Below, in pieces: positions 1 through 64,000 of a stretch of 64,000 nt of DNA. The position numbers were made by a program, and so were the translations under genes. The notes under the pieces were generated by a model. It was not told the DNA's origin. It searched no databases and saw nothing but the letters and a program-made list of their open reading frames with translations. Each line of letters begins with the position of its first letter. The first letter of the stretch is position 1. Origin of the DNA: Bacteroidales bacterium (GTDB lineage Bacteria; Bacteroidota; Bacteroidia; Bacteroidales; PUMT01); the NCBI GenBank assembly GCA_007133565.1, contig SLMM01000125.1, forward strand, positions 6,716 to 70,715, read 5' to 3'.

Positions 1-432
1 GCCGGAAAACCAGTTGTTCTCGAGCATAACCGGGTCTTCACCTACAGTCCGGAGCCTTTCAAAGTGGATACAAGGACTTTGCCTTTCTGAATCGGTCAGG
101 GGAAAAGGAAAACCGGTTATCCATGGGCGTAGGGCTGGCTCCTGCAGGAAAATGGTGCTTACATTCCGGCCGACTGCCTCTGAGAAACCTTTAACATTGA
201 GCAGGCCTAGAGATTTTCTTCTTTCCCTGACAATGCTTCCTTTCCCTTTAATTCGCTCTATGAAACCCTCTTTCTGCAACTCCTCAAGTGCTTTTCTTGC
301 TGTTGTACGGGTGATGTTGAAGATGCTGCAAAGCTGGTTTTCAGAGGGCAGGTGATCACCCACCCCGTATGAACCTTGCTGGATCTTTGATTTGAGCATA
401 TTCTGGATTTTCCTGTACCTGGGTATATCCAT
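1..432 (-). CDS. GntR family (HutC-like) transcriptional regulator, partial; C-terminus runs off the left edge
   Basis: Reverse-strand translation from ATG (complement of 430-432) gives MDIPRYRKIQNMLKSKIQQGSYGVGDHLPSENQLCSIFNITRTTARKALEELQKEGFIERIKGKGSIV. This is a typical GntR winged-helix N-terminus, followed by UTRA-like sequence. The frame stays open to position 1 (144 codons). The gene is absent from the ORF track because it has no in-window stop. Confidence 0.8.
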   Translation of the reverse strand, partial: MDIPRYRKIQNMLKSKIQQGSYGVGDHLPSENQLCSIFNITRTTARKALEELQKEGFIERIKGKGSIVRERRKSLGLLNVKGFSEAVGRNVSTIFLQEPALRPWITGFPFPLTDSERQSPCIHFERLRTVGEDPVMLENNWFSG

Positions 433-473
433 TGATTTTTATCTCCTGTTCAGGGTAAATATATGAAAACATA

Positions 474-505
474 CTTGTACGTACAAGTTATTTGATTTAT
501 ATTTG
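474..505 (+). promoter_or_regulatory. Candidate Bacteroidota sigma-A promoter: CTTG (474-477), 20 nt spacer, TATATTTG (498-505)
   Basis: TATATTTG matches the TAnnTTTG -7 consensus about 95 nt upstream of the 600 ATG, in the divergent intergenic region. The -33 element is only a partial match. Confidence 0.3.
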
Positions 506-599
506 ATAATCGGATGCAATAATTCTTATTTATATATGAACAGGATCGCTGACTATATATGCGGGTTCCAAATCTCAATTTAACCTAAAAACTACCAAC

Positions 600-1475
600 A
601 TGAGAAATCTGTTTATTTGTTTTGCATTACCTGTATTTCTGTTAAGCAGCCTGGTGGCTGCCGGACAGGACGAACCGGAAGTTTCAGATGAGATTTTGCT
701 GGAGCTCTACAGGGGAGCCAGGGTTGCCGATGTTGTTGACGGAATGGCAACTGTCGGTTATACTGGCATCGGTGTGATGAACCCTGAAATCGCACCTCTA
801 TGGAAGGACGTTAAGGATATGAGCCACAGGTTTTCTGGAATCGCGGTAACGGTAAGGTACGGGCCGACAAACCGCCCCATGTATCCGGGGGCAGATCTTA
901 CAGACCCTGCCAATTACGAGGTATACCGGGAGTGGAGGGGCTACTGGTACTGGAGGATATCTGACGAGCCTTTCAGGGAGTATATAGAGCCGGGGACTGT
1001 AATCGTGATGGACAACAGAGATGATAACGATACCGGGTCTACAGGTTCGAAGAACATAATGGACTGGCAGGAGAGGGGTGCAGTCGGACTGGTGAGTGCG
1101 GGAGGGGTGCGGGATATTGATGAGATAATCCTGCAGAGAAATCCGGTCTATACCAACTATTTTGAGAGGGGCAGGGGAGAGCGGATCGGCAGGAATGAGG
1201 TGATTGATGTACAGAGGCCTGTGGTTGTGGGTGGAGTGCTTGTTCACCCGGGCGATGTGGTGGTTGCCGATTCTGACGGTGTTGTGGTGGTGCCCCGCAG
1301 GGTGGCTGTAAGGGTAGGTCAGATAGCCTACATGGAGCTTGTTGATGACATTCAGGGGCGCAGGGAACTTTATGAGAGGCTCGGGTATGAATTTGACGAA
1401 ACAGTTGAATTAAGGGAGGACCCTGCCGTATTCTTCAGGAGGCTGGGGCTGCCGCCTTATCCTAACAACCCGTAA
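600..1475 (+). CDS. RraA-family (RraA / HMG-CHA aldolase fold) protein with an N-terminal Sec signal peptide
   Basis: Segments VIVMDNRDDNDTGSTGS...GAVGLVSAGGVRDIDEI and HPGDVVVADSDGVVVVP match the RraA-like family pattern. The N-terminus MRNLFICFALPVFLLSSLVAAGQ is a classical signal peptide. Confidence 0.7.
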   Translation: MRNLFICFALPVFLLSSLVAAGQDEPEVSDEILLELYRGARVADVVDGMATVGYTGIGVMNPEIAPLWKDVKDMSHRFSGIAVTVRYGPTNRPMYPGADLTDPANYEVYREWRGYWYWRISDEPFREYIEPGTVIVMDNRDDNDTGSTGSKNIMDWQERGAVGLVSAGGVRDIDEIILQRNPVYTNYFERGRGERIGRNEVIDVQRPVVVGGVLVHPGDVVVADSDGVVVVPRRVAVRVGQIAYMELVDDIQGRRELYERLGYEFDETVELREDPAVFFRRLGLPPYPNNP

Positions 1476-1486
1476 TATTTCTGTTG

Positions 1487-3661
1487 CTATCTTGTTCTGA
1501 TGTAAACAGACGCTGCCGCGGCCCTGATCTTTTCGCCGGTCATAGCAATGAACCTTGCCAGGCTGTTCCTTTGCATCAGTCTTATTTCACGGTCTGTGTG
1601 CTTCTGCAGTTGCCTTATAAGTTTCAGGCTTCTGTCAAGGCCTCCCTCGCGGTTCCGGGCAAGCCACAGTCTCCGGTGCTCTTCGGTCACTGTACCGGAA
1701 AGCGAACGGATTTGCTGCAAAAGGTCAATGTTTTCGTCCGGGCTGTATTCACGCCGGTAAAGGATATATTTTTTAGTCAGCGCTCCAAGGTGGATCATCC
1801 TGACAGCATTTGTATATTCGTCAATTATCAGCTGTGCGTCGGGCCTGTCCATTTTTGTTTCTGAGAGTCTGTCTCTTAATCCTGACGTGTATTCGATAAC
1901 GGACCGGTAATCGTAGGGAGACGGCTCTTTGAACCTCGCCATGACTTTTTCGGCAAGTTCATGATCATAACCTATGAAATCAAAAAGCCCGACCTGTAGT
2001 TTAGCCTGGATGGCTTCAATCATCATCCTGTCAAGTATGCCAAACATATAGGCCATCATTGTGGTGGTCATATTCAGCATCTGGTACTCCTCGAACCGAT
2101 TATAACGGCCCATATCCAGCACAAGGTTGCCCATAATTCCCGATTTATCTTTGAAAACCAATTTGCTGAGGAAATTTGCCAGAGGCAGGCTTTCCCTGCT
2201 TTCATAATTCCAGCTCAGGGCTGCTCCGTAAACCATTGGCGCATAGCTTACAGGCCAGTACTGCCAGTGGCCCATATCTCCCCAGTCAGTCAGGAGCATT
2301 CCCCTTGCATTGTATTTAAGTCCGCTTCCCACAGCATTTGATATGTTTTCCATCATATTTCCTGTCCGCCCCGTTATGGAGGTCCACGAACTTGTGCCCG
2401 GAGCCACCATGAACTCCAGTCCCGCTTCCCGGTACCTGCGGCAGTTTTGTTCAAAAGGGTGCAGGGATTCATAACCCCATTCAATCAAAATGACGTCAGA
2501 CGGTATCTGCGGGATGATCTCCGGATGCCTTGTTACTATGTCGCCCCACATCATCATCCTTTTACCCCTGGAGCTGATGAAACTTTCAAGCTCCTTCACC
2601 CAGTCTATATAAAGCTTTCCCTCACCAATATCTTTTGCCAGGTTTTTGTTCCTGCACTTCCCTATCTCAAATGGCTCATCAAGGTTGGCATTAAAATATG
2701 GCGAACTGAACCATGGCAGCATGTCTTCGGTCATCTGCGTTACCAGTTCCATGCTGCGGTGATCCGAGACATTGAGAGTTGATTTAAAATCGATAAGCCC
2801 CATCAGTTTATAGCCATCGGGGCATTCGGCAAGATCAGAAAACTGTTCTGTGGCGAGCCATGCACTCATGTGGCCCAACGAGTTCTGGTTGGGTACAAGG
2901 TCAATGAACCTCTCTGCACAATACTTGTCCAGCAGAAGTATTTCCTCACCCGTAACAGGTGTTTCTTTGCCTTCCCAAAGCTCAGTGAATGATTCATAAC
3001 CAAATGAGAAGCCTTCGACATAAAGCTGAAGATGGTTGTATTTCATCATTGCCAGAAAATCTATAATCCTGTAAAGTGTTTCCATTGAAGGTATCTTGTC
3101 CCGGCTTATGTCAAGCATCACTCCCCTGACCTCCATGTCGGGCCAGTCGGTTATTTTCATTCCCGGGATATCACCTTCAGCCTGCTCAATTATCTGGCGC
3201 AGGGTTACAAGTGCATAGAAAAATCCCTGGTCATCACCGGCGGCTATTTCGATGCCGCCATTGTCAATTTTCATTGCATACCCCTGGGCTTGCAGCCCTG
3301 TTTCTTCAATAAATCTTATCCATGGCTGCCCACTCCCTTCAACGGGAAGATCCAGCTGGCTTTTTATCAGGCCTTCCAGCATCTCTCTTCTGCCCGGTTC
3401 GGAACTGAAGATTGCTGTGCCGGGGAGATTAAATGTGCTGGAGACAACTTCCAGGGTTTTCGGTACAGGAACCAGTACCAGGATGTTTTGCCCTGCCCCC
3501 GTAGTTTCACCTGTTTCAGTCCGCAGTCCGGCAGAACCCGGAAGCGGTGGCGGGGGGCTGTATTCTATATTGTACCAGATCAGCAGGGCGGCTCCTCCAA
3601 AAACCAAAAATATGACCAGGCCTGCTGCAACATATTTTATGACCAACAAGATTGTTTCCAT
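1487..3661 (-). CDS. Glycoside hydrolase family 20-like beta-N-acetylhexosaminidase, N-terminally membrane-anchored
   Basis: RGVMLDISRDKIPSMETLYRIIDFLAMMKYNHLQLYVE matches the GH20 catalytic-domain signature. A D-E pair is present in NANLDEPFEIG. The N-terminal hydrophobic helix is VIKYVAAGLVIFLVFGGAALLIW. Confidence 0.75.
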   Translation of the reverse strand: METILLVIKYVAAGLVIFLVFGGAALLIWYNIEYSPPPPLPGSAGLRTETGETTGAGQNILVLVPVPKTLEVVSSTFNLPGTAIFSSEPGRREMLEGLIKSQLDLPVEGSGQPWIRFIEETGLQAQGYAMKIDNGGIEIAAGDDQGFFYALVTLRQIIEQAEGDIPGMKITDWPDMEVRGVMLDISRDKIPSMETLYRIIDFLAMMKYNHLQLYVEGFSFGYESFTELWEGKETPVTGEEILLLDKYCAERFIDLVPNQNSLGHMSAWLATEQFSDLAECPDGYKLMGLIDFKSTLNVSDHRSMELVTQMTEDMLPWFSSPYFNANLDEPFEIGKCRNKNLAKDIGEGKLYIDWVKELESFISSRGKRMMMWGDIVTRHPEIIPQIPSDVILIEWGYESLHPFEQNCRRYREAGLEFMVAPGTSSWTSITGRTGNMMENISNAVGSGLKYNARGMLLTDWGDMGHWQYWPVSYAPMVYGAALSWNYESRESLPLANFLSKLVFKDKSGIMGNLVLDMGRYNRFEEYQMLNMTTTMMAYMFGILDRMMIEAIQAKLQVGLFDFIGYDHELAEKVMARFKEPSPYDYRSVIEYTSGLRDRLSETKMDRPDAQLIIDEYTNAVRMIHLGALTKKYILYRREYSPDENIDLLQQIRSLSGTVTEEHRRLWLARNREGGLDRSLKLIRQLQKHTDREIRLMQRNSLARFIAMTGEKIRAAAASVYIRTR

Positions 3662-3873
3662 ATCCTGATTTCGATTTTATTATCAAAAATATAAAACTAT
3701 AGGATTTGTGCCAGTTTTCATATCCGGGGAATATATTTTATAAAAAAATTTCATATACATTTGATTTTGTCAATGTGGCCGGCAACCTGGCAGCAATAAT
3801 TTTTAATTAACAGGAAGTGCTTTGTTATCAGTGTTAACCGGCATATGTTTCATGTCCTTATAAATAATACCTG

Positions 3874-4986
3874 ATGAGAATTGAAAGAGTTGAAGTATAT
3901 AAAGTCAGTATTAAGCTGAAAAAGCCTTTTGTTATATCACTAGGCCCGGTTACACATGCCGACAATATTTATTTGCGCATAAGGACTGATGAGGGGGTGT
4001 CAGGGTTCGGCGAATGCAGTCCCTCACTTACCATAAACGGCGAAAGTACAGGTACCTGCATCGATGTGGCCCAATACCTGGCCCGTGCCCTTATGGGACT
4101 GGATCCCCGCGATACGGGACGGTGTTCTGAAGTTATGGATTCGGTCATTTATGCAAATACCAGTATAAAAAGCGCTTTTGAAATAGCTTTGTATGACATC
4201 GCCTCACAGGCAAAAGGGGTGCCTTTATATGCATTCCTGGGTGGAAAGAATAACAGAAAACTTTATACGGATTACACTGTTTCGCTTTCCGGTGCTTCTG
4301 AGATGGCTGAAGAGGCCCTGGATATAAAAAAGAGAGGATTTCCCAGCATAAAGGTAAAACTTGGAGATAACAGGAGGAATGACGTGGAAAGGGTATTAAA
4401 AATCAGGGAAGCTGTGGGAAAAGATATTCCTCTGAGACTGGATGCTAATCAGGGCTGGGACAGGCTTACAGCCAAAGATGTTCTGAATGATCTGGCAGAT
4501 TTGAATATTCAGTATTGTGAGGAGCCAATTCCAAGGTGGGATTATATGTCACTTCCTGAAGTCCGGCAGGCAAGTCCCATCCCCCTTATGGCTGATGAAT
4601 CATGCCTTGACCACAATGATGCCAGACGTCTGATCGGGATGGATGCGTGCGATTATATAAATATAAAGCTCGGGAAGTCATCGGGATTAACCAAGGCTTC
4701 AAAGATTGCAGAACTTGCATCCGGTGCCGGAATGCTGATGATGGTGGGTGGTTTTATCGAAACACGCCTTGCATTTACTGCTTCAGCACATTTCTCTCTT
4801 TCATGTGAAAGTATTGTATTCAGCGACTTTGATTCTCCCCTTATGATGGAGCATGATCCGGTAACCGGAGGTATTGAATACGGGGGAGGGGGACTTGTAA
4901 CGGTTCCCGAAAAACCGGGACTCGGAGCCGCTGTCGATGATAGCTACCTGGAACAGCTTTCATGCGTGGTTATAGATAACTCCTGA
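3874..4986 (+). CDS. Dipeptide epimerase (L-Ala-D/L-Glu epimerase type), enolase superfamily
   Basis: N-terminal capping domain MRIERVEVYKVSIKLKKPFVISLG. The barrel motifs IKVKLG, LRLDANQGW, CEEP and MADES are typical MR/MLE-subgroup dipeptide epimerase metal and base positions. Confidence 0.8.
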   Translation: MRIERVEVYKVSIKLKKPFVISLGPVTHADNIYLRIRTDEGVSGFGECSPSLTINGESTGTCIDVAQYLARALMGLDPRDTGRCSEVMDSVIYANTSIKSAFEIALYDIASQAKGVPLYAFLGGKNNRKLYTDYTVSLSGASEMAEEALDIKKRGFPSIKVKLGDNRRNDVERVLKIREAVGKDIPLRLDANQGWDRLTAKDVLNDLADLNIQYCEEPIPRWDYMSLPEVRQASPIPLMADESCLDHNDARRLIGMDACDYINIKLGKSSGLTKASKIAELASGAGMLMMVGGFIETRLAFTASAHFSLSCESIVFSDFDSPLMMEHDPVTGGIEYGGGGLVTVPEKPGLGAAVDDSYLEQLSCVVIDNS

Positions 4987-5149
4987 ATTATTGCACTACA
5001 GCCTTTGTGATACATTGTATTACTTTGAAGTGGCCTTAAAATGCACTGGCATGATAGGGTATACCGCATATATGGCGGTCTTAATAATGCATAAGGATTT
5101 ACGGCGTTTCGATAAGTGCCGGAAATATATTACTGGAACAAGGTTAATC

Positions 5150-6391
5150 ATGGTAAAAGTTTTATTTGTAATTCTGCTGATTGCGCAACCGGAGGCCGTT
5201 AACGCCGTTTTAAAACAGGACGGTTATGCAGAAATCAACGGTATTGTAAAGGATGCCGTTACAGGGAGGCATGTTCCGTTTGCTTCAGTATGGATCACGG
5301 GAAGCCATACCGGTACTGTATCAAACATCGACGGGGTGTTTACACTCAAGATACCTGGCTTTTATAAAATGAACGAAATATCAATTTCTCATATAGGTTA
5401 CAAAAAAGCAGGTTTTCCCATAGATATGCCTGAATCCGGCTACAGAGAGTTTCATATTCAACCCCACCCGTTACCCATACAGGAATTGGTTATCAAGCCT
5501 ACCGATGCACGCTCCCTGGTTGTCAGGGCATTGAATAAGGTTGAGCAGAATTATCCCGGTGAACCCTGGAAACTTACCGGGTTTTACCGTGAAACTATAC
5601 GGCAGAGAAGGGATTACGTATCGATTACCGAAGCAGTGGTTGATATTTACAAAGCACCCTATGGTTGCAGCAAAGGCCGGGATATGGTCCGGATAGTAAA
5701 AGGCCGGAAGAGCGGTAATGTGAAAAGAGCTGATACTCTATTGGTGAAGTTGAGAGGGGGGCCTCATGTATCTATGCTTCTGGATATTGTGAAAAACCCT
5801 GAACTTCTGATCTCTACTGAAACTGTAAATTTGTACAGGTTCGAACTTACAGATATCATAAAGATTGATGAAACATCAAATTATGTGGTAAGTTTTTCTC
5901 CCGGGGCAGAAACCGCATATCCGCTGTACTACGGGAAGCTTTATATTTCAGTCGAGAGACTGGCAATAACTATGGCTGAGTTCAGCATGGATCTGAGCGA
6001 CAGTGAAAAGGCTGTACCCAGTTTTATTTTCAGGAAACCTGCAAGGCTGAGGTTCACACCGGTAAACACAAAATACCTGGTCAGTTATGTAGAGAAAGAG
6101 GGTAGCTACCATGTCAGTTATCTGAGGTATGAAATTGAGTTTATGGCGGACTGGCGAAGGAGGTTGTTTCGTACAGGTTATGCTATTGTATCCGAAATGG
6201 CAATTACTGAACGAAGCTCTGATAATGTTGTCAGATTTGCTGCGGATGAGGCAGTCAGGCCATCAGCCGTGATGGCCGACATGGTTCCTGTATATTTTGA
6301 TGAGGATTTCTGGGGCGAATATAATTATATTGAACCGGACAGGTCGGTTGAGGCTGCAATAAAAAGACTGAACCGGCAACTGGATTGGTAG
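5150..6391 (+). CDS. Secreted CarboxypepD_reg-like domain protein with an uncharacterised C-terminal domain (paralogue of 7911-9641)
   Basis: Signal peptide MVKVLFVILLIAQPEAVNA. The segment INGIVKDAVTGRHVPFASVWITGSHTGTVSNIDGVFTLKIP is CarboxypepD_reg-like. The C-terminal ~330 aa align by eye with 7911-9641. The start was moved from the track TTG at 4991 to the ATG at 5150 that precedes the signal peptide. Confidence 0.6.
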   Translation: MVKVLFVILLIAQPEAVNAVLKQDGYAEINGIVKDAVTGRHVPFASVWITGSHTGTVSNIDGVFTLKIPGFYKMNEISISHIGYKKAGFPIDMPESGYREFHIQPHPLPIQELVIKPTDARSLVVRALNKVEQNYPGEPWKLTGFYRETIRQRRDYVSITEAVVDIYKAPYGCSKGRDMVRIVKGRKSGNVKRADTLLVKLRGGPHVSMLLDIVKNPELLISTETVNLYRFELTDIIKIDETSNYVVSFSPGAETAYPLYYGKLYISVERLAITMAEFSMDLSDSEKAVPSFIFRKPARLRFTPVNTKYLVSYVEKEGSYHVSYLRYEIEFMADWRRRLFRTGYAIVSEMAITERSSDNVVRFAADEAVRPSAVMADMVPVYFDEDFWGEYNYIEPDRSVEAAIKRLNRQLDW

Positions 6392-6435
6392 TTGAGTTGA
6401 ATAGTTAGTATCTTTACAGCAGGAGGATCCGATGT

Positions 6436-7020
6436 ATGGCATTGAAATGGATCGATAGTCAGCGTAGAACAAGGAATGACGATATTTCTGCGTTTGAGAT
6501 GCTTTTCAGGAAGTACTATCCGCTTCTTGTCAGGTATTCCTGCACATTTACACATGATATGGATGCCGCCGAAGAGATAGTGCAGGATTTCTTTTTTAAC
6601 TTCTGGAAGAACAGGAAAGAGATAAATATAAAATTTTCTGTTAAATCATATTTCTACAGATCGGTAAGGAACAATACCCTGAAATACCTTGAGGCGCTTG
6701 AGGTCAGAAGAAAGTACGCGACAAGTGTTATTGAAGGCGCCAGGGAGGCCCCGGGTTATGAGCAAAGTGATGTGGAGCTTTCGGAACTTCATGAACTTAT
6801 TGAGGAGACGCTGGAACAAATGCCGGAAAGATGCAGTACAATTTTCAGGATGAGCCGGTTCGGGGGACTGAAATATGAGGAGATTGCCGGCGAATTGTCG
6901 GTGTCAGTCAAGACGGTTGAGGCCAACATGGGTAAAGCCCTGAAAATGCTCAGGGAGAAGCTGGGCAGATACTATAATTCCGTTGCCAGGTTGGAAAATT
7001 CACGTAAATACAATAATTAA
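6436..7020 (+). CDS. RNA polymerase ECF-type sigma-70 factor (Bacteroides-type)
   Basis: Region 2 (FEMLFRKYYPLLVRYSCTFTHDMDAAEEIVQDFFFNFW) and the region 4 HTH (LKYEEIAGELSVSVKTVEANMGKALKML) are present. The gene sits immediately upstream of a FecR gene. Confidence 0.85.
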   Translation: MALKWIDSQRRTRNDDISAFEMLFRKYYPLLVRYSCTFTHDMDAAEEIVQDFFFNFWKNRKEINIKFSVKSYFYRSVRNNTLKYLEALEVRRKYATSVIEGAREAPGYEQSDVELSELHELIEETLEQMPERCSTIFRMSRFGGLKYEEIAGELSVSVKTVEANMGKALKMLREKLGRYYNSVARLENSRKYNN

Positions 7021-7041
7021 CACCATAATACCATTATTATC

Positions 7042-7899
7042 ATGGAATCGATTAGAACATACAGGGATGTTGATGTTGACCGGGCATGGGGCCGGGTACA
7101 CGGGCGGCTTGATAAAGAGGGCCTTATTCCTGATCAGGATGCCGTTGTAAGGATAATGCCGCTTTCGCGGATAGTCTCTGTAGCAGCTGTATTGGTTGCA
7201 CTGGTATCGTTCGGGGGCCTGGGGTATTTTTTATTGCCTGAGTTGCGTTCGCCCCGGTTGATGACACTGCAGACCGGAACAGGTAATCACACTTTGGTGC
7301 AAACTTTCAGTGACGGTAGTGTAGTTTATATGGCTGGAAATTCATATATCAGCTATCCTGACAGGTTTGCCAAAGATCAGCGTAAGGTTAACTTTTTGGG
7401 AGAGGCATTCTTCGATATAGTTGACAAGAGGGAACAACCGTTTTTAATCGGAGCCGGGAGCGCAGTGATAGAGGTTATGGGGACTGCGTTCAATCTGAGA
7501 TCAGATGAAACCGGGTTTGAACTGATTGTCGAGGAGGGCTCGGTCAGGGTAAGCCTTAACGATCTCCCCGGGTATTACCAAATAGTTGGCGAATGGGAAA
7601 TGCTCACGGGTAAGGCCGGCATTATGGAAAAGTCTCCGGTTATAGACCGTACTTACCTGTCATGGAGAATGAACAGGATGCAGTTCAGAGATGAAAAGCT
7701 TGAAAATATAGCCTCGGTTCTGAACAAGAATTATGATCTGCAGATCTATTTCGAAAATGATGCAATCAGGGAGAGAAGGCTGACGGTAACCTTTTTTGAA
7801 AACGACGTTGAGACCATTGCTGAGATAATAGCTTTCGGGCTGGGGCTCGATTTTGAAATACTGGAAGACCCGGGAATTCTTTTCAGTGACAGAAACTGA
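7042..7899 (+). CDS. FecR-family anti-sigma factor / transmembrane sensor
   Basis: Short cytoplasmic N-terminus, a single TM helix (VSVAAVLVALVSFGGLGYFLL) and a FecR domain (GEAFFDIVDKREQPFLIGAGSAVIEVMGTAFNL). Confidence 0.85.
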   Translation: MESIRTYRDVDVDRAWGRVHGRLDKEGLIPDQDAVVRIMPLSRIVSVAAVLVALVSFGGLGYFLLPELRSPRLMTLQTGTGNHTLVQTFSDGSVVYMAGNSYISYPDRFAKDQRKVNFLGEAFFDIVDKREQPFLIGAGSAVIEVMGTAFNLRSDETGFELIVEEGSVRVSLNDLPGYYQIVGEWEMLTGKAGIMEKSPVIDRTYLSWRMNRMQFRDEKLENIASVLNKNYDLQIYFENDAIRERRLTVTFFENDVETIAEIIAFGLGLDFEILEDPGILFSDRN

Positions 7900-7910
7900 G
7901 ATTGACAACA

Positions 7911-9641
7911 ATGCCCCTGAGCGGGGCGATTGGAAATGGCGAAAACATGTTCATCATGGCTTACGCATACAGGCATGGGCGGATAAATGCAGGAAGCAGT
8001 CTGGTTTCTCCTGCGGTCCGGATATTTATAGTTATTGTACTATGCCTTTTTGTTTCCGGTAAATACCTTAATGCCCTGGGTGATGAGATTCCGTCACCAG
8101 GTATATATTCTGCGCCGTCGGAAATTGACACGGCTGGCACCAGAGATGACATTGCCCCTGTTTTTGATACGATCGTGTCACTACCGAGGCAATATTCCAA
8201 CATCTATTCAATTCTTAACCAGATAAGTGGTCAGACAGGTTATTTCTTTGCATATGATACTGATATTGTAAATTCTGACCGGAGGGTGCGGATAAGGGCA
8301 GGCACGCGGACTGTTGCTTCATGGCTTGAGGAGGTGCTTGATGATCCGGGCCTTTCATACAGGGTTATTGAAAACCATATCCTGATATATCGTCAGGAAC
8401 TTGTGAAGGAACAGACGGCCGGCCATACAGATGCAGAAAGTACTGAATCCGGTGTAATAATCGTAAGGGGAAGGGTGCTGGATGAAGATTCCAGGGAGCC
8501 ATTACCTTACGCTACAGTTGGGATCAAGGGTGAATCAATAGGGATAATATCGAATTCTGACGGGTTTTTCAGCCTGCGGGTCCCTGCAGGTAATGACGAC
8601 AAACATATAGCAGTATCTCATATTGGTTACAAGACCCAGGCGCTGCCGGTCAGTATCTTCAGCTATGACCGCGTAGATATACTGATGGAAACCGAGTATA
8701 TATCGATTCCGGAGGTGATGATACGCTATTTTGACCCCCTGGGAACATTAGTGTCGGCTATCTCCAGAATTGATGATAATTACAGCAGCGACCCGGTATA
8801 TATGCTTAATTTTTATCGTGAGGGTGTCATGAGGGGCAATCGGTTCATTAACTATTCAGAGGCCTTCTTCCAGGTGTACAAGTCTTCCCATGTCAGAAAG
8901 TTTGAGCCTGACCAGGTCAGGCTCTTCCAGTCCCGTACCATCAGTAATACTGACCGCACCGATACTTTGATACTGAAGATACGGGCGGGGATACGCAGTT
9001 CTCTTGAACTTGATTTTATAAAGAATGTTCCCGATTTTCTGAATCCCGAGTTCCTGCATGAATATGAATATACAAGGGCCGATATCGTCTCTTATGACGG
9101 CAACATGGCTTATGCAGTTGCCTTTGAGCAGAAAGACCATATAACTGATCCGCTTTTTAAGGGTGTGCTATATATTGATATGGAGAGCCTGGCATTTCTC
9201 GGTGCGGATTTTGAAGTAAATCCCAAACATATCAGTAAGGCTCATTACCGGTTTATAACAAGAAAGAACAGGGATTACAGGGCTACCATAGACAAGGCTG
9301 CCTATACGGTCAGTTACAGGTATTATAACGGACATTATTATCTCAACCATGTAAGGGCTGACCTTCATCTGCGTTACAGGAGAAGGTTCAGTATATTCAG
9401 CAGTAACTACCATGTCTTTGTTGAAATGGCCAACAGCAGGATCGATACCGAGAATGTTGAGAGGTTCAGCAGGAGGGATGTGCTGAGGACTGACAGGGTA
9501 TTTATGGATGGAGGGCATGCATATGATCGTGATTTCTGGGAAGGGTACACTATCGTCCCGCCCGAGAGACATATTACCGAAGCGCTGACAAGAATTGAAT
9601 CGCAGATTGAAAGGGTTGTTGCCGGACAGAATGATAAATAA
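7911..9641 (+). CDS. STN-domain + CarboxypepD_reg-domain protein lacking a TonB-dependent plug/barrel; C-terminal domain paralogous to 5150-6391
   Basis: Signal/anchor segment VRIFIVIVLCLFVSG. STN-like block LPRQYSNIYSILNQISGQTGYFFAYD...LSYRVIENHILIY. CarboxypepD_reg block VRGRVLDEDSREPLPYATVGIKGESIGIISNSDGFFSLRV. About 370 aa remain, and they are similar to 5150-6391. The start is uncertain (TTG 7902, ATG 7911 or ATG 7947). Confidence 0.65.
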   Translation: MPLSGAIGNGENMFIMAYAYRHGRINAGSSLVSPAVRIFIVIVLCLFVSGKYLNALGDEIPSPGIYSAPSEIDTAGTRDDIAPVFDTIVSLPRQYSNIYSILNQISGQTGYFFAYDTDIVNSDRRVRIRAGTRTVASWLEEVLDDPGLSYRVIENHILIYRQELVKEQTAGHTDAESTESGVIIVRGRVLDEDSREPLPYATVGIKGESIGIISNSDGFFSLRVPAGNDDKHIAVSHIGYKTQALPVSIFSYDRVDILMETEYISIPEVMIRYFDPLGTLVSAISRIDDNYSSDPVYMLNFYREGVMRGNRFINYSEAFFQVYKSSHVRKFEPDQVRLFQSRTISNTDRTDTLILKIRAGIRSSLELDFIKNVPDFLNPEFLHEYEYTRADIVSYDGNMAYAVAFEQKDHITDPLFKGVLYIDMESLAFLGADFEVNPKHISKAHYRFITRKNRDYRATIDKAAYTVSYRYYNGHYYLNHVRADLHLRYRRRFSIFSSNYHVFVEMANSRIDTENVERFSRRDVLRTDRVFMDGGHAYDRDFWEGYTIVPPERHITEALTRIESQIERVVAGQNDK

Positions 9642-9653
9642 CAATCCCGCCGG

Positions 9654-10982
9654 TCATACAGCATTATTTTCAAGCCCGAGCACCCTCATTATAGCACCAG
9701 CCTTCAGTTTACATTCATTGAATTCCTTTTCAGGGTCGGAAAGGCAGGTAATGGCCCCGCCAACCATGAATGAAAGTGCCGACTTTTTGATGTTGTACTG
9801 AATACTCCGTATTACAACGTTAAAGTCGAAATCCATGCCGGGAGTAATATAGCCGACTGCCCCGGAGTATAATCCGCGCTTGCTGCGTTCATATTGTTCG
9901 ATTATCTCCATTGAGCGTATTTTGGGTGCGCCGGTCATTGACCCCATCGGAAAGAGTGCTTTAATGACGGCCGATAAGCAGGTTGAAGGCGCCAGCCTGG
10001 CCGATATGGTCGACTGCATCTGAAATACCCCGGGGAATGGATATACGGAACACAATTCATCAACCTGAACGGTACCCCTGTCTGCTATAACCGACAGATC
10101 GTTCCTGACAAGGTCTGTTATCATAATATTTTCAGACCGCTCTTTGGGATCAGCTTCAAGGGCTTCCATCAGCAGATTGTCCTCTTCGGGGTCTTGCCCT
10201 CTGGGAGCTGTTCCCTTAATTGGCTGAGATACGATTTCCCGCCCAGTTTTTTTCAGAAACCGCTCAGGGCTGGCGCACATAAGGTATTTATCATCAAGTT
10301 TGTAATAGCATGAGAAGGGTGTGGGAGATTCTTCCAGTAGTTTAATCCAGGTGACAGCCGGGTCAATGGATGCATTGTCAGAGTAGAACTCCTGGCAGAA
10401 ATTGACTTCGTAAATATCGCCTCTTCTGATATGTGACAAAATACTGTGTACAGCTTCCAGGTACTTATCTTTCCGGAATGCTTCCTTAACGAACCCGGGA
10501 TCACCGGGAGAAGTTTCAGGGAGTGCCGACGATTCTATCATATTTACAAGCTCTCCAACCTCCTCTGCGTTGCTGACCTCTTCCAGCCAGCCTACCTCCA
10601 GGTTGTTGCCCTCTATAATGAAAATATACTCAGGCACAAAAAAAGTGGCTGACGGGAAACCGATCCTGTCATGATGACGGGAAAAAAGCTTTTCTGTTTC
10701 GTTCTTCAAGTCGTAGCTCAAATGGCCAAAAAGCCAGTCACCGGCATTACCGGCAAATTCATCAATTGCTTCGAGTACATTGCCTTCCGGGGGACTGAAA
10801 CGTTTTACTGAACCGGCAGCAGCTATGTAATCATAGCTGTAATGGCTGTGTTCAGATTGAAAGCGGTTCCCGTAACCATTAGATTCAAGAATGCATATTT
10901 CATTGAAACGTCGGCACCACTCAAGCAGTTTCTTGCGGAATCCGTCTCCGCTTCCTATCCTGAAACTGGTAAATATTCGCAT
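9654..10982 (-). CDS. pabB: Aminodeoxychorismate synthase component I (chorismate-binding enzyme family)
   Basis: C-terminal chorismate-binding motifs are present: PMGSMTGAPK, RGLYSGAVGY and FNVVIRS. At 442 aa the size fits the PabB type rather than TrpE. The PabB versus TrpE assignment is by size and pattern only. Confidence 0.75.
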   Translation of the reverse strand: MRIFTSFRIGSGDGFRKKLLEWCRRFNEICILESNGYGNRFQSEHSHYSYDYIAAAGSVKRFSPPEGNVLEAIDEFAGNAGDWLFGHLSYDLKNETEKLFSRHHDRIGFPSATFFVPEYIFIIEGNNLEVGWLEEVSNAEEVGELVNMIESSALPETSPGDPGFVKEAFRKDKYLEAVHSILSHIRRGDIYEVNFCQEFYSDNASIDPAVTWIKLLEESPTPFSCYYKLDDKYLMCASPERFLKKTGREIVSQPIKGTAPRGQDPEEDNLLMEALEADPKERSENIMITDLVRNDLSVIADRGTVQVDELCSVYPFPGVFQMQSTISARLAPSTCLSAVIKALFPMGSMTGAPKIRSMEIIEQYERSKRGLYSGAVGYITPGMDFDFNVVIRSIQYNIKKSALSFMVGGAITCLSDPEKEFNECKLKAGAIMRVLGLENNAV

Positions 10983-11038
10983 CAGGCAAAAATAATCAAT
11001 GAATTTTTAATATATCTTACCCGGGTAAGAGTGACAGT

Positions 11039-13000
11039 TCACCGGTAAGGGAGTATGTCCGGGGCAGACACCGTGAACCTGTCAAACAAACCGGACTTCT
11101 CGCTTATTATGTAAAACAGCCTGGTACGTGCATGTTCCGGGATTCTCGGGAAATATGCTATCCTGAACTGAAGGGTGGGGAGTACAAGGTGCTCATTGCG
11201 CACCCTCAGGCCTATTCCGAATCCGCTGTAAAAATCATCGGGCAGGAAAAGTTTTTCGCCATTGCCTATCCAGCCAAGATCTGCCATTCCGTAGATTGCA
11301 TACCTGAATCCGTACCAGCTTTTTCTGGCATAGAACATTGTTTCTGACTGAATGGTAAACCTTGAAGTCCCCGAAAGCTCATCGCTTCTCATTCCACGGA
11401 TTCCCCGTCTGTTGCTTATACTGATTGCTTCATCATCAAACCTTCTTATGCCCAGAGTGTAGTCAATAGAGAGGAATTGTCTCAACAGGAACCTGTTCAT
11501 GTGAAGGATGCCGGAAAACCCCGAGCTGTTCAGCCTGATAACGCCCTGCTCACGGACGTTGTTGTTAAAGAAGGTTCCTGCCGATACACTTGTGCTCAGG
11601 TAGCCTGTTCCTTCAATAAAGTTACTGTGTGATATGGCAAAACCGGCATAAAATCTTTGGTAGAACTGATTGTCCTCATAGCCTCCCGTCACTTCAAGCA
11701 CCGAACCAACCGGGATATCTTCAGTGGGGCCGAATTCGTATATATAGTTGCTTTTCAGGTAAGCCGAACGTGTCAGTATCAGGCTGGCCAGGTAAAGGTT
11801 CCGGTTATGGTAACTGTGTCTTGCCCTGCCATGTACCTGTGGCCTGTCAAAAAAAAGGTGCCTGTTGAACCTGGTGGTTATGTAAATATTTCTCCTGGTT
11901 GGCCTTCCTCTGCTGTCTAAAAGAAACGAACGTCCCAGCCAATAGTCATATTCATGAAAGTTAAGACTTTGGTTCAGGAATATGGTATCGGGAAATTGAA
12001 AGTCATCCAGCAGCGACGCTGATAAAAACTCAGCACCCCCGGCGTATTTCATTGAAGGAGTAATAAAATTCCTGCCTGTTTTTATGTGAAACGACCTGTT
12101 GTCAAAGGCATCTGTATAGTTTAACCTTGTATTTATGAATGATCCGCCTGCATTTTGAATTGAAACGGTAGTTCCGAAACCTATATGCTTATCCTCTGAT
12201 CCGTCAAGAAGAATCCTACCCTGCATTTCCTGTCCCCTGCCCAGGATATTTCTGTCATAAATGTCAATATGACCTTTGTCAATATCGCTCATATCCACAT
12301 CAAATCCTCGAGACCACCTGTCTTTGGTTACAACTACCAGATCTGCATATTCCGGATCGAGCTTATTTTCAAAAACAAATATCTGTGCATCTTCCAGGTA
12401 TGGCAGTTTCCTTAAAATACGTTCATTCTCTGCAAGTATGAACGGATCAATCCTGTCACCCGGGGTTACCAGCATATTATTTCGTATGACCCGGGGATTT
12501 GTATTGAAATGGAAAAATCCGGCCACCTGTCCCATTCCTCCTGATGAATGCCCCTGAGAATCAAATCCTCCTGCAAAAAGTCCGCCCTGGGTATAGTGTA
12601 TATCTCTGATGATCTTTCCTTCCCAGGGGATAAAATCCTTTACACCCTGCCGCGGCTCTTCTTCCGGCGCCCCGGCAGAAGCAGTGCTTTTTATCACTAT
12701 ACTTTGAAGCCAGTTTGTGAGGCGCCATCTTTGTGCTATTTTGCTGAGGTTTGCATAAAACTGTTCTTCCCCGGCATTGACGAAATTGCCGGAATGGTAT
12801 CCGTTGTAGTTCAGGTTACCTGTAATGCCGGTCATGCGCCGCTCTCCGGGCACCGGCAGGGAGTAGGCTCCGGAGCCGGGCCGGGGAGAGATCAGCCGCA
12901 GAGACAGGCTGTCGCCGGCAGCCGGAAGCTCCTGATATGCTGCTATCGGCAAAACATCTATCATGAGAAAAAATGAGGCTATTGCTGCAACTCTTTTCAC
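11039..13000 (-). CDS. Omp85-superfamily (BamA/TamA-like) outer-membrane protein with one POTRA-like segment
   Basis: Signal peptide MKRVAAIASFFLMIDVLPIAAYQ. POTRA-like block VTPGDRIDPFILAENERILRKLPYLEDAQIFVFENKLDPEYADLVVVTKDRWS. The rest is beta-strand-rich, with the terminal motif GFGIGLRVRNEHLVLPTLQFRIAYFP. Confidence 0.5.
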   Translation of the reverse strand: MKRVAAIASFFLMIDVLPIAAYQELPAAGDSLSLRLISPRPGSGAYSLPVPGERRMTGITGNLNYNGYHSGNFVNAGEEQFYANLSKIAQRWRLTNWLQSIVIKSTASAGAPEEEPRQGVKDFIPWEGKIIRDIHYTQGGLFAGGFDSQGHSSGGMGQVAGFFHFNTNPRVIRNNMLVTPGDRIDPFILAENERILRKLPYLEDAQIFVFENKLDPEYADLVVVTKDRWSRGFDVDMSDIDKGHIDIYDRNILGRGQEMQGRILLDGSEDKHIGFGTTVSIQNAGGSFINTRLNYTDAFDNRSFHIKTGRNFITPSMKYAGGAEFLSASLLDDFQFPDTIFLNQSLNFHEYDYWLGRSFLLDSRGRPTRRNIYITTRFNRHLFFDRPQVHGRARHSYHNRNLYLASLILTRSAYLKSNYIYEFGPTEDIPVGSVLEVTGGYEDNQFYQRFYAGFAISHSNFIEGTGYLSTSVSAGTFFNNNVREQGVIRLNSSGFSGILHMNRFLLRQFLSIDYTLGIRRFDDEAISISNRRGIRGMRSDELSGTSRFTIQSETMFYARKSWYGFRYAIYGMADLGWIGNGEKLFLPDDFYSGFGIGLRVRNEHLVLPTLQFRIAYFPRIPEHARTRLFYIISEKSGLFDRFTVSAPDILPYR

Positions 13001-13378
13001 AATTATGTAAACCCGGGAGACTTTGGTTAAATTATGTTAATTTAAGGAAATAATAATTAATCAGGTTTTAAAATCAGTTTTTACAAATTTAACTATTTAT
13101 ACTGTTGATTACTCTGCCTTTGCCTCAATATTTGGCATCAGTCAGTATTAATATTAACATGTATTCAATATTCTAAAAATGAATACTTAACAGATCATTA
13201 ATGAAATTTGTAGCACCATAAAACTTTAATTCAGTTCTCAGTATCCTGGTTTTGGTCTGCTGAAAAAAAAGCTGTCTGCAATACGTGTTATACTATTTTT
13301 TTTACCTTTACCTGTTGATTTTTTTTGTTTGATTATTATCAGTAATAACTATTTTTAAACTTAATTTTATATTCCATT

Positions 13379-14338
13379 ATGAAAGAGTATGTTATAGGTA
13401 TTGACATCGGGGGCACATTTACCAAGAGCGGTTTTGTTGACCGCGATGGAAATTGCTATGCCGAATCTGTTTCGCCTACCGACACATTTGACAATGTCGA
13501 AGATTATCTTGAAAACCTTGTGAAGGAGCTTAAAAATGCCGAAAAGCAGATTGAGGAGCCTTATAAGATAGTTGGTGTTGGTATCGGCGCCCCAAACGGT
13601 AATTATCACAATGGCACCATTGAAAACGCCACCAACCTCAAATGGAGGGGGGTTATACCGTTGGCAGAACTTGTTAACAAGCATTACAATCTTCCGGTTA
13701 AGCTCACCAATGATGCCAATGCCGCCGCTCTTGGTGAAATGGTGTATGGAGGGGCAGAAGGCATGAAGGATTTTATAATGATCACACTTGGGACCGGTCT
13801 CGGCAGCGGTATTGTTGTAAACGGCGACCTGGTGTACGGTCATGATGGTTTTGCCGGTGAACTCGGACATGTCAATGTTGTTGAGAACGGCCGCAAGTGC
13901 GGCTGCGGGAACCTTGGCTGCCTTGAAACCTATGTGTCAGCCCCCGGTATCAAGCGTACCGTTTTTGAGCTGTTGGCTTCTGACAGTAATGGAAGTGATC
14001 TTGTTAATTACAGCTTCAGTGAGCTTGATTCTGAAATGATATATAATGCCGCAGTAAAAAATGATCCTGTTGCACTTAAGGCATTTGACATAACCGGCAA
14101 GATTCTCGGAAAGAAGCTTGCCGATTCGGTTGCCCATACCAGTCCGGAGGCTGTGTTTCTTTTCGGCGGCCTTTCCAAATCGGGTGATTATATCTTTAAA
14201 CCCACTAAGAAGTACATGGAAGAAAGTGTTATGGGGACATTCAAGAACAAGGTGAAAATTCTTCCCTCTCAGCTGACAGACAAAAATGCTGCAGTTATGG
14301 GAGCAAGTGCACTGATATGGAAGGAACTTGACAAATAA
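13379..14338 (+). CDS. ROK-family glucokinase
   Basis: ATP-binding motif GIDIGGTFTK, the ROK signature with the zinc cysteine cluster CGCGNLGCLETY, and GELGH. Confidence 0.85.
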   Translation: MKEYVIGIDIGGTFTKSGFVDRDGNCYAESVSPTDTFDNVEDYLENLVKELKNAEKQIEEPYKIVGVGIGAPNGNYHNGTIENATNLKWRGVIPLAELVNKHYNLPVKLTNDANAAALGEMVYGGAEGMKDFIMITLGTGLGSGIVVNGDLVYGHDGFAGELGHVNVVENGRKCGCGNLGCLETYVSAPGIKRTVFELLASDSNGSDLVNYSFSELDSEMIYNAAVKNDPVALKAFDITGKILGKKLADSVAHTSPEAVFLFGGLSKSGDYIFKPTKKYMEESVMGTFKNKVKILPSQLTDKNAAVMGASALIWKELDK

Positions 14339-14424
14339 GCCGGTAACCCATAATTAATATAATTTACCCGGACCATTCCGGGAAAACCTAAAGCCAACTT
14401 GTTTAATCACTAAAACATTTTACC

Positions 14425-15849
14425 ATGTCAAATCAAAGCAATACACTTAGAGTGGGAATGATCTTCATTTCCATGATCTATTTCATTTTTGGTTTTGTAA
14501 CCACATTTATCATCACCCTGAGTGACCCGGTAATGGAAGCATTCGACCTGAGCTATGCACAGGGTTTTCTGGTTAATTCGGCATTCTTTATTTCGTATGC
14601 CGTTTTTTCGATCCCTTCCGGAAGTGTGGTTAAAAGGATAGGTTATAAGAATTCCATCTTTTTAGGATTGCTTTTGATGGCATTAGCAGGATTTTTATTC
14701 TTCCCTGCAATCAGGACAGAATCTTACCCGTTCTTCCTTGGTGCCATAATGCTGCTTTCGTTAGGTGTAGTTATCCTGCAAACATCGTGTAATCCTTTTG
14801 TTACAAAGCTCGGACCTCCGGAGACAGCATCAGGCCGTCTTAATCTTACCATGGCACTTAACTCAATTGCCACCTGGTTAGCGCCACTGTTAATTGTCGC
14901 CCTGATCCTTCCTGCTGCTGTTCCTGCAGCTGCAGATGCTGTTACAGGTGTAATTGATGCTGCTGTTCCCGAAGGGATCCGGCCGGCTGACCTACTTCCC
15001 CCGTTTATAATTATAGCTGTTGTTGTATTGGTTGTAGCAATTGGAATAAAGTTTATCAATCTCCCGGTATTAAGCCAGGAGGGGCTTGGGAATTACGCTA
15101 CAGTTTTCAAGTACAGGCACGTGATCCTGGGTGCGATCGGCATCTTTTGTTATGTTGGAGCTGAGGTTGGAATTGGCACAGCCATTTCTTCATATGTGGT
15201 TCAACCCGGGCTTGGTGGTGGAATAAGCAGGGAACTTGCACTCAAATTTGTCGGTCTGTACTGGGCAGGTGCCATGGTAGGGAGGCTTTTCGGAGCTATA
15301 GCCCTTTCAGATATCAAAAAGCAGAACCTGAAGTTTATTTTTGCCGGAGTGGTGGTGGTTTGGGCATTTGTTGTTGGTTTTATAACCCTCGAGTACAGTC
15401 TGCCCATGTCTCTTACTTTCCTCGGATTTGCAGTTCTTAACTATGTCCTTATGCAGATAGGGAAGGGGCAGGCTAATCTTGTTCTTAGTGTTTTTGCAAT
15501 AATTGCCGTTGTAATGGCAACAACCTCGATGCTGACTTCCGGCAAGGTTGCGCTGTGGTCAATTGTGTCCATCGGGTTGTTCAACTCGGTTATGTTCCCC
15601 AATATATATGCGCTTGCAGTTAAAGGGCTTGACAAGAGCGAGGTCAGTCTTGCAACCGGAATTATCAACACATTTATTGTTGGCGGTGCAGTTATCCCAC
15701 TGCTGATGGGCGTGGTTGGTGATGCATTTAATATTCAGTACTCATTTATTGTCCCGGTGATATGTTACCTGTATATTCTGTTCTTTGCTCTGGTTGGAAG
15801 CAAACTCAAACCGGTCGGAGAAACTCCCGCACCGGGCCCGGTTTCCTGA
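14425..15849 (+). CDS. MFS sugar transporter, glucose/galactose (GluP/FucP) type
   Basis: Polytopic 12-TM-like protein with a typical FucP/GluP N-terminus (FISMIYFIFGFVTTFIITLSDPVMEAFDLSYAQGFLVNSAFFISYAVFSIPSG). It lies adjacent to the glucokinase gene. Confidence 0.8.
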   Translation: MSNQSNTLRVGMIFISMIYFIFGFVTTFIITLSDPVMEAFDLSYAQGFLVNSAFFISYAVFSIPSGSVVKRIGYKNSIFLGLLLMALAGFLFFPAIRTESYPFFLGAIMLLSLGVVILQTSCNPFVTKLGPPETASGRLNLTMALNSIATWLAPLLIVALILPAAVPAAADAVTGVIDAAVPEGIRPADLLPPFIIIAVVVLVVAIGIKFINLPVLSQEGLGNYATVFKYRHVILGAIGIFCYVGAEVGIGTAISSYVVQPGLGGGISRELALKFVGLYWAGAMVGRLFGAIALSDIKKQNLKFIFAGVVVVWAFVVGFITLEYSLPMSLTFLGFAVLNYVLMQIGKGQANLVLSVFAIIAVVMATTSMLTSGKVALWSIVSIGLFNSVMFPNIYALAVKGLDKSEVSLATGIINTFIVGGAVIPLLMGVVGDAFNIQYSFIVPVICYLYILFFALVGSKLKPVGETPAPGPVS

Positions 15850-15870
15850 TAATATCCGGCACCAAAAAGG

Positions 15871-15902
15871 GAGAATGTCTTTTAAAGGCATTCTCTTTTT
15901 TT
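15871..15902. terminator. Intrinsic terminator hairpin GAGAATG-N11-CATTCTC followed by a T7 tract
   Basis: The 7-bp stem (15871-15877 / 15889-15895) is followed by TTTTTTT, 20 nt after the transporter stop codon. Confidence 0.6.
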
Positions 15903-16011
15903 AATTGCTTTTACCGGATCTTTTCCTGAGAAACCTCATACAAAACATGTAAACGGTAATGATCACAATCATCACAATGAATAACCTGATATAGGGAGTG
16001 ATCTCGTACAT
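15901..16011 (-). CDS. Candidate 36-aa single-TM small protein (unlisted ORF)
   Basis: Translation is MYEITPYIRLFIVMIVIITVYMFCMRFLRKRSGKSN, a hydrophobic helix with a basic tail. The ATG lies 12 nt downstream of the NlpC/P60 stop on the same strand, and the ORF ends at the terminator. I recognise no homology. Confidence 0.25.
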   Translation of the reverse strand: MYEITPYIRLFIVMIVIITVYMFCMRFLRKRSGKSN

Positions 16012-16023
16012 TAAGTATGCCGG

Positions 16024-16818
16024 TTATAATAAGCCTGTCAGATTTTTTATTACCCTGAGCCTGTGTGTGTATTGTTTTAATGAACTGTTGTAGATTCCCT
16101 GATGGTCTATCCTGTCTATCCTTACATACCCTGAGGCATGTATTATCTGCTGATTATTGATAATTACACCCGTATGAATTATCTCGCCTTCCTCATTGTC
16201 AAAATATGCCAGATCACCCGGTTTTGCCTCGTTTATAAAATTAACGGGGGTACCCAGCTCAACCTGTCTGGAGGCGTCCCTGGGAATTTTTACACCAAAT
16301 ATCTTCATAATTACCTGGGTTAGTCCGGAACAATCAATGCCGAAAGCGTTCTTGCCACCCCACAGGTATGGTATATTTAGAAATCTTCGTGCGGCATCAC
16401 TGATTTCTTCCCTTATATTTTCATGAGTATGGAAGTCAGGTTGCTGCCCGCATCGAAAAATAGCCTCTCCGGTAATAAAACTGTTTGATGCAGGTTTGTA
16501 TTCGTAGAGTGAGCTGCCTGCTGGGATCATTAGAGGGTAAACGGCATCCTTTGCATTAACGGGAAGTATCGGGTTTGCAGTGATACTTGCCTCCATGCCA
16601 GTCATCTTAAGGGCATGCTCTTCCGGTACGGAAGTTGTCATATGCCCTGTCAGCCAGCCCTGGTAGCCGTCATCCACTATTTCGACATGATACCATTTTC
16701 CCTGTTTTTCAAGAATCCTGCAATACTCCCCGAACAATAGCTGGGTTATCATCTCATTTTTTTCAGATGGCCCCGATCTCACAGGGACAACTGGAAGCAG
16801 CGAAACTCCGTATTCCAT
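16024..16818 (-). CDS. NlpC/P60 (C40) peptidoglycan endopeptidase with N-terminal SH3-like domain
   Basis: YLWGGKNAFGIDCSGLTQVIMKIFGVKIPRDASRQ contains the catalytic Cys motif, and a downstream His sits in IIHTGVI. The N-terminal segment is bacterial SH3-like (WYHVEIVDDGYQGWL). Confidence 0.85.
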   Translation of the reverse strand: MEYGVSLLPVVPVRSGPSEKNEMITQLLFGEYCRILEKQGKWYHVEIVDDGYQGWLTGHMTTSVPEEHALKMTGMEASITANPILPVNAKDAVYPLMIPAGSSLYEYKPASNSFITGEAIFRCGQQPDFHTHENIREEISDAARRFLNIPYLWGGKNAFGIDCSGLTQVIMKIFGVKIPRDASRQVELGTPVNFINEAKPGDLAYFDNEEGEIIHTGVIINNQQIIHASGYVRIDRIDHQGIYNSSLKQYTHRLRVIKNLTGLL

Positions 16819-16961
16819 TTAATATTATTAAATCTGTTATTTCAAAAGTACATGACATTTTTTAAAAACACTAAATTTTTGCTTCTTCAGTTGTGTAATT
16901 TTATGATACAATAATATAATGTAATTTTGCTTCTTTAAATTAAACCTTTTATTTCAATGTC

Positions 16962-19106
16962 GTGAAGAAAATTGTCCGGTTTGCAAAAAAGCATTATCAC
17001 AGCATACGAGTAGCGTCATTTTTTCTGCTGACTGCATTTCTTATTCTGTATATGCTTCCCCGGGAAGGTAAATTCAGGTATGAGTTCCAGAGAGGCCGCC
17101 CCTGGATGCATGAAACACTTATTGCCCCCTTTAATTTCCCGATATATAAATCGGAAGCCGAATTGAATGCCGAGCGGGACAGTCTGCTGGAGGGATTCAG
17201 GCATTATTTCAGGCATGACAGCCTGGTTTATGACTCTATTATTAAGTCCTTTGAGGGGTACCTTGATTCGAATATCGCTGTGTTTACAGGTGTGGCATCC
17301 CGGGATTTTCGTAATCAGGATGAAGGATCTGTTACAGGTGCAGACAACTTTTTCACTGTCGCAGAGGATTTTTCTGCCTACAGTAAAAGATTGCTGAATG
17401 ATATTTATAACCGTGGTATAATAGAACCGGGCGAAACGGCTGACAGGATTGTTGCTGCGCAGGAACCGATAATTGTTGTCAGAAACAATATCGGAGAAAG
17501 GACACCGGCTGATGGCTTTTTCAGGCAAAAAACAGCCTACGAATTTCTTACAGCCAATATTGACAATTGGATAGAGACAGAGCTTAGTGATAAGCCCAGG
17601 GCTTTTGAGGGGTTTTTCTATACTTTGGATTTCAGCGGGTTTATCCATCCAAATCTTACTTATGATCAGTCCATGACCGAGAGAGTCCGGCAGAGCCTGC
17701 TTGATGAGATGTCACATGCCAGGGGTATGGTACAAGCCGGAGAGCGGATAGTCTCAAGAGGAGATCTTATTACCGGCGATGTATACAGGATACTGGAATC
17801 CCTGAAGAGGGAATATGAAGCAAAAGTCAGCGGAGCGAATGTAAACCTGGTGCTGCTCGGACAGCTAATCCTGGTCTTTTCCTTGATTATCGTCCTCTAC
17901 CTGTTTCTTTACAATTTCAGGCGTGAAATACTGAAAGACATAAGAATGACTTTGTTTATTTTGTTTTTGCTGCTTCTCATGGTTTTTGTTTCAATGATGA
18001 CTATCAGATACAGTACCGTGAATTTCTACCTTGTACCCTTTGCCATCGTCGCAATTATTATGAGGACTTTCTTTGATGAGCGGCTTGCCCTTTTTGCCCA
18101 CACCATAATTCTTCTGCTTATTGGGTTTTTTGCCCCAAACAGCTTTGAGTTTGTATTTCTGAATTTTATTGCAGGAATCGTTGCTATCTTCAGTCTTACA
18201 AATCTTTACAGGCGAAGCAAGCTCTTTCTGACGGCCGGTATAATTTTCCTGACATACTCCACCCTTTATTTCGGGATTGCCGTAATACAGGAACGCAGCA
18301 TCGCGTCAATCGAGTATATGAATTTTGCCTGGTTCGGTGGCAACGGTTTGCTTGTTCTGATTACCTATCCTTTGCTCTATATTTTCGAAAAATCATTCGG
18401 GTTTATTTCCGATGCTACCCTGATGGAGCTTTCTGATACAAATCAGCCTTTGCTGCGTAAACTTGCAGAGGAAGCACCAGGGACTTTCCAGCATTCAATC
18501 CAGGTCGCGAATCTTGCAGAGGCGGCAATATTCGAAATCGGAGGCAATCCCCTTCTTGTCCGCACAGGCGCACTGTACCATGATATAGGTAAAATGTCCG
18601 ATCCGGGCTATTTTATAGAGAATCAAACATCAGGATACAATCCGCATGATGAACTCGATTTTGAGGAGAGCGCTCAGAAAATAATCTCTCATGTTCCAAA
18701 AGGCGTTGAAATGGCCAAAAAGCATAACCTGCCTGAGCAGATAATTGATTTTATCAGGACACATCACGGAACAACCCGCGTTCAGTATTTTTACAGGTCT
18801 TATCTCAAGGAGTATCCCAATGATGAGGTTGATCTGCAAAAATATACCTACCCCGGACCCAAACCATTTTCGCGTGAAACGGCAGTTCTTATGATGGCTG
18901 ATTCTGTTGAGGCCGCATCCAGGAGTCTTAAAAAGACTGATGTCGAATCCATTGACAACCTTGTTGAGTCAATAATTAACAGCCAGGTTGGTGAGGAGCA
19001 GTTTACCGATACCGATATTACCTTCAGGGATATAACAATTATCAAAGATATTTATAAGAATAAACTACGGAATATTTACCATGCCAGGGTTGAGTACCCT
19101 GAATGA
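16962..19106 (+). CDS. HDIG-domain 7TM-receptor phosphohydrolase (7TMR-HD / PgpH-like)
   Basis: Architecture is an N-terminal extracellular domain, seven TM helices and a C-terminal HD domain with HSIQVANLAE, LYHDIGKM and RTHHGT. Confidence 0.85.
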   Translation: MKKIVRFAKKHYHSIRVASFFLLTAFLILYMLPREGKFRYEFQRGRPWMHETLIAPFNFPIYKSEAELNAERDSLLEGFRHYFRHDSLVYDSIIKSFEGYLDSNIAVFTGVASRDFRNQDEGSVTGADNFFTVAEDFSAYSKRLLNDIYNRGIIEPGETADRIVAAQEPIIVVRNNIGERTPADGFFRQKTAYEFLTANIDNWIETELSDKPRAFEGFFYTLDFSGFIHPNLTYDQSMTERVRQSLLDEMSHARGMVQAGERIVSRGDLITGDVYRILESLKREYEAKVSGANVNLVLLGQLILVFSLIIVLYLFLYNFRREILKDIRMTLFILFLLLLMVFVSMMTIRYSTVNFYLVPFAIVAIIMRTFFDERLALFAHTIILLLIGFFAPNSFEFVFLNFIAGIVAIFSLTNLYRRSKLFLTAGIIFLTYSTLYFGIAVIQERSIASIEYMNFAWFGGNGLLVLITYPLLYIFEKSFGFISDATLMELSDTNQPLLRKLAEEAPGTFQHSIQVANLAEAAIFEIGGNPLLVRTGALYHDIGKMSDPGYFIENQTSGYNPHDELDFEESAQKIISHVPKGVEMAKKHNLPEQIIDFIRTHHGTTRVQYFYRSYLKEYPNDEVDLQKYTYPGPKPFSRETAVLMMADSVEAASRSLKKTDVESIDNLVESIINSQVGEEQFTDTDITFRDITIIKDIYKNKLRNIYHARVEYPE

Positions 19107-19112
19107 CAGGAG

Positions 19113-19766
19113 TTACCAGCGCATATCAATAATCTCAACATCCTGGTATTTCTCTTTGCTGTAAGTGAAGAAATCCTCCGGTAGTTGTTTTCTGGTGTCA
19201 TAATCATTAACAAGAAATGTATACCTGGTGCCATCTTTCGCGGCTATTACCGCAGAGTATAGAAATAGAGACTCTTTATCGATAAACAGTTTTACGGTAT
19301 GGAAGTCCCGGTCGAGATCCAGGGGGTGAAGGTCGATTTCATAAAGTACCTTTCCCGATTGCCGGGCCTCCCCTATAAACCTGTATCTGAATTCTTCATC
19401 ATATATCGAAAACAGGTTAACAGGGTTTGCCATGATACCGCCATCCTCATCCGGATCGCTGATTATAAGCTCTTTAACATCAGGCATGAGAGTGTAGACC
19501 GATGTGCCGTCAAACCAGCTGACCATTTCCATGGTTTCAAGCCTGTATTTGCTGCCTTTCATCACGATCGTTCCTGTAAACTCTTCCTGCGCATCATCCC
19601 TGAGGCTTGAAACAATAAAGGTGAAATCGAGCTTTACCGAAGGGGCTGCATCAATTCTGGACGAGAAATCATTCAGTATTTTTGCTGCCCTGTCATCCTG
19701 AAGCGCTGATGTTGCTTCAACCGGAAACATAACCGCTGTAATGATTATTGCTATCAGCCTTATCAT
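19113..19766 (-). CDS. LolA-like outer-membrane lipoprotein carrier protein
   Basis: A signal peptide followed by ~200 aa of beta-rich sequence. It sits immediately downstream of ftsK, the conserved Bacteroidota ftsK-lolA arrangement. The family call is by pattern and synteny only. Confidence 0.6.
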   Translation of the reverse strand: MIRLIAIIITAVMFPVEATSALQDDRAAKILNDFSSRIDAAPSVKLDFTFIVSSLRDDAQEEFTGTIVMKGSKYRLETMEMVSWFDGTSVYTLMPDVKELIISDPDEDGGIMANPVNLFSIYDEEFRYRFIGEARQSGKVLYEIDLHPLDLDRDFHTVKLFIDKESLFLYSAVIAAKDGTRYTFLVNDYDTRKQLPEDFFTYSKEKYQDVEIIDMRW

Positions 19767-19799
19767 TTCAAGTAGTTTAAAGATTTCAGTAATTTGGGT

Positions 19800-22247
19800 T
19801 TAATTATCAAGTTCCCTCAATAACTGTTCCAAACTGTACTCGTCCCGTATCAGAACCTGCCTGGCCTTACTTCCTTCAAACGAACCCACCACACCGGCTG
19901 CCTCAAGCTGGTCAATTATTCGTCCCGCCCTGTTGTATCCAATTGAGAACTTCCTTTGGATCAGTGATGTTGATCCCTGCTGATGCTGGACAACAAGCCT
20001 TGCTGCCTCATCAAAAATATCATCCCTCTTCCTGAGGTCTACTTCGGCCGATTCGGTATCGTTTTCACCTACATATTCGGGCAGGTAGTGAGCTGCCGGA
20101 TAGCCTTTCTGTGAGCCAATGTATTCTGTAATTCGGTCAATTTCAGGAGTGTCGATAAAAGCACATTGCAGTCTTATCATATCACTTCCGGCAGAAATAA
20201 GCATATCGCCCCTGCCGATCAGTTGATTGGCTCCCGGAGTATCAAGTATAGTGCGCGAATCCATCATTGATGTTACCCTGAAGGCTATACGGCTGGGGAA
20301 GTTTGCCTTTATCACGCCTGTTATGATATTCGTAGTAGGCCGTTGCGTCGCTATTACCAGATGTATGCCGATAGCCCTTGCCAGTTGCGCGAGCCTTGTG
20401 AGTGGGGTTTCTATTTCCCTGCCCGCAGTCATTATCAGGTCAGAGAATTCATCTATTATCACAACAATATAGGGAAGGTACCTGTGTCCTTTTTCGGGGT
20501 TCAGCCGCCGGGCAGTGAAACGTGCATTGTACTCCTTTATATTTCTTACATGAGCCTCTTTAAGGAGGTTGTACCTTTGATCCATCTCTATGGTAAGAGA
20601 CTGCAGGGTATTTATCACCTTCTGGGTATCGGTGATAATAGCTTCTTCAGTATCGGGCAATTTTGCCAGAAAATGTCTTTCTATCTTTGAATAGACGGTA
20701 AGTTCAACCTTTTTCGGATCAACAAGTACGAATTTAAGCTGCGCGGGATGCTTTTTGTAAATCAACGAGGTAAGAATTGCATTAAGGCCTACTGATTTGC
20801 CCTGGCCGGTAGCCCCTGCTATCAGAAGATGCGGCATTCTTGTCAGGTCGACAACGAATGTTTCGTTTGAGATGGTTTTTCCGAAGACAACAGGTAATTC
20901 GTATCTGGCTTCCTGAAACTTAACCGAACCAATAACTGAACGCATTGAAACGATCTCAGGGTTCTGGTTAGGAACTTCAATACCGATGGTACCTCTTCCC
21001 GGGATAGGGGCAATTATCCTTATTCCCAATGCGGAGAGACTCAGAGCAATGTCGTCTTCCAGGTTCTTTATTTTTGAGATCCTGATTCCGGGTGCAGGAA
21101 CGATCTCATACAGGGTTACTGTAGGTCCGATTGTTGCCGTTATTTTGTCAATCTGGATCTTATAATTACCCAATGTTTCGACAATCCGGTTCTTGTTATT
21201 GATCAGCTCTTCCTTACTTACTGTATTTTCTTCGGTTTTATAATGCTCCAGAAGGCTTATGGGTGGGAACTTATATGACGGCAGGTCAAGAGTGGGGTCA
21301 TAATCTTCAGTTAAACCGGAAATTACCATGTCACCGCCAGGAGAGCCATCCTCGGCTTTTTTCTCTTTAATGAGCAATTTTATTCCGTTGTGGCCGGTGA
21401 AATCGATATCCTCCTCCTGTTCATCATTTTTATCTACTGTTTCCCCGTCATTATCATAATCTTCATCAATTGTGAAAGGGCCCGAAGTATCATCAGCTTC
21501 ACCAGTATCTGCATTAACGTGCCCGGCTGTTTCCGGGTTTTCGGGTGCTGGTTCACTTTCAGATCCCACAACCGGCGATCGGGTTCGTACGGCAAACTGC
21601 CTGAAAAATTTTCTGAGAAAATCTGAGGAACCTCTGACTGAAAAAAGAATGAATGAAAAAAGAAGCAGAACAAGCAATAAAGCTGTTCCGGTTTTGCCAA
21701 GAAAAGCGTTAAGCCATTCTGCCATGTAATAGCCGTGTGCACCGCCTGGTCCGCTACCAAGAAACCCACTTGCTTCACCGAAAATATATCCAAGAGTCAA
21801 TGACAGTAAAATGGCGCCGGTAATAGTTATTCGCAATATCCTGCCGTAATGACCAAGCTTTATTCGAATAAACCTGAATCCAGTTATTATCAAGAGAAAA
21901 GGTATGCTGAATGAGGCTATGCCGAACCATTTGTTAATAAACAGGGAAGAAAGCCATGCCCCGGTTTTCCCGGCCCAGTTTTCAACCCTTAGGTCGGGGT
22001 TCGATATGATTTTTTCCCATTCAAAACTCTGATCAGCTTTCCATGTAAAAAAATAAGATATAAATGACAGTATCATAAACAGGGCAAACAGAATGACAAA
22101 GCTGCCTGCAGAAAGCCTGAAACGGTCATCATTAAAGAATTTCCGGATACCTTTAATTTTGCCCGGAGTTTTATTATTGCCTGTTTTTGAAGCAGCCATA
22201 AAATTGGATCTGTCTAAGCTATATTTTTCCTTACCCGCCGGCTGCAA
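19800..22247 (-). CDS. ftsK: DNA translocase FtsK
   Basis: N-terminal TM helices, an acidic linker, a motor domain with Walker A (GATGQGKSVGLNAIL) and VVIIDEFSDL, and the gamma winged-helix STSLIQRKFSIGYNRAGRIIDQLEAAGVVG. Confidence 0.95.
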   Translation of the reverse strand: MQPAGKEKYSLDRSNFMAASKTGNNKTPGKIKGIRKFFNDDRFRLSAGSFVILFALFMILSFISYFFTWKADQSFEWEKIISNPDLRVENWAGKTGAWLSSLFINKWFGIASFSIPFLLIITGFRFIRIKLGHYGRILRITITGAILLSLTLGYIFGEASGFLGSGPGGAHGYYMAEWLNAFLGKTGTALLLVLLLFSFILFSVRGSSDFLRKFFRQFAVRTRSPVVGSESEPAPENPETAGHVNADTGEADDTSGPFTIDEDYDNDGETVDKNDEQEEDIDFTGHNGIKLLIKEKKAEDGSPGGDMVISGLTEDYDPTLDLPSYKFPPISLLEHYKTEENTVSKEELINNKNRIVETLGNYKIQIDKITATIGPTVTLYEIVPAPGIRISKIKNLEDDIALSLSALGIRIIAPIPGRGTIGIEVPNQNPEIVSMRSVIGSVKFQEARYELPVVFGKTISNETFVVDLTRMPHLLIAGATGQGKSVGLNAILTSLIYKKHPAQLKFVLVDPKKVELTVYSKIERHFLAKLPDTEEAIITDTQKVINTLQSLTIEMDQRYNLLKEAHVRNIKEYNARFTARRLNPEKGHRYLPYIVVIIDEFSDLIMTAGREIETPLTRLAQLARAIGIHLVIATQRPTTNIITGVIKANFPSRIAFRVTSMMDSRTILDTPGANQLIGRGDMLISAGSDMIRLQCAFIDTPEIDRITEYIGSQKGYPAAHYLPEYVGENDTESAEVDLRKRDDIFDEAARLVVQHQQGSTSLIQRKFSIGYNRAGRIIDQLEAAGVVGSFEGSKARQVLIRDEYSLEQLLRELDN

Positions 22248-22394
22248 AATTGCAAATTTTTATTCAAGTTCCCCCCTTTTTTTTGAAATAACAACCATTG
22301 ATATGTTTTATGCCTCTTACGTTGGGAGATAAAATTATTTTAAGGCGATTGCCTCTAATTGTTTTAAAGCATAATTAGTCCGGTAAAAAAAATA

Positions 22395-22402
22395 TAATTT
22401 TG
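22395..22402 (+). promoter_or_regulatory. Candidate -7 box TAATTTTG upstream of carbamate kinase
   Basis: It matches TAnnTTTG 22 nt upstream of the ATG at 22424. No good -33 TTTG is present at the expected spacing. Confidence 0.3.
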
Positions 22403-22423
22403 TTTTTTTATAAATTGCAGAAT

Positions 22424-23380
22424 ATGTCTAAACTGGCAGTAATAGCGCTTGGTGGAAATGCTCTGCTTCGCGGCGATCAGGAAGGGACTATTGAGGAGCA
22501 GGAGCAAAATACCACCGATACAATTGAAAACCTCATATTTCTTTTGGAGGAGGGTTATAACCTTGTCATAACCCATGGCAACGGACCGCAGGTTGGAAAT
22601 ATACTAATGCGGAATGATGCCGGCGAAGAGAAATTTGGCATACCCCAGATGCCTCTGGACATTTGTGTTGCAGACTCGCAGGGAGGCATTGGTTATATGA
22701 TTGAAAGAATGTTGCTGAATGTCCTTAAAAAACACAATATCAAAAAGGAGGTTGTGACACTTGTCACCATGGTTGAGGTTGATAAAAACGACAATGCCTT
22801 TATTAATCCCACCAAACGTGTAGGTAAAATCTGTACCAGGGAACAGGCAGACAGACTTGCCGGCGAAAAGGGTTGGAAGTTCAGGGAGGAGGTAAAGGTA
22901 AAGGATGGCTGGAGAAGGGTCGTGCCCTCACCTGAACCACTCAGAATACTGAATGAAAACGTTGTAAAAGAGATGGCAGAAAAAGGTACTATTGTCATAG
23001 CTTCAGGAGGCGGAGGCGTACCGGTATACTTTGATGAGGATGGCAATGTTAGGCCTGCTGAAGCGGTAGTGGACAAGGATCTGGCTGGTTCATTGCTGGC
23101 GGCAAGGATTGGTGCTGACGAATTTTATATACTGACAGATGTTCCCTATGTTTACATAAATTTTAAAAAGCCCGGTCAGCGGGAGGTTGAATTTCTTAAC
23201 AAGGCCGATGCAGAAAAGTACCTTTCGACCGGCATGTTTGCAGAAGGCAGCATGGCTCCGAAAATAAGGGCTTGCTTGCAGTTTATTGAGATGGGAGGGG
23301 ATAAAAGCGTTATTACTGAGGCTTTTAAACTGGCTGACAAGAAATTCGGCACAAAGATCACAATGGAATATGAAAATTAA
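22424..23380 (+). CDS. arcC: Carbamate kinase
   Basis: MSKLAVIALGGNALL and ITHGNGPQVG are hallmark carbamate kinase N-terminal motifs, and the C-terminus has the IASGGGGVP motif. The start was refined to the ATG at 22424. Confidence 0.9.
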   Translation: MSKLAVIALGGNALLRGDQEGTIEEQEQNTTDTIENLIFLLEEGYNLVITHGNGPQVGNILMRNDAGEEKFGIPQMPLDICVADSQGGIGYMIERMLLNVLKKHNIKKEVVTLVTMVEVDKNDNAFINPTKRVGKICTREQADRLAGEKGWKFREEVKVKDGWRRVVPSPEPLRILNENVVKEMAEKGTIVIASGGGGVPVYFDEDGNVRPAEAVVDKDLAGSLLAARIGADEFYILTDVPYVYINFKKPGQREVEFLNKADAEKYLSTGMFAEGSMAPKIRACLQFIEMGGDKSVITEAFKLADKKFGTKITMEYEN

Positions 23381-23415
23381 TATACCGGATTTTATAACCT
23401 AAATGAATTATTAAA

Positions 23416-24417
23416 ATGGCATTTAATTTGAAAAACCGTAGCTTTCTTAAACTACTTGATTTCACTTCCGGGGAAATAAGGTTTCTACTTGACCTTTCTG
23501 CTACCCTGAAGGCTGCGAAATATGCAGGAACGGAGCAGCAAATGCTGAAAGGCAAAAATATAGCCCTTATATTTGAAAAAACATCCACCCGCACACGTTG
23601 TGCATTTGAAGTTGCTGCACATGATCAGGGTGCTCATGTCAGTTATCTCGGACCTGCAGGATCTCAGATCGGGCATAAGGAATCGATGAAAGATACGGCA
23701 CGTGTACTCGGGCGGATGTATGACGGTATAGAATACAGGGGGTTCGGGCAGGATATTGTTGAAGAGCTTGCCGAATACGCCGGAGTACCGGTTTGGAACG
23801 GACTGACAAATGAGTTTCATCCCACCCAGGTGCTTGCTGATTTGCTTACAATGATGGAGCACTCTGACAAGCCATTGAAAGATGTTTCGTTCTGTTACCT
23901 CGGCGATGCAAGGAATAATGTTGGCAACTCACTTCTTGCAGGTGCTGCAAAGATGGGAATGGATTTCAGGGCTGCAGCACCTGAAGAGTGTCAGCCGGAA
24001 AGTGGTCATGTTCAAAAATGCAAAGATGTAGCTGCATCTACTGGAGCAAGGATTACCATTACCGATGATGTTAAGGAAGCAGTAACCGGAGCCGATTTTC
24101 TCTATACGGATGTATGGGTGTCAATGGGAGAACCTGACAGTGTCTGGGAAAAGAGAATAGAGCTGCTGAAACCTTACCAGGTCAATAACCAGGTTATCGA
24201 ACTGACCGGTAATCCTGCCGTTAAGTTTTTGCATTGCCTGCCTGCTTTTCATAACCGCGAAACAAAAGTAGGTGAAGAGATTTACCGGAAATTCGGTATT
24301 GATTCAATGGAAGTTACCGAAGATGTTTTTGAATCTGAACATTCTGTTGTGTTTGACCAGTCAGAGAACAGGATGCATACAATCAAGGCTGTTATGGTGG
24401 CAACCCTTGGACATTGA
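23416..24417 (+). CDS. argF: Ornithine carbamoyltransferase (classical ArgI/ArcB type)
   Basis: Motifs [17 protein letters not shown] and HCLPAFH are present. The sequence can be aligned end to end with my recollection of E. coli ArgI (for example [40 protein letters not shown]). Confidence 0.95.
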
Positions 24418-24448
24418 AGTTAAGGATATATCTATATCTGAAATCCCG

Positions 24449-24488
24449 GAAAGAGGGGCATGCCATGGTGCCTCTTTCAGGTTTTTTC
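24449..24488 (+). terminator. Probable intrinsic terminator after the OTC gene
   Basis: GAAAGAGG (24449-24456) pairs with CCTCTTTC (24471-24478), followed by AGGTTTTTTCTT. Confidence 0.5.
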
Positions 24489-24569
24489 TTATGTAATTTT
24501 TTATTTTAAACATTTATTCATAACTTGTTTTTGATTTTATTTTAATCTCTAAGTCAAAACTGGTTACTT

Positions 24570-24818
24570 ATGACGATTTATGTAGGGAATATTCCCTATT
24601 CATTAAAGGAATCCGATATAGAGCAATTATTTGCCGAATTCGGTCCGGTCGCGTCAGTTAAAATTATTGCCGACAAGTTTACTCACAGATCAAAAGGTTA
24701 TGGCTTTGTAGAGATGGAAGATGAAGCAGGCGGCGAAAAAGCCATAGAAAACCTCAACGGAAAAGAAATTCTGGGAAGAAACCTAAAGGTTAGCCGGGCT
24801 AACCCGAGGAAAAACTGA
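24570..24818 (+). CDS. RRM-type RNA-binding protein
   Basis: RNP-2 (IYVGNIPY) and RNP-1 (KGYGFVEM) motifs are present in an 82-aa single-RRM protein. Confidence 0.85.
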   Translation: MTIYVGNIPYSLKESDIEQLFAEFGPVASVKIIADKFTHRSKGYGFVEMEDEAGGEKAIENLNGKEILGRNLKVSRANPRKN

Positions 24819-24936
24819 TAATTCCCCGTAAACGGCCAGGTCCGGGTTTTAGTGAACTGGTTATGTTTTCTTCCACCCTGAATAGGTGTTGAAGCTTGCA
24901 ACTACAATACTTTTTTTCCGGTATTCCTGTTATTAT

Positions 24937-25698
24937 ATGATAAAAAAGATGAACAGATATTTCGTTTACATTACATCATTGATCCTTCTTGCAGGTTGTC
25001 TGATATTATCCGGATGTGAAAAGGAGGATGATGAGGAGGGTAAGGACCAGCCAAAGCTCGAAACTGGTGCTATCATGGACGCCGAGGAAAATGTATATAT
25101 TACCGTCAGAATTGGTGATCAGTGGTGGATGGCCGAAAATCTCAGGGTTACAGTTTACCGTGATGGTACTGAAATACCAAATTTACAGGATGATAATGAC
25201 TGGCTTATGGCAGGCAAGGGTGCCTGGGTTAATTACGACAACAACGAAAGTATTGGGAAAGAATTTGGGGCGCTTTATAACTGGTTTACAGTTGTTGACG
25301 AGAGAGGTCTTTGCCCCGATGGCTGGAAAGTGCCTTCGGATGAAGACTGGATGGAATTGGAAAAATACCTGGGTATGAGTGGGGAAACCGTCCTCCTGGA
25401 TGGCCTCAGAGGTTCCGATGAAGGCGGTATGCTTAAAGACACAGGGGTTCAGCTTTGGAACCATCCTAATGCCGGTGCTACTAATGAAACAGGATTTACC
25501 GCCCTTCCTGCAGGATCGAGGCAGGTTGAGCCCATCGTATTTTTTGAATTCCTCAGAGATGATACATATTACTGGACTGTAAGTCAATCTGATGAAAACT
25601 CAGCCTGGAACAGGGGACTTACTTTTAAAACTGCAGGTGTTTTCAGATACTCTGCCGATAAAAGGAATGGATACAGTGTAAGGTGCCTGAAAGAATAG
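24937..25698 (+). CDS. FISUMP (Fibrobacter succinogenes major paralogous) domain lipoprotein
   Basis: Lipobox LILSGC, then WWMAENL, GALYNW, CPDGWKVPSDEDW and YSVRCLK, all typical of the FISUMP domain. The start was refined to the ATG at 24937; ATG 24949 is also possible. Confidence 0.75.
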   Translation: MIKKMNRYFVYITSLILLAGCLILSGCEKEDDEEGKDQPKLETGAIMDAEENVYITVRIGDQWWMAENLRVTVYRDGTEIPNLQDDNDWLMAGKGAWVNYDNNESIGKEFGALYNWFTVVDERGLCPDGWKVPSDEDWMELEKYLGMSGETVLLDGLRGSDEGGMLKDTGVQLWNHPNAGATNETGFTALPAGSRQVEPIVFFEFLRDDTYYWTVSQSDENSAWNRGLTFKTAGVFRYSADKRNGYSVRCLKE

Positions 25699-25710
25699 GT
25701 GATGTTAAAA

Positions 25711-25740
25711 AGGCTGCCCTTTTGAGGCAGCCTCTTCTTT
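25711..25740. terminator. Bidirectional terminator hairpin between the FISUMP gene and tmRNA
   Basis: AGGCTGCC-N7-GGCAGCCT forms an 8-bp stem, flanked by AAAAA on the left and CTTCTTT on the right. Confidence 0.6.
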
Positions 25741-26130
25741 GTGGAGCTGGAGGGAATCGAACCCTCGTCCAAACAAGGAACCTATATGGTTTCTACATGC
25801 TTAGTCTGTTATTTATTGTCGGGCCCGGGCCGGAAACAGACAACCTATCCGGACCTTATTCCCTAGTTTCTCACCGGGGGTGCGGGAAAACCCCCCAGCC
25901 AGCCCGACTTTCCGGTGCCTCTTAACCAAAAACCGCCGGGCACGGTCTTTGAGAGACAGCTTGTCTGCGGTCCTTGACCGCAGATATGGCATAGATCTTC
26001 TTAAGATTATGCCGCAAGCGCGTAGTTATTCTCGCCGTTTATTAATCCGCACTACAGTTTTACGAGTTAAAATGCATTGCTCGGCATGCTTGCATATCTG
26101 TCCGACTTGCTGTCAAAACCAGTCAGCCCC
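25741..26130 (-). ncRNA. ssrA: tmRNA (SsrA), tag peptide (A)GENNYALAA
   Basis: The reverse strand begins GGGGCTGACTGGTTTTGACAGC and ends GGACGAGGGTTCGATTCCCTCCAGCTCCAC, a tRNA-Ala-like acceptor/T-arm. The internal reading frame GGC GAG AAT AAC TAC GCG CTT GCG GCA TAA is the complement of 26007-26036. Confidence 0.95.
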
Positions 26131-26141
26131 ATGCAGTAATG

Positions 26142-26149
26142 CAAAAGTA
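26142..26149 (-). promoter_or_regulatory. Candidate -7 box TACTTTTG upstream of tmRNA
   Basis: The reverse complement of CAAAAGTA lies 12 nt upstream of the mature 5-prime GGGG. This is compatible with a precursor trimmed by RNase P. Confidence 0.3.
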
Positions 26150-26228
26150 CAAAAACCCTGCCAATTTATTGCAGGTTAATGCTGTGAATAATTCACCTCA
26201 TTTTGTTATTTTCGTAAAAAAAAGTAAC

Positions 26229-27431
26229 ATGCATATAGGTATACTGAAAGAGACAAAGGTCCCGATTGACCGAAGAACCCCCCTGACACCGGAGGCAGCG
26301 GTTGAACTTATGAAACAATACCCTGAATTTCAGATTACCGCCCAGCGAAGCGATATCAGATGTTACAATGATGATGAGTACACACTGTCGGGTATTCCGG
26401 TAAGTGACGACATGTCAGGTTGCGATCTGCTCGTTGGTGTCAAGGAAGTGGCCGTTTCCAGACTCCTCCAGGGTAAGACATATATGTTTTTTTCACATAC
26501 TGCAAAGAAACAGCCTCACAACAGGAAGCTTCTTCAGGAAATTGTCAGCAATAAGATAACCCTGATAGATTATGAATATCTGACAGGCAATGATAATAAC
26601 AGGCTTGTTGCATTTGGAAGGTGGGCCGGGATTGTTGGCGCATATAACGGTTTGCGGGCATTGGGTCTTCGCAACGGATTTTTTGACCTTAAACCGGCGC
26701 ACGAATGTCATGAAATGACTGAAATGATTGCAGAACTGAAGAAGGTGCACCTTCCACCCGTAAAGATACTGATAACAGGAGGCGGCAGAGTTGCCCAGGG
26801 TGCACTTGAAACGCTTGACCCTCTCGGCTACAAAAAGGTAAGGCCCGTCGACTTCATTGAGAAAAGCTTCAATGAACCTGTAATTTGTCAGCTTGACCCC
26901 TGGGACTATGTGAGGAGAAAGGATGGAGATGACTTTGACCTGCAGCATTTTTTCTATTACCCCGAGGAGTATGAATCTGTTTTTTATCCCTACAGTACAG
27001 TTACAGATATGTTTATTCCCTGCCATTACTGGGATCCCAGGTCGCCTGCATTCCTGGAGAAGGAGGATTACCTGAAGCCGGATTTCAGAATTTCCGTCAT
27101 TGCCGATGTCAGTTGCGATATTGACGGGCCTGTTGCATCAACCATCCGGGCCTCCACTATTGAAGAGCCTTTTTATGGATATGATCCTTCTAGCGGTAGT
27201 GAATCAGACCCGTTCGCCAAAAAGAATGTAACGGTTATGGCTGTCGACAACCTTCCCGGTGAACTTCCAAGGGACGCCTCCCGTGAGTTCTCTGAAAAAC
27301 TTATCGAAAGTGTCTTTCCGTCATTTTTAAATGACAGGGACGGTATAATAGAAAGGGCAACTATTGTGAGGGAGGGAGGCCTTACACGGAATTTTTCCTA
27401 TCTGGAGGATTACCTGGCCGGCAAAGAGTAG
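26229..27431 (+). CDS. Saccharopine dehydrogenase / lysine-ketoglutarate reductase-like protein (AlaDH/PNT family)
   Basis: The N-terminus MHIGILKETKVPIDRRTPLTP, the FFSHTAKKQPHNRKLL motif and the Rossmann motif ILITGGGRVAQGA resemble LKR/SDH (LYS1-like) enzymes. The start was refined to the ATG at 26229 because the track's longer ORF overlaps tmRNA. Confidence 0.6.
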   Translation: MHIGILKETKVPIDRRTPLTPEAAVELMKQYPEFQITAQRSDIRCYNDDEYTLSGIPVSDDMSGCDLLVGVKEVAVSRLLQGKTYMFFSHTAKKQPHNRKLLQEIVSNKITLIDYEYLTGNDNNRLVAFGRWAGIVGAYNGLRALGLRNGFFDLKPAHECHEMTEMIAELKKVHLPPVKILITGGGRVAQGALETLDPLGYKKVRPVDFIEKSFNEPVICQLDPWDYVRRKDGDDFDLQHFFYYPEEYESVFYPYSTVTDMFIPCHYWDPRSPAFLEKEDYLKPDFRISVIADVSCDIDGPVASTIRASTIEEPFYGYDPSSGSESDPFAKKNVTVMAVDNLPGELPRDASREFSEKLIESVFPSFLNDRDGIIERATIVREGGLTRNFSYLEDYLAGKE

Positions 27432-27510
27432 AGGCATCAGGGCAGGTACCTGAAAAATATCATTGGCAACTGAGAAGACCACCTGCTGAAAGGCTAAGGT
27501 TTATGCGGGT

Positions 27511-28176
27511 TTATGTAATCGATCTGACCGGTCTTCTTAGCAGTTCAATTGTTTTTGAAGGATTTTCGGAATTGAAAACAGTATTGCCTGCCACCAGTAC
27601 GTCCACTCCAGCTTTAACAAGCAGTGGGGCATTTTCCAGGTCCACTCCCCCATCAACTTCTATAAGGGCCTGCGAACCAGTTTCTTTTATCAGGGTGCGG
27701 AGCTTCCTTATTTTATTATAGCTGCTCTCAATAAATGATTGTCCACCAAAACCCGGATTAACGGTCATGATGAGAACCAGGTCAAGGTCGGGAAGTATCT
27801 CCTCCAGCAAATTAACCGGGGTATGTGGGTTCAGGGAAATGCCTGCCTGCATTCCCAGATTCCGGATATCCTTTATAACACTGTGAAGATGGGTGACTGC
27901 TTCATAGTGGACTGTTAGGACTGATGCTCCAGTTTCACTGAAACGTTCAAGGTATTTGTCTGGCTCGGCCATCATCAGGTGCACATCCAGGGGTTTCTTT
28001 GCTTTTTTCCTGATTGCTTCCAGCACAGGGAAGCCGATGCTGATGTTTGGTACAAATACCCCGTCCATTATATCAACATGGAACCAGTCCGCCACAGACC
28101 TGTTTACCATTTCAATGTCTGCATCAAGATTGCCAAAGTTTGCTGAGAGTAAAGAGGGAGCTACCATTGGTTGCAT
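27511..28176 (-). CDS. rpe: Ribulose-phosphate 3-epimerase
   Basis: Motifs APSLLSANF, WFHVDIMDGVFVPNISIG, DVHLM, MTVNPGFGGQ and EVDGG are present. Confidence 0.95.
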   Translation of the reverse strand: MQPMVAPSLLSANFGNLDADIEMVNRSVADWFHVDIMDGVFVPNISIGFPVLEAIRKKAKKPLDVHLMMAEPDKYLERFSETGASVLTVHYEAVTHLHSVIKDIRNLGMQAGISLNPHTPVNLLEEILPDLDLVLIMTVNPGFGGQSFIESSYNKIRKLRTLIKETGSQALIEVDGGVDLENAPLLVKAGVDVLVAGNTVFNSENPSKTIELLRRPVRSIT

Positions 28177-28229
28177 TGGTCTGACTTTTTCTGGGTTGAA
28201 AGATAAATACGGGCTGGATTCAGGATGTT

Positions 28230-29090
28230 CTAAAGATATGTTTTCAGAATTTTATTCTTTGTGGAATGCTTCAGTCGCTTGATGGCTTTTTCCTTGATCT
28301 GCCTTACCCGCTCCCTCGTCAGGTTGAAGGCTTCTCCTATCTCCTCAAGAGTATGGGGATGTTTCCCGTTCAGGCCAAAGTAGAGCCTTACTATATTTGC
28401 TTCCCGGTATGTGAGGGTTGACAGGGCCCTTTCAATCTCCTTTCTTAAAGATTCATTCAGTAACTCCCTGTCAGGCTCGGGCATATTGTCGGTAAGCAGA
28501 ACATCATACATATTGCCTTCCTCGTCGGGATTAAGCGGGGCATCCATGGAGAGATGCCGGCCTGATGTTTTAAGCGATTCCTTAACATCTTTCGGGGCCA
28601 GTTCAAGTGCATGGGCTATTTCAAGTACAGACGGCTCTCTCTCAAATTTCTGTTCAAGTTCGGAAAAGGTCCGGTTAATCTTGTTTATATAGCCTATTTT
28701 GTTGAGTGGCAGCCTTACAATCCTGGCCTGTTCTGCGAGTGCCTGTAATATTGATTGCCTTATCCACCAGACTGCATATGAAATGAACTTGAATCCCCTG
28801 GTCTCATCAAACCTTTGGGCAGCTTTTATCAGGCCCAGGTTACCTTCATTTATAAGGTCAGGCAGACTTAATCCCTGGTTCTGATATTGTTTTGAGACGG
28901 ATACAACAAATCTCAGATTTGCTTTGATTAGCACATCAAGGGCTTTTTCATCACCGTTTCGTATTCTCCTGGCCAGCTCAACTTCCTCCTCGGCAGAGAT
29001 CAGCTCGACTTTTGCAATTTCGTGCAGATACTTGTCAAGCGAGGGTGTTTCCCTGTTGGTTACCTGTTTGATGATCTTTAGCTGCCTCAT
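28230..29090 (-). CDS. rpoD: Primary RNA polymerase sigma factor (sigma-A, short Bacteroidota form)
   Basis: Region 2 ([22 protein letters not shown]), region 3, and region 4.2 ([28 protein letters not shown]). The 286-aa length is typical for Bacteroidota sigma-A. Confidence 0.95.
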
Positions 29091-29198
29091 TAGGGTTGAG
29101 AGTTTTGTTCATTAAAAAGTATTTACGGAAACCAGAAGTTAAAGTTGCATGCTCTGTAAAATTATTCGCAAACAGGTTCGTTTAATAAACTTATTTTT

Positions 29199-29227
29199 TT
29201 TGTATTAAGGAAAATACCTTAACTTTG
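29199..29227 (+). promoter_or_regulatory. Candidate sigma-A promoter for rho: TTTG (29199-29202), 17 nt spacer, TAACTTTG (29220-29227)
   Basis: The -7 box matches TAnnTTTG and the -33 box is TTTG. The spacer is slightly short. This start would leave a leader of about 240 nt. Confidence 0.3.
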
Positions 29228-29468
29228 TAAGCAAAAGTAAAATTAACTATAAGTTCATTAAAATAGCAACACAGGGTGAAAAAATCACGTTTTTTTACCC
29301 GATATTTGATTAATCCCCTGAAATAACTATTATTGCAAAATATTTCCACTTATTTAATCATTGCAGGGCAAACAAGATATTTCCTTGTCTCATACCAGAT
29401 ACCGGATACCGAAACCGGTTTTAAATCATAACTAACATTCAATTTATTCATTAATTCCAGATAAACAT

Positions 29469-31217
29469 ATGTACGATATTCTTGAACTGAACAAGAAACT
29501 TGTTCCTGAGCTTCGTGAGATTGCCAAGGAGTTGAAAATCAAGCGCGTAGAGTCTCTTAAGAAACAAGATCTTATTTATAAAATACTTGATCAGCAGGCT
29601 ATCAACACCTCCGGGAAGGATGTTGAAAGAATTAAAAAGGCATCGGCAGGTCAGGGCCAGGCTGCCGGCAAACGGCGGGGAAGACCACCGAAGCATAAAA
29701 AGAAGAAGGAAGAGGCCCAGGTTTCCGAAAGCAAGACAGAAGGAGTCAAAACAAAGGAAACCCCGCCAGAGGTAGAAGAAAGGAAACAGGTTGAAAAACA
29801 AGATAATATAGGTGCTTCAGGTCATGATAAGCCGGTAAGAAGTGATAGGGATTTTGCTTCCCCCAGGCAGAAGGATGTTGCTTCCCCCAGGCAGAAGGAT
29901 GTTGCTTCCCCCAGGCAAAAGGATGATGCTTCTCCCAGGCAAAAGGATGATGCTTCTCCCAGGCAGAAGGATGATGCCCGGGCTCCGCAAAAGACAAGAG
30001 ATGATGAAAAAGTCCATCAACCAGAAAAGCAAGGCAAAGAGGCGTATCATAAAAAGCAGCAATATGATAGAAAAAGTGCCGCGCGGGAGTATGATTTTGA
30101 TGGTATAATATCTACTTCAGGTTTGCTGGAGATCATGCCCGACGGGTACGGTTTCCTCAGGTCATCCGACTATAATTACCTTAACTCTCCGGATGACGTT
30201 TATGTGTCTCAGTCACAGATCAAGCTTTTCGGACTGAAAACCGGCGATACTGTTCAGGGAACAATCCGCCCACCAAAGGAGGGAGAGAAATATTTCCCGC
30301 TTATAAAAGTAGAGCAGATAAACGGCCGGACTCCCGATTTTATAAGGGACAGGGTGCCATTTGACTATCTGACACCATTGTTCCCCGATCAAAAGTTCAC
30401 CCTGGTAAGCGAGAAAAGCAATAGTTTGTCTGCACGTGTAGTGGACCTCTTTGCTCCCATCGGGAAGGGGCAGCGGGGACTGATAGTGGCACAGCCTAAA
30501 ACAGGGAAGACGGTATTGCTCAAGGAAGTTGCGAATGCAATTGCGGCAAATCACCCTGACGTATATATGATGGTCCTTTTGATCGATGAACGTCCCGAAG
30601 AGGTTACCGATATGGCAAGAAGTGTAAGGGGTGAAGTCATTTCATCCACTTTTGATGAACCGGCCGAAAGGCATGTCAGGGTTGCCAACATGGTTATCGA
30701 GAAAGCAAAGCGACTTGTCGAATGTGGCCATGATGTGGTTATTTTGCTCGATTCGATTACGAGGCTGGCCAGAGCTTTCAATACTGTTTCTCCTGCCTCC
30801 GGCAAGGTTCTCTCCGGCGGTGTTGATGCAAATGCCCTGCAAAAGCCCAAAAGGTTCTTCGGGGCAGCCAGAAATATTGAAGGTGGCGGCTCGCTTACAA
30901 TTCTGGCAACCGCTTTGACCGAAACCGGCTCAAAGATGGATGATGTGATATTTGAGGAATTTAAGGGTACTGGTAACATGGAACTGCAGCTCGACAGGAA
31001 ACTTTCCAACAAGCGCATATATCCGTCAGTTGACGTCAACCTTTCAAGTACCAGGAGGGAAGACCTCCTTCTTGACAGGGAGATGATGAATAAAATCTGG
31101 ATACTCCGCAACTATCTGTCTGACATGAACCCGGTTGAATCGATGGAGTTTCTCCGTGACCGCCTGATGAAAACCAACTCAAACGAAGAGTTCCTGATCT
31201 CCATGAACAGTGAATAA
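29469..31217 (+). CDS. rho: Transcription termination factor Rho with a long K/E/Q/P-rich N-terminal insertion
   Basis: N-terminal domain [29 protein letters not shown]-binding region [14 protein letters not shown]. ATPase with [19 protein letters not shown] and the conserved C-terminus [18 protein letters not shown]. About 170 aa of low-complexity insertion lies between the N-terminal helix bundle and the OB fold. Confidence 0.95.
29856..29975 (+). repeat. In-frame tandem repeat, 24 bp x 5 (ASPRQKD[VD]), inside the rho insertion
   Basis: Units start at 29856, 29880, 29904, 29928 and 29952 (GCTTCCCCCAGGCAGAAGGATGTT and variants with 0-3 substitutions). A sixth, degenerate unit follows. Confidence 0.95.
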
Positions 31218-31412
31218 ATAACTGTACAATTAAGATACAGGTAAATATGGTTTATCATAGGGGCCATGCACATCTTGCAGGGCCTTTATGAGCAATGTCA
31301 TATAATTTGTTGTCTCGTTTTTATATTTTTGCTGGTCGCCGGGATTCTGGAGAAATTCCCTGCAGAACCAAACCAGTTACGATACTACTAACCAACTAAT
31401 TATATTAATAAT

Positions 31413-34400
31413 ATGACAAAGAAGAAAAAATTCATTACTTGCGACGGAAACTATGCAGCAGCTCATGTTGCGTATATGTTCAGTGAGGTTGCCGCAATTT
31501 ATCCCATTACCCCTTCATCAAATATGGCTGAAAATGTTGATGAATGGGCAGCAAACGGAAGAAAGAATATTTTCGGAGAGGTTCTCAAGGTTGTGGAGAT
31601 GCAGTCAGAAGGTGGTGCTGCCGGTGCGGTTCACGGCTCACTCCAGTCCGGTGCTCTTACAACAACATTTACTGCATCACAGGGTCTGCTTCTTATGATC
31701 CCTAATATGTACAAAATGGCAGGCGAACTACTTCCCGGAGTTTTTCATGTAAGTGCCAGGAGCCTTGCTGCACAGGCCTTGTCAATATTTGGTGATCACA
31801 GTGATGTAATGAGCACGCGCCAGACCGGATTTGCCCTGCTCGCCACCGGAAGTGTCCAGGAGATAATGGACATTGGAGCGGTTGCCCATCTGGCATCGAT
31901 CAGGACAAGGATCCCGTTCCTTCATTTCTTTGATGGTTTCAGAACTTCGCATGAGCTCCAGAAAGTTGAACCATGCGATCAGGATGAGATGGCAAAGCTC
32001 CTTGATACGGACGCTGTACAGGCATTCCGTGAAAGAGCTCTTAACCCGGAGCATCCGGTTACCCGGGGTACCGCGCAGAACCCCGACATTTATTTCCAGT
32101 CGCGCGAAGCGGCAAACAAGTTTTATGATGCTGTTCCGGACGTTGTTGAAGAGTATATGCAGGAGATTACAAAGATCACCGGCAGGGAATATCACCCCTT
32201 CACCTATTATGGAGACCCAGATGCTACTGACATTATTATTGCGATGGGTTCGATTACGGATACAATTAAGGAAACGGTGGACCACATAAACTCAAAAGGT
32301 GGCAAGGTTGGTCTTATATCTGTTCATCTCTACCGGCCGTTCTCATCAAAGTATTTTATGAAGGTACTTCCAAAATCGGTCAAGAGGATTGCAGTACTTG
32401 ACAGGACCAAGGAACCGGGTGCTAATGGCGAACCCCTGTACCTTGATGTAAAGGACCTTTTTTACGGACAGCCTGACGCACCTCTGGTAGTCGGTGGCCG
32501 CTACGGATTAAGCTCGAAGGATACAACTCCCGCAATGATAATGTCTGTCTATGAGAACCTCAAACTGCCGGAACCCAAAAACAGGTTCACGGTTGGTATA
32601 GTTGACGATGTTACATTCCGGTCACTTCCCCTGCTGCCGGAAATTGACGTATCACCTGAAGGCAACTATGCTGCCAAATTCTACGGTATTGGTGCTGATG
32701 GTACTGTGGGTGCGAATAAAAACTCGATTATAATAATTGGAGATACGACTGATAAGTTTGCACAGGCATATTTTGCATATGACTCAAAAAAATCAGGTGG
32801 AATTACTGTATCACACCTTCGTTTTGGCGATAGCCCAATACGTTCACCTTACCTGGTAAATACAGCTGATTTTGTGGCATGCCATGTTCCTGCCTATCTT
32901 GAGAAATATGATCTGCTCAAGGGACTTAAAAAAGGCGGTACGTTCCTGCTCAACAGTATCTGGAGCGAGGAGGAGACGAAAAAGAGACTTCCTGCCAAAA
33001 TGAAAAAATATATGGCTGAAAATGACATTCAGTTCTATTTGATAAATGCCACCAGCATTGCTGAAGATATAGGGCTTGGCGGAAGGACCAATACTATAAT
33101 GCAGTCGGCGTTCTTTAAAATTTCAAATGTCATTCCATACGAGAAGGCGGTTGAAGAGATGAAGAAAGCCATCGTCAAGTCATTCGGAATGAAGGGCGAG
33201 GAGATTGTTGCCATGAATAACGCTGCAGTTGACAAGGGTGGAGACGTGATCAAAATTGATATCCCGGCCGATTGGAAAAATATGGATGACAGTAAACCTG
33301 AGGATAAGAGGGATATTCCCGACTTTATCAAGAATATCATGGAACCCATAAATGCACAGAACGGCGACAGCCTGCCGGTGAGTGCATTCCTGGGTCGTGA
33401 GGACGGAACATTCCCCGCAGGAACAACTGCCTACGAGAAACGCGGTATTGCGGTTCATGTGCCTAAATGGATACCTGAGAACTGTATACAATGCAACCAG
33501 TGTGCATATGTATGTCCTCATGCTGTAATAAGGCCTTTCCTGCTGACTGAGAAGGAGGCTGAGAATGCACCTGAAGGTACCGACACGATAAAGGGAATCG
33601 GGGGGACCAAGGATTACCTGTACCGCATGCAGATCAGTCCCCTTGACTGTACAGGTTGCGGAAACTGTGTAGATGTATGTCCTTCCAAGACCAAGGCTCT
33701 TGAAATGCACTCCCTGGAATCTCAGATGGTTGAAGATGAGCGCTGGGAATACATGCATAATAAGGTTGGATATAAGGACACAGTGCTTCAAAAAGATAAA
33801 TCGGTCAAGAACAGCCAGTTTGCACAGCCGTTGTTTGAGTTTTCGGGAGCATGTGCAGGTTGTGGCGAAACACCATATATCAAGCTGATAACGCAGTTGT
33901 ATGGAGATCGCATGATGGTGGCAAATGCAACAGGGTGTTCATCTATCTACGGAGGATCGGCACCTTCAACGCCCTATACTGCCAACAATAACGGCCATGG
34001 CCCTGCATGGGCCAATTCCCTCTTTGAGGACAATGCAGAATACGGCTATGGAATGTATCTGGGTGTAAGGCAAATGCGTTTGAGGATCGAAGGGCTTATG
34101 AAAAAGGCTCTTGAGGGTGATCTGTCACCGAAGATAAAGGAGGCCTTTACAGACTGGCTCGATAGTAAAGAAGACGGAGAAAAGTCAAAGGCAGCCTCAG
34201 AGAAGGTAAAAGAGGAGCTTAAGGATCAGAAAGACGAGATCTCGGTTGAGATAATGAAGCTTAAGCAATACCTGGTCAAAAAGTCGGTATGGGTATTCGG
34301 AGGTGATGGATGGGCCTATGATATCGGTTATGGCGGTTTAGACCATGTCATAGCTTCAGGCGATGATATAAATATGCTTGTTATGGATACCGAGGTATAC

Positions 34401-34946
34401 AGCAACACCGGAGGCCAGGCTTCCAAGTCCACTCCCATAGGTGCGGTTGCCAAATTTGCGGCTGCAGGGAAGAGGATACGCAAGAAGGATCTTGGTATAA
34501 TGGCTTTGAGTTATGGTTATGTATATGTTGCCCAGGTTGCTCTTGGGGCTAGCCAGGCACAGTTCTTTAAAGCTGTTAAGGAAGCAGAGTCGTATCCCGG
34601 CCCATCGGTTATAATTGCATATTCACCTTGTATCAACCATGGCCTCAGGGGTGGTATGGGCAAGACCATGGATGAGAGCAAGCGTGCAGTTGAGGCTGGT
34701 TACTGGACCAACTGGCGTTATAACCCGGTTCTTGAGCAGGAAGGAAAGAACCCCTTCGTTCTCGATTCAAAGGAGCCCGACTGGAGCAAGTTCCAGGAAT
34801 TCCTTAAGTCGGAAGTAAGGTACACTTCACTCCAGAAAGCCTTCCCTGATGTAGCAGCAGAGTTGTTCAAGGCTGCTGAGGAGAATGCAAAGTGGAGATA
34901 CCAGAGTTATGTCCGGATGGCTTCAATGGACTTCTCTACAGTATAA
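31413..34946 (+). CDS. nifJ: Pyruvate:ferredoxin (flavodoxin) oxidoreductase
   Basis: A 1177-aa single-chain PFOR. It has two ferredoxin-type clusters (CIQCNQCAYVCPHAVIRP, CTGCGNCVDVCP) and the TPP-binding region GDGWAYDIGYGGLDHV. Confidence 0.95.
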   Translation: MTKKKKFITCDGNYAAAHVAYMFSEVAAIYPITPSSNMAENVDEWAANGRKNIFGEVLKVVEMQSEGGAAGAVHGSLQSGALTTTFTASQGLLLMIPNMYKMAGELLPGVFHVSARSLAAQALSIFGDHSDVMSTRQTGFALLATGSVQEIMDIGAVAHLASIRTRIPFLHFFDGFRTSHELQKVEPCDQDEMAKLLDTDAVQAFRERALNPEHPVTRGTAQNPDIYFQSREAANKFYDAVPDVVEEYMQEITKITGREYHPFTYYGDPDATDIIIAMGSITDTIKETVDHINSKGGKVGLISVHLYRPFSSKYFMKVLPKSVKRIAVLDRTKEPGANGEPLYLDVKDLFYGQPDAPLVVGGRYGLSSKDTTPAMIMSVYENLKLPEPKNRFTVGIVDDVTFRSLPLLPEIDVSPEGNYAAKFYGIGADGTVGANKNSIIIIGDTTDKFAQAYFAYDSKKSGGITVSHLRFGDSPIRSPYLVNTADFVACHVPAYLEKYDLLKGLKKGGTFLLNSIWSEEETKKRLPAKMKKYMAENDIQFYLINATSIAEDIGLGGRTNTIMQSAFFKISNVIPYEKAVEEMKKAIVKSFGMKGEEIVAMNNAAVDKGGDVIKIDIPADWKNMDDSKPEDKRDIPDFIKNIMEPINAQNGDSLPVSAFLGREDGTFPAGTTAYEKRGIAVHVPKWIPENCIQCNQCAYVCPHAVIRPFLLTEKEAENAPEGTDTIKGIGGTKDYLYRMQISPLDCTGCGNCVDVCPSKTKALEMHSLESQMVEDERWEYMHNKVGYKDTVLQKDKSVKNSQFAQPLFEFSGACAGCGETPYIKLITQLYGDRMMVANATGCSSIYGGSAPSTPYTANNNGHGPAWANSLFEDNAEYGYGMYLGVRQMRLRIEGLMKKALEGDLSPKIKEAFTDWLDSKEDGEKSKAASEKVKEELKDQKDEISVEIMKLKQYLVKKSVWVFGGDGWAYDIGYGGLDHVIASGDDINMLVMDTEVYSNTGGQASKSTPIGAVAKFAAAGKRIRKKDLGIMALSYGYVYVAQVALGASQAQFFKAVKEAESYPGPSVIIAYSPCINHGLRGGMGKTMDESKRAVEAGYWTNWRYNPVLEQEGKNPFVLDSKEPDWSKFQEFLKSEVRYTSLQKAFPDVAAELFKAAEENAKWRYQSYVRMASMDFSTV

Positions 34947-34968
34947 TTATGATCTCACATAATATAAA

Positions 34969-34995
34969 GCGGCCTCTCAGAGGCCGCTTTTTTTT
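34969..34995 (+). terminator. Strong intrinsic terminator after nifJ
   Basis: GCGGCCT-CTCAG-AGGCCGC forms a 7-bp GC-rich stem followed by T8, with an AAA tract upstream. Confidence 0.85.
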
Positions 34996-35055
34996 GAACC
35001 AAGATTGTTGTAAATTGTTACCCACTAAGTATTGTTAAACTAAATATTGAAAATT

Positions 35056-36069
35056 ATGGCTGATCTGAAAACCAAATTTATGGGGATCGATGTTAAGAAT
35101 CCCATTGTAGTCGGTGCATGCAATCTTTCCCAGAACCCTGAAACCCTTGTTCAGCTTGAGAAAGCAGGAGCATCCGCAATTGTATATAAATCTCTTTTTG
35201 AAGAACAGATACAGTATGAAAGGATTCAGATGAACGAATCATTGCATGAGTTTGACGACAGGCATGCCGAGATGACAAGTATCCATCCCAGGCTTGAACA
35301 TGGAGGGCCAAAGGAATATCTGCTTGAACTGAAGAAAGCCAAAGAGGCTCTTTCAATACCTCTTATTGCGAGCCTTAACGCCGTTTATAAAGAGACATGG
35401 GTCGAATATGCACAACTTATCCAGGAAACCGGTGTTGACGGGATTGAACTCAACTTTTATGCTGCCCCGAAAGATGCAGTTACTGAGGCTGTGGCAATTG
35501 AAAATCAACAATTGGACATTTTAAAGGCTGTAAGAAAAGTTGTCAGCATACCGGTAGGAGTCAAGCTTGGACCCTTCTATTCAAATCCTGTATACGTCGC
35601 ATCACAAATGGATAAACTGGGTGTTAACGGTTTTGTTATGTTTAACAGGCTCTTCCAGCCCGATATTGACGTGGAAGGGGAGAAGCACGTCTTTCCTTTC
35701 TTCCTTAGCAGAGAAGGGGATTACAGGCTTTCTCTCAGGTTTACCGGCATGTTGTATAAACACATTAAAGCAAATATTTGCGCTAACACAGGTATATACA
35801 GTGGAAAGGATGTGGCAAGGATGATACTGGCGGGTGCCGATTGTGTCCAGGTAGTCAGTGCCCTGTACAAAAACAAACCAGCACATATTTCATCAATGCT
35901 CTCTGAGCTTGAAAAATGGATGGAAGCCAAATCATATAGTTCTCTTGCCGATTTCCAGGGCAAGCTCTCAAAGGCTTCCATTAGTGATCCTTTTGCCTAT
36001 TCCAGGGCTCAGTATGTTGATATTCTTATGAGACCGGAGGAGATACTGAAAAAGTACCCTGTTGTATGA
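35056..36069 (+). CDS. Dihydroorotate dehydrogenase-like protein (class 1 DHOD fold, function uncertain)
   Basis: The sequence has a TIM-barrel flavoenzyme pattern (FMGIDVKNPIVVGACNLS, GVDGIELNF, VMFNRLFQPDIDVE, VQVVSALY). The start was refined to the ATG at 35056. Confidence 0.65.
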   Translation: MADLKTKFMGIDVKNPIVVGACNLSQNPETLVQLEKAGASAIVYKSLFEEQIQYERIQMNESLHEFDDRHAEMTSIHPRLEHGGPKEYLLELKKAKEALSIPLIASLNAVYKETWVEYAQLIQETGVDGIELNFYAAPKDAVTEAVAIENQQLDILKAVRKVVSIPVGVKLGPFYSNPVYVASQMDKLGVNGFVMFNRLFQPDIDVEGEKHVFPFFLSREGDYRLSLRFTGMLYKHIKANICANTGIYSGKDVARMILAGADCVQVVSALYKNKPAHISSMLSELEKWMEAKSYSSLADFQGKLSKASISDPFAYSRAQYVDILMRPEEILKKYPVV

Positions 36070-36161
36070 TCATGATGGTTACAGGTACACGGTGCTTTAT
36101 TTTGTTTTAACTTTGCAGTAAATTAATTGTATTTTTGCCCTGAAGCTTCAATATCAGTTTT

Positions 36162-36578
36162 ATGGGCAGAATAATGGGTCTGGATGTGGGGCAGAAAAGA
36201 ATTGGGCTGGCAGTTACCGATCCGCTCAGGATTATTGCCACGGGACTTGATACAGTTCATGTATCTGAAGCGTTTGATTATATCGAACAGTATCTGCAGA
36301 AGGAAAGTGTGGATTTTTTCGTGGTGGGTTATCCTGTTCAGATGAACAATAACCCATCATTATCTGTTCAATTTATTGAGCCATTTGTGAAGAAACTTAA
36401 AAAGCGGTTCTCTTCAATTCCCGTAAAGCGGGTGGATGAACGTTTTACTTCAAAGATGGCTTTGCAGGCTATGATTGATGCGGGTGCCGGAAAGCAATCC
36501 AGAAGGAACAAAGCCGCAATCGACAAAATCAGCGCCGTAATAATGCTTCAATCTTATATTGAGAGTGAAAATGTCTGA
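36162..36578 (+). CDS. ruvX: Holliday junction resolvase-like nuclease RuvX (YqgF)
   Basis: MGLDVGQKRIGLAVTD, VVGYP and DERFTS are typical YqgF motifs. Confidence 0.85.
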   Translation: MGRIMGLDVGQKRIGLAVTDPLRIIATGLDTVHVSEAFDYIEQYLQKESVDFFVVGYPVQMNNNPSLSVQFIEPFVKKLKKRFSSIPVKRVDERFTSKMALQAMIDAGAGKQSRRNKAAIDKISAVIMLQSYIESENV

Positions 36579-37134
36579 CCATATGATATTGCCGGTTTTT
36601 TTATACGGCTCTCCAGTGCTGCGAAAGGTTGCAACGGAGACCCCCGTAGGTTACCCGGGGCTTGAAGAGTTTATTTCGTCGCTTTTCGAAACCATGTACC
36701 AGAGTGACGGTGTAGGGCTTGCTGCACCGCAGGTTGGGAAATCGCTGAGAATATTTGTTATTGATGCTTCACCACTTGAAGAGGATGACCCTTCACTCAA
36801 AGACTTTAAAAAAGTTTTCATAAACCCTGAGATCATTTCCTATGAAGGTGATAAGAGTACATACAATGAGGGTTGCCTCAGTATACCCGATATAAGGGAG
36901 GACGTTGAAAGAGAGGCAGCAATCCGGATCCGGTATTGTGACACAAGTTTTGAATACCGTGAGGAGTACTACGAAGGCATTGCTGCCAGGATAATCCAAC
37001 ATGAATATGACCACCTTGAGGGAAAGCTGTTCACCGACCGTATTTCACCACTGAAGAAAAGGCTTCTGAGAAGAAAACTCACCTCAATAAGCAAGGGCAA
37101 GGTTGATGTGAAGTACCGTGTAAAACATCTCTGA
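36571..37134 (+). CDS. def: Peptide deformylase
   Basis: The three Def motifs are present: GLAAPQVG, EGCLSIP and QHEYDHLEG. The ATG at 36571 overlaps the ruvX stop, so translational coupling is possible. ATG 36583 is an alternative start. Confidence 0.9.
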   Translation: MSDHMILPVFLYGSPVLRKVATETPVGYPGLEEFISSLFETMYQSDGVGLAAPQVGKSLRIFVIDASPLEEDDPSLKDFKKVFINPEIISYEGDKSTYNEGCLSIPDIREDVEREAAIRIRYCDTSFEYREEYYEGIAARIIQHEYDHLEGKLFTDRISPLKKRLLRRKLTSISKGKVDVKYRVKHL

Positions 37135-37208
37135 TTTTTCCTTCTGCTGTTGATTTGCACTCCTGTTTTTACTAACTTTATTAAAGGGTGCACATCAAAC
37201 TATAACTT

Positions 37209-39344
37209 ATGGGGGTCCCTGTGATATTAAGGGGGATGCCGGTTTTACGCCTGCTTATTCCATTCTGCCTGGGCATTATTGTCCAGTACCACACCGGTTT
37301 GCCACCGCTGGTAACCCTTCCTGCAGTTGCCCTGAGTTTTATCCTGGCTGCCTCAATTAATCTGTCAGTCCTGGCCGGATGTCACAGAAGAAGTTGGTAT
37401 GGCGGGTGTGCGCTTGTATTTTTCATGTTTTGCTTTTCCGTTTCCCTTTCGGGGATCAAAACGCAAAGCAGAACCTTTATGGACCTGCCATACGGTGAAG
37501 GCGCCATTATTGCCCGCGTGGCCGGCACCCCTGATGAGAGGGACAGCTACTGGAGAGTTTTAATCGAACCGATAGGTTTCATAAGCCAGGGAGAGATGAG
37601 CCGGACTAAAGGCCGGGCAATAGCCTGGTTTGAAAAGGACAGCCTGGCAGGTGCTCCTGGTAGCGGAGACATGGTTATTCTCCCTAACCGTTTTGTTGCT
37701 TTGCGAAACTATGGCAATCCTTTTGAATTCGATTACAGCCGGTATATGTTTCATAAGGGATTCCGAGGTGTAACATGGGTACGGGAAGGCAACTGGTTTG
37801 TTACAGGAGAAGGTGGCGCCCCGGGTTTGCGCATCCGGGCCGGCAGGTTGAGGGAGCGCCTTCTGGATGTTTTGCATGACAGTGGTGTCAAAGACAAGGA
37901 ATATGCGGTGGCTGCAGCACTGATCCTGGGATACCGGGAGGGGCTTGACAGAGAGTTACGGGAAACATTTGCAGCATCGGGGGCAATGCACATCCTGGCG
38001 GTATCCGGACTACATGTTGGAATAATTTATATGGTGTTGGCCTGGTTACTCCGCTTTATGACAAAAACCAGAATCTTCAGGTTCATCAGGCCCCTGATAA
38101 TAATTTTCGTAATCTGGTTATATGCCTTGATTACCGGACTTTCGCCATCGGTTACGCGGTCGGCAACAATGTTTTCATTTGTTGCTGCAGGAGCTTCCAT
38201 TGGCAGAAATTCTGCGATCTTTAATACCCTTGCTTCTTCGGCCCTGTTTCAACTTCTGGTTAACCCCGGATTGCTATTTCTTGCAGGCTTCCAGCTATCC
38301 TATGCGGCAGTTGCAGGGATTGTCCTTTTCCAACCGGTCTTCTATTCACTTGGAAGGTTAAGGAACTGGTTTGCCGACAAAGTATGGGCTTTGCTTACAG
38401 TCTCGCTGTCAGCTCAGTTAACGATTTTCCCCCTCATAATCTATCATTTCAACAGTTTCCCAAATCTGTTCCTGGTAACAAACCTTTTTGCCGTACCCCT
38501 GGCTGTGGTTATTCTTTATAGCGGACTGGCATTTATGGCCTTGTCTTTCATGCCTCCTGTTGCTTCCCTGTTTGCCGTGATACTGAACTGCTCATTGTCC
38601 CTGCTTAACTTCATCACCGTATCGGTTGGTTCGCTTCCGTTCGCACAGACCGGCAATATACCTGTCACACTGACCACAGTAATTATACTGTACGGGATAT
38701 TGATAACGGGTTCATGTTTTTTTATTTACCGGAGGCCTGCACTCTTGCTTTTAGCATTGGCACTGGTGGTTGGGGGACTGGCCCTGAGGGCGGCAAACAA
38801 TTTCAGCCGGTCGCAGCAGAAGGTATTCATAGTATATAATGACAGCCGTAATTCACTTTACGGGTTTGTTTCAGGAAGGGAGAAGATTTTGGTCACAACC
38901 AGGGATGAGAATATGGAATATCGTGAATTACCCGTAGCAGCAGCTGCCACTTTACCCGGATTGGGCATATCAACTTACAGCATGGCTTTAAATGAAAAGT
39001 TTTTCAGCCTGAACGGTTCTTTTGAACACCACACCCCTCAGGTTAACGGGAGTTTTGTATATTTTGCCGGCAGGAGAATATTCTTTGCCCGTAACAGCGA
39101 GGTAGAAAAGGCCCGGTTAAGCGCCCCTGCAGAGATTGACGTACTGGTATTATCATCTGGATTTACCGGCTGTTTGGATTACATGCTGGATATAGTCAAA
39201 CCGTCAATTGTAGTTGTCGATTCCTCCAATAGCTACTTTCGCAGGGAGCAGGCTGCCGGTCTTTGCAGATCGAAGGGGTTGCCGTTTATTGATGTCGCGG
39301 TTTCAGGTGCCTATATATTATCAGCCGGGAAGGGCGGCTTATAA
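37209..39344 (+). CDS. ComEC/Rec2-family DNA internalisation-related membrane protein
   Basis: A polytopic protein with the competence-domain pattern (FAASGAMHILAVSGLHVGII, SVTRSATMFSF) and an N-terminal OB-like region. Confidence 0.8.
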   Translation: MGVPVILRGMPVLRLLIPFCLGIIVQYHTGLPPLVTLPAVALSFILAASINLSVLAGCHRRSWYGGCALVFFMFCFSVSLSGIKTQSRTFMDLPYGEGAIIARVAGTPDERDSYWRVLIEPIGFISQGEMSRTKGRAIAWFEKDSLAGAPGSGDMVILPNRFVALRNYGNPFEFDYSRYMFHKGFRGVTWVREGNWFVTGEGGAPGLRIRAGRLRERLLDVLHDSGVKDKEYAVAAALILGYREGLDRELRETFAASGAMHILAVSGLHVGIIYMVLAWLLRFMTKTRIFRFIRPLIIIFVIWLYALITGLSPSVTRSATMFSFVAAGASIGRNSAIFNTLASSALFQLLVNPGLLFLAGFQLSYAAVAGIVLFQPVFYSLGRLRNWFADKVWALLTVSLSAQLTIFPLIIYHFNSFPNLFLVTNLFAVPLAVVILYSGLAFMALSFMPPVASLFAVILNCSLSLLNFITVSVGSLPFAQTGNIPVTLTTVIILYGILITGSCFFIYRRPALLLLALALVVGGLALRAANNFSRSQQKVFIVYNDSRNSLYGFVSGREKILVTTRDENMEYRELPVAAAATLPGLGISTYSMALNEKFFSLNGSFEHHTPQVNGSFVYFAGRRIFFARNSEVEKARLSAPAEIDVLVLSSGFTGCLDYMLDIVKPSIVVVDSSNSYFRREQAAGLCRSKGLPFIDVAVSGAYILSAGKGGL

Positions 39345-39425
39345 TAATAAAATTCCGGAAGATAATAGCAGGATATGATATTTAGTTTCTACATTTGCAC
39401 GTTTTCTATTATAATTCTACTCTAA

Positions 39426-40766
39426 ATGAGAATTATTGTTGCAGGAGCGGGCGAAGTGGGAACCCATCTTGCGAAGATGCTCAGCAATGAAAAGCATGAA
39501 GTGGTTGTGATAGATCCCGATGAAGGAAAGACGGGTTTTATAGAGCAGAGTTTTGACCTGTTGACCGTAAGGGGATCGGCCACATCTTTTGAGATCCTTC
39601 GTAAAGCCGGTGCAGGTAAATGTGACCTTTTTATTGCTGTTGCACCGCTGGAGGATACAAATATCACTGCAGCAATCCTGGCCAGGAGGCTGGGAGCGAA
39701 AAGGACTATTGCAAGGATAGACAGCTCTGAGTATCTAACGGCCCGCAACAAGGAGCATTTCATATCGATGGGGATAGACTATCTTATTTACCCTGAGAGG
39801 ATAGTATCGCGGGAAATAATCACTCTTCTGAATAAAACATCCACGACCGATTTTGTCGATTATGCCGGCGGCAAACTTTCGATGTATGTGATTAAGCTCG
39901 AAGACAAAGCCCCCGTTATCAGTAAATCCCTCATTGATATTGCCAAAAAGAATATCAGGCTTGAATTCCGTGCTGTTGCAATAACAAGAAAAGGTGTTAC
40001 CATAATACCCAGGGGATGTGACCAGTTCCTGCCGGATGACCTTGTTTACGTCATTACCAGTCCGGCCGGAGTAAATGAGATAATGAAATATTCTGGGAAA
40101 GAGGACTTCAGGGTGCGGGATATGATGATCCTGGGCGGGAGCCGTACAGGTATAAGGACAGCAATGGATTTCGAGCATTCGTGTAATATCAAGCTTATAG
40201 AAATTGACAGGGAAAAGTGCAGCAGGATAAACGAATATGTTGACGATACTCTTGTTATACATGGTGACGGAAGGGATATTGACCTGCTGAGGGAGACCGG
40301 CATAGGCAATATGGATGCATTCATTGCTGTTACAGGCAGCTCAGAGGTTAACATATTATCCTGCCTGATGGCAAAGAAATTAGGAGTCAGGAAGGTTATT
40401 TGCGAGGTTGAGAATTTTGAGTACATATCACTGGCTGAGAATATGGGACTTGATACTATAATTAACAAGAAGGTTAGTACTGCCAGCAGGATCTTCCGTT
40501 TTACCATGGGTGATGTAGTGTCTTCAATCAAGTGCCTTACCGGCACAGATGCAGAAATTCTGGAATATGTAGCAAAACCCGGCAGTCTTATAACACAAGG
40601 GCCGGTTAAAAATCTTGATTTGCCGCGCGATGCTGTAATTGGGGGAGTTATAAGAGGCAAATCCAGCTTTATTGTCCACGGCAACACCCAGGTGAGGCCG
40701 GGGGATACGGTTATTGTCTTTGCACTTCCTTCTGCCATTTATAAGATTGGCAGGTATTTTAAATAG
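39426..40766 (+). CDS. trkA: Trk system potassium uptake protein TrkA (double RCK)
   Basis: There are two Rossmann/RCK_N repeats (IIVAGAGEVGTHLAKML and MMILGGSRTGIRTA), each followed by an RCK_C-like segment. Confidence 0.9.
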   Translation: MRIIVAGAGEVGTHLAKMLSNEKHEVVVIDPDEGKTGFIEQSFDLLTVRGSATSFEILRKAGAGKCDLFIAVAPLEDTNITAAILARRLGAKRTIARIDSSEYLTARNKEHFISMGIDYLIYPERIVSREIITLLNKTSTTDFVDYAGGKLSMYVIKLEDKAPVISKSLIDIAKKNIRLEFRAVAITRKGVTIIPRGCDQFLPDDLVYVITSPAGVNEIMKYSGKEDFRVRDMMILGGSRTGIRTAMDFEHSCNIKLIEIDREKCSRINEYVDDTLVIHGDGRDIDLLRETGIGNMDAFIAVTGSSEVNILSCLMAKKLGVRKVICEVENFEYISLAENMGLDTIINKKVSTASRIFRFTMGDVVSSIKCLTGTDAEILEYVAKPGSLITQGPVKNLDLPRDAVIGGVIRGKSSFIVHGNTQVRPGDTVIVFALPSAIYKIGRYFK

Positions 40767-40768
40767 GC

Positions 40769-42217
40769 ATGATCAATTTTGGGCGGGCGTTTAATATAAT
40801 TGGACGCCTGGTAATTATAGAGGGATTATTTATTACGTTATGTATACCGGTTGCTGCATATCATGGAGATGGCGGGTTAACGGCCTTGTGCATAACGGCG
40901 GTTGCCCTCTTCGCCACAGGGGTTACCCTATGGTTTGTCACCAGGATGGCAGAAAGGTCAATCGGGAAAAGGGAGGCATTTATTATCGTCAGCCTGGTAT
41001 GGATCATATTCTCACTATTCGGAGCACTTCCTTTCTGGCTTAGCGGAGCCGTCCCCTCCTTTACTGATGCCTTTTTTGAAACAATATCGGGGTTTACCAC
41101 TACAGGGTCTTCTGTACTGGATGACATCGAGTCTATACCAAAGGGGTTGCTGCTATGGCGCAGCATGACCCAGTGGATGGGTGGCATGGGTATTATAGTG
41201 CTGTCGCTGGCAATTCTGCCGGTCCTTGGTATCGGAGGCATGCAGCTCTTTGTTGCCGAAGTTCCCGGCCCGACCAAGGAGAAGGTCCATCCCCGGGTGA
41301 TGCAGACTGCGCAACGCCTCTGGGGCATATATATCATCCTTACCCTGATCCAGGTGATACTCCTTTACCTTGGAGATATGACCATCTTTGATTCAGTCTG
41401 CCATTCGTTCACCACCATGGCAACGGGCGGCTATTCGACAAAGCAGGCAAGTATAGCATATTTTGATTCTGCTTATATACAATATGTTATAACGTTGTTT
41501 ATGTTCCTGGCAGGTACAAGCTTTGTCCTTTCATATTTTGCCATGCACCTCAGGTTAAATAAGGTATGGAAAAATGAGGAGTTCAGGTTTTACCTGGGGC
41601 TCATTGCACTTTTTACGGGCATTATCACGGCAGGGCTTATACTGTCAGGAAATGTACCAGCAGAAGATGCTTTCAGAGCAGCGGTATTCCAGGTGGTATC
41701 CATAATTACCACTACAGGGTTCGTTACATTCGACTACCTTATGTGGGCGCCGGCCCTGTCGATACTTGTTTTTGTCATGATGTTTTTAGGTGGTTGTGCC
41801 GGATCGACCGGAGGCGGAATAAAGATAATCAGGGTGCTTCTCGTAGTTAAAAACTCATACCTGGAGATAAGGCGCCTGATCTATCCGTCGGCGGTGATAC
41901 CCGTAAAGCTTGATAACCGGCCAGTTTCGCAGCACATAGTAGGCAACGTGCTCGCTTTTGTATTTATTTATGTGCTTATCACGATTATTTCGGTTGCTGT
42001 GATTGCATCAATGGGATATGACATGGATACTTCATTTGGGGCAGCTGCGTCAACCCTGGGCAATATCGGGCCGGGGATGGGACTTGTGGGGCCGGCTCAT
42101 AACTATGCACATTTTCCCGTTTTTGGAAAATGGTTCCTTTCCCTGCTTATGCTGCTGGGCAGACTTGAGCTGTTCACTTTGCTTGTATTGTGTGCCCCGT
42201 CATTCTGGAGGAAGTAG
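40769..42217 (+). CDS. trkH: TrkH-family potassium transporter
   Basis: A polytopic membrane protein with the repeated pore-loop pattern (SGFTTTGSS, MATGGYST, TTTGF, GSTGGGIK). Its start lies 2 nt after the trkA stop. Confidence 0.9.
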   Translation: MINFGRAFNIIGRLVIIEGLFITLCIPVAAYHGDGGLTALCITAVALFATGVTLWFVTRMAERSIGKREAFIIVSLVWIIFSLFGALPFWLSGAVPSFTDAFFETISGFTTTGSSVLDDIESIPKGLLLWRSMTQWMGGMGIIVLSLAILPVLGIGGMQLFVAEVPGPTKEKVHPRVMQTAQRLWGIYIILTLIQVILLYLGDMTIFDSVCHSFTTMATGGYSTKQASIAYFDSAYIQYVITLFMFLAGTSFVLSYFAMHLRLNKVWKNEEFRFYLGLIALFTGIITAGLILSGNVPAEDAFRAAVFQVVSIITTTGFVTFDYLMWAPALSILVFVMMFLGGCAGSTGGGIKIIRVLLVVKNSYLEIRRLIYPSAVIPVKLDNRPVSQHIVGNVLAFVFIYVLITIISVAVIASMGYDMDTSFGAAASTLGNIGPGMGLVGPAHNYAHFPVFGKWFLSLLMLLGRLELFTLLVLCAPSFWRK

Positions 42218-42234
42218 AGTCCTGCTACTTGTTG

Positions 42235-42855
42235 TCAAAGCTTTAATTCGCCACGTCCCTGTCTGACTATAAGGGGGTCGTTGCTTGTACAGTCCACTAC
42301 GGTGGAGGGTATGTTTTTGCCGTATCCCCCGTCTATTACCACATCGACCAGAAGCTTATATTTTTCGTGGATCAGTTCCGGATCGGTCGTATATTCGAGT
42401 ACCTCATCCTCATCATGAATTGAAGTGGTAAGTATGGGGCGCCCCAATTGCCTGACAATCTCAATAATAATGTTATTTTCGGGTATCCTGATACCTACCG
42501 TCTTCTTTTTGTTCTTGAATAATTTTGGTACGTTATTGCTGGCCGGCAGAATAAAAGTGAAAGGCCCGGGCAGGTTTTTCTTCAAAAGCTTGAAGTGTGA
42601 TCCTGCTATCGGTTTTGTATATTCTGACAGGTGCGAAAAATCATGACAAATAAAGGAGAAATCTGCATTCCTGAGTTTCAACCCCTTGATTCTTGCCACC
42701 TTTTCTACGGCCCGGGCGTTGTAAATGTCGCATCCCATACCGTATACCGTATCGGTTGGATAAATAATCACCCCGCCATCATTGAGTATATCGACAACCT
42801 TCCCGATCGATCTGGCGCTTGGGTTTGCAGGATGGATCTTCAGAAGCATGCTCAT
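42235..42855 (-). CDS. tsaC: L-threonylcarbamoyladenylate synthase (YrdC/TsaC type)
   Basis: GGVIIYPTDTVYGMGCD is the YrdC-domain signature, and the 206-aa size fits. Confidence 0.85.
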   Translation of the reverse strand: MSMLLKIHPANPSARSIGKVVDILNDGGVIIYPTDTVYGMGCDIYNARAVEKVARIKGLKLRNADFSFICHDFSHLSEYTKPIAGSHFKLLKKNLPGPFTFILPASNNVPKLFKNKKKTVGIRIPENNIIIEIVRQLGRPILTTSIHDEDEVLEYTTDPELIHEKYKLLVDVVIDGGYGKNIPSTVVDCTSNDPLIVRQGRGELKL

Positions 42856-42867
42856 ACCGCGACAGTT

Positions 42868-43524
42868 TTATTTGTTTAATTTTTTATGGTCTGCCAGGAA
42901 TTTTTCCAGTCCGGCATCGGTCAGAGGATGGTTTAGAAGCCCGGTTATGGCGCTGAGGGGACATGTAGCCACGTCGGCCCCGGCCTCCATACATCTAAGG
43001 ATGTGATTGTTGTTCCTGATCGAAGCCGCTATTATCTCAGTCTCTATATCATACTGGTCAAATATGTGAACGATCTGGTATATCAGCTCCATACCGTCCT
43101 GCCCTGTATCATCAAGTCTTCCGATGAAGGGCGAAACATATGATGCTCCGGCCTTTGCGGCCAGCAAAGCCTGCCCGGCATTGAATATCAGTGTGCAATT
43201 TGTTCTTATGCCTTTTTTTGCAAGATGTTTGATCGCTTTTATGCCTTCGGAAATTACAGGTATTTTTACAACTATCTGCTTATGAAGGGAGGCAAGTTTT
43301 TCACCTTCGGCAATCATGCCTTCAAACCTGGTTGAAATGACCTCGGCGCTTACGTCACCATCAACAATTTCGCAGATCCTGGTATAATGGTCCAGTATAT
43401 TTTTCTCACCTGTTATGCCCTCCCTGGCCATTAATGACGGGTTGGTAGTAACACCATCGATAATACCCATATCCTGTGCTGTTCTGATCTGTTCAAGGTT
43501 GGCTGTATCAAGAAAAAATTTCAT
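42868..43524 (-). CDS. fsa: Fructose-6-phosphate aldolase / short transaldolase (family 3B)
   Basis: MKFFLDTANLEQI, GVTTNPSL and the active-site region VVKIP are present in a 218-aa protein. Confidence 0.9.
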   Translation of the reverse strand: MKFFLDTANLEQIRTAQDMGIIDGVTTNPSLMAREGITGEKNILDHYTRICEIVDGDVSAEVISTRFEGMIAEGEKLASLHKQIVVKIPVISEGIKAIKHLAKKGIRTNCTLIFNAGQALLAAKAGASYVSPFIGRLDDTGQDGMELIYQIVHIFDQYDIETEIIAASIRNNNHILRCMEAGADVATCPLSAITGLLNHPLTDAGLEKFLADHKKLNK

Positions 43525-43554
43525 AAATCTGATATTAAAGGGTTAATAAAAAGT

Positions 43555-43651
43555 GGGTAAGCTACTTATATCGCGCCGCTACAACCGTCTACCCTTGCTT
43601 CCTTCCGGACCTGGGGGAGTTCAACGGGAGCTGGCCGTATAAGACTTACCC
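43555..43651 (-). ncRNA. ffs: Signal recognition particle RNA (small, 4.5S type)
   Basis: The reverse strand reads GGGTAAGTCTT...CCCCCAGGTCCGGAAGGAAGCAAGGGTAG...AAGTAGCTTACCC. It contains the conserved domain IV motif AGGTCCGGAAGGAAGCA, and the ends pair (GGGTAAG/CTTACCC). Length is 97 nt. Confidence 0.85.
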
Positions 43652-43655
43652 GGTA

Positions 43656-43663
43656 CAAAGATA
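43656..43663 (-). promoter_or_regulatory. -7 box TATCTTTG for the SRP RNA
   Basis: The reverse complement of CAAAGATA ends 4 nt upstream of the predicted 5-prime G of the SRP RNA. Confidence 0.45.
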
Positions 43664-43833
43664 CTAAAAACAGCGGTTTTTTTGCAATTATATTCGCTTC
43701 TCTAAAGGAAAAAACCAATATATTTGCTGATACCCGCTTCAGATTAGGGTTAATGCATTTTAAAGATGTAATCGGGAAGATCCGGTCCGTTTATTTAAAT
43801 TCATACTAACTTTTTAAAAAATTAGGTTCAATC

Positions 43834-44370
43834 ATGGAAGAGGAAAAAAAGACATCACTGCTCAGGAGTACCATGAATTATGGTGCTATGCTGGGCCTGG
43901 CCCTGATAATCTACACCCTGCTGTTATGGATGCTGGACAAGACAGGGCATACCGGACTGGGGCTTGTTTCTTATCTCATAATGATAGTGGGTATCGTTCT
44001 GGCAACCAAGTCATTCAGGGATCAGGAATCCGGTGGTTTCATAAGTTACGGCCGTGCCCTCGGCGTAGGTACGCTTACCTGTGTATTTGCAGGAATAATA
44101 ACCTCTTTTTTTACCTACCTCCTTTTTACGGTAATTGATCCGGGCCTGATGGATAAAACATATCTGATGATGGAAGAAGCATACTATGATGCCGGGATGA
44201 CCGACAGTCAGATAGAGGTTGCAATGGATATGGCAAAGAGGTTTACAAATCCCGTTATGATGGCTGTTTTCGGGGTTTTTGGCAGTGCATTCATGGGTTT
44301 TATCTTTTCGCTTATCACATCAATTTTTCTGAAGAGGGAGGCTGATCCTTTTGAATCAGATGTTGTATAG
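43834..44370 (+). CDS. DUF4199-like membrane protein
   Basis: Four TM segments with a pattern I associate with Bacteroidota DUF4199 (NYGAMLGLALIIYTLLLW, GGFISYGRALGVG). It sits upstream of a GT2 gene, as is usual. Confidence 0.55.
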   Translation: MEEEKKTSLLRSTMNYGAMLGLALIIYTLLLWMLDKTGHTGLGLVSYLIMIVGIVLATKSFRDQESGGFISYGRALGVGTLTCVFAGIITSFFTYLLFTVIDPGLMDKTYLMMEEAYYDAGMTDSQIEVAMDMAKRFTNPVMMAVFGVFGSAFMGFIFSLITSIFLKREADPFESDVV

Positions 44371-44388
44371 CTCTTTTTATTAGTTTTT

Positions 44389-45342
44389 ATGGACGTTTCT
44401 GTTGTCATACCACTTTATAACGAGGAGGATTCTCTGCCGGAACTTGTGGAGTGGATATCCGGTGTGATGAAACGAAATTCCCTGTCATTTGAAATTATTC
44501 TTATTGATGACGGAAGTGAGGATAGTTCCTGGGATGCAATAAAGCAGATATCTCAGGCAAATAAGTCGGTAAGGGCGCTTAAGTTCAGGCGTAACTACGG
44601 CAAATCGGCTGCACTGTATTCAGGTTTCGGGATTGCCGCAGGCAATGTTGTCGTAACCATGGATGCCGATATGCAGGATGATCCCTGTGAAATTCCCGAG
44701 CTATGCAGAATGATCAATGAAGACGGATACGACATGGTTTCCGGCTGGAAAAAGAAAAGAAATGATCCGCCCGGCAAAAGGATACCAAGCCGGTTTTTTA
44801 ATTTTACTGCAAGGGTGGTGACCGGAATAAAGCTGCACGATTTTAATTGCGGACTTAAGGCGTACCGCAAAGAGGTGGTGAAAAACATTGAGGTATACGG
44901 AGAGATGCACCGATACATACCCATGATCGTAAAAGATGCCGGCTTTACAAACATAGGGGAGAAGGTGGTGCTGCACCATGCAAGAAAGTACGGGTCTACC
45001 AAGTTCGGGATGGAGAGGTTCATCAAGGGGTTTCTTGACCTGCTGTCTCTCTCATTCGTGTCGAGGTTCGGAAAGAGGCCTATGCATCTTTTCGGTACCC
45101 TGGGAACACTTATGTTCATTGTTGGTTTTGTTGCCGCGGTTTACCTTGGCAGCATGAAACTGATACAGCTCAGCAAGGGGATACGGACTGCGCTGGTTAC
45201 TGACAGTCCCTATTTCTATCTTTCTCTTACCGCAATGATCCTTGGAACCCAGCTTTTTCTTGCTGGCTTTATCGGAGAGATGATAGCAAGGAATTCTCCT
45301 TTCAGGAACTCATATGAAATTGAAAACAGGATAAATGTATAG
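44389..45342 (+). CDS. Family 2 glycosyltransferase, polyprenyl-phosphate sugar transferase type, with two C-terminal TM helices
   Basis: Motifs VVIPLYNEE, LIDDGSED and the DxD motif in TMDADMQDDP are present, together with C-terminal TM helices. Confidence 0.85.
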   Translation: MDVSVVIPLYNEEDSLPELVEWISGVMKRNSLSFEIILIDDGSEDSSWDAIKQISQANKSVRALKFRRNYGKSAALYSGFGIAAGNVVVTMDADMQDDPCEIPELCRMINEDGYDMVSGWKKKRNDPPGKRIPSRFFNFTARVVTGIKLHDFNCGLKAYRKEVVKNIEVYGEMHRYIPMIVKDAGFTNIGEKVVLHHARKYGSTKFGMERFIKGFLDLLSLSFVSRFGKRPMHLFGTLGTLMFIVGFVAAVYLGSMKLIQLSKGIRTALVTDSPYFYLSLTAMILGTQLFLAGFIGEMIARNSPFRNSYEIENRINV

Positions 45343-45345
45343 ACC

Positions 45346-46494
45346 TTGAAGGTACTTCTTGTCGGGCCTGCCTCACCCTATCGCGGTGGAATTGCAAATT
45401 TCAATGATTCGCTGTATGCAGCCATGGATAAAGATCATGATCCCTATATCATAAATTATTCATTGCTATATCCTTCGTTGTTTTTTCCGGGCAGGTCGCA
45501 ATATGAAAAAGGTGCACCATTGAGCGGTGCAAGATCGATAAAGATCATCAACTCTGTTAATTTTTTCAGCTGGAGAAAGACTGCTGAAAAGATAGCAGAT
45601 ATGTCGCCCGACCTTTTAGTGGTGCACTATTGGCTGCCTTTTTTTGCTCCTGCCCTCGGCAGTATAATAAGGAGGGTGAAAAGGAGATTGGATATCCCTG
45701 TTGTCGGGTTGCTGCATAATGTAGAGCCGCATGAAGGGATGCTTGCAAGTAAAAGACTTAACAGATATTTTCTGAGATCCTGCGACGGTTTTATAACAAT
45801 GTCTTCTGTTGTAATGAAAGACCTCGAAAAAACCGGAATTAATAAGCCTGTCAAACAAGTGCCGCATCCCGTATACGAGATATTTGGCGAACCTGTCTCG
45901 AGGGAGTTTGCCTGTGACAATCTGGGACTGGAACCGGACCGGAAGCACTTGCTTTTCTTTGGTATAATAAGGAGCTATAAAGGACTGGACCTGCTGCTTG
46001 AAACGCTTGCAAACCCTCGTATAGCGCATCTCGACCTTAAGCTTCTTGTTGCAGGTGAGTTTTATGATGATGAAGGAAAGTACCTTAACCTGGTTGAAAA
46101 ACTTGACCTTGAAAAAAAGATCATGTTTACCAACAGCTTTGTTCCAAAGGAGGAGGTGTCCTGGTACTTCGCGGCATCAGACCTGGTTGTACTGCCATAT
46201 CTTTCGGCTACCCAGAGTGGTGTTACCCAGATAGCATACAACTTCGACAAACCAATGCTGGTGACCAACGTAGGGGGGCTGAGAGATGTGGTGAAACACG
46301 GGCGTGTAGGCTACGTATGTGAAAAAGACCCCGATGAAATAGCTTCGGCAATAGCCGATTTCTTTGACAACAATCGTGCGGGTGAATTCACAGGCAACAT
46401 AAAAACGGAGAAGCAGAATTTTTCATGGGAGGCTATGGTTTGCGGCATTGAGGAACTGGCCTCCCTCACAGGCAAAATGCAACACCGGCCTTAA
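45346..46494 (+). CDS. GT-B glycosyltransferase (GT4 / Glycos_transf_1-like)
   Basis: The C-terminal half has the pattern LLVAGEFYDDE...ASDLVVLPY...QSGV...A..F.KP.LVTNVGGL. The start is a TTG 3 nt after the GT2 stop. Confidence 0.75.
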   Translation: MKVLLVGPASPYRGGIANFNDSLYAAMDKDHDPYIINYSLLYPSLFFPGRSQYEKGAPLSGARSIKIINSVNFFSWRKTAEKIADMSPDLLVVHYWLPFFAPALGSIIRRVKRRLDIPVVGLLHNVEPHEGMLASKRLNRYFLRSCDGFITMSSVVMKDLEKTGINKPVKQVPHPVYEIFGEPVSREFACDNLGLEPDRKHLLFFGIIRSYKGLDLLLETLANPRIAHLDLKLLVAGEFYDDEGKYLNLVEKLDLEKKIMFTNSFVPKEEVSWYFAASDLVVLPYLSATQSGVTQIAYNFDKPMLVTNVGGLRDVVKHGRVGYVCEKDPDEIASAIADFFDNNRAGEFTGNIKTEKQNFSWEAMVCGIEELASLTGKMQHRP

Positions 46495-46541
46495 CCGGTA
46501 TGCCAGGGCCTGAGAGGGTACAATTACGATCATCTGCCGGG

Positions 46542-47012
46542 TCACCTGCAATGCTGCTCCTTTAACATCTTCGCCACGAAACGGTCAACAGGAAATGTAA
46601 GGTCTTCTGGTTCAATACTGCAGATCTTTTTCCATCTGAATGAAATACTTCCTTCCTGTTTTTCCGGAAAATCATATAATTTCCCGGAAACCGCAAATTT
46701 AATCCTGCCTTTGGGTGTAATCAGGTAGTATATACTAATGAGCTGTTTTTCTTCATGAAACAAGGCTTTCTGGTAGAAACCCGTAGTATAGAAATGCTGA
46801 ATGATTTCAACTTCCTGTCCAAGTTCTTCCAGTGCTTCACGGTGAAGGCAGTCCTCCGGGCCCTCACCGTATTTCATTCCCCCCCCGGGAAATTTTGTCA
46901 TCAGCATGCCGAACCGGTATTCATCACTCAGCAGAACCTCTTTTTTGTCATTTATCATGATCCCGTAGATCCTTATGATAAACCCTCCATGATCGTTAGT
47001 ATAAAAATCCAT
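46542..47012 (-). CDS. NUDIX hydrolase
   Basis: The Nudix box GGGMKYGEGPEDCLHREALEELGQE is present. The start was refined to the ATG (complement of 47010-47012), which removes the 49-nt overlap with miaA implied by the track ORF. Confidence 0.75.
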   Translation of the reverse strand: MDFYTNDHGGFIIRIYGIMINDKKEVLLSDEYRFGMLMTKFPGGGMKYGEGPEDCLHREALEELGQEVEIIQHFYTTGFYQKALFHEEKQLISIYYLITPKGRIKFAVSGKLYDFPEKQEGSISFRWKKICSIEPEDLTFPVDRFVAKMLKEQHCR

Positions 47013-47047
47013 ATATTGATGGTTAATGATTTTTGGGGTTACCCATC

Positions 47048-47998
47048 TCAGGGCTGTTCCGGCCAAATGCCTGTTTTGTTTGTTATCAGTGTACATATGC
47101 CTTCGTGATCATCGGGATGAAACCAGTAAATGTCATTGTATCTGCCCAGCCAGGTAAGTTGCCTCCTTGCATACCTTCGGGTATTGCGCTTAATGAGTTC
47201 AACTGCCGTTTCAAGGGTTGTTTTTCCATCCATATAGTCAAAAAGCTCACGGTATCCGACCGTTTTAAGTGCATTGAGGTGACGGTAGCGATAAAGCTGT
47301 TCAGCCTCTTTCATAAGCCCCTGTTTCATCATATTGTCAACCCTTTTATTGATCATCCCGTACAACTCTTTCCTGTCGCGTCTTAAACCAATCTTTAAGA
47401 TACTGAAAGCTCTCTTTTTTGTTTTTCCTGTTAAGAAAGACGAATAGGGCCTGCCTGTCATGATACTTATTTCAATTGCTTTAAGCATGCGGTTAGGGTT
47501 TTTCAGGTCAACGACCCCGTAATGACCCGGGTCCACTTTTTTCAGCTTTGATCTAAGCCATTCAATACCATATTTTCGGTAGCAGGAAGCAAGTTCTTCA
47601 CGCAGTTCCATATCGACAGAAGGCAGGACGTCAATCCCCCGGCATACAGCATCGATATAGAGGCCCGAACCACCTGTCATGAATATTATCTTGCTGGTTT
47701 TAAAGAGTTTTTCGAGAAGCCCGGTCACTTCAACCTCAAACATGCTGGCATTGTAGTAATCGTGTATTGAGAGGTTGGCGATAAACCAGTGTTTAGCCCT
47801 TGCAAGCTGGTCCTCAGACGGTGCTGCCGTACCGGTTTTTAACTCCCTGTATATCTGGCGTGAATCGGCCGATATTATCTGGCTGCTGTATTTTTCGGCA
47901 AGCAGTATGCAAAGCTCTGTTTTTCCAATCCCGGTCGGGCCTGTAATAACAATCAGGTATGGTATGATTGGGTTGCCGGACCGGCTTGCTGGATCCAT
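47048..47998 (-). CDS. miaA: tRNA dimethylallyltransferase
   Basis: The P-loop VITGPTGIGKTEL, SADSRQIYRE and the C-terminal RRYARRQLTW are typical MiaA. Confidence 0.92.
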   Translation of the reverse strand: MDPASRSGNPIIPYLIVITGPTGIGKTELCILLAEKYSSQIISADSRQIYRELKTGTAAPSEDQLARAKHWFIANLSIHDYYNASMFEVEVTGLLEKLFKTSKIIFMTGGSGLYIDAVCRGIDVLPSVDMELREELASCYRKYGIEWLRSKLKKVDPGHYGVVDLKNPNRMLKAIEISIMTGRPYSSFLTGKTKKRAFSILKIGLRRDRKELYGMINKRVDNMMKQGLMKEAEQLYRYRHLNALKTVGYRELFDYMDGKTTLETAVELIKRNTRRYARRQLTWLGRYNDIYWFHPDDHEGICTLITNKTGIWPEQP

Positions 47999-48075
47999 AT
48001 TGCTGTTTGTGACAGGATAATACTATTTTTCAGTGTTATTGCAGGCTCGAAAAGGACTGGACTTAAAAACCATAA

Positions 48076-49158
48076 TTATTTTAAATTTAACAGAAAGCCG
48101 AGAGTGTCAATGTTGTCAGCATAATCATCCAGACCCGGTTCCTGTGCTTTACCCAGCGGTATTATTCTATTGTTAAAAAATTGCCTGCCTGTGATGCACT
48201 GCAGCTTGTCGCCCGCGGCTGACAATGATGCGAGGGCAGCTTCAACCCGGTCATAATTTTCGTAATTTAGGACTGCAACTGGTGAGGAAAAACTGCTGTT
48301 TTCCCTGATCAGAAGAAAGCCGGAATCAATGTGTGGTATTTTGTCTATAAGATGTATTGCTCTCTGGTATTCATAATTGTTAGCCCACTGATTATGGTCG
48401 TGAAGGTGGCTGTATGTTCCGAATGCTTCTATCAACCCGGCAAAATCATAACCGGCAGGAACGTATATCTTGGACACACTTCTGCAACCCAGTCCGAAAT
48501 ACCTGAATATGTCGTGGGCCAGTCTTTCCAGCTCCTTCTTTGTTTCCCTGCCGTCAATTATCGCTGCCGAATTCCGGTTCTTTCTTATTATGTTAGGGTA
48601 TTTGCCAAAGTAATATTCGAAATATCTCGCTGTATTGTCACTGCCTGTTGCGATGATGGCGTCAAAATCTTTAAGTGTTCCTTCCTCTAGCGTTATTGTT
48701 TTTTCGAATTCCTTATTTATTGCCAGGATTGTTGACGTGATCATTTTTAAAAGCCGGTCATCTTTTGATGAAAGCCTGGCTTTAATCCTGTGACCCGATA
48801 TCAGCACGCAAAGCATATCATGAAATCCAACCATAGGCACATTCCCGGCCATAACAACCGCGACGGTCTTCTGCTTTAGACGGTTAACTGGTGTGCCGTA
48901 GCAACTCAGCCAGCTTACAAGGGATTCGGCAGATAAGGACCTGCCGGTCACTTCCAGGGCATACCTGATATTCTCTTCGGTAAACCATGGATTATGAAGA
49001 TAGCTTGTTTTTACAAGCGACTCCATGGGCCGGAGAAACTCGCTGTTAAGAGCCTCCAGCCATGGTGCCGCATGTATGGGTTTATTCGCCTTCCGGCCGA
49101 ATTGTTCAAGGAATATCCCCAGTTTTTCAAATGTTTCTATATACTCATTCTTCCCCAT
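48076..49158 (-). CDS. LuxC-like acyl-CoA reductase family protein
   Basis: The pattern VAVVMAGNVPMVGFHD...IATGSDNTARYFEYYF...RNSAAIIDG...GLGCRSVSKIYVP matches my recollection of the Bacteroidota acyl-CoA reductase (LuxC) family. Confidence 0.6.
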   Translation of the reverse strand: MGKNEYIETFEKLGIFLEQFGRKANKPIHAAPWLEALNSEFLRPMESLVKTSYLHNPWFTEENIRYALEVTGRSLSAESLVSWLSCYGTPVNRLKQKTVAVVMAGNVPMVGFHDMLCVLISGHRIKARLSSKDDRLLKMITSTILAINKEFEKTITLEEGTLKDFDAIIATGSDNTARYFEYYFGKYPNIIRKNRNSAAIIDGRETKKELERLAHDIFRYFGLGCRSVSKIYVPAGYDFAGLIEAFGTYSHLHDHNQWANNYEYQRAIHLIDKIPHIDSGFLLIRENSSFSSPVAVLNYENYDRVEAALASLSAAGDKLQCITGRQFFNNRIIPLGKAQEPGLDDYADNIDTLGFLLNLK

Positions 49159-49199
49159 TTCAACAGCAATACCGGGTAATATTCAAGGGATTGCCTGTT

Positions 49200-49562
49200 C
49201 TAGAAACCGTTCATCAGATCTTCCCATGGGAAGAAATGCATGAAGCCTGTCCCAATCAGAACACCTATTATTCCTATCAGCAATCCTATACCGGCCAGGA
49301 TCGTGCCTATCATTGCACAAATCCAGCCTGCGTTCAGGTTTTTGTAGGATGACACCGAATAGCGCTCAGGGTCTTCATTGTAAATTTTCTTGGACTTGGA
49401 ACCCAGAATAAGTCCCACAACACCAAGTATCAGGCCAATTCCCCAGCAACACCAGAAAAGAATTGAAAGAATACCAAGTACCAGCACAACGGTAGAGTTG
49501 GGTACCTGTTCCTTAACCAGAATCTCCTTTTTTTCTTCAGAGGGTTGAACTGTTTCACTCAT
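49200..49562 (-). CDS. Small three/four-TM membrane protein (CCC-motif / DUF4190-like)
   Basis: VLVLGILSILFWCCWGIGLILGVVGLILGSKSKKIY is followed by a second glycine-zipper-like TM pair. Confidence 0.45.
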   Translation of the reverse strand: MSETVQPSEEKKEILVKEQVPNSTVVLVLGILSILFWCCWGIGLILGVVGLILGSKSKKIYNEDPERYSVSSYKNLNAGWICAMIGTILAGIGLLIGIIGVLIGTGFMHFFPWEDLMNGF

Positions 49563-49574
49563 AGCGATAAATTT

Positions 49575-49907
49575 TTATGGGGTTAATAAGTTATAAATAT
49601 AATTTAAAACCATTACAATGACATTCAATATGAACAAAATTTTTATATACAGGGCTCCCTGCCTGAGCTTGAATACCAGGTGAACTACCAGGAGTAATAA
49701 AAGAAGAAGGTTAGGTATAATTGGAGGATATATGGTTACAGAGCCGGCAAAGTTCCCTTTGAGCAATTCGAGTATAGCCCTTTGTGTACCGCAGCCCGGG
49801 CATTCGGCACCCAGAAATCTGACATACATGCAGGGCTGTGTTACCGATTCCAGCCAGGCTATGAATTTTTGATACAAATCTTCTGTTTTTTTCCGAAAAA
49901 TAGGCAA
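49575..49907 (-). CDS. DUF2752-like membrane protein
   Basis: The CPGCGTQRA motif is followed by hydrophobic helices. The track start is a TTG, and an internal ATG (MYVRFLG) is an alternative start. Confidence 0.6.
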   Translation of the reverse strand: MPIFRKKTEDLYQKFIAWLESVTQPCMYVRFLGAECPGCGTQRAILELLKGNFAGSVTIYPPIIPNLLLLLLLVVHLVFKLRQGALYIKILFILNVIVMVLNYIYNLLTP

Positions 49908-49952
49908 ATATCAGGTAAAAAAAAAACCTGCATGCCTGTATAGGTGATCTGG

Positions 49953-51599
49953 TTACTGGAGCACGAAATTTATAGGGAAAGTGAATGCTACATTCACTGG
50001 CTGCCCCCTCTGCCTGCCGGGGGTCCAGCGCGGCGAAGACATCACGACCCTTAACGCTTCCCGGTCTAGCGTGGGATCGATTCCCCTTACTATTGTGGCA
50101 TTCTCTACCGTACCATCACTCATTACCGTAAACTGTACAAATACCCTGCCTTCTATTCCGTTTTCTGCTGCTGCCTGCGGATAGCGGAGATTTTCGGCAA
50201 TATATTTTCTGAACGCATCCTGTCCGCCACCCTGGAAATCAGGCATATCTTCAACAATAAAAAATATTTCGCTTTCGCCGGGAGATGGGTGCGGGGGATC
50301 AGGGAACCCGGCAGGAGGTTCGCTTTGGCCGTCGCGCTCGCGGGAAATGCCGGCTGTGCCGGGTGATTCAGTGTTGTCATCGTTTGCAGGGCCGTAGTAT
50401 TGGTCGAAGAGATCACCTCTATCCTCAGTGCCGGGTGATACAGTGTTATCATTGCTTACGGGTGGTGCAATATTACCTGTTTCCGGTGTTGCCTGTGAAG
50501 TGCCTGTTTCATATCCGGGCCCGGCACTAATATTTGAAGATGGTATTATATCATAACCGGGCGGTTCTTCCATACTGCCCGTTATGTTGGGAACTCCATT
50601 GCCTCCATCTTCAGATGGTATCATTGGGGCATCCCCTGCACCGGCCATGTTTTCTGCAGCAATGCCTGCTGTGCCTCTATCAGCTTCATTGTCAATTATG
50701 TATCTTTCCGTTACCGGTTCTGATGCTGCATAGGTTATCTCCTCTTCTTCCTTTGTGCACATGAGTACCACAAAAACCAGTAACGGAACCAGTATATAGA
50801 ACCCTATTCTCTTCCATGCCGCAGGCTTTATAGATGTCATCATCCTTATGCGGTTAAGGGTGAGCGACCTGTTGAAATTGCTGGCAGGAGAAAAGTACTC
50901 CCTTCCAAGCTGGAGGTTCAGCAGAAGTGACTGGTAAAATGATATATTAGTGCCCTTTTTAATTATCTCCTCATCTGCAAGGTATTCGTGTATTTCCAGT
51001 ATTGATCTCCTGTAGAGCCAGGCAACGGGGTTAAACCATTGCACTATGGTGAGCAGCTCCAGCAGCATCAGGTCAAAGGTGTGTGCCTGGCTTATGTGTA
51101 CCAGTTCATGATCTATTATGTTCTGTTTCTCTTCATCCCCATAAAGTGATTCATTGATAAAGATGTAGTTAAGAAAAGAGAAGGGTGCCTGTTCTGAGTT
51201 CAGGTTTACGATAATTGCATTTTTATACCTCCTTGTTGTGTTACGGCTGATAAGAAGAGCCAGATGGGTCAGCCTGACTATAAGCCGCAGTGCCAGAAGG
51301 GCCACACCTGCTATATATGCAACCATAAGTGCCCTGGCCGCTGAGAGCGGACCAGGTTCCGGACGGACCGGCCCTGATGGTGCCTGGCTGTAAACGGTTA
51401 CCTCGGGTATTAAATTTGAATAGTTCGCGACAGTAACCGGTGGTGTGAAGTTTATATGTGGGAGCAACATTGAGAAGATAACCGCTGCAAGGAGAAAGTA
51501 CCTGTTTGCACGGAAGAATGTCAGCTTCTGCAGAAAGATGACATATGCCAGGTAGAATAGCGCCAGGCTTATTGCGGGTTCAATTATCAGAGACAGCAT
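49953..51599 (-). CDS. BlaR1/MecR1-like M56 peptidase-sensor fused to a C-terminal TonB_C domain
   Basis: N-terminal TM helices, the zinc motif IDHELVHISQAH plus EYLADE, and a further TM helix. A P/G/E/N-rich linker follows. The C-terminus is TonB-like: GIEGRVFVQFTVMSDGTVENATIVRGIDPTLDREALRVV...PVNVAFTFPINF. Confidence 0.8.
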   Translation of the reverse strand: MLSLIIEPAISLALFYLAYVIFLQKLTFFRANRYFLLAAVIFSMLLPHINFTPPVTVANYSNLIPEVTVYSQAPSGPVRPEPGPLSAARALMVAYIAGVALLALRLIVRLTHLALLISRNTTRRYKNAIIVNLNSEQAPFSFLNYIFINESLYGDEEKQNIIDHELVHISQAHTFDLMLLELLTIVQWFNPVAWLYRRSILEIHEYLADEEIIKKGTNISFYQSLLLNLQLGREYFSPASNFNRSLTLNRIRMMTSIKPAAWKRIGFYILVPLLVFVVLMCTKEEEEITYAASEPVTERYIIDNEADRGTAGIAAENMAGAGDAPMIPSEDGGNGVPNITGSMEEPPGYDIIPSSNISAGPGYETGTSQATPETGNIAPPVSNDNTVSPGTEDRGDLFDQYYGPANDDNTESPGTAGISRERDGQSEPPAGFPDPPHPSPGESEIFFIVEDMPDFQGGGQDAFRKYIAENLRYPQAAAENGIEGRVFVQFTVMSDGTVENATIVRGIDPTLDREALRVVMSSPRWTPGRQRGQPVNVAFTFPINFVLQ

Positions 51600-51702
51600 A
51601 CTTAATGTTAATTGATAATCAAAAATAATAACCGGCTCTTACCTGTAAAACTCGCCAGAATACCGGAGTATTGTATGTACTGGTGGTTAATAATCCACCC
51701 TG

Positions 51703-52095
51703 TTATTCATTCCCCTGTTTTTGTTTCTCGATCTCCTGTTCTATTAACTGCCTCATCTCTTCCATTTCGCTGATGCTGAGTTTTTCTTCCCTTGCAAAAA
51801 ATGAGACCATCTGTTTGTATGAATTGCTGAAATAATTCTGTACAAAATTGCGAAGGTATTTCTGGGTGTATTCGGGCTTGTTAACCAACGGGTAATATTC
51901 ATGTGTTTTGCCGTATGCTTTGTAACCCACAAATCCTTTTTTCTCAAGAATCCTTATTATTGTGGAAACAGTGTTGTATGCAGGTTTGGGATCGGGCAGG
52001 TGCACAATTATATCCTTTACAAATGCCTTCTCAAGTTTCCACAATATCTGCATTATCTGTTCTTCAGCCCGTGTCAGTTGCTTCATGTCAGCCAT
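51703..52095 (-). CDS. BlaI/MecI/CopY-family transcriptional repressor
   Basis: A winged-helix N-terminus (LTRAEEQIMQILWKLEKAFVKDI...YNTVSTIIRILEKKGFV). The gene is directly upstream of the M56 sensor on the same strand. Confidence 0.85.
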   Translation of the reverse strand: MADMKQLTRAEEQIMQILWKLEKAFVKDIIVHLPDPKPAYNTVSTIIRILEKKGFVGYKAYGKTHEYYPLVNKPEYTQKYLRNFVQNYFSNSYKQMVSFFAREEKLSISEMEEMRQLIEQEIEKQKQGNE

Positions 52096-52327
52096 TGTTT
52101 TATTTGTTGTCAGTAATTATTACAAATATAAAACTATATGATTAGTTTAGCAACTAATTATTGATTTTTTTCTGACCAGGCAAGAAAAAATTACATAGAA
52201 ATGTTTTACACGTGAGTGTTCAGAATAATTTTCAATTATAAATTATTCTTGATTACCGGAGAAATAGAGTAATTTTGTTGCCGGTACATACCGTTTTTCC
52301 TATTTTTAACTTCAAATATCTGCAGCA

Positions 52328-53584
52328 ATGGGAGCCATTATAAGACTGGGTTTGTTGTTCTGGGAGAACATCACCATATCATTCCAGGCAATACGTGCAA
52401 GCAAGCTGAGGACTATACTTACTATATTTATCATTGCATTCGGCATAATGGCCCTCGTTGGAATACTTACAGCAATTGATGCTGTCAAGGGTTCAATAAG
52501 CGAATCTTTCATGAGTATGGGCGCCAATACTTTTATGATAGAGGGGCTTAACATTACACGGGTTTCGGCCGACAGGCAAAGGATCAGGAATTATGCCTAC
52601 ATTAACTACAGGGAAGCAAATGCATTCAAGGATGATTTCAGCTTTCCCGCCAATGTTGCCGTTTTTATAAATGCTTCGGGAAATGCTGCTGTAAGTCACG
52701 GATCGCGCACAAGCAATCCAAATGTTTCGGTAGTGGGGGCCGATGAGGAGTATCTCATGACAGCCGGTCATGAGATTGAAAGGGGCAGGAATTTTACCGC
52801 CAACGATATTGAAATGAACAGGCACCTTGCCATTGTCGGGAAAGAGGTGGTACGCAATATTTTTGATGCGGGAACAGATCCCCTGGATAAGATTATAACT
52901 GTAGGGAGTGGTAAGTACAGGATAATAGGGGTGCTCAGGGAGAAGGGAACAACCTTCGGGGGAGGTGGCGACAATATCGTTATCCTGCCGGTTACCAATG
53001 TGAGGCAGTACTTCTCACGGCCCAGGATGAACTACAGGGTGAATGTGATGCCATCAACCCCACATATTCTTGATATTGCTGTAAGTGAAGCCGAAGGAGT
53101 TTTCAGGCAGGTACGTGGACTAAGACCGGGGGAGGATTCCGATTTCAGGATTACCAAAAGTGATAACCTTGCAAATATGGTAATTGAGAATCTTCGTTAT
53201 GTGACCATCGCTGCTACTCTTATTGGCATAATAACGCTTTTCGGGGCAGCGGTGGGCCTGATGAACATAATGCTTGTTTCGGTTACCGAACGGACAAGGG
53301 AAATCGGCATAAGAAAGGCTCTTGGGGCTAAGAGCGCCTATATTAAACATCAATTCCTGTTTGAGGCGGTCATAATAGGACAACTTGGAGGAATTGTAGG
53401 TATTTTTCTTGGAATCCTGATAGGCAATCTTGTATCGGTGATCACCGGCTCTCCCTTTGTTGTTCCATGGTTATGGATAGTTACGGGTGTAGTCCTTTGC
53501 CTGATTGTTGGCTTATCATCTGGCTACTTCCCCGCAGTCAAGGCCTCAAAGCTGGACCCTATAGTTGCACTCAGATATGAATAG
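52328..53584 (+). CDS. ABC transporter permease, MacB/FtsX type
   Basis: Architecture is an N-terminal TM helix, a periplasmic MacB_PCD-like domain, then an FtsX 3-TM bundle with the motif [18 protein letters not shown]. Confidence 0.85.
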
Positions 53585-53607
53585 ACCTTTACCCGAATTT
53601 CATTGAT

Positions 53608-53988
53608 ATGGAAATACTGAGAATAGAGAAGGAATCCAAAACACCACTCATTGAGCTGGATCCCTCAAAAGGGGTCCTCACCATGGAGGGCCGCTCAATT
53701 CCCGAAGATCCTGAAGCATTTTACAATGTTGTTTATTCGAGCATGCTCGATTATTATGAATCACCCCAGGGTGTTACCACTTTTCATTTTCAGTTTGAGT
53801 ATATCAATTCGGGGTCATCAAAATTTATCCTCAGGTTCTTTCATCTTATAAAGACGCAGTATGACATGGGGCATGACTGCCTTGTCAACTGGTACTATGA
53901 AGAAGATGACGAAAACATCTATGACCTGGGAAAACACTATGAGAACACCTTCAAACTACCTTTCAGGTTTGTTGAAATATACGGGTAA
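53608..53988 (+). CDS. DUF1987 (SiaC-like) protein
   Basis: ESKTPLIELDPSKGVLTMEGRSIPEDPEAFY and FEYINSGSSK match my recollection of the DUF1987 family pattern. Confidence 0.6.
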   Translation: MEILRIEKESKTPLIELDPSKGVLTMEGRSIPEDPEAFYNVVYSSMLDYYESPQGVTTFHFQFEYINSGSSKFILRFFHLIKTQYDMGHDCLVNWYYEEDDENIYDLGKHYENTFKLPFRFVEIYG

Positions 53989-54026
53989 CCCTTTGCCCCG
54001 TTGCCTGCAGGGAACTGAATACAGAA

Positions 54027-54058
54027 GAGGCTGCACCCTGCAGGGGACAGCCTCTTTT
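54027..54058. terminator. Bidirectional terminator between the DUF1987 gene and gap
   Basis: GAGGCTG (54027-54033) pairs with CAGCCTC (54048-54054), with an internal CCCTGCAGGG sub-palindrome. TTTT follows on the plus strand and TTCT on the minus strand. Confidence 0.5.
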
Positions 54059-54079
54059 CGTAGATTATTTCTTTATGTG

Positions 54080-55090
<1,011 letters not shown>

Positions 55091-55139
55091 TTATATTTAG
55101 TTAGTTTGAAAATATTTATGACCCGGTAAAAACCGCAGA

Positions 55140-55170
55140 CAAAAGTAAATAAAAAGAGGAAATAGTCAAA
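55140..55170 (-). promoter_or_regulatory. Consensus Bacteroidota sigma-A promoter for gap: TTTG, 19 nt spacer, TACTTTTG
   Basis: The reverse strand reads TTTTTTG ACTATTTCCTCTTTTTATT TACTTTTG. The -33 box is the complement of 55167-55170 and the -7 box is the complement of 55140-55147. It lies about 55 nt upstream of the gap ATG. Confidence 0.55.
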
Positions 55171-55377
55171 AAATATTCCGGGGTAACCTTGTTTCACTGT
55201 CAAAATCAAATTCAGCCCTTGTTCTGGCAGGGCAGGGATAAAAAAATAGAATCCAGCGTTGCTTGCGGGTAAGTCAGTATGAAATACTGAAAAGGCTGCC
55301 GGAGTTATCCCGGCAAAAAATAACGGTATTTCGTATGGCTGCTATACCGGAGCCACTTTCCTGGCCGGCCGGCAAAT

Positions 55378-55503
55378 TCAGCTTTTCATTTCCTGCTGCT
55401 CTGTTTCATGGTGTCCGTAGGCGGGGCATTTCTGAGCTGAGCAGGAGCTGAATATAACGGCTGCGAAAAAAACCAGGGCAAGAATGTAATGTACTCTTTT
55501 CAT
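55378..55503 (-). CDS. Candidate 41-aa small lipoprotein (unlisted ORF)
   Basis: Translation is MKRVHYILALVFFAAVIFSSCSAQKCPAYGHHETEQQEMKS, a signal peptide plus lipobox (FSSC). A TAAATTTG -7 box (complement of 55526-55533) lies 22 nt upstream of the ATG. Confidence 0.4.
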   Translation of the reverse strand: MKRVHYILALVFFAAVIFSSCSAQKCPAYGHHETEQQEMKS

Positions 55504-55780
55504 TGATATAGTTAACAGATTATTTCAAATTTAACGGCAATAAATATACAAGTTTTTTTAAAAACCATAATGCGGCCGGCAATTAATCTGAATATTACTG
55601 TTATAAAATTACCGGCAGTTAAAGCACGCCTGCACACGGTTGTTAAATTATGTTAATAGATACGGTTTATATAAATAAAGGGTTACAAAAGCACGAATTT
55701 TTGTATTTTGCCCGTCATTATTTATGCCTGTCCGTTTAGAATGATATCAGTTGTTTTATTTTAAACCTAATATTTTACCG

Positions 55781-58700
55781 ATGAAGCGGTTAGTCTATTT
55801 TTTCATTGCATTTCTCATGTTTAATGCCAATAATGCCGGCGGACAAACACTGCCGGCTGAGGGACTGAGGGATAACACACCCTTTGTGTATGCCATCACA
55901 AATGCCACAATTGTGATTTCTCCCGGGAATATTATTGAAAACGGTACGCTGGTAGTACGTAACGGTGTTATTGAAGATGTCGGGTCTGGCATACAAACCC
56001 CGGCTGATGCGTGGATACATGACCTCGAAGGCAGGACAATCTATCCCGGTTTTATTGACCTTTGGGCAGAAATTGGCTTTCCTGACCCGGATGAAGCCGG
56101 CAGGCGACAGTTACGTGCTCTCAACATCCCTGCTGAATATGCAGAGATTGCAGCACAGTTTCTTATACCTCCGTCAGAACAGCCCGCATCTTCAGGGGCT
56201 GTTCACTGGAATCCGCAGGTTCGTTCATGGTTTGATGCCTCTTCGGCCTACACCTATGATGAGGACAGGGTAAAGAGATACCGTGCAGGCGGTTTTGTAC
56301 TTGCCAATGCCGTTCCTCCTGCAGGAATATTCAGGGGCAGGAGCGCCGTAGTATCCCTCGGCGAAGATGACAATACCAGACTTGTAGTAAAGCCGGATGT
56401 TGCCCAGGTAGTCAGCTTCGAAAGGTCACGGGGACTGGGTGGAAGGTATCCAACTTCCCTTATGGGTGTTATATCGCTCATCAGGCAGACTTTTTACGAC
56501 ACGCAATGGTACGAAAGTGCTCATTCTGCATATACTGCTGGTGGAAGGGGACTGGAACGGCCGGAACTTAATCTTGCCCTTGGTTCGTTAATTCCTGCCG
56601 GTTCCGGAATGCAACCGGTTATATTCGATACAGGCGACGAGATAGGATTTATGAGGGCCATGGCAATAGCAGGGGAAATGTCATTTGACCTTTGGGCCAG
56701 AGGCAGTGGTTATGAGTATCGCCGCCTTGAAGTAATCAGGGATGCGGGGGTTCCCGTGATCCTTCCTCTTAATTTTCCGGATACCCCTGACATAGAGAGT
56801 CCGGAATCAGCCATGAATGTCTCGCTTGAAGATCTGAGGCACTGGGATCTTGCCCCTGAAAACCCGGGTATGCTGAGTAATGCCGGAGTCAGGATAGCCA
56901 TTACCGGTTCCGGCCTTGGCAACAATAAATCATTTCTTGAACAGCTGAGGGTGGCGGTAGAGAGGGGCCTGGATCAGGATGCGGCCCTTGATGCACTGAC
57001 CCTTACTCCGGCAAACCTGCTGGGGCTGGAACAGCACTATGGTTCACTGGAACGAGGCAAGGTTGCCAGCTTTGTGGTAGCCGACGGCAATATCTTTGAG
57101 AGGTCTGTGAAAGTGGAGGAGGTTTGGATCGACGGCAAACCCTATGAAGTTGCCGCAACCGGCAAAACCGACCTCAGGGGAAGATGGCAGGCAGAGCTTG
57201 ATGGTATTGGTCAAATAGAGATTGAGATAAGCGGGACAGAGACAAGGCTCAGGGGTAAGCTGAAAAAAGATGATAAAAGCGCGGACCTGCATAGGGTACG
57301 GACAGACAACCAAAGGGTAACCATTGGTTTTCGCGGCGATTCAATAGGTGTTGACGGTATTGTGCGCCTGTCTGCGGCAGTTGCGGAGAAAGAGCTTTTT
57401 GGCATAGGCGAGATGCCCGACGGAGAGTTTTTTAACTGGAAGGCAACAAGGTTGTCAGATCATGAAGAGAGCCGCAATGAAGAGAGCCGCAATGAAGAGA
57501 GCCGCAGGCCTGCCCTTATGTCAGAGCTCAGGATGCTCTACCCTTCCATGGAATACGGATTTGAAGCACTTCCTGAGATGCCTGACAATGTAGTGGTGAG
57601 GAACGCCACGATCTGGACCCAGGGGCCGCTCGGGCGACTTGAGAATGCCGATATGCTTGTCAGGCACGGCAGGATAGTTGAGGTTGGAAGGGGACTGGAT
57701 GTGCCGCGGGGAGCCGTTATTATTGATGCAACAGGTAAGCATGTAACTCCCGGGCTGGTCGACCCGCACCTTCATAGCAGCATCAGGGGAGGGGTTAATG
57801 AGGTAGGAAACAACATGACACCTGAAACAAGGATTATTGATGTTATTGAGCCTGATAATATATGGGTATACCGTCTTCTTGCCGGTGGCATGACCACTGC
57901 CAACCTTTTGCACGGATCGGCCAACCCGGTTGGGGGACAGGATGCTGTGGTCAAGATGAGGTGGGGAGCCCTGCCAGGCGAACTGCTTCTGGAGGGGGCA
58001 AAACCCGGCCTTAAGCTTGCACTTGGTGAAAATGTGGTGCGCAACACAAACCAGTACCCCAATACGAGGATGGGGGCGGAGCAGATAATCAGGGATGCCT
58101 TTCAGGCCGCAAAGGATTATGTGGCTAAACAGGAAAGATGGGAAAGGGAAAGAACAGGCATTCCTCCCAGGAAGGACCTTCAGCTTGAAGCGATGGCCGA
58201 AGTGTTGAGAGGAGAAAGGATCATTCATGCCCATGCATACAGGCAGGATGAAATGCAGATGCTGATGCGCCTGGCTGATGATATGGGATTCCGGATTGCT
58301 ACCTTTGAACATACTGTTGAGGGGTATAAGATTGCCGATATACTGCGTGATCACGGGGCAGGTGCGATTATATGGACAGACTGGAGTTCATTCAAGGTAG
58401 AGGCAGCTGACGGCATCCTTTATAATGCGAGAATACTGCTCGGCCAGGAAGTACTTACAGCATTGCATTCTGACAATACCCAATTGTCAACACGCATGAA
58501 CTGGGAAGCTGGTAAAATGCTTGCTACCGGGATAGATGAAATTACCGCGATGGACCTGATTACAATAAATCCGGCTAAAATGATCGGTGTTGACGAGATG
58601 GTAGGATCGCTTGAACCGGGGAAACATGCTGATTTTGTTATATGGAGCGGTCACCCTCTGTCCGGGTTTACCCATGCTGAACAGACCTGGGTTGACGGCC

Positions 58701-58849
58701 GCAGATATTTTGACAGGGAGCAGGATATGCTGATGCGTGAGGAGGTGCGACGGGAGAGGGCTGCACTTATCCAGAAAGCTTCTGCCGCTGCATCTGATAG
58801 CCAGGGCTCCGGAGGGCAGACAGCCGGACGTACAGCCGGGACCAATTAA
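55781..58849 (+). CDS. Secreted two-module amidohydrolase-superfamily protein (N-terminal module degenerate, C-terminal module with HxH)
   Basis: Signal peptide MKRLVYFFIAFLMFNANNAGGQ. Module 1 reads GTLVVRNGVIEDVG...GRTIYPGFIDLWAEIG, with no HxH. Module 2 reads MLVRHGRIVEVG...GKHVTPGLVDPHLHSS (HxH at 57767-57775), followed by IIHAHAY, FEHT and ALHSDN. The start was refined to the ATG at 55781. Confidence 0.8.
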   Translation: MKRLVYFFIAFLMFNANNAGGQTLPAEGLRDNTPFVYAITNATIVISPGNIIENGTLVVRNGVIEDVGSGIQTPADAWIHDLEGRTIYPGFIDLWAEIGFPDPDEAGRRQLRALNIPAEYAEIAAQFLIPPSEQPASSGAVHWNPQVRSWFDASSAYTYDEDRVKRYRAGGFVLANAVPPAGIFRGRSAVVSLGEDDNTRLVVKPDVAQVVSFERSRGLGGRYPTSLMGVISLIRQTFYDTQWYESAHSAYTAGGRGLERPELNLALGSLIPAGSGMQPVIFDTGDEIGFMRAMAIAGEMSFDLWARGSGYEYRRLEVIRDAGVPVILPLNFPDTPDIESPESAMNVSLEDLRHWDLAPENPGMLSNAGVRIAITGSGLGNNKSFLEQLRVAVERGLDQDAALDALTLTPANLLGLEQHYGSLERGKVASFVVADGNIFERSVKVEEVWIDGKPYEVAATGKTDLRGRWQAELDGIGQIEIEISGTETRLRGKLKKDDKSADLHRVRTDNQRVTIGFRGDSIGVDGIVRLSAAVAEKELFGIGEMPDGEFFNWKATRLSDHEESRNEESRNEESRRPALMSELRMLYPSMEYGFEALPEMPDNVVVRNATIWTQGPLGRLENADMLVRHGRIVEVGRGLDVPRGAVIIDATGKHVTPGLVDPHLHSSIRGGVNEVGNNMTPETRIIDVIEPDNIWVYRLLAGGMTTANLLHGSANPVGGQDAVVKMRWGALPGELLLEGAKPGLKLALGENVVRNTNQYPNTRMGAEQIIRDAFQAAKDYVAKQERWERERTGIPPRKDLQLEAMAEVLRGERIIHAHAYRQDEMQMLMRLADDMGFRIATFEHTVEGYKIADILRDHGAGAIIWTDWSSFKVEAADGILYNARILLGQEVLTALHSDNTQLSTRMNWEAGKMLATGIDEITAMDLITINPAKMIGVDEMVGSLEPGKHADFVIWSGHPLSGFTHAEQTWVDGRRYFDREQDMLMREEVRRERAALIQKASAAASDSQGSGGQTAGRTAGTN
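57464..57506 (+). repeat. In-frame tandem repeat, 15 bp x ~2.9 (EESRN EESRN EESR)
   Basis: The unit GAAGAGAGCCGCAAT occurs at 57464 and 57479 without mismatch, with a partial third copy from 57494. It lies in the linker between the two amidohydrolase modules. Confidence 0.95.
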
Positions 58850-58875
58850 AAATGTTACATATAAATAACTAAAGA

Positions 58876-60168
58876 ATGGATACAAAAAGAGTTATTTCAG
58901 TCACAATAATATTTATTGCAATTTTTTCAGGCATGCCGGGGCTGAATGCCCAGATGCCGGCAATTCACCAGGCTGCCCCGGTAGCCCTGAAAGGTGGCAC
59001 CGTTGTTACCGTTTCAGGTGAAACAATCAGGGGTGGCACCGTGGTCTTTGAAAACGGTGTAATTACCACTGTGGGTGTTAATGCAGAAATCCCTGCCGGA
59101 GCCGAAATAGTGGATATTACCGGTAAGTATGTGTTCCCCGCCATGATACATGCCAGGTCATCACTTGGCCTTTCGGAGATAAGCCGGGTGGCTGAAACAG
59201 TTGACCTTTCAGAACACGGAAGCATTAATCCCAATGTGCGTGCCCAGGTTGCATATCATGCAGAGAGCGATCATATTCCCGTTGCACGCACACACGGAAT
59301 TGCCATTGCCGTAGCTACACCAACAGGCGGTATAGTTTCAGGGCTATCAGCAGCCATGCTGACTGACGGGTGGAACTGGGAAGAGATGGTATACAGGGCT
59401 CCCGTTGCCATGATTATTAACTGGCCAAATATGGCAAATGCAAGGGTAAGGGACAACACACTGGAGGAGTTGTCTGAAGCCTTCAATGCCGCCAGGAGAT
59501 ATAAACAGGCCATAGAGGCAGCCGGTGAGCGGGGCGTGCCTCACCATAACAGGGATGTGCGGTGGGAAGCTATGATCCCTGTTCTGAAAGGGGAAGTACC
59601 TGTTCATATAAATGCAAACGAGATCCGTCAGATCCAGTCCGCCATCAACTGGGCTGAAAAAGAGAATGTAAGAATGGTGCTTGTTGGCGGAAGGGATGCC
59701 GGATATGTGCTTCCCCAGCTGAAAGAGAAGAATATACCTGTGATAGTAACCCCGGTGATAGGAGGTCCCTCCCGGCAGTGGGAAGAGTATGACCGGAGTT
59801 ACACTTTACCGCGAATGCTTTATGACGCCGGTATTAAGTACTGTATAGCAGGAGATTTTGCCCCTGCATATGCGATGAGGCTGGCTCATCATCCTTCATC
59901 AGCCGTTGCTTTCGGGCTTCCTCTTGAGGAGGCTGTGAAAACCGTCACCCTGTATCCGGCAAAAATATTAGGTTTTGAAGACAGTATGGGGTCGGTGGAG
60001 GTTGGCAAGGATGCTTCGCTGATCATTACAGACGGTAATATCCTCGAATTGTCAACTGTAATTGAGCAGGTGTACATAAAGGGCCGCAAAGTTGAGATGG
60101 ATGACCGTCACCGCCGCCAGTACGAAAGATATATGGAACGGTATAACCGGATGGTGGATCAGGAGTGA
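58876..60168 (+). CDS. Secreted amidohydrolase-fold protein lacking the canonical HxH motif
   Basis: Signal peptide VTIIFIAIFSGMPGLNAQ. GGTVVFENGVITTVG...GKYVFPAMIHARSS occupies the position where PG(L/F)IDxHxH is expected. The C-terminal part resembles the amidohydrolase fold (SLIITDGNILE...IEQVYIKGRKV). Confidence 0.75.
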   Translation: MDTKRVISVTIIFIAIFSGMPGLNAQMPAIHQAAPVALKGGTVVTVSGETIRGGTVVFENGVITTVGVNAEIPAGAEIVDITGKYVFPAMIHARSSLGLSEISRVAETVDLSEHGSINPNVRAQVAYHAESDHIPVARTHGIAIAVATPTGGIVSGLSAAMLTDGWNWEEMVYRAPVAMIINWPNMANARVRDNTLEELSEAFNAARRYKQAIEAAGERGVPHHNRDVRWEAMIPVLKGEVPVHINANEIRQIQSAINWAEKENVRMVLVGGRDAGYVLPQLKEKNIPVIVTPVIGGPSRQWEEYDRSYTLPRMLYDAGIKYCIAGDFAPAYAMRLAHHPSSAVAFGLPLEEAVKTVTLYPAKILGFEDSMGSVEVGKDASLIITDGNILELSTVIEQVYIKGRKVEMDDRHRRQYERYMERYNRMVDQE

Positions 60169-60332
60169 ACAGATCAGGCCGGCAATACAGCAATACTTAT
60201 CGATCCGGCCAAATTCACAGGTTTGTCACAATCAATTTTGCTTGTTGAATAAAATTGATTTTTCGTTAAACATATTTTCTGTTTGCCTGTTTAACGACTT
60301 GAATATATAAAATTAATCAAGGCAAAAAACAG

Positions 60333-61187
60333 ATGCATAATATGAAAACTGATAACAGACTTGCTGACAAAATAGCTGTAATTACCGGCGCTACCTCGGG
60401 AATAGGTAAAGAGACCGCACTGGCGCTGGCAGCCGAAGGTGCAACCGTCGTTTTACCGGCAAGAAATCTTAAAAAGGGTGAAGATGTAAGAAATGAGATA
60501 TCAGGCAGGACCGGGAATAACGGCATTGTTTTGATGGAATGCGATCTTGCATCATTTGATTCCATTCGGTCTTTTGCCGGTGAATTCAAAAAACGGTTTG
60601 ACCGCCTGCATGTCCTTGTAAACAATGCCGGGATATGGGAGAAGATGTTCAATACTACAAAAGATGGTATAGAGATGAATTTCGGTGTTAACCACCTGGC
60701 ACCGTTCCTGCTTACACACCTGTTGCTTGACCGGCTGAAGGCAGGGGCGCCCTCGCGTATCGTTAACGTATCTTCGGAGGCTCACCGCTATAACGGATTC
60801 AACTTTGATGATCCCGAATTAAAAAGTAAGTATGGCAGCTTCAGATCCTACAGCCAGTCAAAGCTGGCCAACATACTCTTTACCCGCCATCTTGCTGAAA
60901 AAGTTAAAAAAGACGGAATAACGGTCAACAGCCTTCATCCCGGGGTGGTGGCCACTAATCTGTTTGATAAGATCGGTCCGTTTATAAGGCCCATTGCAGG
61001 CATCTTCATGACAAGTCCACGAAAAGGCGCCGAAACATCTATATTTCTCTCCGCAGGCATCGATATTAACGGTGAAACAGGAGGTTACTGGGTGAGAAAG
61101 AAGAAGAAGAGGCCCTCGCGGGCAGCCATGGATGAAGAAGCTGCCCGCAGGTTATGGGATCTGAGCAGGGAATACACCGGTATATGA
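60333..61187 (+). CDS. Short-chain dehydrogenase/reductase (classical SDR, retinol-dehydrogenase-like)
   Basis: Cofactor motif TGATSGIGKETA, NNAG, and the catalytic S...YSQSKLAN (YxxxK). Confidence 0.9.
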   Translation: MHNMKTDNRLADKIAVITGATSGIGKETALALAAEGATVVLPARNLKKGEDVRNEISGRTGNNGIVLMECDLASFDSIRSFAGEFKKRFDRLHVLVNNAGIWEKMFNTTKDGIEMNFGVNHLAPFLLTHLLLDRLKAGAPSRIVNVSSEAHRYNGFNFDDPELKSKYGSFRSYSQSKLANILFTRHLAEKVKKDGITVNSLHPGVVATNLFDKIGPFIRPIAGIFMTSPRKGAETSIFLSAGIDINGETGGYWVRKKKKRPSRAAMDEEAARRLWDLSREYTGI

Positions 61188-61201
61188 ACTGGACATGCAA
61201 C

Positions 61202-63064
61202 TCATAACCTGATGTTGATGCCTGAAAATAATGTGACACCAGGCATCGGATAGCCGTAAATGATGGTATAATCCTGATCGAGGAGGTTTCTGCCGGACAG
61301 GAAAGCCTCGATATTTTGGGTAAACCGGTAAGAGAACATAAGGTTTACCAGGGTGTAGCTCTCTTTTTGGGGAGCGGGTCCGGTTACCAGTGTATAAAGC
61401 CCTGAAATCTGTTGCACCGATGTGTTCAGGCGGATGTTGCCCCGGCTGTAGGTGGCATCGGCAAAGAACTGGTGTCTCGGTGATGCCAGCCTGGGTTTGT
61501 CGGTGTCTATAAAGCTGTAGTTGGAAGAGAACCTGAGCTCACGGCTGGCAATCCAGCTTACCTCAAGCTCAAACCCCTTATTTGAAAAGGTTCCCACATT
61601 CTGCCTCATCATAGGGGGAGGAGGAGTTTCATTAGGCAACACCTCAATAACATTTTCTCCTTCGATCAAGAAAACGGTCAGTTCTGCCCTTGTCCTCGAA
61701 TAGCTACATTCGCGCCCGATACCCAATTCGTAGTTGAAAAGCCTTTCCGGCTTCAGAGCGGGATTGGGAGCAAAAAGGTAAAGCTCCATCAGGGTCGGGC
61801 TTCTGAACCCTTTCGATGCTGAGCCCTTAAGTGTGGCCTTGTCTGTCATACTGAATGCAAAACCTGCCTGGGGCACCGTTTCCAGTCCGAACAGCGAGTT
61901 ATTCTCAAGTCGCAGTCCCGCACTCAGCACCAGCCGGTCAAAAAGTGTCTGTTGCATGTATGTGTAACCGGCAATGTCGGTTACATCATGCCATTTGTCT
62001 GCCGCGCCGGGAACCCCGCTGTTTGCGATGCCGCCCACGTTCTTGTAATCGGCTCCAACTGTCAGCCTGTTCCCCGGAAACAGCCTGACACCCTGGTAGA
62101 GGCTCACCCCGGCGTGGTAGTCGCGCGAAATCCATCCATCGGTAAAATCATGGTCTCCGTAATTATAGAAAGCTATCAGTCCCCCCTCAACCCTGTCATA
62201 ACGGTTCTGAACTGACAGTGATGCCTTTGCCCTAAGGATGTCAATGCCAAAATATGCAGGATTGTAAATAGTCCCCGGATCCTGGGAGTTAAAGTCAGCC
62301 ACGCTGAAATCGCCGGTAACACTGATATTGTCATTTATATCATACCCGGCCTTGATAAAGCCGTTCACTATCCTGAATTCGGAGGTATCGCGGTGACCGT
62401 CGGTCCGGTCATGGTTTACTGATGCAAAGATGCTGAACCTTCCCTCCCTGAAACCTCCGCTGGCCATGTATTTCTGTGTATTGTAGGAACCATAGGATAC
62501 CCTGGCGTTACCCGAAAAACCGTCTGTTGTCTGCTGCCGGGTGATAATGTTGATGGCACCGGCCATCGCGTTTGATCCGTAGAGGATTGATGCGGGCCCC
62601 CTGATCACCTCAACCCGCTCTACATCGGAGGAGACATAGGCATCAGGAAACGGGTGTGCAAACAGGCCCTGGTATTGGGGGTGGCCGTCGATCAGCAGAA
62701 GCACTTCGGTGTTGGGAGCTGTACCTCCAACACCCCGCATGCTTATCTGTCCCGCCGACCCGGAGGCGACACCAAATCCGGTCACACCCCTTTCGGTCAC
62801 GAACATACCCGGGATACGGTGACTTAGAACCGGGAGGACCGCCGATTCATTGCTAAGTTCGATCTGCTCTCTCGACACCAGCGAGAGTGTGACGGGAACA
62901 TTTCTCCTGGCCACTTCAACCCTGGTGCCGGAAACAACTATCTCTTCGATCTCAAGAGTGTCCAGTTCAGGGATGAATTCCTGTTGTTGTGAATATGACG
63001 GCAGTTGCAAAACAATTAATGTCAGTGTGATGATAGTCAGCAGGTTGTTTTTTATTTTTCTCAT
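61202..63064 (-). CDS. TonB-dependent receptor (small, about 620 aa, BtuB/FrpB-size)
   Basis: Signal peptide, TonB-box-like EEIVVSGTR, plug motifs (IPGMFVTERG, ISMRGVGG, LLLIDGHP, RVEVIRGPASILYGSNAMAGAINI), then a long beta-barrel. Confidence 0.85.
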   Translation of the reverse strand: MRKIKNNLLTIITLTLIVLQLPSYSQQQEFIPELDTLEIEEIVVSGTRVEVARRNVPVTLSLVSREQIELSNESAVLPVLSHRIPGMFVTERGVTGFGVASGSAGQISMRGVGGTAPNTEVLLLIDGHPQYQGLFAHPFPDAYVSSDVERVEVIRGPASILYGSNAMAGAINIITRQQTTDGFSGNARVSYGSYNTQKYMASGGFREGRFSIFASVNHDRTDGHRDTSEFRIVNGFIKAGYDINDNISVTGDFSVADFNSQDPGTIYNPAYFGIDILRAKASLSVQNRYDRVEGGLIAFYNYGDHDFTDGWISRDYHAGVSLYQGVRLFPGNRLTVGADYKNVGGIANSGVPGAADKWHDVTDIAGYTYMQQTLFDRLVLSAGLRLENNSLFGLETVPQAGFAFSMTDKATLKGSASKGFRSPTLMELYLFAPNPALKPERLFNYELGIGRECSYSRTRAELTVFLIEGENVIEVLPNETPPPPMMRQNVGTFSNKGFELEVSWIASRELRFSSNYSFIDTDKPRLASPRHQFFADATYSRGNIRLNTSVQQISGLYTLVTGPAPQKESYTLVNLMFSYRFTQNIEAFLSGRNLLDQDYTIIYGYPMPGVTLFSGINIRL

Positions 63065-63160
63065 TTTGTAAGCTTATTTTTTTTATGTGGGTTCATATAT
63101 GGTTTTATTCAGAAGTGATTAATGAAGGGCAGGTTATTTCAAAGTTCGGCGAAGGCTTTA

Positions 63161-63562
63161 TCAATCCACTCTGCTCATGATCAGCTTTCCATGAATAATA
63201 CCACTGTTTCCAATCAGTTTTTCAGATAACAATGTCAGTTTTTTTGCTTTGCCTTTTACTGCGATGATCTCCATGCAGTTATCATGGGTCAGGTGAAAAT
63301 GCTGGGATGAAAGTATCAGATCGTTGTTTTCATGCATTATATCCTTCAGCTTTACAGCCAGATCTTTTTTCAGCCGGTCATAAAGCAGGACTATTGCTCC
63401 GGCCACAACGTTGTTGCATTGCCATTTTTTCTCGACAAGGCTTTTTTCGACCAGGTAGCGGATAGCCCGCGAACGGTTTGGAAAATTGTTCTCAACTACA
63501 AATTCATCGAGGTCCCTGAGCACTTCATTCTCAAGGCTGACTCCAAATCGGATTATGGCCAT
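63161..63562 (-). CDS. nikR: NikR-like nickel-responsive regulator (ribbon-helix-helix + ACT-like metal-binding domain)
   Basis: The N-terminus MAIIRFGVSLENEVLRDLDEFV...RSRAIRYLV is RHH/CopG-like. The C-terminal domain carries HFHLTHDNCMEIIAVKG, matching the NikR high-affinity site pattern HxHxxHDxC. The start was refined to the ATG (complement of 63560-63562). Confidence 0.75.
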   Translation of the reverse strand: MAIIRFGVSLENEVLRDLDEFVVENNFPNRSRAIRYLVEKSLVEKKWQCNNVVAGAIVLLYDRLKKDLAVKLKDIMHENNDLILSSQHFHLTHDNCMEIIAVKGKAKKLTLLSEKLIGNSGIIHGKLIMSRVD

Positions 63563-63742
63563 AGTAACACAAAATTTAAAATCGTGCCACAAATATACAT
63601 GACAATTTTTAAATGACACACAGACGAAAAAAAAACGGCTTCGTCTATTACACATGCCATGCATTTTGGGTCAATAGTGAAGAGGTTCCAACTGAAAGTC
63701 GAAATTTTCCTAATGTGCGGAATTATTTACAAATTTGTCCCC

Positions 63743-64000
63743 ATGAAACTTAGAGGAGACCCCTTGCTTTACAAAACTCTTGAGGAACTTGATATTTTGT
63801 TCGATTATTACCAGCACCCTCCGGTACCAACCGTAGAGGAGGCATCCAGGTACTGGAAGGATATTGATGCGGCCCATTGCAAAAACCTGTTTTTTCGCAA
63901 CCATAAGGGCAACCGGCACTACCTGGTCATATTCGAGTATTCCAATACATTGAAGATCAAAGATCTGGAGCAAAGGCTCAGGCAGGGCAAGCTCACTTTT
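63743..64000 (+). CDS. YbaK/ProX-like aminoacyl-tRNA editing domain protein, partial (runs off the right edge)
   Basis: Translation is MKLRGDPLLYKTLEELDILFDYYQHPPVPTVEEASRYWKDIDAAHCKNLFFRNHKGNRHYLVIFEYSNTLKIKDLEQRLRQGKLTF. The KNLFxRxxKGxRHYLV block is typical of prolyl-tRNA-synthetase-associated (ProX) proteins. The gene is not in the ORF track. Confidence 0.7.
   Translation, partial: MKLRGDPLLYKTLEELDILFDYYQHPPVPTVEEASRYWKDIDAAHCKNLFFRNHKGNRHYLVIFEYSNTLKIKDLEQRLRQGKLTF

Follow-up and report, generated by a model that had tools for sequence, protein, structure and literature searches.

The stretch of DNA analysed here (the window, 64,000 nucleotides) contains four neighbouring genes on the forward strand, whose open reading frames (ORFs) have all been confirmed; they encode a protein named here short, an ECF sigma factor, a FecR-type anti-sigma factor, and a protein named here LONG. 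The features of the locus are as follows, with their evidence in brackets.

5055-5083, + strand: two-box motif resembling an ECF-type promoter, TAGGGTA-N16-GTCTTA (~67 nt before ATG 5150)
5150-6391, + strand: short, 413 aa, with signal peptide, N-terminal extension (NTE), TonB-box-like motif and C-domain, without STN (CarbopepD_reg_2, E 5.6e-12, Pfam)
5150-5206, + strand: signal peptide of short (sequence)
5234-5461, + strand: NTE/CarbopepD_reg_2 of short (Pfam)
5477-5497, + strand: TonB-box-like IQELVIK of short (sequence)
5507-6388, + strand: C-domain of short (paralogy with LONG)
6436-7020, + strand: ECF sigma, 194 aa, Bacteroides-type, FecI-like (Sigma70_r2 and r4_2; TIGR02985)
7042-7899, + strand: FecR-type anti-sigma, 285 aa (FecR PF04773, E 1.8e-13; FecR_C PF16344, E 4.3e-9)
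7911-9641, + strand: LONG, barrel-less STN protein, 576 aa (Pfam, homologues, AF2, Foldseek)
8016-8075, + strand: signal-peptide hydrophobic region of LONG, VRIFIVIVLCLFVSGKYLNA (sequence)
8157-8393, + strand: STN domain of LONG, residues 83-161 (PF07660, AF2, Foldseek)
8454-8687, + strand: NTE of LONG (CarbopepD_reg_2, SusC-type Ig-like N-terminal extension), residues 182-259 (PF13715, Foldseek, phmmer)
8706-8726, + strand: TonB-box-like motif IPEVMIR of LONG (family consensus ISIQEVIIRYxDP)
8736-9608, + strand: C-domain of LONG, ~290-300 aa, antiparallel beta-sheet with helices, LolA-superfamily-like (domain-only AF2, Foldseek)

The genes are separated by gaps of 44, 21 and 11 nt, the last being 2 nt if LONG starts at TTG 7902 instead of ATG 7911, and a search for a terminator inside the operon gave nothing above chance level. 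The four genes form a tight same-strand cassette, best read as one operon, P(ECF)-short-sigma-fecR-LONG. An earlier note on this DNA had already given the order CarboxypepD_reg-sigma-FecR-STN protein on one strand, with the last gene starting 2-11 nt after the fecR stop, and the ORFs as well as the Pfam and NCBIfam matches agree with it; it was also right that no SusD gene follows and that the next gene 3' of LONG is a convergent, chorismate-binding (pabB-like) one, and neither a SusC nor a SusD gene is found in the 64-kb window. Its description of the block as accessory-looking did not hold, as the GC content equals that of the surroundings and at least 177 species-level genomes have kept the cassette; the block is core-like. 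Wherever a locus among 6 metagenomic contigs and 80 species-level genomes reached far enough upstream, its genes stand in the order short(+)-sigma(+)-fecR(+)-LONG(+); about 70 species-level Bacteroidales genomes had enough DNA for the full order to be visible. Parabacteroides distasonis carries it as well. The neighbours of the cassette differ between genomes, and are housekeeping genes.

The sigma factor scores 169.9 bits against the NCBIfam model TIGR02985 (cutoff 126.4). The anti-sigma factor has a short cytoplasmic N-terminus, one transmembrane segment, and periplasmic FecR and FecR_C domains, and is homologous along its whole length to the anti-sigma of a canonical sigma-FecR-SusC-SusD locus (E 2e-23). 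As in a FecI/FecR-type module, the FecI-like ECF sigma has as its neighbour an anti-sigma of the FecR family whose FecR_C domain is periplasmic. In addition, a promoter motif of the form ATAGGGTA-N16-TCWTA is conserved before the operon across Bacteroidales: ATAGGGTA occurs in 55-64 of 68 upstream regions (maximum in shuffles 10-31) at a fixed spacing to the gene, with a second box, GGTCTTAT / GTATCTTAT / GGTCATAT, 16 nt downstream. The site at 5055-5083 (PWM score 24.2) is the sole match in the window, and the motif is also present ahead of the P. distasonis cassette. Matches in a metagenome scan were mostly due to chance.

The hydrophobic region of LONG is followed in most aligned homologues by small-x-small and then Q, and a lipobox-like motif is rare, with 8 cases among 118 homologues of LONG and 1 among 119 of short; the sequences speak in favour of LONG and short being exported without lipidation. 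The match of LONG to PF07660 (residues 116-165, E 4.4e-4) reaches 20.4 bits and lies under the gathering score of 28.4. Of 25 long homologues, 22 match the same model (best E 2e-7), and the P. distasonis protein scores 26.9 bits. The AF2 model of this part shows beta-alpha-beta repeats with a pLDDT of 77-94, and Foldseek returns the signalling domains of FoxA and FpvA as well as secretin N0. The weak call holds, and LONG has an N-terminal STN domain. The NTE is matched by PF13715 (residues 188-274, E 6.3e-16), by phmmer to 9hfj, 8aa4 and 6ytc, and by Foldseek to the NTE of SusCdex (9hfj; target-normalised TM-score 0.86, rmsd 1.6 A, 29% identity). Furthermore, LONG (residues 94-288) can be aligned colinearly to a FecR-coupled SusC (residues 39-217; E 1e-19), and the earlier note was right in seeing the N-terminus as built like that of a SusC transducer; in a bona fide transducer taken for comparison, STN (72-122) and NTE (139-220) are followed by a Plug (228-335).

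No Plug (PF07715) or TonB_dep_Rec (PF00593) match is found in LONG even at E<=1, as the earlier note had it, nor among the precomputed domains of its best 120 homologues, and TIGR04056 aligns through model positions 3-83 of 981 only (46.7 bits; cutoff 368). The note had counted ~370 aa after the CarboxypepD_reg block; ~305 aa were found. Its barrel-less and plug-less description stands, yet it missed the TonB-box-like motif. The homologues of LONG (516 clusters, 85 genomic copies) are all 507-579 aa long, always accompany the sigma/FecR pair in loci with enough upstream DNA, and are never full-length SusC proteins or barrel-bearing; in L004, which is closely related and has the same flanking genes, the homologue has 542 aa, and a protein identical to LONG (P0001) is encoded on GCA_003559695.1 contig PWKP01000105.1. 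No assigned function was found for the family; among the papers covered, one gives a name of it, in an RNA-seq table.

In Bt1763 the TonB box has been validated and the NTE is essential (PMC7782687). The motifs of LONG and short can both be aligned to that box; the LONG motif aligns with VDEVVVT in the Bt1763 NTE (6ytc), with LDEVVV of SusCdex, and with EELIVTGY of the FecR-coupled SusC, and E268, V269 and I271 of LONG are invariant in an alignment (A1) gathered independently of the motif. The pLDDT of this stretch is below 50 in both models, which marks it as flexible. At the level of sequence only, then, LONG has a putative TonB box after a periplasmic extension. We know of no role established for a TonB box in a soluble protein, and the motif could pair with a partner other than TonB.

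The C-domain belongs to no Pfam family, the proteins of the window do not match any LolA-clan model of Pfam, and a search of the PDB gave no sequence relative of it; a faint sequence match to PF17131 (LolA_like) appears in a relative with two C-domains. Its domain-only AF2 model has a pLDDT of 83 and a pTM of 0.81. The structure prediction and Foldseek search that the earlier note had proposed for this region gave LolA-superfamily proteins as the best matches: these are 4z48 (DUF1329, E 2e-7), 9tp6 (LolA3), 6in9 (MucB) and 3buu, all with probability 1.0 and TM 0.25-0.40, and 3bk5 is also among the best structural neighbours (probability 1.0), whereas outer-membrane barrels reach probabilities of at most 0.23. 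The domain family comprises 2196 clusters at 50% identity, and the module is also fused to soluble periplasmic-type hydrolases. Short and LONG are paralogues (30% identity over 396 aa, E 4e-62), of which short lacks the STN; the family of short, 1879 clusters, has members all of ~405-460 aa, and short is the first cassette gene in every case. Across the C-domains of both paralogues 19 columns are invariant, including FYRE, E60, R85, D94, D111, R225, E248 and W286, and these charged and aromatic residues fit a polar, specific or even catalytic site better than a plain greasy cavity. From the modelled fold the C-domain may be a binder of hydrophobic ligands, to which we give not quite an even chance.

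The proteins of the window do not match DUF5686 (PF18939, a profile of 669 positions), which was detected below threshold in 9 of 46 relatives (best 27.8 bits against 39.2, profile positions 120-243 only). An hhalign comparison of the C-domain with a DUF5686 protein (96.9%, E 2e-10) supports the C-domain being a remote homologue of the N-terminal third of DUF5686. DUF5686 proteins (for example the BT_1527-type) share with LONG the NTE, a TonB-box-like KEVVVQG and the homologous first domain; unlike LONG and short, they are ~850 aa long, with a further region of ~400 aa, and lack sigma/FecR linkage. One DUF5686 gene lies inside an inositol-phospholipid gene cluster, and Heaver et al. reported that a BT_1527-type 'carboxypeptidase-regulatory-like' gene is kept near both inositol-lipid cluster types (PMC9246714); this link to lipids speaks for the main reading given below. 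In a Parabacteroides RNA-seq study, NQ542_RS07340 (short) and NQ542_RS07355 (LONG) were both ~4-fold down with sialic acid (PMC12893687), which fits co-regulation of the two.

The closest precedent is PUMA3 (VreA/VreI/VreR) of Pseudomonas aeruginosa, in which VreA is a barrel-less STN receptor, largely soluble and probably periplasmic (PMC2729926). Both systems connect an ECF sigma and a FecR-type regulator with a small receptor-like protein that has an STN but no beta-barrel. Compared by its description, VreA ends in a TolA/TonB-CTD-like domain that is absent from LONG (no TolA/TonB match in Foldseek), whereas the NTE, the TonB-box-like motif and the LolA-like domain are particular to LONG; the gene order is vreA-vreI-vreR against short-sigma-fecR-LONG, PUMA3 has no STN-less paralogue and belongs to another phylum, and there is probably no sequence relationship beyond STN. 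The earlier note had mentioned neither this precedent (PMC2729926) nor the short-LONG paralogy, the TonB-box-like motif, the LolA-like fold and the promoter. With the SusC/RagA transducers of the FecA/FecR/FecI paradigm the cassette shares the sigma subfamily TIGR02985, the FecR plus FecR_C anti-sigma, the sigma-fecR-receptor gene order, and the order signal peptide-STN-NTE-TonB box at 27-31% identity; it differs in that LONG has no plug, 22-strand barrel or SusD partner, and in that the cassette lies outside a polysaccharide utilisation locus, among housekeeping neighbours, and adds an upstream STN-less paralogue. RseB/MucB is a periplasmic LolA-fold protein that contacts the periplasmic domain of its anti-sigma and responds to lipidic envelope molecules. 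The MucB-MucA complex (6in9) is among the fold matches of the C-domain; however, this match is weak (TM 0.22-0.25) and comes with no sequence similarity, RseB itself contacts RseA, with no STN involved, the anti-sigmas (RseA/MucA, acting on sigma-E/AlgU, against FecR) are of different families, and RseB has no TonB box. The LolA/LolB/DUF1329 superfamily provides the nearest structural neighbours, yet the C-domain is larger and the global TM-scores are low; we know of no LolA-family member with an NTE, TonB box or STN.

Taken together, we think it likely that the sigma and anti-sigma form a module with LONG as its periplasmic input, and give somewhat better than even odds to the full reading, an autoregulated cell-surface-signalling-like module whose input protein is not an outer-membrane transporter. 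The suggestion of a non-transporter envelope protein as signal input is supported, and none of the three outcomes that the earlier note had named as refuting it occurred; that LONG signals to FecR we infer from homology and the invariant synteny. LONG would be soluble and periplasmic, its STN touching the periplasmic FecR/FecR_C part of the anti-sigma. The ligand of its C-domain would be some hydrophobic or amphipathic molecule of the envelope, for instance a lipid, a glycolipid, the acyl chains of lipoproteins or a lipophilic nutrient taken up from outside, and occupancy would shift the exposure of the adjoining TonB box. Engagement by TonB, whose involvement the sequence makes conceivable but somewhat doubtful, would pass the signal via NTE and STN to FecR and free the sigma, which would transcribe from ATAGGGTA-N16-TCWTA promoters and so raise expression of its own operon. 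Short would bind the same ligand without being able to signal, as an effector or buffer (carrier or chaperone), and LONG, by reporting its saturation, would close a homeostatic loop.

Other explanations have to be weighed against this. LONG and short could be partners of a TonB-dependent transporter in the outer membrane whose gene lies elsewhere in the regulon, the C-domain taking a lipophilic substrate from it or docking under its barrel and LONG reporting transport to FecR, so that the role would be regulation of nutrient uptake rather than envelope homeostasis. Such an outer-membrane partner has also been proposed for VreA (PMC2729926), and two TonB-dependent receptors drop alongside short and LONG in the Parabacteroides RNA-seq table (PMC12893687). 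In a Tenuifilaceae genome, a SusC-like gene (1152 aa, with neither STN nor SusD partner) is preceded at ~70 nt by a second strong copy of the promoter motif, whose PWM score of 22.5 falls among those of true cassette promoters; however, it is the only strong copy besides cassette promoters in ~1 Mb of related loci, and the window has no further one. SusC/SusD or other TonB-dependent transporter genes lie 3' of LONG on the same strand at the loci L076, L006/L042 and L008, but these few are about what chance would give at their density in Bacteroidota, by estimate and not by computation, and no transporter gene is conserved beside the cassette in the genomes surveyed for synteny. We consider this explanation unlikely. 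Still less probable is that LONG senses nothing and acts as an STN decoy that is induced by sigma and keeps FecR occupied, setting the gain or shutting the response, with the true input reaching FecR otherwise, e.g. by regulated proteolysis under general stress. As the last gene of a sigma-dependent operon, LONG would indeed have a level that tracks sigma activity; an STN would suffice for a decoy, though, and the retention of the NTE, the near-invariant motif and a 300-aa C-domain with its invariant columns favours a ligand- or partner-dependent function.

The C-domain consists almost wholly of long antiparallel strands, porins and OmpX appear low in the Foldseek list, and the ~400 further residues of the DUF5686 relatives are a possible barrel, all of which would suit a small outer-membrane beta-barrel, with LONG as an outer-membrane receptor of unrecognised type. 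This is very improbable in view of the Foldseek probabilities given above for barrels and LolA-like proteins, the strands rich in Arg, Lys, Asp and Glu, the fusions to soluble hydrolases, and the C-terminus, which is a long helix plus a charged tail (…VAGQNDK) and not an aromatic beta-signal. A degraded SusC remnant, be it a pseudogene or an assembly artefact, could explain the homology of the N-terminal 200 residues to SusC transducers, and has a negligible probability: it is refuted by the conservation data, i.e. the constant length and domain order in all clusters and genomic copies, 49 columns that do not vary among sequences 39-68% identical, a C-domain that is a folded family of its own, and a paralogue in the same operon. 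In the preferred reading, with LONG as the periplasmic input of an autoregulated module, the joining of a SusC-type signalling head and TonB-box-like motif to a LolA-like domain points to a form of envelope sensing that has not been described.

The four-gene module described in the earlier note, in which an ECF sigma factor and a FecR anti-sigma factor would be wired to a barrel-less STN protein, is real according to the ORFs and their Pfam and NCBIfam matches. Its genes all lie on one strand and are separated by 44, 21 and 2-11 nt.

Genes of the cassette (window positions)
5150-6391, + strand: STN-less paralogue of the last protein (413 aa), hereafter short; CarbopepD_reg_2 only, E 5.6e-12 (Pfam/NCBIfam)
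6436-7020, + strand: ECF sigma factor, Bacteroides-type; TIGR02985 (169.9 bits; cutoff 126.4)
7042-7899, + strand: FecR-type anti-sigma factor; FecR and FecR_C (Pfam)
7902/7911-9641, + strand: last protein (576 aa), hereafter LONG; STN, E 4.4e-4, 20.4 against 28.4 bits (sub-threshold), then CarbopepD_reg_2, E 6.3e-16

The profile search agreed with the domain composition that had been proposed for LONG, as the STN (sub-threshold) and CarbopepD_reg domains were found in it, and neither Plug nor TonB_dep_Rec was detected in the cassette proteins even at E<=1 (Pfam). The match of LONG to the SusC/RagA model TIGR04056 is limited to the first 83 of 981 model positions. The 3' neighbour of the cassette is a convergent chorismate-binding (pabB-type) gene, and no SusC or SusD gene was found within the 64-kb window. 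A 653-aa ORF at 11039-13000 (- strand), which adjoins pabB also in the close relatives L001 and L004, has a weak ShlB/FhaC-type (Omp85-like) match (E 1e-3, below cutoff), and its product may be an unclassified outer-membrane barrel.

The N-terminus of LONG has the architecture of a SusC transducer, as had been noticed from the sequence. The AF2 model of the full-length protein (pLDDT 76.5, with low-confidence linkers) contains an N-terminal hydrophobic helix, STN-type beta-alpha-beta repeats (residues 83-161), an Ig-like domain (182-259), and a beta-rich C-terminal domain (C-domain; 276-512) plus helices. In Foldseek searches of the PDB, the STN region matches FoxA, FpvA and the secretin N0 domain, and the Ig-like domain matches the N-terminal extension (NTE, the CarbopepD_reg_2 domain) of SusCdex (9hfj) with a target-normalised TM-score of 0.86, an rmsd of 1.6 A and 29% identity. 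The STN model is matched by 22 of 25 long homologues (best E 2e-7). Furthermore, STN and NTE of LONG form a single colinear alignment with the N-termini of annotated SusC/RagA proteins and TonB-dependent receptors (27-31% identity, 93-96% coverage); for instance, residues 94-288 align with 39-217 of the SusC protein of a Chondrinema sigma-FecR-SusC-SusD locus (E 1e-19), the FecR protein of which aligns over its full length with that of the cassette (E 2e-23). STN before NTE is the usual arrangement, against one sentence in the literature that puts the NTE first (PMC7782687): STN precedes NTE in the FecR-coupled SusC transducers at L100 9052-12459 and L090 4887-8207, with STN at 72-122, NTE at 139-220 and Plug at 228-335 in a bona fide metagenome transducer.

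Directly after the NTE, LONG carries a TonB-box-like motif, YISIPEVMIRYFDP (family consensus ISIQEVIIRYxDP), the counterpart of which in short is LPIQELVIKPTDA. Among PDB sequences searched with phmmer, this stretch aligns with '...QMVDEVVVT' in 6ytc, the NTE construct of Bt1763, and with the SusCdex sequence 'LDEVVV'; when LONG and the Chondrinema transducer are aligned pairwise, it faces 'NLEELIVTGY'. The TonB box of Bt1763 is VDEVVV, and its deletion or mutation abolishes growth on levan (PMC7782687). In an alignment of 26 LONG sequences gathered by homology, independently of the motif (39-68% identity), E268, V269 and I271 do not vary, and Q267, R272 and D275 hardly do; the conservation of the motif rests on this alignment, and the presence of QEV[IM]I in 85 of 85 genome loci was discounted because the same peptide had served as the retrieval pattern. 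The pLDDT of the stretch is below 50 in both AF2 models, as would be expected for a flexible TonB box. As judged from the homologous STN and NTE together with this motif, LONG therefore keeps the complete periplasmic head of a SusC transducer (STN, NTE and putative TonB box); since plug and barrel are absent, it is not itself a member of the TonB-dependent transducers.

The C-domain, which occupies the place of the transporter, has no Pfam or NCBIfam family, and its sequence profile gave only chance matches to HLA chains when compared with the PDB. When modelled alone from 46 sequences (AF2; pLDDT 83, pTM 0.81), it shows eleven strands, long and antiparallel, along with two helices at the N-terminus, internal ones and a long one at the C-terminus. 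Its Foldseek matches are led by DUF1329 (4z48; E 5e-8 and 2e-7 for the two models) and include 3bk5, an 'outer membrane lipoprotein-sorting protein' domain (for the full-length model alone), P. gingivalis LolA3 (9tp6), MucB in complex with MucA (6in9) and the LolA-superfamily protein NE2245 (3buu), followed in rank by the lipid-binding sheets of lipovitellin, MTP and ApoB. The top matches have a probability of ~1.0 with TM-scores of just 0.25-0.43, and outer-membrane barrels reach at most 0.23; we therefore describe the modelled domain, with moderate confidence, as a putative LolA-superfamily-like fold. That it is instead an unrecognised small outer-membrane barrel, which its many antiparallel strands might recall, seems highly improbable.

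By sequence, the C-domain family is remotely related to DUF5686 proteins. Sub-threshold DUF5686 matches occur in 9 of 46 relatives (profile positions 120-243 of 669), and hhalign aligned the family with a bona fide DUF5686 protein at 96.9% probability (E 2e-10) across the NTE, a TonB-box-like motif ('LKEVVVQG') and the beginning of the C-domain. As the profile matches are sub-threshold and partial, the LONG family is placed outside DUF5686. A faint match to PF17131 LolA_like (E 0.0065) was found in one relative, P0201, a protein of 901 aa with two C-domains. The module of NTE, TonB-box-like motif and C-domain is found elsewhere as the N-terminal part of DUF5686 proteins, in hydrolase fusions and in double form (L093 3441-6002; L091 3378-5678; L092 2145-4649; P0201). 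Its fusion partners, a serine hydrolase of the beta-lactamase family and a protein of the erythromycin-esterase family, suggest that NTE plus C-domain is a portable binding or targeting module. The DUF5686 gene aligned by hhalign sits within a cluster of PgpA, GtrA, CDP-alcohol phosphatidyltransferase, DUF4833 and PAP2 genes, and a BT_1527-type 'carboxypeptidase-regulatory-like' gene is conserved beside both kinds of inositol-lipid cluster (Heaver et al., PMC9246714), which together give circumstantial support to a lipid-related role of the superfamily. However, the columns invariant in both paralogues include FYRE, E60, R85, D94, D111, R225, E248 and W286, several of them charged or aromatic; such residues would be in keeping with a site for a polar head group, or even with catalysis, which speaks against the lipid reading.

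The first gene encodes a paralogue of the last. Short is 30% identical to LONG residues 176-570 (E 4e-62); it lacks an STN and is made up of a signal peptide, NTE, TonB-box-like motif and C-domain. The family of short comprises 1879 clusters of ~405-460 aa. At E<=1e-3, a profile built from the two C-domains retrieves 2196 clusters (50% identity). Their best 150 fall into two main length classes, ~410-460 and 490-545 aa, except for some shorter sequences that are probably partial and for a 901-aa protein in which the C-domain occurs twice. A lipobox-like motif is present in 8 of 118 long and 1 of 119 short homologues, and many homologues carry small-x-small-Q after the hydrophobic region, a pattern typical of signal-peptidase-I substrates in Bacteroidota; both proteins are therefore most likely soluble and periplasmic, as far as their sequences tell. 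The deposited call for the first gene (446 aa, L001 7141-8481, equivalent to window 5051-6391) starts so as to overlap the promoter motif at 5055-5083 (see below), and so the ATG at 5150, which gives a clean signal peptide, MVKVLFVILLIAQPEAVNA, is the likelier start.

The earlier note had regarded the block as accessory-looking; it is core-like instead, with a GC content equal to that of its surroundings and a conserved cassette between variable flanks. LONG has 516 homologous clusters; among the best 120, the complete members are ~490-580 aa long, many have PF07660, and none has a plug or barrel domain. The survey also upheld the proposed linkage: in 80 fetched loci, the order short(+)-sigma(+)-fecR(+)-LONG(+) is found wherever the upstream DNA suffices, and six contigs from different lineages have an identical four-gene order with different flanking genes. 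A relative is encoded in at least 177 species (one genome scanned per species), and the cassette is probably single-copy. The possibility that LONG, which has only the front part of a SusC protein, is a gene remnant is refuted by its constant length (507-579 aa throughout the fetched genomic loci), by the 49 invariant columns of the 26-sequence alignment and by the conserved cassette. The flanking genes fall into 149 small, mostly housekeeping families (Suf, trigger factor, pabB, shikimate kinase), with no transporter or SusD conserved beside the cassette; it is therefore autonomous, not accessory, and lies outside polysaccharide utilisation loci.

The hosts are Bacteroidales, including Tenuifilaceae, Lentimicrobiaceae, Prolixibacteraceae, 'Rikenellaceae' MAGs and Perlabentimonas gracilis, as well as the gut species Parabacteroides distasonis and Phocaeicola massiliensis. 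One P. distasonis record (L089, NZ_OY725779.1), in which the cassette immediately follows oxyR, is labelled 'plasmid 34', and at 375 kb, non-mobilizable and with oxyR, dihydroorotase and RND efflux genes, it looks like a chromosome fragment. Another contig with the cassette (L061, SACF01000029.1) belongs to a MAG labelled Alphaproteobacteria, probably by mis-binning. In one genome, a cluster of MMPL, DUF1329/TP_0789-like and DUF1302 genes lies directly upstream of the cassette (L007 849-3850); the C-domain has its best structural match in DUF1329, and this single case may be a coincidence. Seven loci (L006/L042, L008, L014, L015, L017, L024) have two copies of short upstream of sigma, usually in tandem, with an SSF-family gene between them in L008.

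Of 68 loci, 55-64 have a box, ATAGGGTA, upstream of the first gene, compared with no more than 10-31 in shuffles, and a second box, GGTCTTAT, GTATCTTAT or GGTCATAT, follows 16 nt later, at a fixed distance to the gene.

Putative promoter motif and its further copy
5055-5083, + strand: promoter motif, 67 nt before the ATG at 5150; sole match in the 64 kb
L005 (Tenuifilaceae) 13790-13825, - strand: extra copy, TGATAGGGTAATCATCGAATTGTCGGTCATATTG, ~70 nt upstream of L005:10257-13715 (-)

Two short boxes at a spacing of 16 nt, with TC in the second, have the look of an ECF promoter, and we read the motif as a putative autoregulated operon promoter. It also precedes the P. distasonis cassette, and in the loci with two copies of short it stands before one copy in most and before both in L008. 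Within the cassette, nothing beyond shuffles was found for an internal terminator or sigma-70 promoter, and the search for a second conserved motif in the short-sigma spacer gave only weak k-mers overlapping the sigma start-codon region. In a published Parabacteroides RNA-seq table, NQ542_RS07340 (first gene) and NQ542_RS07355 (fourth gene) are both listed as ~4-fold down with sialic acid (PMC12893687), which fits co-transcription. A PWM scan of ~1 Mb of related loci yielded one further strong site, the L005 copy, and the gene behind it, a SusC-like gene (1152 aa) that lacks an STN as well as a SusD partner, is a possible member of the regulon in that genome. When metagenomes were scanned for the motif in a 14-base form, ATAGGGTA-N16-TCATAT, cassette promoters made up 5 of 120 loci. 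Of the higher-scoring sites that were examined, most fell within coding regions and so were rejected as chance matches. A recurrent, high-scoring intergenic site 31 nt before a 176-aa PNPOx-like (pyridoxamine-phosphate-oxidase-like) gene (L202 764-793 and L095 485-514, two orthologous contigs) may mark a member of the regulon or have arisen by chance, two contigs being too few to call.

The hedged interpretation of the earlier note is thus supported, with the paralogue, the TonB-box-like motif, the LolA-like/DUF5686-related domain and the promoter as additions. We consider it likely that the cassette is a sigma/anti-sigma module to which LONG supplies the periplasmic input; that the C-domain binds a hydrophobic ligand is plausible, at slightly under an even chance, and an involvement of TonB in the signalling is proposed more tentatively still. 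In the mechanism that we propose, the STN of periplasmic LONG would touch the periplasmic domain of FecR, as in FecA/FecR, and the C-domain would take up a hydrophobic or amphipathic envelope molecule, the occupancy of which would set the exposure of the TonB-box-like motif. Engagement by TonB would then lead to inactivation of FecR and release of sigma, and hence to more transcription of the operon. Short would be a non-signalling carrier or buffer for the same ligand, and LONG would signal its saturation. A fuller version of this mechanism is a transporter-free, TonB-energised pathway, in which TonB would pull the soluble, ligand-loaded LolA-like sensor via a genuine TonB box and thereby cause FecR processing, with short as a lipid or lipoprotein carrier whose saturation is measured; as a pathway of envelope-lipid homeostasis for Bacteroidales, which are not known to have RseA, RseB or DegS, it is in our judgement unlikely as a whole. 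Equally doubtful is a split system, in which LONG would serve a transporter encoded elsewhere; the promoter copy before the SusC-like gene in L005 speaks for it, and the lack of a conserved transporter beside the cassette against it. Less probable again is that LONG is a pure feedback decoy made from a presumably autoregulated operon, its STN being conserved together with the motif and the C-domain.

Among known systems, the closest precedent for LONG as a periplasmic input is PUMA3 of P. aeruginosa, in which VreA (23 kDa, mostly soluble, with an STN and no barrel) is encoded with the sigma factor VreI and the regulator VreR (PMC2729926). A barrel-less STN protein with sigma and regulator is common to both; the second domain of VreA, however, is similar to the domain at the C-terminus of TolA/TonB, whereas LONG has the complementary TonB-box-like motif, plus the NTE and a LolA-like domain. 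RseB/MucB is alike in concept only, as a LolA-fold periplasmic protein addressing an anti-sigma factor. BT4460-62 of B. thetaiotaomicron, a CarboxypepD-like protein and a sigma factor beside plsC, was considered as the same module, but no FecR is listed there and it is not clearly equivalent. The FecR-linked sigma factors of Bacteroidetes have been classified as ECF239/240 and tied to carbohydrate uptake, and the main text of the classification paper does not describe the cassette arrangement. No functional study of the cassette was found in the literature searched; the LONG family is named in databases by its domains alone.

The average Bacteroidota genome encodes 22.5 ECF sigma factors (PMC7826278). 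The cassette is a conserved, apparent exception, in which a putative secreted listener keeps the periplasmic head of SusC, a probable lipid-binding domain replaces the transporter, and a presumably non-signalling twin is encoded in the operon; FecR-paired ECF sigma factors of Bacteroidota are otherwise assumed to respond to SusC-type transporters. If the proposed model is true, the cassette would represent a new class of input for cell-surface signalling, a candidate pathway of envelope or lipid homeostasis in a phylum with poorly known envelope stress responses, and a first lead to what the large C-domain/DUF5686 superfamily does. It would also offer a soluble, tractable system for the role of the essential SusC NTE and its TonB, and if the transporter-free TonB reading is true, the SusC NTE would gain a function open to study away from any transporter. 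As the cassette is present in the cultured gut species P. distasonis, these predictions are testable there.
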